Origin: Pyrobaculum sp.
Lineage (GTDB): Archaea; Thermoproteota; Thermoprotei; Thermoproteales; Thermoproteaceae
Direction: 5' to 3'
Length of the DNA: 24,651 nt
NCBI GenBank assembly: GCA_046293555.1
Contig: JBKBOT010000008.1
Coordinates: forward strand, 1 to 24,651
Made by a program: the position numbers and the translations under genes. Below are positions 1 through 24,651 of the stretch, one piece after another; position 1 is the stretch's first letter, and every line of letters starts with the position of its first letter. Under the pieces are notes generated by a model, which made no database searches, had not been told where the DNA came from, and saw nothing but the letters and a program-made list of their open reading frames with translations.

Positions 1-2
1 TA

Positions 3-374
3 GAACAGCTACGAAACGTGATCGAGGGGCTGCGGGGGGAGTTGGAGATGTTATACGCCAAGAAGGAGCTTGGCCTCATCTCGGAGGGGGACTACACAAA
101 CCTGGCGGCGGAGTTGGAAAAAAGGATTGTGGAGTATCAAGACAAGTTAAATGACATCGTCCAAAAGGCCGCCGAGTTGGGAAGCCGCGTGTTGTACCTC
201 TGGGCCAGGGCTTTGACCAAGGAGTATCTAGCCAAGTTCGACTTGGTGGAACTAGAGAGGAGGGTAGAGGAGGCCAGGGCCTCTGGGGCGATAGACGAGG
301 AGGCTTACGCCAAGATAAAACACGAGGTTGCCCTAATGAAAAACACCTGGGAGTTGTTAAACCTCCTCTATTGA
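3..374 (+). CDS. Coiled-coil hypothetical protein, 5'-truncated by the window, with two SHOCT-like G-x-I-[SD]-E-x-x-Y motifs
   Basis: Frame is open from base 3 (EQLRNVIEGL...) to TAG at 374. It is Glu/Leu/Lys-rich and helical, with motifs GLISEGDY and GAIDEEAY. Confidence 0.7.
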   Translation, partial: EQLRNVIEGLRGELEMLYAKKELGLISEGDYTNLAAELEKRIVEYQDKLNDIVQKAAELGSRVLYLWARALTKEYLAKFDLVELERRVEEARASGAIDEEAYAKIKHEVALMKNTWELLNLLY

Positions 375-730
375 CACGGCCGTACGTAAGCCCTGCCGTT
401 TTTTATCTCTACTATCTCCACACATGTCCCAGCCGCCGCCTCGCAGTCCAGACAGACGGCCTTCCAGTACTCCCCAGAGACTTTCACCACCCCCTCTGGC
501 TTTAAGTCCTCCACAGCCACGCCCCTGCCTCCGACGTAGGGGAGGACAACTGGCCTTTCCCTAAATATACGCGCCGCCACATATATGGCGAGTGCTAGAA
601 AGGGCGTTGCCACAACTAGGGCGGCCCACAGCGGGATTACGTCGAGTATGTACAACAGAAGGGCGGCGGCGGCGGGGAGGACAAATAGCAACATGTCGTC
701 TAGAATTGCGAACAGTAGGACAAGTCGCAT
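368..730 (-). CDS. Short NfeD-family membrane protein (N-terminal TM helices plus C-terminal OB-fold)
   Basis: Hydrophobic N-terminus followed by the NfeD signature VGGRGVAVEDLKPEGVVKVSGEYWKA...GTCVEIVEIKNGRAYVRP. Confidence 0.88.
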   Translation of the reverse strand: MRLVLLFAILDDMLLFVLPAAAALLLYILDVIPLWAALVVATPFLALAIYVAARIFRERPVVLPYVGGRGVAVEDLKPEGVVKVSGEYWKAVCLDCEAAAGTCVEIVEIKNGRAYVRPCQ

Positions 731-755
731 ATATTAAACCACCTCTATAAAATAT

Positions 756-1811
756 GTGTTCACCATAGAGGTGCCCCCCGGCCACGCGGCCTTGGTGAGA
801 GGGCCTGCGGAAGTCCGGTGTGTAGAAAGCTGTGTGGTTTTCGGCGGGCGTTTCTCCCAATTTCAGGTGCCGCCATATAGGCAATATCCCGTAGAGGGGC
901 CTGCAGTGATTAAACTAGAGGGGGGCGTGGTGGAGTTAACCAGAGAGCCAGCCACGCCGCAAGACTGGCAGATAGACGTAGCCGGCGTCGTGGCGTTAGT
1001 GGGGCCGGTAGACTCGGGGAAGAGCGGTCTCTCCACTTTCCTCCTAAATAGATATGTGTCTCAAGAGAGGAAAGTCTGTGTCATCGACGCAGACGTGGGG
1101 CAGTCAGACGTGGGGCCTCCAGGCCTTGTGTCATATAGCTGCGCCACAGGTCCCGTGGTCCACCTATCCGAGCTGGCCCCCCACGGCGGATATTACGTGG
1201 GGTCTGTATCTCCACAGGGCGTGGAGGAACTCCTGCTGGCTGGCGTGATGTATTGCCTAAAGAAGGCCGCAGAGGGGCAGCCCTACCTCACTGTGATAAA
1301 CACGCCTGGGTGGACCTCGGGGAGGGGCATACAGCTCCTCAGGGCGCTGGCAGACGCCGCGGGGGCCTATGTGGTAAATATCGGCGAGCTTGTGGTAAGA
1401 GGGCTGGTGGTGTCTAAACCCCGCCACGTGGCGTCGCGGGGGCTAGAGGAGAGACGCCTCTGGAGGAATTACAGCTATAGAAAACATGTGGCGTTTAGAT
1501 ACAAGATGACGGCTGGCCACCACCTGTTGACTCTCTGCACTTGGGACAAAGGGCTGACATGCCCCTGGGCTAGATACCAGGCTGGAGACAAGCTGGAGAG
1601 AAAAGAACGCCTCTATCTAGTCCCCCCTCACTATTTACGAAATCTTTTTGCCGTCTTGTATAAAGACGGCAGGCTGGCTGGCTACGGCGTGGTGGAGAGG
1701 CTAGAGCCCCAGCTGGTTTTACACACCTCCACCGGGGATTTCGACGAGGTGAAAATCGGCAAGATAAGAATTAACCCAGAGACGCTAGAGGAGCTCGACC
1801 CCCTCCCCTAG
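756..1811 (+). CDS. Clp1/Grc3/Nol9-family polynucleotide 5'-hydroxyl kinase
   Basis: Walker A GPVDSGKS, DADVGQSDVGPPG motif, NTPGW clasp and RRLWR lid; GTG start. Confidence 0.88.
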   Translation: MFTIEVPPGHAALVRGPAEVRCVESCVVFGGRFSQFQVPPYRQYPVEGPAVIKLEGGVVELTREPATPQDWQIDVAGVVALVGPVDSGKSGLSTFLLNRYVSQERKVCVIDADVGQSDVGPPGLVSYSCATGPVVHLSELAPHGGYYVGSVSPQGVEELLLAGVMYCLKKAAEGQPYLTVINTPGWTSGRGIQLLRALADAAGAYVVNIGELVVRGLVVSKPRHVASRGLEERRLWRNYSYRKHVAFRYKMTAGHHLLTLCTWDKGLTCPWARYQAGDKLERKERLYLVPPHYLRNLFAVLYKDGRLAGYGVVERLEPQLVLHTSTGDFDEVKIGKIRINPETLEELDPLP

Positions 1812-1816
1812 GCGGG

Positions 1817-1830
1817 GGAAAACTTATAAA
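1817..1830 (+). promoter_or_regulatory. BRE/TATA promoter of tRNA-Arg(GCG)
   Basis: GGAAAA followed by CTTATAAA (1823-1830), which starts 28 nt before G1 of the tRNA. Confidence 0.75.
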
Positions 1831-1850
1831 GAACGGCTCTATATGCGGCA

Positions 1851-1942
1851 GGGCCCGTAGCTCAGCCTGGATAGAGCGGCGGTGGGGAAACCCGCCGAGC
1901 CTGCGGAGCCGTAGGTCGTGGGTTCAAATCCCGCCGGGCCCG
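1851..1942 (+). tRNA. tRNA-Arg(GCG) with a 17-nt non-canonical intron (1883-1899, position 30/31)
   Basis: Acceptor GGGCCCG/CGGGCCC, D stem GCTC/GAGC and T arm GTGGG-TTCAAAT-CCCGC. Removing 1883-1899 gives anticodon arm GCGGC-CT-GCG-GA-GCCGT. Followed by CCT, so CCA is not fully encoded. Confidence 0.95.
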
Positions 1943-1948
1943 CCTAGA

Positions 1949-1962
1949 GAAATTCTTATAAA
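1949..1962 (+). promoter_or_regulatory. TATA box of glnA (probably leaderless mRNA)
   Basis: CTTATAAA at 1955-1962 starts 27 nt before ATG 1982. Confidence 0.7.
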
Positions 1963-1981
1963 CCATGTGGAATCTGTCTGT

Positions 1982-3271
1982 ATGCCAGAAGCGGCAAGTG
2001 TGTGGCGTGTACTAAAAGGCGGTGGGGTAAAATACGTCAAGTTCGTCATTGTGGACATTTATGGCTACCCCAGGGTAGACATCATGAATATCGACGAGGC
2101 TAAACACGCCTTTGTAGATGGGGTGTCTTTTGACGCCTCCTCCATACCTGCCTACAGTAGTGTAAACAAGAGCGACTTGGTGGCATATGCGGACCTCAAC
2201 GCTATATATATAGAGTCCTGGAATGGCGGAAAGAGGGCCCTTGTTTTCACTAATGTTCACGACGGCGGCAAGCCCAGCGTGTTAGACCCAAGAAATTTCG
2301 CCAGGTCCACAATCGAGAGGGTCAAGGCAAAGAGGCTAGATCTACTAGTCGGCGTGGAGCTCGAGTTCTTCTTGACTCAAGGCAGCCCCCCCAGGCCTGT
2401 AGATCGCTATAGGTATTTCGACCACCAGCTGGGACCTGGCGCGGCGGCAATAGAGGAGATTATGGAACAAATGGTGGCGTCTGGCATTGGGCACACCAAG
2501 ATGCATCACGAGGTGGCGCCAGGCCAGTTTGAGGTCAACATACCGGCAGACGACCTGTTGACAACTGCAGACAACATCCTGGTGTTTAAAATAATGGCTA
2601 GAGACATAGCGAGGAGACACGGCTTTACCCTCACCTTTATGCCCAAGCCGTTTTGGGGCGTCAACGGGTCTGGGGCTCACGTACATCTAAGCTTTTGGCG
2701 GGACGGCCGTAATCTTTTTGCCTCTAGGGGCGAGCCCAGCGAGGAGCTTAGACATGTGGTAGGCGGGCTTTTGCGATTTGCCTTGCCAAACAGCGTCTGG
2801 GTGGCGCCGACGGTAAATAGCTACAAGCGCCTGGTGCCACACCACGAGGCCCCCACGAGGGTGGTGTGGGGGATAGGCAACCGCTCAGCCATGATACGTA
2901 TACCACACTACGGCGGCAGGATAAACAGGCTGGAATACAGACACCCAGACCCATCCATGAACCCATACATAGCCCTCTCGGCGGTATCCCTAGCGGCGCT
3001 AGAAGGCCTGGAGAAAAAGGCGGAACCCCCACCACCAGTGGCGGAGGTGGCTTATGAGCTCAGGGAGGTGGCCGAGACGCCTCCCAACCTGGGGGAGGCG
3101 GTTAAGCTGGCTAGACACGGCGGGGTGGAGATAGAGGGGAGGCTAAAGGAGACCTACCTCCGCCTAAAGGAGGAGGAGTGGGAAAGCTACCTAACTGAGG
3201 TGGGGAGTTGGGAAAATACGTGGAATAAAATCACCGAGTGGGAATACGCCAGATATCTAGAGACCGCGTGA
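1982..3271 (+). CDS. glnA: Glutamine synthetase (type I)
   Basis: FDASSI, GVELEFFL, HHEVAPGQFE, TFMPKPFWGVNGSGAHVH, NSYKRLVP, NRSAMIRIP and RLEYRHPDPSMNPY. ATG 1982 preferred over GTG 1967 from TATA spacing. Confidence 0.97.
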   Translation: MPEAASVWRVLKGGGVKYVKFVIVDIYGYPRVDIMNIDEAKHAFVDGVSFDASSIPAYSSVNKSDLVAYADLNAIYIESWNGGKRALVFTNVHDGGKPSVLDPRNFARSTIERVKAKRLDLLVGVELEFFLTQGSPPRPVDRYRYFDHQLGPGAAAIEEIMEQMVASGIGHTKMHHEVAPGQFEVNIPADDLLTTADNILVFKIMARDIARRHGFTLTFMPKPFWGVNGSGAHVHLSFWRDGRNLFASRGEPSEELRHVVGGLLRFALPNSVWVAPTVNSYKRLVPHHEAPTRVVWGIGNRSAMIRIPHYGGRINRLEYRHPDPSMNPYIALSAVSLAALEGLEKKAEPPPPVAEVAYELREVAETPPNLGEAVKLARHGGVEIEGRLKETYLRLKEEEWESYLTEVGSWENTWNKITEWEYARYLETA

Positions 3272-3272
3272 G

Positions 3273-3875
3273 CTACAGGGTTTTCTCTAGTCGTCTCTCC
3301 ACGTCGTCCCAATTCACCACGTTCCACCAGTTGTCTACATATGACCCCCTGTCGTTTTTATACTGGAGGTAATAGGCGTGTTCCCACACGTCAAGCGCCA
3401 GGAGGACGTGGGCGTTGGCGACATGCATCAAGTTGTGTTTCTCAACTTGCAGCACCACCAGCTGTCTCTCTAGCGGTTCGTAGACCAGAACGGCCCACCC
3501 GACGCCCTCTACGTTCTTCGCGGCGTTGCTAAACTCCTCCCTAAACTTCTCAAAACTTCCAAAGGTCTTTTCCACCAAATCCGCCGCCCTTCCCCCAGGC
3601 TTTCCGCCGCCCTTTCCGGCCGGCGCCATGTTGGGCCAAAATATGGAGTGGAGCACGTGGCCGTTTAGGTGGAAGGAGAGATCTCTCAATACAGCCCTTA
3701 TATCAATTTGGATCTCTCCCCTCCGCGCCTTTTCTAGCTTTTCCAGCGCTGCGTTTGCCCCGTTGACATACGACTGGTGGTGTTTCTGGTGGTGTAACCT
3801 CATTATCTCCTCTATGATGTAAGGCTCCAGCGCGTTGTATGCATATGGGAGTTGGGGTAGTGTGTATCTAGCCAT
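3273..3875 (-). CDS. sod: Fe/Mn superoxide dismutase
   Basis: LPYAYNALEPYI, HHQKHHQSYV, GHVLHSIFW and DVWEHAYYLQY. Own TATA (TTTAAATA, 3902-3895) starts 27 nt upstream, inside the preceding gene. Confidence 0.98.
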   Translation of the reverse strand: MARYTLPQLPYAYNALEPYIIEEIMRLHHQKHHQSYVNGANAALEKLEKARRGEIQIDIRAVLRDLSFHLNGHVLHSIFWPNMAPAGKGGGKPGGRAADLVEKTFGSFEKFREEFSNAAKNVEGVGWAVLVYEPLERQLVVLQVEKHNLMHVANAHVLLALDVWEHAYYLQYKNDRGSYVDNWWNVVNWDDVERRLEKTL

Positions 3876-3877
3876 GG

Positions 3878-4537
3878 CTAACTCTCGTTGTGTATATTTA
3901 AACAGCTCTGGACGAGTAGAGATCTGTCAAGCCTCCCGGGGGGCCCCCGCCATTTCACCACGCCGTCTTCCATAACCACCACGTAGTTACAACAGTTTAA
4001 CACATCCCAGTGATGTAGCGAGATGGCCACAACTCTCCCCACGCCTCTCAACACCTGTACCACCTCGCCTCTCCAACGCGGGTGGAGGCCTTCAAGAGGC
4101 TCGTCTAGCAAAATGAGGTCTGCCTCGGAGGCAAGAGCCGCGGCAATTACTAACTTCTGCCTCTGGCCCCCGCTGAGGGTATGCCACCTCCGCCGTAGGT
4201 ACTCCGCCGCCCCCAACAGCTCTGCATACCCCCTCGCCTTCTCCACATCCCTCCTATCTACCGGCCTGCTGGAAAACCTCGCCCTCCCTGCTAAAACCAC
4301 GTCGAGACCCCAGGCGTCTGGCGGGACGTAAAAATTGCCTACATACACCCTGGACCCAACCCCCACGTATCTCACCTCCCCCCCGTCTGGCTTCATCAAG
4401 CCGGCCAGTATTTTCATCAAGGTGGTCTTCCCCGAGCCGTTGGGGCCAATTATACAGTTGACACCCCTTTTTAGCTCCCCCTCTGCCTCCAGCCTGAAGG
4501 AAGCCAGCGCCTTCTTTACTTTAAACTCTACGTACAT
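3878..4537 (-). CDS. ABC transporter ATP-binding subunit (iron-chelate/cobalamin type)
   Basis: GPNGSGKTT, LSGGQRQK, ILLDEP and SLH H-loop; overlaps the permease end. Confidence 0.92.
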   Translation of the reverse strand: MYVEFKVKKALASFRLEAEGELKRGVNCIIGPNGSGKTTLMKILAGLMKPDGGEVRYVGVGSRVYVGNFYVPPDAWGLDVVLAGRARFSSRPVDRRDVEKARGYAELLGAAEYLRRRWHTLSGGQRQKLVIAAALASEADLILLDEPLEGLHPRWRGEVVQVLRGVGRVVAISLHHWDVLNCCNYVVVMEDGVVKWRGPPGRLDRSLLVQSCLNIHNES

Positions 4538-5432
4538 GCCGCCAGAGGTAATATATAGCCACGGGCACCCCCACTAGCGACAACACCGGCGTGGTTGGCA
4601 CATCTCTCGGCAGGGCTTTTATAAAGAGGTCTGCCGCCAGCGCTAACGCCGCTCCTGCCCCCACGGTGTGGGCTATCGCCAGGTCCATCCTGTGGCTACC
4701 TGCCAGCCATCTGCCCACATGTGGCGCCACTAGCCCCAAAAAGCCGATGGGGCCTACAGACGCCACCACCAGTCCGGTCAGGATGGAGGCCGTGGAGATG
4801 GCCAATATGTTGACAAGCCTCACGTTTACCCCAAGCCCCGCCGCCGCCTCCTCGCCGTGTATATATACAGAAATCCACCTGGCCGTTAGGAAAGCCACAA
4901 CCCCAATGGCGGCAATTGCCGTAAAGACCGCCCACCCCAACGCCCCTGGGGGATATGCCGCGAAGGAGCCCTGTAGGGAGAGGTATATATAGCCCAACTC
5001 CTCGGGGGGTATGAACAACAGCGTTATGCTAACCGCGGCGTGTGTAAAAAAGGCCAGGAGGACACCTGTGAGCAACACCACCAGAAGCGTGGCCCTTCTC
5101 GCCAGCCATAACAACGCCAGGGAGACAACAAAAGCCCCTACCAACGAGCCGAGGAAATAGCCTACATATGGCATTGCGAAAAGCCGCCACAATAGATACA
5201 TCCCTAGGCTAGACAACATGGCGGCGCCAGAAATCCCAAAGACGTAGGGATCCGCCAGGGGGTTCCTGTAGATAGTTTGAAGTATGAGGCCAGCCAGGGC
5301 GAGGCCGATCCCCGCCGCCATTGCCCCTAGCGCCCTGGGGAGCCTCACGGCCTCTACTATATGCCAGTCGAGCCCCGCGGGGCCCCAGAAGAGATGTATA
5401 AAAAAGAGGGCTGCGGCTAGGAAAAAAATCAT
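4521..5432 (-). CDS. FecCD/BtuC-family ABC transporter permease
   Basis: VRLPRALGA, LQTIYRNPLADPYVFGISGAA, GEEAAAGLGVNV and GPIGFLGLVAPH. ATG 5432 forms an ATGA overlap with the binding-protein stop, so it is preferred over 5492. Confidence 0.93.
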   Translation of the reverse strand: MIFFLAAALFFIHLFWGPAGLDWHIVEAVRLPRALGAMAAGIGLALAGLILQTIYRNPLADPYVFGISGAAMLSSLGMYLLWRLFAMPYVGYFLGSLVGAFVVSLALLWLARRATLLVVLLTGVLLAFFTHAAVSITLLFIPPEELGYIYLSLQGSFAAYPPGALGWAVFTAIAAIGVVAFLTARWISVYIHGEEAAAGLGVNVRLVNILAISTASILTGLVVASVGPIGFLGLVAPHVGRWLAGSHRMDLAIAHTVGAGAALALAADLFIKALPRDVPTTPVLSLVGVPVAIYYLWRHVRRV

Positions 5433-6652
5433 CTTAGTTGGACAAACAGCTTGAACTCCCCCGGAGGCGCCACCTCTGGATGTATGATCCATATCAACTC
5501 TTCTAGCAGCCGTTCTGGATATACATGTGACAGTTGGTAAAACGCCCTGCTGTAAGCAAAAACTCTCCCAGTGACGACTGGCCTCAACTCGGCTAGCCTC
5601 TTGTCTATTTTCACCAAGTCCCCTACTGTCTGCGGCCCATATCCAGACCAGATGAGGATATCTACGTCTCTATGTTTAAGCACAACCTCCATATCTACCC
5701 GACTGTAGTTAGCATAGGCGTAGCGCCCCCCGGCGAGTCTGACGAGCTCCCTCGCGCCGGCTCCCGCTGGGTACAACACGCCGCCGTATATTATAAACCA
5801 GGCCACTCTCGGCCTCTCTAAATCGGCTACAAGCGCCGCGAGGGAATTCCACCTGGCTTCCACCTGGCTAAAAATCCTGGCGGCTTCTGTAGTCTTGTTG
5901 TAAAAAGCGGCGATGAATTTTATCCACTCAAAACGGCCTAACGGCGTCTGCTCTTGAAACTCGTTTATTACCACATAGGGGATTTCCAGCTTTCTTAACT
6001 TCTCGATAACAGCCTCAGTGCCGTAGGGCCCCGGGTAGAAGTATACAAACACGACCTCCGGCCTTAACGCCGCCAGCCTCTCGAGATTTGGGGAGTGGGC
6101 CGGCCCCATGTCTACAATAGTGCCGTTGTTTAACATGTCTCTAACTTCCGGCAGGTGCCACTCGTATTCCCCACCCCACATGATGCCCTTGACGCCTCTC
6201 AAAAGCCCCACGTCTTTAGTCTCCAGGTATAGCCTATAGAGGAGGCCCACGTGTGTAGAAGACATAAAGACAGCTCTCTCCACTGGATACCCCACCACCA
6301 GGTCTGGCTTGTATTTCTCCACATAGACCTCCGGGCGGGCCCCCTTGGGGGCCAGGAGGATTTTTCTCCCCATGGCATCTGTCAGGAGGTAGTACCCGCC
6401 GTCGTATTTAATAGAAAACAGGGCGGCGTGTCTTACCGCCACCTCGCCAGAAGGCGAGAGGGCCAACTGCGTCATGTTTTCTAACTGCCGTTGTAGCGCA
6501 CCCACCTTTGTGTCTACCTCCTGTAGGGTGGCCTGGAGTTTAGCTATGCCGGACTCCACGGCTGTCAGCCTCTCTGTGGTGGCCCATATTGACAAAATGG
6601 CTATTAGCGCGAGGATTACGGCGGCTGTGGATAAGACGGCCGTCTTATTCAT
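5429..6652 (-). CDS. ABC transporter substrate-binding protein, BtuF/FepB (helical backbone) superfamily, with N-terminal TM anchor and short coiled coil
   Basis: N-terminal hydrophobic helix; PVERAVFMSSTH, PNLERLAALRPEVV, EQTPLGRFEWIKFIAAFY and PERLLEELIWIIHPE. Confidence 0.88.
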   Translation of the reverse strand: MNKTAVLSTAAVILALIAILSIWATTERLTAVESGIAKLQATLQEVDTKVGALQRQLENMTQLALSPSGEVAVRHAALFSIKYDGGYYLLTDAMGRKILLAPKGARPEVYVEKYKPDLVVGYPVERAVFMSSTHVGLLYRLYLETKDVGLLRGVKGIMWGGEYEWHLPEVRDMLNNGTIVDMGPAHSPNLERLAALRPEVVFVYFYPGPYGTEAVIEKLRKLEIPYVVINEFQEQTPLGRFEWIKFIAAFYNKTTEAARIFSQVEARWNSLAALVADLERPRVAWFIIYGGVLYPAGAGARELVRLAGGRYAYANYSRVDMEVVLKHRDVDILIWSGYGPQTVGDLVKIDKRLAELRPVVTGRVFAYSRAFYQLSHVYPERLLEELIWIIHPEVAPPGEFKLFVQLR

Positions 6653-6670
6653 AAGGTGGAGGTTTTTCCA

Positions 6671-7816
6671 CTATATAAGCTTTTCCGGCGCGATTATCGC
6701 CTCTACGGAACGTCTTATTTTTGGCATTAGCCACAACGTCCCCTCTTGTACAGCTCTCCACATTGACGCATCTAGCTGGGCTGGGTCTCCCCCCTTGTTG
6801 AGAAACTCCGCCGCCTCTAACGCCCTGGTGGAGGGACTACGGCGGCTCCAGAGGTATTTAAAAAAGGTGAGGCGATATTGCGGCGGCTCTCTTGGCCTCA
6901 AGGCCTCTAGCACCGCCTCTCTGGCCTCCTGCAGCCCCGTGGCTGACTCCACCGCCGTTAGGATGTAAGCCGTATCTCCCACCACGTCGAACTCCACGTG
7001 GTATGAGTAGGAGATACCCCTATTTCGCAAAAGCTGGAATAATATGGACTTCGCCCCGTCGCCTAGGTGGAAACTAGCTGCAGCCAGCTGTATGTAGGTA
7101 TCTACAGGTCTGTCCGTCTGGACCTCAGCCGCATAGGCGTAATAGACGCCGTCTACATCTCTCCGCTCTACCACACGCGGGGGCCCCCTGGAGGCGGTGG
7201 GTTTTTTCTTCCCTGGGGCAACTCCCTCAAGCTTTCCAAATAGCTCCACGGCGGTCTTTATAGCCCCCTCGTCGACGCCGCCAGAGAGAGCCACAATGGT
7301 GTTATCTGGCGTAAACCACCTCTCCTTGTGGCTTAGCAAGTCCTCTAGCTCTATCGCCTCTATGGCCTCCGGCCTGCCGCCCACCGGCGCCCCCCAGTCC
7401 GAGTCGCCAAATAGGGCCCCAACCGCCAGCTCCGCCACCCTCTCGGCGGGGTCCTCCCGGCTTTGTCTCAACTCCGAGAGAACTATAGCCTTTTCTTTCT
7501 CTAGGTCCCCCACGTGGAAATTGGAGTTGGTGTATATCCTATATGCCAGCTCCACCGCGCCTCTGGCGGATTCCGCCAGCGTCTCAATTATTATAACCAA
7601 GGCGTCTCTATAGGTAAAGGCATTGGCCTCGCCGCCCAGCGTCTCTACCGCCGCGTCAATATCGAAGTTGGGGATGTGGAACAACATGTGTTCTAACAGA
7701 TGGGTGGCCCCCCTCCTCTCTTTCTCCTCGTAGAGAGGCCCAACCCCCACCAGTACTGCCACAGAGGCCAGGTGGCTGGGGAATCTGTCTACATACAACA
7801 CGACGCCGTTTTTCAT
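6671..7816 (-). CDS. M16 (insulinase/pitrilysin) family zinc peptidase
   Basis: Inverted zinc motif GATHLLEHMLF, GGEANAFT, LEKEKAIVLSE and FTPDNTIVALSG; ATGA overlap with the upstream gene. Confidence 0.93.
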   Translation of the reverse strand: MKNGVVLYVDRFPSHLASVAVLVGVGPLYEEKERRGATHLLEHMLFHIPNFDIDAAVETLGGEANAFTYRDALVIIIETLAESARGAVELAYRIYTNSNFHVGDLEKEKAIVLSELRQSREDPAERVAELAVGALFGDSDWGAPVGGRPEAIEAIELEDLLSHKERWFTPDNTIVALSGGVDEGAIKTAVELFGKLEGVAPGKKKPTASRGPPRVVERRDVDGVYYAYAAEVQTDRPVDTYIQLAAASFHLGDGAKSILFQLLRNRGISYSYHVEFDVVGDTAYILTAVESATGLQEAREAVLEALRPREPPQYRLTFFKYLWSRRSPSTRALEAAEFLNKGGDPAQLDASMWRAVQEGTLWLMPKIRRSVEAIIAPEKLI

Positions 7817-9297
7817 ACAAACCTCTTGATTACCGCCGGGATTTTTTCCAGGAGGTCTGTGGCTGTGATGTGGAAAGACTCCCCCGCCGCAAGCTCTCCA
7901 GCTAGGCCGTTTACGAAGGCAGCCACGGCGGCTGCCTCTAGGGGGTCGCTGCTTTTTGTCAAAAAGGCTGCCACCAGACCTGTCAAAACGTCGCCCGTCC
8001 CTCCTACAGTCATGGCGGGGGTGCCCGTGGCGTTTATTTTTACCCTACGGCCGTCAGAAATCACGTCATATCTCCCCTTGAGGAGAATCACGGCGCCTAG
8101 CCTTTCGGCCCACTCTCTCGCCACCTCGGCCCTCCTCTCTAACTCCAGGGGGGCCTCCACGCCGGTCAAAACCTTGAACTCCCCCGCGTGTGGGGTAAAG
8201 ACGGCCACGCCCTCAGCCCTTATGCCAGCTAGGGCCTTTATGGCGTCTGCGTCTATCACCAGCGGCTTTTTTCCCGCCAGCGCCGTGTGGATCTCCCTGA
8301 CGGCCTCCGGCGTCTCCTCCTCTGTCCCAAGGCCCGGGCCGATGGCCACCACGTCGAATTTTTCGGCGAGTTTAATTACCTGCGGCACGTGGCTTCTAGA
8401 AAGCCTCTCCCCCCTCAGCGGCGTGGCGATAACCTCTGGGCCATGTGTCTTGGCCGCATATGCCGCGGGCTCTGGCGCCGCTATTACCGCTAGATCCACG
8501 CCGCCTCTCAAAGCGGCTTTGGCCACATATACAGGGGCGCCGGAGTACTCCAGAGAGCCCCCAATTATTAACACCCTGCCGTGATCCCCCTTTTTGGAGT
8601 GGGGCTGACGGGAGAAGTTAAGATAGGCGAAATCCCCAGGCCCCACCACCCTTTCCGCCTCTGGGGGTATGCCGATAGGCTCCACCACGAGCTCCCCCAC
8701 ATATCTGGCGGCGTGGGGCGCCAAGAGGCCTTTTTTAGGCTTGTGGAAAGTCACAGTTAGGGCTGCCCTCACCGCCTTGTCTCTCACCTCGCCCGTGTCT
8801 GGATCCAAGCCGCTGGGGATATCTACAGCCACCTTAGGCGCAGGCGCCGCGTTCATAAGCTCGATGGCGGTGGCGTGAGGCTCCCTCAAGGCCCCCCTGA
8901 TGCCGGTGCCCAACACCGCGTCTACAATCACCTCCGCCCAGAGGAGCCAGTCCTGTAGCGCGAAGAGCTCCAGGGGGGTCTGCGCCGCCTTTATCTCCAC
9001 CCCCCACAGCCTCCTTAACGCCAGGTAGTTAGCCAGAGCTGGGCCCCCCCTGGGCTCCCCCAGGGCGATTACCCGGACCTTTTTCCCCGCGGCGTGGAGA
9101 TGTCTGGCGGCCACATAGCCGTCGCCCCCGTTGTCCCCCGTGCCGCAGATAGCCAGTATCCTCCCCCCGGGGAATTTCCTAGCCACGTTTCTCGCCACGG
9201 CGGCCCCCGCGTTTTCCATTAAGACAGATCGCGGCACGCCTAGCCACTCCGCGTTTCTGTCGGCGACATACATCTCCAGGGAGGTTATGACGTCCAC
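7813..9297 (-). CDS. nnr: Bifunctional NAD(P)H-hydrate epimerase/dehydratase (YjeF_N plus YjeF_C)
   Basis: LMENAG, CGTGDNGGDG, VDAVLGTG, AVDIPSGL, HSKKGDHG, AIGPGLG, VIDADA, TPHAGEF, LLKG and GGTGDVLTG. Start is probably GTG 9297; 9315 is possible. Confidence 0.95.
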   Translation of the reverse strand: MDVITSLEMYVADRNAEWLGVPRSVLMENAGAAVARNVARKFPGGRILAICGTGDNGGDGYVAARHLHAAGKKVRVIALGEPRGGPALANYLALRRLWGVEIKAAQTPLELFALQDWLLWAEVIVDAVLGTGIRGALREPHATAIELMNAAPAPKVAVDIPSGLDPDTGEVRDKAVRAALTVTFHKPKKGLLAPHAARYVGELVVEPIGIPPEAERVVGPGDFAYLNFSRQPHSKKGDHGRVLIIGGSLEYSGAPVYVAKAALRGGVDLAVIAAPEPAAYAAKTHGPEVIATPLRGERLSRSHVPQVIKLAEKFDVVAIGPGLGTEEETPEAVREIHTALAGKKPLVIDADAIKALAGIRAEGVAVFTPHAGEFKVLTGVEAPLELERRAEVAREWAERLGAVILLKGRYDVISDGRRVKINATGTPAMTVGGTGDVLTGLVAAFLTKSSDPLEAAAVAAFVNGLAGELAAGESFHITATDLLEKIPAVIKRFV

Positions 9298-9333
9298 ATG
9301 TGTAAAACAACACACCTATTTGTATCTCCCGGC

Positions 9334-9427
9334 TGGCGGGCCCGATGGGATTTGAACCCACGACCTACGGCTTAGAAGGCCGCCGCTGTGGACCGACACT
9401 CGGCTATCCGGGCTGAGCTACGGGCCC
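9334..9427 (-). tRNA. tRNA-Arg(TCT) with a 16-nt non-canonical intron (9403-9388, position 22/23); CCA encoded
   Basis: Minus strand reads GGGCCCG-TA-GCTC-AGCCCGGATA-G[CCGAGTGTCGGTCCAC]AGC-G-GCGGC-CT-TCT-AA-GCCGT-AGGTC-GTGGG-TTCAAAT-CCCAT-CGGGCCC-G-CCA. Confidence 0.95.
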
Positions 9428-9447
9428 TGGGGGGAGATGTGGGGAAT

Positions 9448-9460
9448 TTTATAAGCTTTT
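9448..9460 (-). promoter_or_regulatory. BRE/TATA promoter of tRNA-Arg(TCT)
   Basis: Minus strand AAAAG followed by CTTATAAA (9455-9448), which starts 28 nt before G1. Confidence 0.75.
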
Positions 9461-9486
9461 CCCCCCCAAACTACACCTCTCGACAC

Positions 9487-9754
9487 ATGCGGCTTGGCGA
9501 CCTGAAGGAAGGCGAGATATATAGCCACGGCGACGCCATCTTGATACTATATAGGAGGCGCGTATATGTATACAAAGACCACATGCCTACTGTACCCTCT
9601 CTACCGCGGGGCGTGTAGAGGGGGGCGTGTTGGACCTGCCACTACTGTCGTTTTGAGGTCGAGAGCCTCTCTCACTCCAGAACTCACCACAGAGCCTCTT
9701 ACCAGACTCCCCGTGAGGGTTGTGGGAGACGAAATTGTGTTACATTTTTCGTAA
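9487..9754 (+). pseudogene. Rieske (2Fe-2S) ferredoxin pseudogene with three frameshifts
   Basis: Four segments join into a Rieske-type domain: frame 1 MRLGDLKEG...VYVYKD, frame 3 PHAYCTLSTAGRVEGGVL (9579-9632), frame 1 TCHYCRFEVES (9634-9666), frame 2 SLTPELTTEPLTRLPVRVVGDEIVLHFS*. Confidence 0.8.
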
Positions 9755-10436
9755 TTTCTAGCAGCTGTCTATATCTCTCCACAAGCCCCCTGGCGTCTCC
9801 AGTCTTTCTGTAATACTCCTTGTCTAGATGTTCGCCGCCGCAGATCAGCCTAAAGGTGTCGCCAGAGATCTCGTCTATTAGCACCAAGCTACCTCCAGCC
9901 GTCCCGAACTCGAGCTTTATGTCCAGTAGGTCGCAGTTAGCCCTGGCGTATAGCTCTTTGAGCATAGCCGCGGCGGCTGTGGCCATTGACCTCATGTCTT
10001 TTACCTCCCCCTCTGTGGCTAGGCCGCCTTCTATCACGTCCTCCTCCAGGAGGAGGGGGTCGTGCAGCCTGTCGTCTTTAAGGTGGAACTCCACTATAGG
10101 CCTCCTGAAGGGAGTCAGCGGCTCTAGTCTAGGCATTCTCTTTAGGTAGCTGCCGTAGGCTTTAAACCTCACTATTACCTCCAGCGGCTTTGGCTCCGCG
10201 GGTTTTACCAACAGGGAGTTGGGGCCCCACGTCTTTATAAAGTGGGTGGCCACCCCCCCGCTCTCTATGTGGCTAAACAAAAGCGCAGAGGTTCCGGCCG
10301 CCAGTACCCCCTTCCCCGGCGCCTTGTCTCTCCTGGCGCCATCCCCCGCTGTGACCTCATCTTTAAACTCCATCACGTACCCCAGCTCCGTCTTGTATAG
10401 ACGCTTCGCCTTACCCTCATATATGAACATGTCCAT
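9699..10436 (-). CDS. purC: SAICAR synthetase
   Basis: YEGKAKRLY, EFKDEVTAGDG, PLEVIVR, VEFHLKDD, LLDIKLEFG and LIDEISGDTFRL. Start is ATG 10436 (or 10430), preceded by SD-like GTGATGA. Confidence 0.95.
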   Translation of the reverse strand: MDMFIYEGKAKRLYKTELGYVMEFKDEVTAGDGARRDKAPGKGVLAAGTSALLFSHIESGGVATHFIKTWGPNSLLVKPAEPKPLEVIVRFKAYGSYLKRMPRLEPLTPFRRPIVEFHLKDDRLHDPLLLEEDVIEGGLATEGEVKDMRSMATAAAAMLKELYARANCDLLDIKLEFGTAGGSLVLIDEISGDTFRLICGGEHLDKEYYRKTGDARGLVERYRQLLEITKNVTQFRLPQPSRGVW

Positions 10437-10568
10437 CTCATCACATGGGGATAAAAACTTTATTTCACCACTTAAAACATGACGCAGAGCCTCCACGTGC
10501 CGTCCCAAAAGTTTTAAACCTTTGGTTAATTTAGGGCAGAATTTTTAAATATGGGGAGCTGTGGGGCT

Positions 10569-12008
10569 ATGGATAAAGTGCTTGTGGTGGGCGACGGGGC
10601 TAGAGAGCACTCCATAGCCTGGTCCTTGGCTAACAGCGGCGTGAGGGTTTTCGCCGTGATGGGACACATAAATCCAGGCATCTTGCGGCACATAAGGGAG
10701 ACAGGCGGCGGCTACAGGCTGGCCGCCCCCACCGACCCACACGCGGTGGCTAAGGCGGCTGAGGAGTTCTCCCCAGACCTGGTGGTCATAGGGCCAGAGG
10801 AGCCTCTTTTCGCCGGGGTTGCCGACGTCCTGAGGGAGGGGGGGTTTTTAACCCTGGGTGCCCCCTCCAGGGGGGCTTTGATAGAAATGCGGAAAGACGT
10901 GGCTAGATACCTACAGTGGAAATACAAGATACCCGGCAGGCTGATATATGGAGTTTTTAAAGACCCTGAGGAGGCCTACCGTTTCGCCAAGGCGCTGGGG
11001 TCTGTGGCCATTAAGCCGATCAGGCAGGCTGGGGGCAAGGGGGTGAGGGTCATCTATGGGGAGGCCAGGTACCTAGAGGGGGCTTTTGACGCCGTCTTTC
11101 TAAAGGGGGCAGAGGAGATAAAAACACAGCTGTCGTCATATAGAGACGTAGAGGCGGCGGTGCTTGTAGAGGAGGCTGTGTGGGGCGTCGAGTATACACT
11201 ACAGACCCTCACCGACGGCGAGACCGTCTTCCCACTCCCCCCGGTGCAGGACAACCCACATGCATACGAGCTGGGGGTGGGGCCCGAGTGTGGCGGCATG
11301 GGGACCGTCTCCCCCCTCCCCTTTGTTGCCAGCGAGGAGGTAGAAGAGGCGGCTGCGGCCATTAGAGCCACGGCGTCTGCCATAGAGAGGGAATTCGGCG
11401 TGAGGTACGTGGGGGCTTTAAGCGGCCAGATGATGCTTACAGCCAGGGGGCCTGTGGTCATAGAGTATTACAGCAGGCTGGGAGATCCAGAGGCGTTAAA
11501 CGCACTCTTTCTCTACCAGGGGGATGCCTACCAGCTATTCCGGCTGGCAGCCGAGGGGAGGTTACATAAGGCGGAGAGGAGGTTTAAAGAGGGCTATACT
11601 GTGGTAAAGGCGGTGGCGCCTCTGGGGTACCCGCTTAAGAGAGAGAGAGGTGTGAGGCTAGCCATAGACTGGGACGTGGTGAAGAGAGAAGGCTGTCTTG
11701 TGTTTTTCGGCTCGGCGGTAGAGTCGCCGGAGGGCGGCTACGAGACCCTCGGCTCCAGGGCGGTAGAGATCTTGGCCTGGGGCCCCACGCCCGAGGAGGC
11801 CTACATGAGGTCTGAACGCTGTATGGCCGCAGTTAGGGGAGACGGCGTTTTTTACAGGAGAGACATAGGGTCTCCACACTACATGAAGAAAATGTCCCAA
11901 AAGGCCGACGTGGTGAGAAAAGTCTACAGGTGGCGCCGCCAGAGGGGGGCAGAGTCGCCGCGTGTCGTCTGGGAGCCGGGAAGGGGGGTGTTTACATACG
12001 AGGGGTAA
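10569..12008 (+). CDS. purD: Phosphoribosylamine--glycine ligase
   Basis: KVLVVGDGAREH, VIGPEEPL, AGGKGV, GGMG and IEYYSRLGDPEA. TATA TTTTTAAA at 10542 starts 27 nt before ATG 10569. Confidence 0.96.
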   Translation: MDKVLVVGDGAREHSIAWSLANSGVRVFAVMGHINPGILRHIRETGGGYRLAAPTDPHAVAKAAEEFSPDLVVIGPEEPLFAGVADVLREGGFLTLGAPSRGALIEMRKDVARYLQWKYKIPGRLIYGVFKDPEEAYRFAKALGSVAIKPIRQAGGKGVRVIYGEARYLEGAFDAVFLKGAEEIKTQLSSYRDVEAAVLVEEAVWGVEYTLQTLTDGETVFPLPPVQDNPHAYELGVGPECGGMGTVSPLPFVASEEVEEAAAAIRATASAIEREFGVRYVGALSGQMMLTARGPVVIEYYSRLGDPEALNALFLYQGDAYQLFRLAAEGRLHKAERRFKEGYTVVKAVAPLGYPLKRERGVRLAIDWDVVKREGCLVFFGSAVESPEGGYETLGSRAVEILAWGPTPEEAYMRSERCMAAVRGDGVFYRRDIGSPHYMKKMSQKADVVRKVYRWRRQRGAESPRVVWEPGRGVFTYEG

Positions 12009-13138
12009 TGTCGGCAGGACTTTTCGCCATATATAGCTTTGGCGGCGAGGTGGAGCTCTACCCCCTGCTTTATTACGGCTTAAAGGCCATGTCCAACAGA
12101 GGCGACGTGGCCTCAGCCTACACGCTGGCGGGGGGAGTCGTGAAGAGGGTGGAGATAGACCTGTCGAGAGAAGAGGAGAGATCTGTAACTGGAGAGGCGG
12201 CTGTGGGTTGTGTCTATGTGGAGGAATGTTGTAAAGAGACTAAATGGGGGGCTCTCTGTAAGTTCGGCCCAGAGGACCCGGCGCCGGGGGAGAGGCCCGC
12301 CGGCACGGCCTACGTGGCGTTGACAAGAGAGGGGCTATATGTCTACAGGCCGCCTAACTTTTGGCATCTGGCCGTTGGGGCACACGGCTTTGATTTCCTC
12401 ATTGCGGCCACTGAGTCCTCCGCGGTAGAGGTGCTAGGGGGGGAGGTCAGGAAGAGCCTCGAGGGGGGCGAGATGTTAAAAGTGTGGAAATACGGCGTCG
12501 TGTCTACTGGCGGCAGCCAGAAGGGGCCCGCCTGCGCCCTGGACTACATATATGCGTCTAGGCTGGACAGCAAGATAGACGGCGTGGAGGTAGCCGAGGT
12601 TAGATCCAAACTGGCGGCAGCTCTCGCGGCTAGGATCAAGGCCGATGTGGACATCATTGTGGGTATCCCGGAGACTGGCGTGTATTACGCCTCCTGGCTG
12701 GCGAGGTGGCTTGGCAGGTGGTGTTTTCCAGCCTTTGTGGCTACCGCAAGGGGGAGAAGCGCCCTTCTCGACGAGGTCAAAGAGAGGCTAGCCGTAATAC
12801 AGCTAAAGGCAAACGTGGTGGAGTCTGTGGTGAGGGAGAGACGTGTGTTAGTAGTAGACGACAGTCTGATCAGCGGCTTGACGATAAGGCAGATCTCCCA
12901 ACTGCTTAGAGGCAAGGCGGGGGCCACGGAGGTACACGTGGCTGTGGCGTCGCCGCCGTTAAGACGGAGGTGTCCCTACGGCGTGAAGATGCCTCCAGAA
13001 AGCCACATGGCTTATAACCACCTAGAGGAGAGACAGGTGCCACTTGCGCTTGAGGTAGACAGCTTGACCTATCTAGACGTGGGGGAGGTGAAAAAGGCCG
13101 TGGGGAGGGAGATCTGCACCCTTTGTTTTTACAGATGA
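12008..13138 (+). CDS. Amidophosphoribosyltransferase paralogue lacking the N-terminal catalytic Cys (PurF-like)
   Basis: ATG 12008 overlaps the purD stop (TAATG) and the protein starts MSAGLFA. CALDYIYASRLDS, GIPETG, VLVVDDSLISGLT, ASPP..CPYG and CTLCF are retained. Confidence 0.88.
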   Translation: MSAGLFAIYSFGGEVELYPLLYYGLKAMSNRGDVASAYTLAGGVVKRVEIDLSREEERSVTGEAAVGCVYVEECCKETKWGALCKFGPEDPAPGERPAGTAYVALTREGLYVYRPPNFWHLAVGAHGFDFLIAATESSAVEVLGGEVRKSLEGGEMLKVWKYGVVSTGGSQKGPACALDYIYASRLDSKIDGVEVAEVRSKLAAALAARIKADVDIIVGIPETGVYYASWLARWLGRWCFPAFVATARGRSALLDEVKERLAVIQLKANVVESVVRERRVLVVDDSLISGLTIRQISQLLRGKAGATEVHVAVASPPLRRRCPYGVKMPPESHMAYNHLEERQVPLALEVDSLTYLDVGEVKKAVGREICTLCFYR

Positions 13139-13956
13139 GACTGGGGGTATTGGCCTCCTGGAGGGGGACAAACTTCAGGGCTATTATGCAACACGTCCAG
13201 CTGGGAGTTCTAAAGGGAGTAGAGCCAGCCTTGTTGATATATAGCGACGAAAATGCTCCAGTTAGAAAAATTGCGGGCGAGATGGGGGTAGAGGCCGTCT
13301 TTGTGAGACATAAGGGGGTCCCCCGGAGGGAGAGAGAGGGGGAAATGTGGCAAATTTTGTCTCAACACGGCGTTGAGGTTGTGGCTTTGGCGGGTTATGA
13401 CTATATCCTCAGCGGGGATTTTATCTCTAGATTCCGGCTGGTGTTAAACATACACCCGTCGTTATTGCCCTTTGCGGGGGGCAAGGGGATGTACGGCATG
13501 CGCGTACATATGGAGGTATATAGGTCTGGGGCAAAGGCGTCGGGGCCTACAGTACATGTGGTAGACGAGTCTGTAGATGGGGGGCCTATTGTGGACCAAT
13601 GGCCTGTCTATATCGGCGATATATACTCCCTACCCCTCTCGAGAGAGGAAAAACTACAGGTACTGGCGGACAGAGTTTTGATTTTTGAACATAGGCTATA
13701 CCCCAGAGTGCTACAAGCTGTGGCAGACGGGCTTTTAGAACTCAGGGAGGAGGTAGTGAAGGTGCCCAAAGTGGTGGAAGAGGGGGGCAGGCTGAGGCTT
13801 GTGGAGGAGGAGGCTGTGGTAAAGAGGGCGGTGTTGAGAATAGATAACGCCTGGAGGCGGGAGTGGGAGGGGAGACAGCGGGCGTTTATTCAACGCCAGC
13901 TGGAAGAATGGCGGGATAGACTTGACTTAATTCTGCCGCCATGGTTACGTGGATAA
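13135..13956 (+). CDS. purN: Folate-dependent GAR transformylase with C-terminal extension
   Basis: LASWRGTNF, ALAGY, LNIHPSLLP, GPTVHVVDESVDGGPI and EHRLYP; ATGA overlap at 13135. Confidence 0.93.
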   Translation: MRLGVLASWRGTNFRAIMQHVQLGVLKGVEPALLIYSDENAPVRKIAGEMGVEAVFVRHKGVPRREREGEMWQILSQHGVEVVALAGYDYILSGDFISRFRLVLNIHPSLLPFAGGKGMYGMRVHMEVYRSGAKASGPTVHVVDESVDGGPIVDQWPVYIGDIYSLPLSREEKLQVLADRVLIFEHRLYPRVLQAVADGLLELREEVVKVPKVVEEGGRLRLVEEEAVVKRAVLRIDNAWRREWEGRQRAFIQRQLEEWRDRLDLILPPWLRG

Positions 13957-14873
13957 AGGGGGCCTCCCTCCACGAGGAGGCTAAAGAGTGGGCGAGAGCC
14001 CACGTGAGGAGGCTGGAGGAGCTGGGCATAACGCCAAAGCTGGCGGTATTGCTGCTAAATGACGACCCGGTGGAGCTCGAGACGCAGCGGAAATACGTCT
14101 CGCTGAAGGCGAGAGATGTGAGAGAGATCGGGGGCGAGGTGGAGATACATGAGTTATACCAAGTGCCCCCCGCCCAGAGGACGAGAGAGGCCTTGAGGCT
14201 TATAGAGAGTCTAAACAAGAGAGACGACGTGACTGGAGTTTTAATCCAGAAGCCAGTGCCCCCATTTGTAGACGAGAGGCTGTTGTTCGACACGCTTGCG
14301 CCGGAGAAGGATGTAGACGGCTTGACGCCAGAAAACAAGAAGAGGCTTGTCACAAGTTTTGACCTACAGAACGACATACTTCCCTGTACCCCCGCCGGCA
14401 TTTTGGAGCTTATGTATAAATACGGCATAGAGGTGGGAGGTCAAGACGTGGTGGTAGTAGGCAAGGGGGAGCTAGTGGGGAAGCCTCTGGCCATAATGCT
14501 CATACAGCTTGACGCCACAGTCACCGTGTTACACGCCCTTTCGAAAGACAGGCTGAGATATGTGAGACATGCGGATATTGTGATCTCAGCAGTGGGGAGA
14601 CCGCCGGAGCTATATAGAGACAACCCCTGGAGGCTCACTGGCGATATGATTAAAGAGGGGGCGGTGGTAATAGCCGTGGGGGGCAAGGTGGATCCGGCCA
14701 CTGGAAAGTGGCATTTTGACGTAGATGAGAGGTCTGTGGCTGAAAGAGCTTCTTTCCTCACGCCTAATATCGGCGGCGTGGGGCTAGCCACCAGGTCCAG
14801 GCTGTTAAAAAACCTCATAAGGGCCACGTATCAAGTGGCCCGCCTCACTACAGCCGCCAGGCTGTTAACATGA
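13941..14873 (+). CDS. folD: Methylene-THF dehydrogenase/cyclohydrolase (FolD family, divergent)
   Basis: YVSLK (YxxxK), GVLIQKP, PEKDVDGL, PCTPAGI, VGKP, ADIVISAVG and TPNIGGVG. Confidence 0.9.
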   Translation: MVTWIKGASLHEEAKEWARAHVRRLEELGITPKLAVLLLNDDPVELETQRKYVSLKARDVREIGGEVEIHELYQVPPAQRTREALRLIESLNKRDDVTGVLIQKPVPPFVDERLLFDTLAPEKDVDGLTPENKKRLVTSFDLQNDILPCTPAGILELMYKYGIEVGGQDVVVVGKGELVGKPLAIMLIQLDATVTVLHALSKDRLRYVRHADIVISAVGRPPELYRDNPWRLTGDMIKEGAVVIAVGGKVDPATGKWHFDVDERSVAERASFLTPNIGGVGLATRSRLLKNLIRATYQVARLTTAARLLT

Positions 14874-15802
14874 GGTATAAAAACGCCGGGGTTGATCTAG
14901 ACAGACACAGGCAGGTACATAAACTGGCCGAGGGGGCTCTCGGAGGCGCCAGGGGGCTTTACGTCAGGTGGGTAGAGGTGGGCGGCGTGGAGGTCGCCCT
15001 CCACGTAGATGGCGTTGGGACAAAAACGCTCTGGCTTCTCCAACAGGGACAGCTGGAGACCGCCGGGTGGGATTGCGTCTTTGTAAATATTAACGACGTG
15101 GTTTGTGACGGCTTTAAGACAGTGGCAGCGGTGGATTACATAGCCGTCTCCCCGGGGCTAGAGGATAAAGCCGGGGAGGTGCTTCGAGGGGTCTCAAAGG
15201 CGTTAGAGATAGTGGGGGCTGCCCTCCTGGGCGGGGAGGTGGCCATAATGCCGGAGGTGGTAAGCGGCGTGGATGTGGTCTGTACGGTTCTCGCCACGCG
15301 GGAGGCGAGACCCAGCGAGGTCAGCCCTGGGGATTACATAATCGGCCTGGCCTCCACCGGGCCTCATGCCAACGGCTATAGTCTGCTCAGAAGGCTGTTT
15401 AGACTTGATGAGAAGATATGTGGCGCCCCGGCGTGGGAGGTGTTGCTCAAGCCCGTGGCTGACTACAGCCCCGTGTTGAGACTATATGGAGAGGGCTTGA
15501 TAAAAGCCGCGGCTCACATAACTGGCGGCTCTTTTACAAAACTTAAAAGAGCTCTGGGGCCCCACGGCGCGGACATCAGGCTTGGGGAAAAGCCCTGTTG
15601 GGCTCTAGAGGCCGTCAGGAGGGGGGTCCCCCTGGAGGAGGCCTATAGGGTGTTCAACATGGGGGTTGGGATGGCCCTCTTTACAGATAGGCCAGAGGAT
15701 GTGGTAAGGAGAGCTGGAGATTTTGGCCTCGACGCTAGGGTTATCGGGGTGGTGAAGCCAGGCGGGGCGATAAAAGTAGACGAGGTGGTTTTCACCTCTT
15801 GA
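14870..15802 (+). CDS. purM: AIR synthetase
   Basis: YKNAGVD, DGVGTK, NDVVC, GGEVAIMP, STGPHANGYSL, AHITGG and VFNMGVGM. Confidence 0.96.
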   Translation: MRYKNAGVDLDRHRQVHKLAEGALGGARGLYVRWVEVGGVEVALHVDGVGTKTLWLLQQGQLETAGWDCVFVNINDVVCDGFKTVAAVDYIAVSPGLEDKAGEVLRGVSKALEIVGAALLGGEVAIMPEVVSGVDVVCTVLATREARPSEVSPGDYIIGLASTGPHANGYSLLRRLFRLDEKICGAPAWEVLLKPVADYSPVLRLYGEGLIKAAAHITGGSFTKLKRALGPHGADIRLGEKPCWALEAVRRGVPLEEAYRVFNMGVGMALFTDRPEDVVRRAGDFGLDARVIGVVKPGGAIKVDEVVFTS

Positions 15803-16430
15803 GCCAGTTTTTTACGCCCAGCCAGAGCTTTAGCCCACCCAGGCCGTTTCTAGAGACGTGGGGGTCCACCGCCCTTTCTGGATGTGGCATTAATCCAAGC
15901 ACTGCGCCGTTAGCCACGCCGGCGATGTCGTCTACAGAGCCGTTGGGGTTATCTACATACCTGAAGACAGGCCTGTAGGGCCCCGTGGGGATGTATCTCC
16001 CCTCTGCGTGAGCTACCGGCATGTATACCACCTCGCCTCTTTCATAAAGCCACGTGAATGGAGTCCCGTTGTCCACCACCTTCACTCTTATCCATCTGCT
16101 CACAAAGCCGGGCGGGTCGTTGGAGATAAGGGCGCCGGGGAGAAGCCCCGCCTCTGTTAATATCTGAAAGCCGTTACAAATCCCCAAGACGGGGGCGCCT
16201 CTATCTACGTCTTCTCTCAGCCTCTCCACCGCCTTGGTTCTCGCCGCGATGGCGCCAGCCCTAAGTCTGTCGCCATAGCTAAACCCCCCCGCCACCACTA
16301 TTAGGTCGTATCTCCCAGAGCTGTAGTCTTTATGCCACACGATTTCCCCCTCAATTCCGGCGATCTGCAACGCCCGCAACACGTCGTAATCGCCATTTGT
16401 CCCCGGGAATTTCAACACCGCCGCCTTCAT
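15792..16430 (-). CDS. purQ: FGAM synthase glutaminase subunit
   Basis: FPGTN, GGFSYGD, LGICNGFQIL, AHAEG, NPNGS and MPHPER. Confidence 0.97.
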   Translation of the reverse strand: MKAAVLKFPGTNGDYDVLRALQIAGIEGEIVWHKDYSSGRYDLIVVAGGFSYGDRLRAGAIAARTKAVERLREDVDRGAPVLGICNGFQILTEAGLLPGALISNDPPGFVSRWIRVKVVDNGTPFTWLYERGEVVYMPVAHAEGRYIPTGPYRPVFRYVDNPNGSVDDIAGVANGAVLGLMPHPERAVDPHVSRNGLGGLKLWLGVKNWLKR

Positions 16431-16678
16431 AGCTTAGACACCTTTACTACTTCAAACAGGTGGACGTTGGGGTTGCCCAACCTCGCCTCCCTTGCGACCT
16501 CCAGCGCCTTTCTCGCAGCCTCCTCCTCGCTCTCAGCCTCTATGTACAGCTGGAGGCACTTGCCGGCCCTCACCCCGATGTTTATACCCATGCGTTGTAA
16601 AAGCTCCCTGGCTATAGTCTCCCCCTCGGGCTCCCTAATTGACGGCTTGTAAGTCACGTTGAGATAAACCACATACAC
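16427..16678 (-). CDS. purS: FGAM synthase PurS subunit
   Basis: 83 aa with KPSIREPEGETI, VRAGK and LGNPN; ATGA overlap with purQ. Confidence 0.93.
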   Translation of the reverse strand: MYVVYLNVTYKPSIREPEGETIARELLQRMGINIGVRAGKCLQLYIEAESEEEAARKALEVAREARLGNPNVHLFEVVKVSKL

Positions 16679-16780
16679 GTGGCTTAGTTTTTCCCCACTT
16701 AAAAGATTTAATGTTAAAAAACGGGGGGCGGCAAAGTTTTTTCAGTAGTGAATTAAATTTATATAACGGGTGGATATACC

Positions 16781-18847
16781 GTGGGGCTTACAGACCTCGA
16801 GCTGGAAGTAATTAAGTCCCGCCTTGGGAGAGACCCCACGCCGGCTGAGCTGGCCCTCTTTACCTCTCACTGGTCTGAACACTGTTCCTACAAGTCCACC
16901 AGGAGGTGGCTTAGAGAGCTCCCCTCCAGGGCCCCCTGGGTGGCGAGAGGGCCTGGCACAGACGCCCCCCTTGTGGAAATCGCGCCGGGTCTATACGTCA
17001 CGTTTAAGATAGAGTCGCACAACCACCCCAGCGCCGTGGATCCCTACAACGGCGCCGCCACGGGGGTTGGGGGCATAATTAGGGATATCCTCACCGTGGG
17101 GGCCAGGCCAGTGGGCCTTTTGGTGAACTTACATTTCGGCGAGTTGGACCACCCTCATGCCAGATGGATTGCCGCCAACGTGGTTAGGGGGATTTCCGAC
17201 TATGGCAACAGGGTTGGAGTTCCCGTAATTGGGGGGGAGACCTGGTTTGACCCAGATTTTGTCTACACGCCTATTGTGTTAGCCACATGTATAGGCGTGG
17301 TGAGAGCTGAGGAGGTGCCAAAAGGCGGCGTCAAGCCTGGCGACTGGCTTGTGGTGGCCGGCTCTGGGGCAGATAAAAGCGGCCTCGCTGGCTCAGCCTT
17401 TGCCAGCAAGACGTTAACAGGAGGGGAGGACCTCGGGGCGGTGCAGGTGGCCGACCCCCTTATGGGCAAAAGGCTTATAGACTTGGTGCAGGAGGCCAGG
17501 AGATGTGTAAAATACATAAAAGATCTAGGCGGCGGCGGGCTGGCCACCGCCGCGGCGGAGCTGGCGGGGTGGTTTGACCTAGGCCTTGAGCTCGACCTAG
17601 ACGCCATCCATAAGGCAGATGTGGACATAGGCCCCGTGGAGGTGCTTACCGGCGAGACCCAGGAGAGGCTTGTCTTTATTACAGACAGCCTGCAGTGTCT
17701 ACTAGAGCTGTTTGACAAATACGACGTGCCCCACTCAATTCTGGGCAGATTTACAGATGGAAGGAGGCTGGTTTTTAGGTGGAGAGGCGCCGTTGTGGTA
17801 GACGTGCCCGTCTCCCTAGCCGCCGAGGCCCCGGAGGTGGAGTGGCCGGAGAGGGGCTATGACCCCCCTGAGGTGCCCCACCTGCCAATACCGCCGATAG
17901 AAAAGGCGCTAGACCGCGTGTTGTCTTCCCCCAACGTGGCTAGAAAAGAGGCTATCTACCAGAGGTTTGACTTCGACGTTGGGGTGAGGACGGTGTTGAA
18001 ACCAGGCGAGGGAGATGCTGCAGCATTAAAGCTGTATGACAACCTGGGGGTTGTGGTAAAAGGCGACGCCAACCCCCGCTACACCTATCTAAGCCCGAGG
18101 CTGGGGGCAGCTAACGTCTTTGTGAAGGCCTATAGAAACGTGGTGGCGGCTGGGGGACGCCCGCTGGCGGCTGTAGACTCCATAAATTTGGGCAGCCCGG
18201 CGAGGGCCGAGGTCTATTGGCAGTTTAAAGAGGCCGTAAGGGGCCTGGCGGAGGCGGCTGCGGCGCTGGGCGTGCCCATAGTTGGGGGGAAGGTGAGTCT
18301 ATACAACGAGAGGGAGAAGCCAATAAAGCCGGTGGTGGTAGTGGTGGTGTTGGGGAAGATAGAAGATGTGCCCAAGGGGGCCATGTGGAGAGATGGAGAC
18401 AAGGTGTTTATACATGGCGTGACCAGAGGGGAGATTGGGGGCAGCGAGTACCTATATAGAGTTTTCGGCCTTGTGGCCGGCCGCCCCCCGGCCGTGGACT
18501 ACCAGGCGGAGAGAGAGCTGGCCGAGCTTATGGCCAAATGGCGTTTCCAAATAACTGGCGCCACAGACGTGGGGCTTGGGGGGCTGGCCGTGGCTTTCGC
18601 CAAGCTTGCCGCCAATAGCGGCGTTGGGGCTGAGATAGATATATGTAAAGTCCCTGCTGAAGTCACTCGCGTGGACTATTTGCTCTTTAGCGAGTCTAAC
18701 GGCAGGTTGGTAACTACCGGCGAGAAGGGCCCCGGCGTGGAGGTGGGCTCTGTGGGGGGAGAGGAGCTGGTATATAGATGTGGCCCCACGGTCCTCTATA
18801 GGAGGGGTGTGGGAAAGCTAAGGGAGCTGATGACGTTAGAGATCTGA
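16781..18847 (+). CDS. purL: FGAM synthase subunit PurL (small type)
   Basis: [52 protein letters not shown] and LFSES. TATA TTTTATAT at 16757 lies upstream of the GTG start. Confidence 0.97.
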
Positions 18848-18848
18848 C

Positions 18849-20114
18849 ATGTGTGGCATAGGCGGCGCCTGGGGTTTAGACTCCTCTAGCTTCGTCCAGA
18901 GGATGAGCCAGTGGCTTCTCCACAGAGGCCACGAGGGGGTGGGCTACGCCTATGTGAAAGACGGCGCCGTGGCGATAGGCCTCCCGCCCGGGGATGCAGA
19001 TGGCGCCTTGGTACATACGAGATATAGCACCACAGGCCCCTACGGCTCTGCCCTCCAGCCAGTAGTCGCCAGATATAGAGACTTGGAGGTCGCCGTGGTT
19101 TTTAACGGCACTGTGGTGAACTACAGGAGGCTAGGCGTGGAGTCACCCTCTTTCGACGGGGAGGCTCTAGCCAAGGCCTTAGCTCGAGAGATATGGGAGA
19201 TGGGGCTTGAGCAAGGGGTGATTTCTCTCTTCCAGAAGGTAGTGGGGGCCGCCTCCCTTCTCGCCTTAACGCCTTGGGGCCTTCTGGCCGTGAGAGACAC
19301 GAGGGGGGTTAGACCGCTGGCTGTGAGAAACTTCTATGGCGGCCTGGCGGCAGCCTCAGAAACCGTGGCGTTAGATGGGGGGCAAGAACTGCCGCCAGGC
19401 GTGGCGTTAATATATGGCAAGAAGTACGCCACGTGGAGAATTCACGGCGGCGAGGCCAAGCTATGTGCCTTAGAGTATGTCTATTTTGCACACCGCGCGA
19501 GCGAGCTGGGGGGGAGGCTGGTTTATGAAATGAGAAAACGGCTTGGAGAGACGCTGGCAGAAGAGGAGTCTGTAGATATAGACGTGGTGACCTATGTGCC
19601 CGAAACCGCGAGGACAGCCGCTGAGTCATATGCGGCAAGTATAGGGAAGCCGCTTGTAGAGGCCGTGGTGAAAAGCCGTTTTGCCGGAAGGATATTTATA
19701 ACGCCCCCCCACTCCAGAGCTCCTGAAGACGTCTTTAGGGTGGTGAAGACAGATGTGGCTGGGAGAAAAGTTGCGTTAGTAGACGACTCTTTAATAAGAG
19801 GTACAAACATCAAGACGATTATACGTCTGTTAAGAGAGGCGGGGGCTAGGGAGATACATGTGAGAATTGCCTCGCCCCCCGTGAGGTGGCCTTGTTTCTT
19901 CGGCATGGATTTCCAGACTAGAAAAGAGCTTGCGGCCTACGGGAGGGATGTGGAAGATGTAAGACTTCTCGTCGGCGCGGACACTTTACGCTACCTGTCG
20001 TTAGAGAAATTTATGAAGATCTTAGGTGCCCCCGTCTGTTATGGCTGTTTTACTGGCAGATATCCGATGGAGATAGACGTGACTTGGGCAGAGAGGGAGA
20101 TAGAAAGAGGCTAG
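18849..20114 (+). CDS. purF: Amidophosphoribosyltransferase (canonical, Cys2 present)
   Basis: MCGIGG, HRG, HTRYSTTG, FNG, RDTRGVRPL, CALEYVYF, LVDDSLIRGT, PCFFGMD and CYGCFTGRYP. Confidence 0.97.
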   Translation: MCGIGGAWGLDSSSFVQRMSQWLLHRGHEGVGYAYVKDGAVAIGLPPGDADGALVHTRYSTTGPYGSALQPVVARYRDLEVAVVFNGTVVNYRRLGVESPSFDGEALAKALAREIWEMGLEQGVISLFQKVVGAASLLALTPWGLLAVRDTRGVRPLAVRNFYGGLAAASETVALDGGQELPPGVALIYGKKYATWRIHGGEAKLCALEYVYFAHRASELGGRLVYEMRKRLGETLAEEESVDIDVVTYVPETARTAAESYAASIGKPLVEAVVKSRFAGRIFITPPHSRAPEDVFRVVKTDVAGRKVALVDDSLIRGTNIKTIIRLLREAGAREIHVRIASPPVRWPCFFGMDFQTRKELAAYGRDVEDVRLLVGADTLRYLSLEKFMKILGAPVCYGCFTGRYPMEIDVTWAEREIERG

Positions 20115-20170
20115 CGATAGTTAAGGACAGGGTGGGCGAGGCGGCTAGGGCCGGCGGAGAGATAGAAAGG

Positions 20171-21709
20171 CTAGAGGGCTTTAAACGTCCCCACCACCAC
20201 TCTCGCCCTTCTGTTTAGTAACAACACTGCGCTTTTAAGCAACGTGTAGATAGACCGTGCTGCCAACAAGCTGCTATGTCCAGAGGCGTAGTTCTCCAGC
20301 TTGATAAACGCCCTCCCCCATGGGTGTTCTACCTCAATTTCATGTATATTAACGCCCGGCTTGCCCCCGCCTTGAAACACCACATGTACCTCACTCCCAG
20401 ACGCCATCTGTAACGCCACAGAGGAGTTTAAATTACGTGGATGCCGCCAGTATAAAACAGAGGCGGGGCCCCCTTCTTTAAAATCTCCGGCCTTGACGAC
20501 CTTATGTATAACTCGGCCTCCAGATGCTGCCAACAAGTCGAGACCTCCCACAGCCCCGCTGGGGAGAAACAACATGCCGTCACCTTTACAGTTCAGTGTG
20601 GCGGCGGCGCCCACAGTGGCGGCTATTAGATGTCTTCCAGCCTCTAGGATCTTACAGCCGTGTTGTAACACCGCCTCAGCTCCCGCGGTCTCAACTACAA
20701 ACTGCGAGTGGGAAATTAACTCCTCTACGTCTTTCACACATTTAGCCCCGAGGGCCTCCGCCTTTTTACATTTCTCTCTATCTATATCGTATACCGCCAC
20801 TAGTCTCATCTCGTTATCTCTAGCTATTAGCTCTGCCACCAGACTGCCTAAAGCTCCATATCCTAAAACCCCCACTCTGGCTTTGACCTCTCTGACTTCC
20901 ATCGAGGCGTCGAGAGCGGGGGCGCTATGTGTAATCTTGCCTATAGAAATCACGTCGACGTAGGGGGCATAGAGGTGGATATTCTCCTCAGTGATGCCCC
21001 CAGAGGCCTCTAATATCACTCTTAACCCCCTCTCGGCTAACAGCTTATGCGCTTTAGCCACTTCTTCAGGGGGCGCGTTGTCTAACATAATGACCTCAAA
21101 CCCAAGCTCTGCGGCTTTAAGAGCCCCCTCGGCTGTAGATACCTCTACCTCTCGTCTGAGCACAAAGGGCGTTGGGGCTTGAGAGAGCCCCTCTATAGAC
21201 GCCACCGCCAAGTGGCTATCTTTATACATCACGGCGTCTGAGAGAGAGCCCCTGTGGGGATCCCCGCCTCCTAACAACACGGCTTTTTTCTCTAGATAGC
21301 GTAAAAACGGGAGAGTTTTTCTCGTGGCGGCTACCCTACATTTGGGGTTTACGGCTTTTACTCTTTCCACAAGTCTTCTCACATATGTGGCTATACCGGA
21401 GGCGTGTATTATCACGTTCAACACTGTCCTCTCTACTTTCACAACCTCTCTGGCGGGGCCTACAAAACAGAGCGCCTCGCCGCCTTTTTGTACATATGTC
21501 CCATCTGCCGCCTGGAAGGAAATCGAGAAGCCCAACAGTTTTAAAAACTCAGCTGCCTCCTCCACTCCGGCGGCTATGCCATCTTGTTTAAAAACCACGC
21601 AGGCCTCCACCTCGACTTTCGGCAGAGCTAACGCCGAGTAGTCTAAAAGAGGGATATCGCGCCTTAACTCTTCTAACAGCTGATAGGCGAAAAGCCTGGC
21701 TTCAATCAT
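20171..21709 (-). CDS. nadC: Fusion of quinolinate phosphoribosyltransferase (NadC, N-terminal ~275 aa) and an L-aspartate dehydrogenase-like domain (NadX, C-terminal ~235 aa)
   Basis: NadC part: ATRKT, GGGDPHR, KDSH, EVEV, IMLDN, LEASGGI, THSAPALD. NadX part: Rossmann VGVLGYGALG, VVETAG, LPSGAVGGLD, PRNLN, NIHEI, SLLAARS. Confidence 0.9.
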   Translation of the reverse strand: MIEARLFAYQLLEELRRDIPLLDYSALALPKVEVEACVVFKQDGIAAGVEEAAEFLKLLGFSISFQAADGTYVQKGGEALCFVGPAREVVKVERTVLNVIIHASGIATYVRRLVERVKAVNPKCRVAATRKTLPFLRYLEKKAVLLGGGDPHRGSLSDAVMYKDSHLAVASIEGLSQAPTPFVLRREVEVSTAEGALKAAELGFEVIMLDNAPPEEVAKAHKLLAERGLRVILEASGGITEENIHLYAPYVDVISIGKITHSAPALDASMEVREVKARVGVLGYGALGSLVAELIARDNEMRLVAVYDIDREKCKKAEALGAKCVKDVEELISHSQFVVETAGAEAVLQHGCKILEAGRHLIAATVGAAATLNCKGDGMLFLPSGAVGGLDLLAASGGRVIHKVVKAGDFKEGGPASVLYWRHPRNLNSSVALQMASGSEVHVVFQGGGKPGVNIHEIEVEHPWGRAFIKLENYASGHSSLLAARSIYTLLKSAVLLLNRRARVVVGTFKAL

Positions 21710-22626
21710 GTAAACATCTTCTCAATGGCTGCCCTAGCCCTGTCGGCCACGTCTTTTGGGACAGTTACTACATACACCTCATCTCTAAGGGAGCGGTATA
21801 CTTTTTCCAACGTGGTGAGCTTCATGTACTCACATATGGCGTCTTCTGCAGCCGGTATAAACTCCTTGTCTGGAGCCTCTTTGGCCATCCTGTATATTAT
21901 CCCGGCCTCTGTGGCTACAACAAACCGGCGTGAGGGAGACGTTTTGACGTATTTCACCATGCCCTCTGTAGAGAGGAACTTGGGCTCTACCCCGAGCTTG
22001 GGCAGTTCTAACAGACAGGCGGTGCCGCAGCCGCACTCCGGGTGTATTAACACCTCGGCGCCTCTATAGAGCTTTACTTTTGTCAAAATGATTGGGGCGG
22101 AGAGCTTGGCGTGGACGTGACACTCCCCATCCCACACCTCTATCTCTCTTCCCAACTTCGCCGCGATGTATCTCCCCAGGTATTTATCTGGCAGAAATAA
22201 CACCGGCTTGTCTCTAGGGAGAGACTCCACAATCTTGAGACAGTTGGCTGAAGTACATACATAATCCGCCAACGCCTTCACCTCGGCGTATGTGTTTATA
22301 TACGCCACCACAACGCCGTTTGGATTACGTTCTTTCCACTTCCTCACCTTTTCCACATCTACAGAGGCGGCTAGACTACATCCCGCCTCTAGGTCTGGAA
22401 TAACCACCTTCTTGTCTGGATTCAAGATGGCGGCAGTTTCCGCCATGAAGTAAACGCCGGCAAACACCACAAGTCTGGCCTTGGCGTTCTTGGCGGCAAG
22501 AGAGAGGTTGAGAGAATCGCCTATAAAGTCGGCAACTTCTTGTACCTCTGGCCGTTGGTAGTTATGGGCAAGTATCACCGCCCCCTTCTCCCTCTTTAGC
22601 CTTAACACCTCTTCAATCACATCCAA
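21706..22626 (-). CDS. nadA: Quinolinate synthase
   Basis: ILAHNYQ, GDSL, GVYFMAETA, AGCSLA, YINT, CTSAN, CHVH, HPEC and CEYMK. Real start is TTG 22626 or GTG 22620, not 22998. ATGA overlap with nadC. Confidence 0.96.
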   Translation of the reverse strand: MDVIEEVLRLKREKGAVILAHNYQRPEVQEVADFIGDSLNLSLAAKNAKARLVVFAGVYFMAETAAILNPDKKVVIPDLEAGCSLAASVDVEKVRKWKERNPNGVVVAYINTYAEVKALADYVCTSANCLKIVESLPRDKPVLFLPDKYLGRYIAAKLGREIEVWDGECHVHAKLSAPIILTKVKLYRGAEVLIHPECGCGTACLLELPKLGVEPKFLSTEGMVKYVKTSPSRRFVVATEAGIIYRMAKEAPDKEFIPAAEDAICEYMKLTTLEKVYRSLRDEVYVVTVPKDVADRARAAIEKMFT

Positions 22627-22732
22627 CAGACTGCTACAATTAAAAAGTATGTATTTTACATTTTTTGCCTCTTCAAGATGGGGCCGGTGGCCAACTTGGC
22701 ACATAATGACATTTATATGACATATAGTGACT

Positions 22733-23611
22733 ATGTGTCTCAAAGAGGTGGAAGTAGAGGAGGAATATAGGGAGTGGTTTGAAAAAGCCGGCATTACTGT
22801 GAGAAAAGGCGCGTTAGTCAGGGCGGTGTATGGAAGAGATAGAGATATATTAAAAGCGCTACGGCAAGAGGAGAGGCCCGTCTTGGGGGTAGCCCCGCCG
22901 GGAGTTGACGTAAAGCTTGCAGCTACAGACTTGAAGATGCTCCCCGCTTTGAAAAACTGCGTGAAGATAAGAGTGCCGAGACTCACGGCTGAAAACACAT
23001 ACGGGAGGGTTTATGCGGTAAACGAGGTGGCCCTGTTGGCAAGCGCGCCGGGGGTCTTTGTGAAATATTCGATATATGTAGATGGGGAACATCTCTATAA
23101 CGACATGGGCGACGGCGTGTTGGTAGCCACGCCGCTTGGCTCCACGGCATACGCCATGTCTGCAGGAGGGCCGAAAATCAAGTTAGAGGCCCCAGTGGTC
23201 GAGATAGTGCCGGTAAACTCCGCCTTACGGAGGCCGCCATATGTCCTCCCCCTTAACTCCACGGTGGAGATTGTAGACGCCAAAAGCGTTGAGGAGCTTA
23301 TGGTTATAGGCGACGGCGTGGAGAAGGCCAGATATGTCTCCCCCACCCAGATATATGTAGACTCCTTTGCGACGCTTATCCTCTCCCTAAAAAAAGCCGC
23401 CAGGTCGACAGAGGGCCTCCCCCCAAGCGCCCTGTTGGTAAAAAGGCTTCTCGAGGAGAGGGGGCCCCTCACCGTGGAGGAGGTCGTGAGGTTGAGTGGG
23501 CTCAAGCCTAGAACAGCCAGACATGCCCTACAGCGGCTGAGAGAGCTAAATATGGTACAAGCCGCAATAGACCCCACAAACCCCCGTAGGAAGTTATACC
23601 ACCTCACCTAG
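22733..23611 (+). CDS. NAD kinase-like domain fused to a C-terminal winged helix-turn-helix; putative transcriptional regulator
   Basis: NADK motifs RPVLGV, AVNEV and GDGVLVATPLGSTAYAMSAGGP, with GGDGT replaced by GRDRD. C-terminus LPPSALLVKRLLEERGPLTVEEVVRLSGLKPRTARHALQRLRELNMV...NPRRKLY. Start uncertain (22727/22733/22748). Confidence 0.85.
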   Translation: MCLKEVEVEEEYREWFEKAGITVRKGALVRAVYGRDRDILKALRQEERPVLGVAPPGVDVKLAATDLKMLPALKNCVKIRVPRLTAENTYGRVYAVNEVALLASAPGVFVKYSIYVDGEHLYNDMGDGVLVATPLGSTAYAMSAGGPKIKLEAPVVEIVPVNSALRRPPYVLPLNSTVEIVDAKSVEELMVIGDGVEKARYVSPTQIYVDSFATLILSLKKAARSTEGLPPSALLVKRLLEERGPLTVEEVVRLSGLKPRTARHALQRLRELNMVQAAIDPTNPRRKLYHLT

Positions 23612-23647
23612 TAATAAAGTTTAAATTATTAACAAAAACATGTGTTA

Positions 23648-23926
23648 ATGTACATAAGGATTGTTATTGATAGAGACTTGTGTATAGCGTGTGGCGCATG
23701 TATTACGTACTGCCCCCACCAGGCGCTTATTGCCGGCGACGACGGAAAGCCGGTGCTCCTATGGGATAGATGTAGAGACGACTTCGCCTGTCTCTACGTC
23801 TGTCCCGTAAATGCCATAAGCCCTTGTGGCCGGCGGAGGGGGAGGGGGCGGTGGTTTTATTTCAGTAAGAACCTCGAGGGGGAGGAGCTACAGGAATTTG
23901 TGGAGTGGAAGTCACTCTGTCTGTAA
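23648..23926 (+). CDS. Dicluster ferredoxin paralogue (CxxCxxCxxxCP plus CxxDxxCxxxCP)
   Basis: CIACGACITYCP and CRDDFACLYVCP. TATA TTTAAATT at 23620 starts 28 nt before ATG 23648. Confidence 0.9.
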   Translation: MYIRIVIDRDLCIACGACITYCPHQALIAGDDGKPVLLWDRCRDDFACLYVCPVNAISPCGRRRGRGRWFYFSKNLEGEELQEFVEWKSLCL

Positions 23927-23955
23927 AATTTTTAAACTAACCACATTTTTCACAC

Positions 23956-24120
23956 ATGCCGTCACACGGGTCGTTAACTAAGGCGGGGAAGGTGAGAAAC
24001 CAGACCCCCAAAATACCTGCAAAACCTAAGAAAAACCTGTCGCCCAGGAGGAGAAACATTAGAAACTACAGGAGGAGAATTCTCTACGCCTCTACCCAAC
24101 AGGCCGCCCCCGAGATATAA
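23956..24120 (+). CDS. rps30e: 30S ribosomal protein S30e (54 aa; absent from the ORF track)
   Basis: [66 protein letters not shown] at 23929 starts 27 nt upstream. Confidence 0.97.
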
Positions 24121-24166
24121 CCACTTTTTAGAATTAAATTTTATATAGTGGAGTAAATATGGGCCT

Positions 24167-24493
24167 ATGGCCCAAGAACTTCTCCAATATCAAAGGGTGT
24201 TGATAGACCAGGACACTTGTATCAGCTGTGGCGCATGTGTGGCAGCCTGTCCCTACCAAGCCCTTGAGCTAGACGAAAACGGGAAGTCTAGACTCATCTG
24301 GGAGATGTGTAAAGACGACTTCTCCTGTGTGGCCGTCTGCCCCGTGAAATGTATCTATAAACTCAGCGAGGCCCCCGCGGAGTTTAAAGCCAAGAAGGGC
24401 TGGTACAGATTTAGCAAAACGCTATCGCCAGAGGAGAAGAGCGCTTTTGAGGAGTGGAGAGCTAAATACGGCGTTACGGCAGACGCCGTCTAA
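24167..24493 (+). CDS. Dicluster (probably 7Fe-type) ferredoxin with C-terminal extension
   Basis: CISCGACVAACP and CKDDFSCVAVCP. TATA TTTTATAT at 24139 starts 28 nt upstream. Confidence 0.93.
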   Translation: MAQELLQYQRVLIDQDTCISCGACVAACPYQALELDENGKSRLIWEMCKDDFSCVAVCPVKCIYKLSEAPAEFKAKKGWYRFSKTLSPEEKSAFEEWRAKYGVTADAV

Positions 24494-24501
24494 ACGTTAA
24501 A

Positions 24502-24515
24502 TTCTCTTTTTTCTT
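24502..24515 (+). terminator. Pyrimidine/oligo-T tract, candidate archaeal terminator
   Basis: TTCTCTTTTTTCTT begins 9 nt after the ferredoxin stop. Confidence 0.5.
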
Positions 24516-24651
24516 GTGGGCACTTGTAAGATATGTAGGACGTCTGGCGTCTTGATATCAGACAGGTTGGGCGTCTGTGTGAACTGCCTCAGGAGGCGCC
24601 CCAAACAAGCCCTCAGGGTGGCCGCAGAGGCGCATAGGCTGAGCCGCGCCC
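24516..24651 (+). CDS. 5' part of a protein with an N-terminal CxxC...CxxC motif, probably an archaeal PflA-like radical SAM protein
   Basis: GTG start gives MGTCKICRTSGVLISDRLGVCVNCLRRRPKQALRVAAEAHRLSRA, open to the window end. The family is recalled from this N-terminus only. Confidence 0.6.
   Translation, partial: MGTCKICRTSGVLISDRLGVCVNCLRRRPKQALRVAAEAHRLSRA

What the first reader, a model, noticed from the sequence alone, without database searches (positions are those of the whole stretch)
22733..23611. Degenerate NAD kinase fused to a winged HTH, divergent from the NAD biosynthesis operon: candidate new NAD(P)-sensing transcription factor
Seen: the NAD-binding NADK motifs (NE; GDG...TPxGSTAYxxSAGGP) are intact. 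The glycine-rich GGDGT loop reads GRDRD (22832-22846; Asp kept, both flanking Gly changed to Arg), and the GxLGFL motif after PVLGV is lost. The last ~65 aa (from ~23414) form a clear wHTH. The gene shares a ~105-bp divergent promoter region with nadA-nadC/X. Established: the characterised NAD regulators NadR (NMNAT), NrtR (Nudix), NiaR (3H) and Rex (Rossmann) join a DNA-binding domain to a ligand-binding or enzyme-derived fold. I do not know of a characterised one built on the NAD-kinase fold. Inference: this is an enzyme-turned-sensor giving NAD/NADP feedback control of de novo NAD synthesis.
Basis: partly seen in the sequence, partly recalled or inferred. Interest (0 to 1): 0.88.

Follow-up and report, generated by a model that had tools for sequence, protein, structure and literature searches.

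The report
NAD-kinase-derived regulator of NAD genes
This archaeal gene encodes an NAD kinase look-alike that has lost its catalytic loop and gained a DNA-binding tail, and comparative genomics indicates it belongs to a widespread, apparently undescribed family of switches controlling NAD synthesis and niacin-uptake genes.

Summary
ORF 22733-23611 (+) has a complete NAD-kinase fold with a C-terminal winged helix (AF2 pLDDT 94). The catalytic GGDGT loop reads GRDRD, and the dinucleotide-binding motifs are intact. It is divergent from nadA-nadC/nadX.

The genome also has a separate GGDGT-bearing NAD kinase.

The protein belongs to a monophyletic NADK+wHTH family found in Thermoproteota, Asgard and DPANN records. 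In this family the GGDGT and GxxGFL motifs are relaxed, while the NAD-site motifs and the wHTH stay conserved.

All 13 full-length copies in the genus lie beside either nadA/nadC-nadX (7) or a NiaP-like niacin transporter (6).

A palindrome, GGCAA-N3-TTGCC, marks regulator-target intergenic regions in several lineages. It lies 70-171 bp upstream of nadA in 8 of 9 fusion-bearing genomes where nadA is not adjacent to the regulator. It was found in 0 of 4 genomes that have nadA but no fusion.

Best reading: a pseudo-kinase pyridine-nucleotide sensor that regulates NAD synthesis and niacin uptake.

The ligand, the sign of regulation and DNA binding are untested. The window's own operator sites are degenerate. 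Six literature searches found no description of the family.

The parts
22733..23611 (+). NADK-fold + winged-helix ORF (292 aa; alternative GTG start at 22727)
   Evidence: Orthologues begin MC..., which supports ATG 22733.
22832..22846 (+). Degenerate catalytic loop GRDRD (canonical GGDGT)
   Evidence: Aligned to GGDGT of 1suw. Family-wide loop census.
23021..23329 (+). NAD_kinase_C core with intact NE / DG / TPxGSTAY / SAGGP motifs
23423..23608 (+). C-terminal winged helix-turn-helix (three helices and a two-strand wing)
   Evidence: AF2 secondary structure, aa 231-291. Sub-threshold HTH Pfam hits here; above-threshold hits in orthologue P0011.
22621..22732 (.). Divergent promoter region between nadA and the regulator gene
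22640..22647 (-). TATA-like box of nadA (CTTTTTAA on the minus strand), 19 nt before the GTG start
   Evidence: Read from the sequence. Aligned with the TATA box of L004. Inference.
22657..22669 (.). Candidate operator box A, TACATTTTTTGCC, 9 nt upstream of the nadA TATA box
   Evidence: Lies in the most conserved block of the 3-genome footprint, which reads GACAAATTTTGCC in L004. Scores 11.0 bits on the out-group matrix; 0.010 such sites are expected in 112 bp. A weak site.
22698..22710 (.). Candidate operator GGCACATAATGAC over the regulator's own TATA-like box
   Evidence: Together with the next part, 2 of only 5 GNCA-N5-TGNC matches in the 24.65-kb window. The pattern was chosen post hoc.
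22719..22731 (.). Candidate operator GACATATAGTGAC, immediately before the start codon
   Evidence: 21 bp from the previous box.
21706..22620 (-). nadA (quinolinate synthase), probable target gene
   Evidence: The GTG 22620 start was chosen by comparison with L004.
20171..21709 (-). nadC-nadX fusion ORF (quinolinate phosphoribosyltransferase + aspartate dehydrogenase); overlaps nadA by 4 bp, so probably the same operon

Best explanation
The ORF encodes a transcription factor whose sensor module is a former NAD kinase.

The dinucleotide-binding C-domain is kept under selection. The phosphoryl-donor loop (GGDGT to GRDRD) and the GxxGFL motif have decayed, so the protein most likely binds a pyridine nucleotide (NAD(P)(H) or a close precursor) without phosphorylating it.

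Through its C-terminal winged helix, probably as a dimer as in NAD kinases, it would bind GNCA-N5-TGNC-type palindromes in the 112-bp region shared with nadA. The family consensus for these sites is GGCAA-N3-TTGCC. Binding would control nadA-nadC/nadX and its own gene according to the cofactor pool.

In relatives without de novo synthesis, the same regulator controls a NiaP-like niacin transporter or an ABC uptake system instead.

Shown here: the fold, the motif pattern, the paralogue, synteny, and co-occurrence of the palindrome with the gene family.

Inferred: DNA binding, ligand identity, loss of catalysis, and the sign of regulation. I favour end-product repression, by analogy with NadR and NiaR.
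For: 1. Fold and motifs.

2. Motif census. In 176 fusion proteins the loop is GGDG[TS] in only 12. In 53 non-fusion hits it is GGDG[TS] in 47. G35, G37, T38, G57 and G60 are 83-92% conserved in the non-fusion hits. In fusions G35 is 28% and G57/G60 are 41% each, and the commonest residues at 37 and 38 are R (49%) and D (45%). N97, D127, G128, T133, P134, G136, S137, T138, Y140, S143, G145, G146, D194 and G195 are at least 94% conserved in fusions. The wHTH is highly conserved, with R260 invariant in the 47-sequence alignment and R260/T261 98% and R263 93% in the 176 fusions.

3. A separate NADK with GGDGT exists in this genome. In the genus, 18 of 18 genomes have NAD_kinase_C. The four without a full fusion have exactly one hit, the ~250-aa enzyme. 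Eleven fusion-bearing genomes have two.

4. Synteny. All 13 full-length copies in the genus are adjacent to either nad genes (3 divergent from nadA, 3 upstream in the same direction, 1 convergent with nadC-nadX) or an orthologous MFS transporter (6 divergent). The nadA-nadC(-nadX) divergon also occurs in 15 of 50 further Thermoproteota loci covering 6 genus-level groups. It occurs in two Thermofilaceae records and one 'Thermoproteota Kor2' record, and nadC lies beside the gene in an Iainarchaeum record.

5. Transporter identity. NadA was not found in G007, G015, G321, G355 or G337. In four of them the divergent neighbour is an MFS or a Peripla_BP_6 ABC binding protein; the MFS beside the G015 copy rests on tblastn only. 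The MFS is 44-45% identical to Bacillus proteins named putative niacin/nicotinamide transporter NaiP, and 51% identical to one named niacin transporter NiaP. Its best NCBIfam matches are aromatic-acid/H+ symporters and PcaK. These are the relatives the NiaR paper reports for NiaP (passages).

6. Cis element. GGCAATAATTGCC, or a copy with at most 1 mismatch, lies within 300 bp upstream of the regulator start in 6 of 31 genus-level groups. Background is 2.9e-5 per bp, so 0.009 are expected per locus. This includes loci whose neighbour is a transporter rather than nadA (L120, L123, L145).

7. Where nadA is not directly adjacent to the regulator, a site with at most 1 mismatch lies within 350 bp upstream of nadA in 8 of 9 fusion-bearing genomes. 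Seven of these are at 70-120 bp. The same search gives 0 of 4 in fusion-less genomes that have nadA.

8. In G238 only 2 GGCAA-N3-TTGCC sites exist in 1.7 Mb, and one is 78 bp before the nadA ORF. Across its family, 26 of 61 genomes have an exact GGCAATNATTGCC, while the reversed control pattern has 0 in all 61. In 18 of those 26 the site is 70-110 bp upstream of nadA.

9. The NADK modules of the fusions form one clade, with support 0.998 against 43 canonical enzymes.
Against: 1. No experiment. DNA binding, ligand and activity are all inferred.

2. In this protein the HTH Pfam hits are below their cut-offs.

3. The window's own sites are weak. Box A has only one good half-site, at 11.0 bits. 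The out-group matrix finds 158 sites of at least 11 bits in the genome. Of its 26 best sites, 25 are inside ORFs and the one intergenic site lies before cytochrome oxidase genes. The GNCA-N5-TGNC pattern was relaxed post hoc, and window-wide it is no more frequent than chance (5 found against 6.4 expected).

4. The operator usually lies upstream of the target's TATA box. This is 9-15 nt upstream in Pyrobaculum, g30 and L121, and about 45 nt in G238. That position fits activation at least as well as repression.

5. Many family members show no NAD link. This applies to 35 of the 50 loci, among them g40, which lies next to ribosomal protein L15e and prefoldin, with NadA not found in G106. It also applies to the g3 and f2 loci and to the Asgard L033 and Vulcanisaeta loci within 6 kb.

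6. G082 has nadA without a site. 35 of 61 f13 genomes lack an exact site, and 8 of the 26 exact sites are elsewhere, 7 of them inside ORFs.

7. In G003 (95% complete) only the fusion's NAD_kinase_C was found, so a sole-NADK case is not excluded there.

8. The catalytic Asp of the loop is kept in 94% of fusions, and one subclade keeps GGDG[TS]. Residual or full kinase activity in parts of the family is therefore possible.
Confidence: 0.75

Rival explanations
1. Bifunctional enzyme-regulator. The protein is still an active NAD kinase that also binds DNA, like BirA, NadR or RbkR, so kinase turnover itself is the signal.
For: The loop Asp is kept (94% of fusions), as are all NAD-site motifs. A subclade of 15-16 fusions retains GGDG[TS]. 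In G003 no second NADK was found. The RbkR paper lists BirA, NadR and PutA as precedents for enzyme-regulators (passages).
Against: Both loop glycines are Arg here, and the GxxGFL glycines are lost. The score against every NCBIfam NADK equivalog is far below cut-off (68 bits against 326). A canonical GGDGT paralogue is present in this genome and in 11 fusion-bearing congeners. From recall, not from a call: mutagenesis of the GGDG motif in M. tuberculosis NADK abolished activity.
Confidence: 0.13
2. Co-regulated passenger. The gene sits with nadA and niaP because it is itself an NAD-metabolism gene, the palindrome is the operator of some other factor, and the winged helix has a non-regulatory role.
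For: NAD kinase genes belong to NAD metabolism, so clustering alone does not prove a regulatory role. No binding data exist. The homodimer question is open.
Against: The wHTH is the best-conserved fusion-specific part of the family. The palindrome tracks the presence of the fusion, 8 of 9 against 0 of 4. It also lies upstream of the fusion gene where the neighbour is a transporter. No other regulator gene is consistently present in these loci.
Confidence: 0.07
3. Redox or energy sensor rather than NAD-pool sensor. The domain reads NADH/NAD+, NADPH/NADP+ or ATP/polyphosphate, and the regulon is broader than NAD synthesis (Rex-like logic).
For: From recall, not from a call: canonical NADKs are inhibited by NADH and NADPH. 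Many family members are not next to NAD genes. Fusion-specific conserved residues R83, D124 and R198 suggest a modified ligand site.
Against: The only recurrent neighbours and palindrome-linked genes found are nadA/nadC/nadX and niacin-type transporters. No respiratory or fermentation genes recur. The single site before cytochrome oxidase genes in G000 was not followed up in relatives.
Confidence: 0.05

Closest known systems
Canonical NAD kinase (e.g. A. fulgidus Afnk, PDB 1suw/1z0s)
   Same: The same two-domain fold and the same NE, DG, TPxGSTAY and SAGGP motifs.
   Different: The GGDGT loop reads GRDRD, the GxxGFL glycines are lost, about 65 aa of wHTH are added, and the score is far below the NADK equivalog cut-offs. 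The fusion clade is separate from canonical enzymes.
NadR (enterobacterial NAD repressor: HTH + NMN adenylyltransferase + ribosylnicotinamide kinase)
   Same: An NAD-pathway enzyme fold fused to a DNA-binding domain. Controls de novo NAD genes and, per the NiaR paper, a NiaP orthologue in Proteus (passages).
   Different: Unrelated folds and the opposite domain order (N-terminal HTH in NadR, from recall). NadR is bacterial and retains enzyme activities.
NrtR (Nudix-related) and NiaR (3H domain) regulators of bacterial NAD metabolism
   Same: The same regulon logic: nadABC in prototrophs and niaP or other uptake genes in auxotrophs, often self-regulated and divergently transcribed (abstracts and passages). 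NrtR is also a degenerate enzyme fold used as a sensor (abstract).
   Different: No sequence or fold relation. The Pfam scan of this protein shows only NAD_kinase_C plus weak HTH hits. Those families were described in bacteria. In the NrtR paper the word 'archaea' occurs only in the reference list.
RbkR (archaeal riboflavin kinase-regulator); ThiR (archaeal ThiN-domain regulator, recalled only)
   Same: Archaeal vitamin or cofactor regulators built from a pathway enzyme plus a wHTH, found by comparative genomics (RbkR: abstract and passages).
   Different: A different enzyme fold and a different cofactor. RbkR is reported as bifunctional, whereas most members here have a degenerate catalytic loop.
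Rex (redox-sensing repressor)
   Same: A wHTH plus a pyridine-nucleotide-binding domain.
   Different: Rex uses a Rossmann fold with an N-terminal wHTH and controls respiration and fermentation genes (recalled). Here the sensor is an NADK fold and the targets are NAD synthesis and uptake genes.

Membership tests
NAD kinase (EC 2.7.1.23; PF01513 + PF20143) | C-terminal NAD_kinase_C domain with NE, DG, TPxGSTAY and SAGGP motifs | tested here: met
   PF20143 scores 58.9 bits against a cut-off of 23.7. The motif columns are conserved.
NAD kinase (EC 2.7.1.23; PF01513 + PF20143) | N-terminal domain with GGDGT loop and GxxGFL motif | tested here: not met
   No PF01513 hit. The loop reads GRDRD and aligns to GGDGT of 1suw. 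G57 and G60 are lost. The fold of the N-domain is nevertheless present.
NAD kinase (EC 2.7.1.23; PF01513 + PF20143) | Score above the NCBIfam NADK equivalog cut-offs | tested here: not met
   Best score is 68.2 bits against a cut-off of 326.
NAD kinase (EC 2.7.1.23; PF01513 + PF20143) | Catalyses NAD phosphorylation | not testable with these tools
   Needs an enzyme assay.
Winged-helix (MarR/ArsR-like) transcription factors | Three-helix bundle plus a beta-hairpin wing | tested here: met
   AF2 gives H231-243, H248-255, H259-271, E275-279 and E287-291 at pLDDT above 90.
Winged-helix (MarR/ArsR-like) transcription factors | Pfam HTH model above the gathering score | tested here: inconclusive
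   Below cut-off in this protein (17.2/22, 16.4/22). Above cut-off in orthologues: P0011 HTH_20 38.4/27 and HTH_5 32.9/22; P0116 MarR_2 32.3/27.
Winged-helix (MarR/ArsR-like) transcription factors | Sequence-specific DNA binding | not testable with these tools
   Only indirect evidence: a palindrome that co-occurs with the gene family.
NadR / NrtR / NiaR / Rex (known NAD or redox regulators) | NMNAT/RNK, Nudix, 3H or Rossmann effector domain | tested here: not met
   The Pfam and NCBIfam scans list none of these domains for this protein.
NiaP niacin transporters (for the MFS neighbour in relatives) | PF00083 MFS related to PcaK/BenK aromatic-acid symporters and similar to characterised NiaP | tested here: met
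   PF00083 and PF07690 hits. TIGR00895 and PcaK are the best NCBIfam matches. 44-45% identity to Bacillus proteins named NaiP/NiaP by their sources. The criteria come from passages of PMC2330245. Transport itself was not tested.

The most novel reading that the evidence does not exclude
The NADK+wHTH family is the main, ancient NAD(P)-homeostasis regulator of TACK, Asgard and some DPANN archaea, including ammonia-oxidising Nitrososphaeria.

It began as a bifunctional kinase-repressor, and a GGDG[TS] subclade survives in that state. It then repeatedly became a pseudo-kinase.

The Arg/Lys now found in the former phosphate-binding loop (G-x-D-[RK]-x) and the fusion-specific R83 and R198 would read the 2'-phosphate. 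The protein would then sense NADP(H) rather than NAD, and would tie de novo synthesis and niacin uptake to the phosphorylated pool.
Probability: 0.3. Interest if true: 0.85.

Novelty: new variant of a known kind. Interest (0 to 1): 0.75.

Why it matters
My six searches turned up no transcriptional regulator of NAD metabolism described for Archaea, nor any regulator in any domain built on the NAD-kinase fold.

If confirmed, the family would add a fourth, independent invention of an NAD regulon regulator beside NadR, NrtR and NiaR. It would be another clear case of an enzyme turned into a sensor.

It would also give a ready operator motif and regulon for archaea, including ecologically important ammonia oxidisers.

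It would correct inconsistent annotations. Sources name members NAD+ kinase, sugar kinase, ATP-NAD/AcoX kinase, ArsR or MarR regulator.

It would allow niacin auxotrophy or prototrophy, and candidate niacin transporters, to be predicted in uncultured archaea.

Tried and rejected
- Own-genome regulon scan. I scanned the whole of G000 with a matrix built from out-group palindromes. Of the 26 best sites, 25 are inside ORFs. The one intergenic site precedes COX2-COX1-SCO1 and was not pursued. No regulon beyond nadA could be called in this genome.

- NiaP in the own genome. None was found (best MFS hit 29% identity).

- Other palindrome sites. The second GGCAA-N3-TTGCC site of G238 and sites in G385, G106 and G339 were examined. 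They lie next to or inside genes with no recognisable NAD link (a cyclophilin, unnamed ORFs). I treat them as chance.

- Neighbours in Nitrososphaeria-type loci. A PfkB kinase lies upstream and CTP synthase downstream. No NAD link was inferred.

- First genome-contig scan attempt with the 47-sequence alignment failed. The repeat with a narrower alignment mostly returned canonical NAD kinases, because one pattern was the GSTAY motif. Only 7 of the 80 loci were fusions.

- Homodimer prediction: no verdict (score 0.26, mark 0.42). Not used either way.

- Public sequencing runs: no RNA holder listed. The only full holder may be the source metagenome.

- Literature. Six full-text searches gave no paper on an NADK-wHTH regulator. 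I saw only listings and abstracts, plus 'find' passages of PMC5397151, PMC6675116, PMC2330245 and PMC2330246. Supplements were not opened. Supplementary tables of the NiaR and NrtR papers could list archaeal NiaP homologues that I did not see. ThiR, the M. tuberculosis GGDG mutagenesis and the Rex and NadR architectures are recalled, not read here.

- Rejected reading: that 22689-22701 (a 5-1-5 palindrome) or 22649-22661 (ATGTA-N3-TACAT) are the operator. Neither is conserved in L004 or L005.
Full report
**1. What is in the window**

The ORF 22733-23611 (+) encodes 292 aa. An in-frame GTG lies at 22727, but orthologues start MC..., which favours the ATG.

- Pfam finds NAD_kinase_C at aa 99-201 (E 5.6e-16).
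- Pfam finds no N-terminal PF01513 hit.
- Pfam finds only sub-threshold HTH hits in the last 60 aa.
- NCBIfam NADK equivalogs score at most 68 bits against cut-offs of 211-493.

The closest solved sequence is A. fulgidus NAD kinase (1suw/1z0s, E 1e-13). That alignment places GRDRD (aa 34-38 of the 292-aa form; nt 22832-22846 by my arithmetic from the ATG) on the enzyme's GGDGT.

AlphaFold2 on a 47-sequence family alignment gives pLDDT 94 and pTM 0.76. The model shows both NADK domains followed by a three-helix, two-strand winged helix at aa 231-291. All top Foldseek PDB hits are NAD kinases.

On the other strand lie nadA (21706-22620) and a single ORF that fuses nadC with nadX (20171-21709).

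**2. It is not the cell's NAD kinase**

The genome (96% complete) has a second NAD_kinase_C gene on contig C3. Its loop is an intact GGDGT, and it matches NADK models over both domains.

In the genus, 18 of 18 genomes have the domain.

- The four without a full-length fusion have exactly one copy, the ~250-aa enzyme.
- Eleven fusion-bearing genomes have two copies.
- G003, G010 and G014 (95%, 61% and 74% complete) show one copy.

**3. It is one member of a large family**

Two searches of very large protein sets found NADK+wHTH proteins of 290-360 aa. Their sources label them Pyrobaculum, Vulcanisaeta, Thermoproteales, Nitrososphaerales, Geothermarchaeota, Njord-, Loki- and Thorarchaeota. The names given vary: NAD+ kinase, sugar kinase, ATP-NAD/AcoX kinase, ArsR or MarR regulator.

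A profile search of 401 Thermoproteota genomes found about 145 full-length copies in many families. This includes all 56 genomes of family f13, where a canonical NADK is present as well.

The motif pattern differs sharply between fusions and canonical enzymes.

| Feature | 176 fusion proteins | 53 non-fusion hits |
|---|---|---|
| Loop reads GGDG[TS] | 12 | 47 |
| Other common loops | GGDGD 15, GRDRD 22, otherwise mostly G-x-D-[RK]-x | - |
| GxxGFL glycines (G57, G60) | 41% | 91% |

The NAD-site motifs are at least 94% conserved in fusions, as are the loop Gly34 (100%) and Asp36 (94%). The wHTH is also conserved (R260 invariant in A1; R260/T261 98% and R263 93% in the 176 fusions), along with fusion-specific residues R83, Y112, D124, N162, S163 and R198.

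A FastTree of the NADK modules separates 43 canonical enzymes from all 176 fusions plus 10 probable fragments, with support 0.998. One subclade of about 19 tips keeps GGDG[TS]. The window's protein lies in a 36-tip GRDRD/GTDRD clade.

This is the signature of a ligand-binding module that no longer needs to catalyse.

**4. Gene neighbourhood**

In the genus, all 13 full-length copies sit beside one of two things.

- NAD de novo genes: 3 divergent from nadA-nadC/nadX (including the window), 3 directly upstream in the same direction, and 1 convergent with nadC-nadX.
- An orthologous MFS transporter: 6, all divergent.

Elsewhere, the same divergon with nadA-nadC(-nadX) occurs in 15 of 50 further loci from six genus-level groups. 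It also occurs in two Thermofilaceae records and a 'Thermoproteota Kor2' record. nadC lies beside the gene in an Iainarchaeum record.

NadA was not found in several fusion-bearing genomes (G007, G015, G019, G321, G355, G337, G106). In four of these the divergent neighbour is an MFS transporter or a Peripla_BP_6 ABC binding protein followed by further ORFs that I did not identify.

The MFS has the features the NiaR paper gives for the niacin permease NiaP. It is a PF00083 protein whose nearest relatives are PcaK-type aromatic-acid symporters (passages). It is 44-45% identical to Bacillus proteins named NaiP/NiaP by their sources.

The window's genome has nadA but no NiaP orthologue.

'De novo genes in prototrophs, niacin uptake in auxotrophs' is the regulon pattern described for NiaR and NrtR.

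**5. A cis element that tracks the family**

The regulator-nadA spacers of distant lineages share a palindrome. It reads GGCAATAATTGCC, perfect in L121.

With at most one mismatch, it lies within 300 bp upstream of the regulator's start in 6 of 31 genus-level groups. Background is 11 hits in 375 kb, so 0.009 are expected per locus. Two of the six groups suggested the motif in the first place. The other four are independent, and they include loci whose neighbour is a transporter (L120, L123, L145).

The test that matters most uses genomes where nadA is not directly adjacent to the regulator.

| Genome set | Site (≤1 mismatch) within 350 bp upstream of nadA |
|---|---|
| Fusion-bearing, nadA not adjacent | 8 of 9 |
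| Has nadA, no fusion | 0 of 4 |

Among the 8, four sites are perfect. Seven lie 70-120 bp upstream. One lies at 171 bp, inside the end of the preceding ORF.

In G238 only two GGCAA-N3-TTGCC sites exist in 1.7 Mb, and one lies 78 bp before nadA. Across that family, 26 of 61 genomes carry an exact GGCAATNATTGCC, while the reversed control has none in all 61. In 18 of the 26 the site is the one in front of nadA. Seven of the other eight are inside ORFs.

Kin are not independent, so these counts overstate the statistics. The direction is nevertheless clear.

**6. The window's own promoter**

Here the signal is weaker, and I say so plainly.

In the three-genome footprint, the best conserved block lies 9 nt upstream of the nadA TATA-like box (22640-22647). 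It reads GACAAATTTTGCC in L004 but TACATTTTTTGCC (22657-22669) in the window. On the out-group matrix that scores 11.0 bits, with 0.010 such sites expected in 112 bp.

Relaxing the palindrome to GNCA-N5-TGNC gives only 5 matches in the whole window, which is what chance predicts (6.4 expected). Two of them lie 21 bp apart at 22698-22710 and 22719-22731, over the regulator's own TATA-like box and just before its ATG. That pattern was chosen after looking, so I give it modest weight.

The niaP-side and nadA-side promoters within the genus share the same layout: a TATA box, then TGTATA-like bases, then G[TA]CAAA..TT[GT].

**7. Mechanism proposed**

A dimeric pseudo-kinase binds a pyridine nucleotide in the conserved C-domain site. 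This changes the affinity of its two winged helices for palindromic operators in the shared promoter. The result is control of nadA-nadC/nadX and of its own gene.

End-product repression is the economical guess, by analogy with NadR and NiaR, and sites over the regulator's own core promoter fit autorepression. However, the target-side operator lies upstream of the TATA box, so activation, or interference with TFB at the BRE, cannot be decided here.

Dimerisation is assumed from NAD kinases in general. The complex prediction gave no verdict and is not used.

**8. Comparison with known systems, and novelty**

It works like NadR, NrtR, NiaR and the archaeal RbkR: a pathway-derived or ligand-binding fold joined to a DNA-binding domain, controlling synthesis and uptake of the same cofactor.

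It is a member of none of them, because Pfam and NCBIfam show no NMNAT, Nudix, 3H or Rossmann domain. It fails the catalytic-loop and score criteria for NAD kinase while keeping the fold.

Six full-text searches found no description of such a regulator. Subscription-only papers and supplements were not searchable.

I rate it a new variant of a known kind, and of high interest to people working on cofactor regulation and archaeal transcription. The family includes ammonia-oxidising and Asgard lineages and comes with a testable operator.

**9. Limits**

Nothing here is experimental. Several lineages show no NAD link at all: g40, g3, the f2 loci, and the Asgard and Vulcanisaeta loci within 6 kb. 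One fusion-bearing genome has nadA without a site. One congener may lack a second NADK. A GGDG[TS] subclade may still be enzymatically active.

Noticed in passing
window 20171-21709 (-): nadC (quinolinate phosphoribosyltransferase) and nadX (aspartate dehydrogenase) are fused in one 512-aa ORF that overlaps nadA by 4 bp. In Thermofilaceae and Kor2 loci the two halves align as adjacent segments that may be separate genes.
   Followed up: partly
window 23642-23926 and 24167-24493 (+): Two paralogous small 4Fe-4S dicluster ferredoxin-like ORFs (43% identical) lie directly downstream of the regulator gene. Their relation to the regulator is unknown.
   Followed up: no
L032 (G008:C1:828717-828941): One congener keeps only a fragment of the regulator (aa 3-76, 55% identity) next to a nadX-like segment. 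It has a single NAD_kinase_C gene, so this is an apparent remnant of the regulator locus.
   Followed up: partly
G000:C4:45881-45893 (L166): The only intergenic top-scoring palindrome in the window's genome (TGCAATATTTGCC) lies about 70 bp upstream of a COX2-COX1-SCO1 cluster. It may be chance or a second target.
   Followed up: partly
L127 583-1449, L143 7069-7977: In two Nitrososphaeria-type families, a PfkB-family kinase gene lies immediately upstream of the fusion gene on the same strand. It is conserved, but I cannot explain the link.
   Followed up: no
L120 2653-3957, L156 4542-5855: In family f38, which lacks nadA in the genomes tested, the regulator is divergent from a Peripla_BP_6 binding protein (followed in L156 by three further ORFs that I did not identify), with the palindrome in the spacer in L120. 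This is a candidate new uptake system for an NAD precursor.
   Followed up: partly
window 18849-20114 (+): A purF-like ORF (glutamine amidotransferase + phosphoribosyltransferase) lies next to the nad operon.
   Followed up: no
L113 (G106) and other g40 loci: In genus g40 the fusion gene sits between ribosomal protein L15e and prefoldin genes. NadA was not found, and there is no palindrome upstream. The regulator's role there is unexplained.
   Followed up: partly
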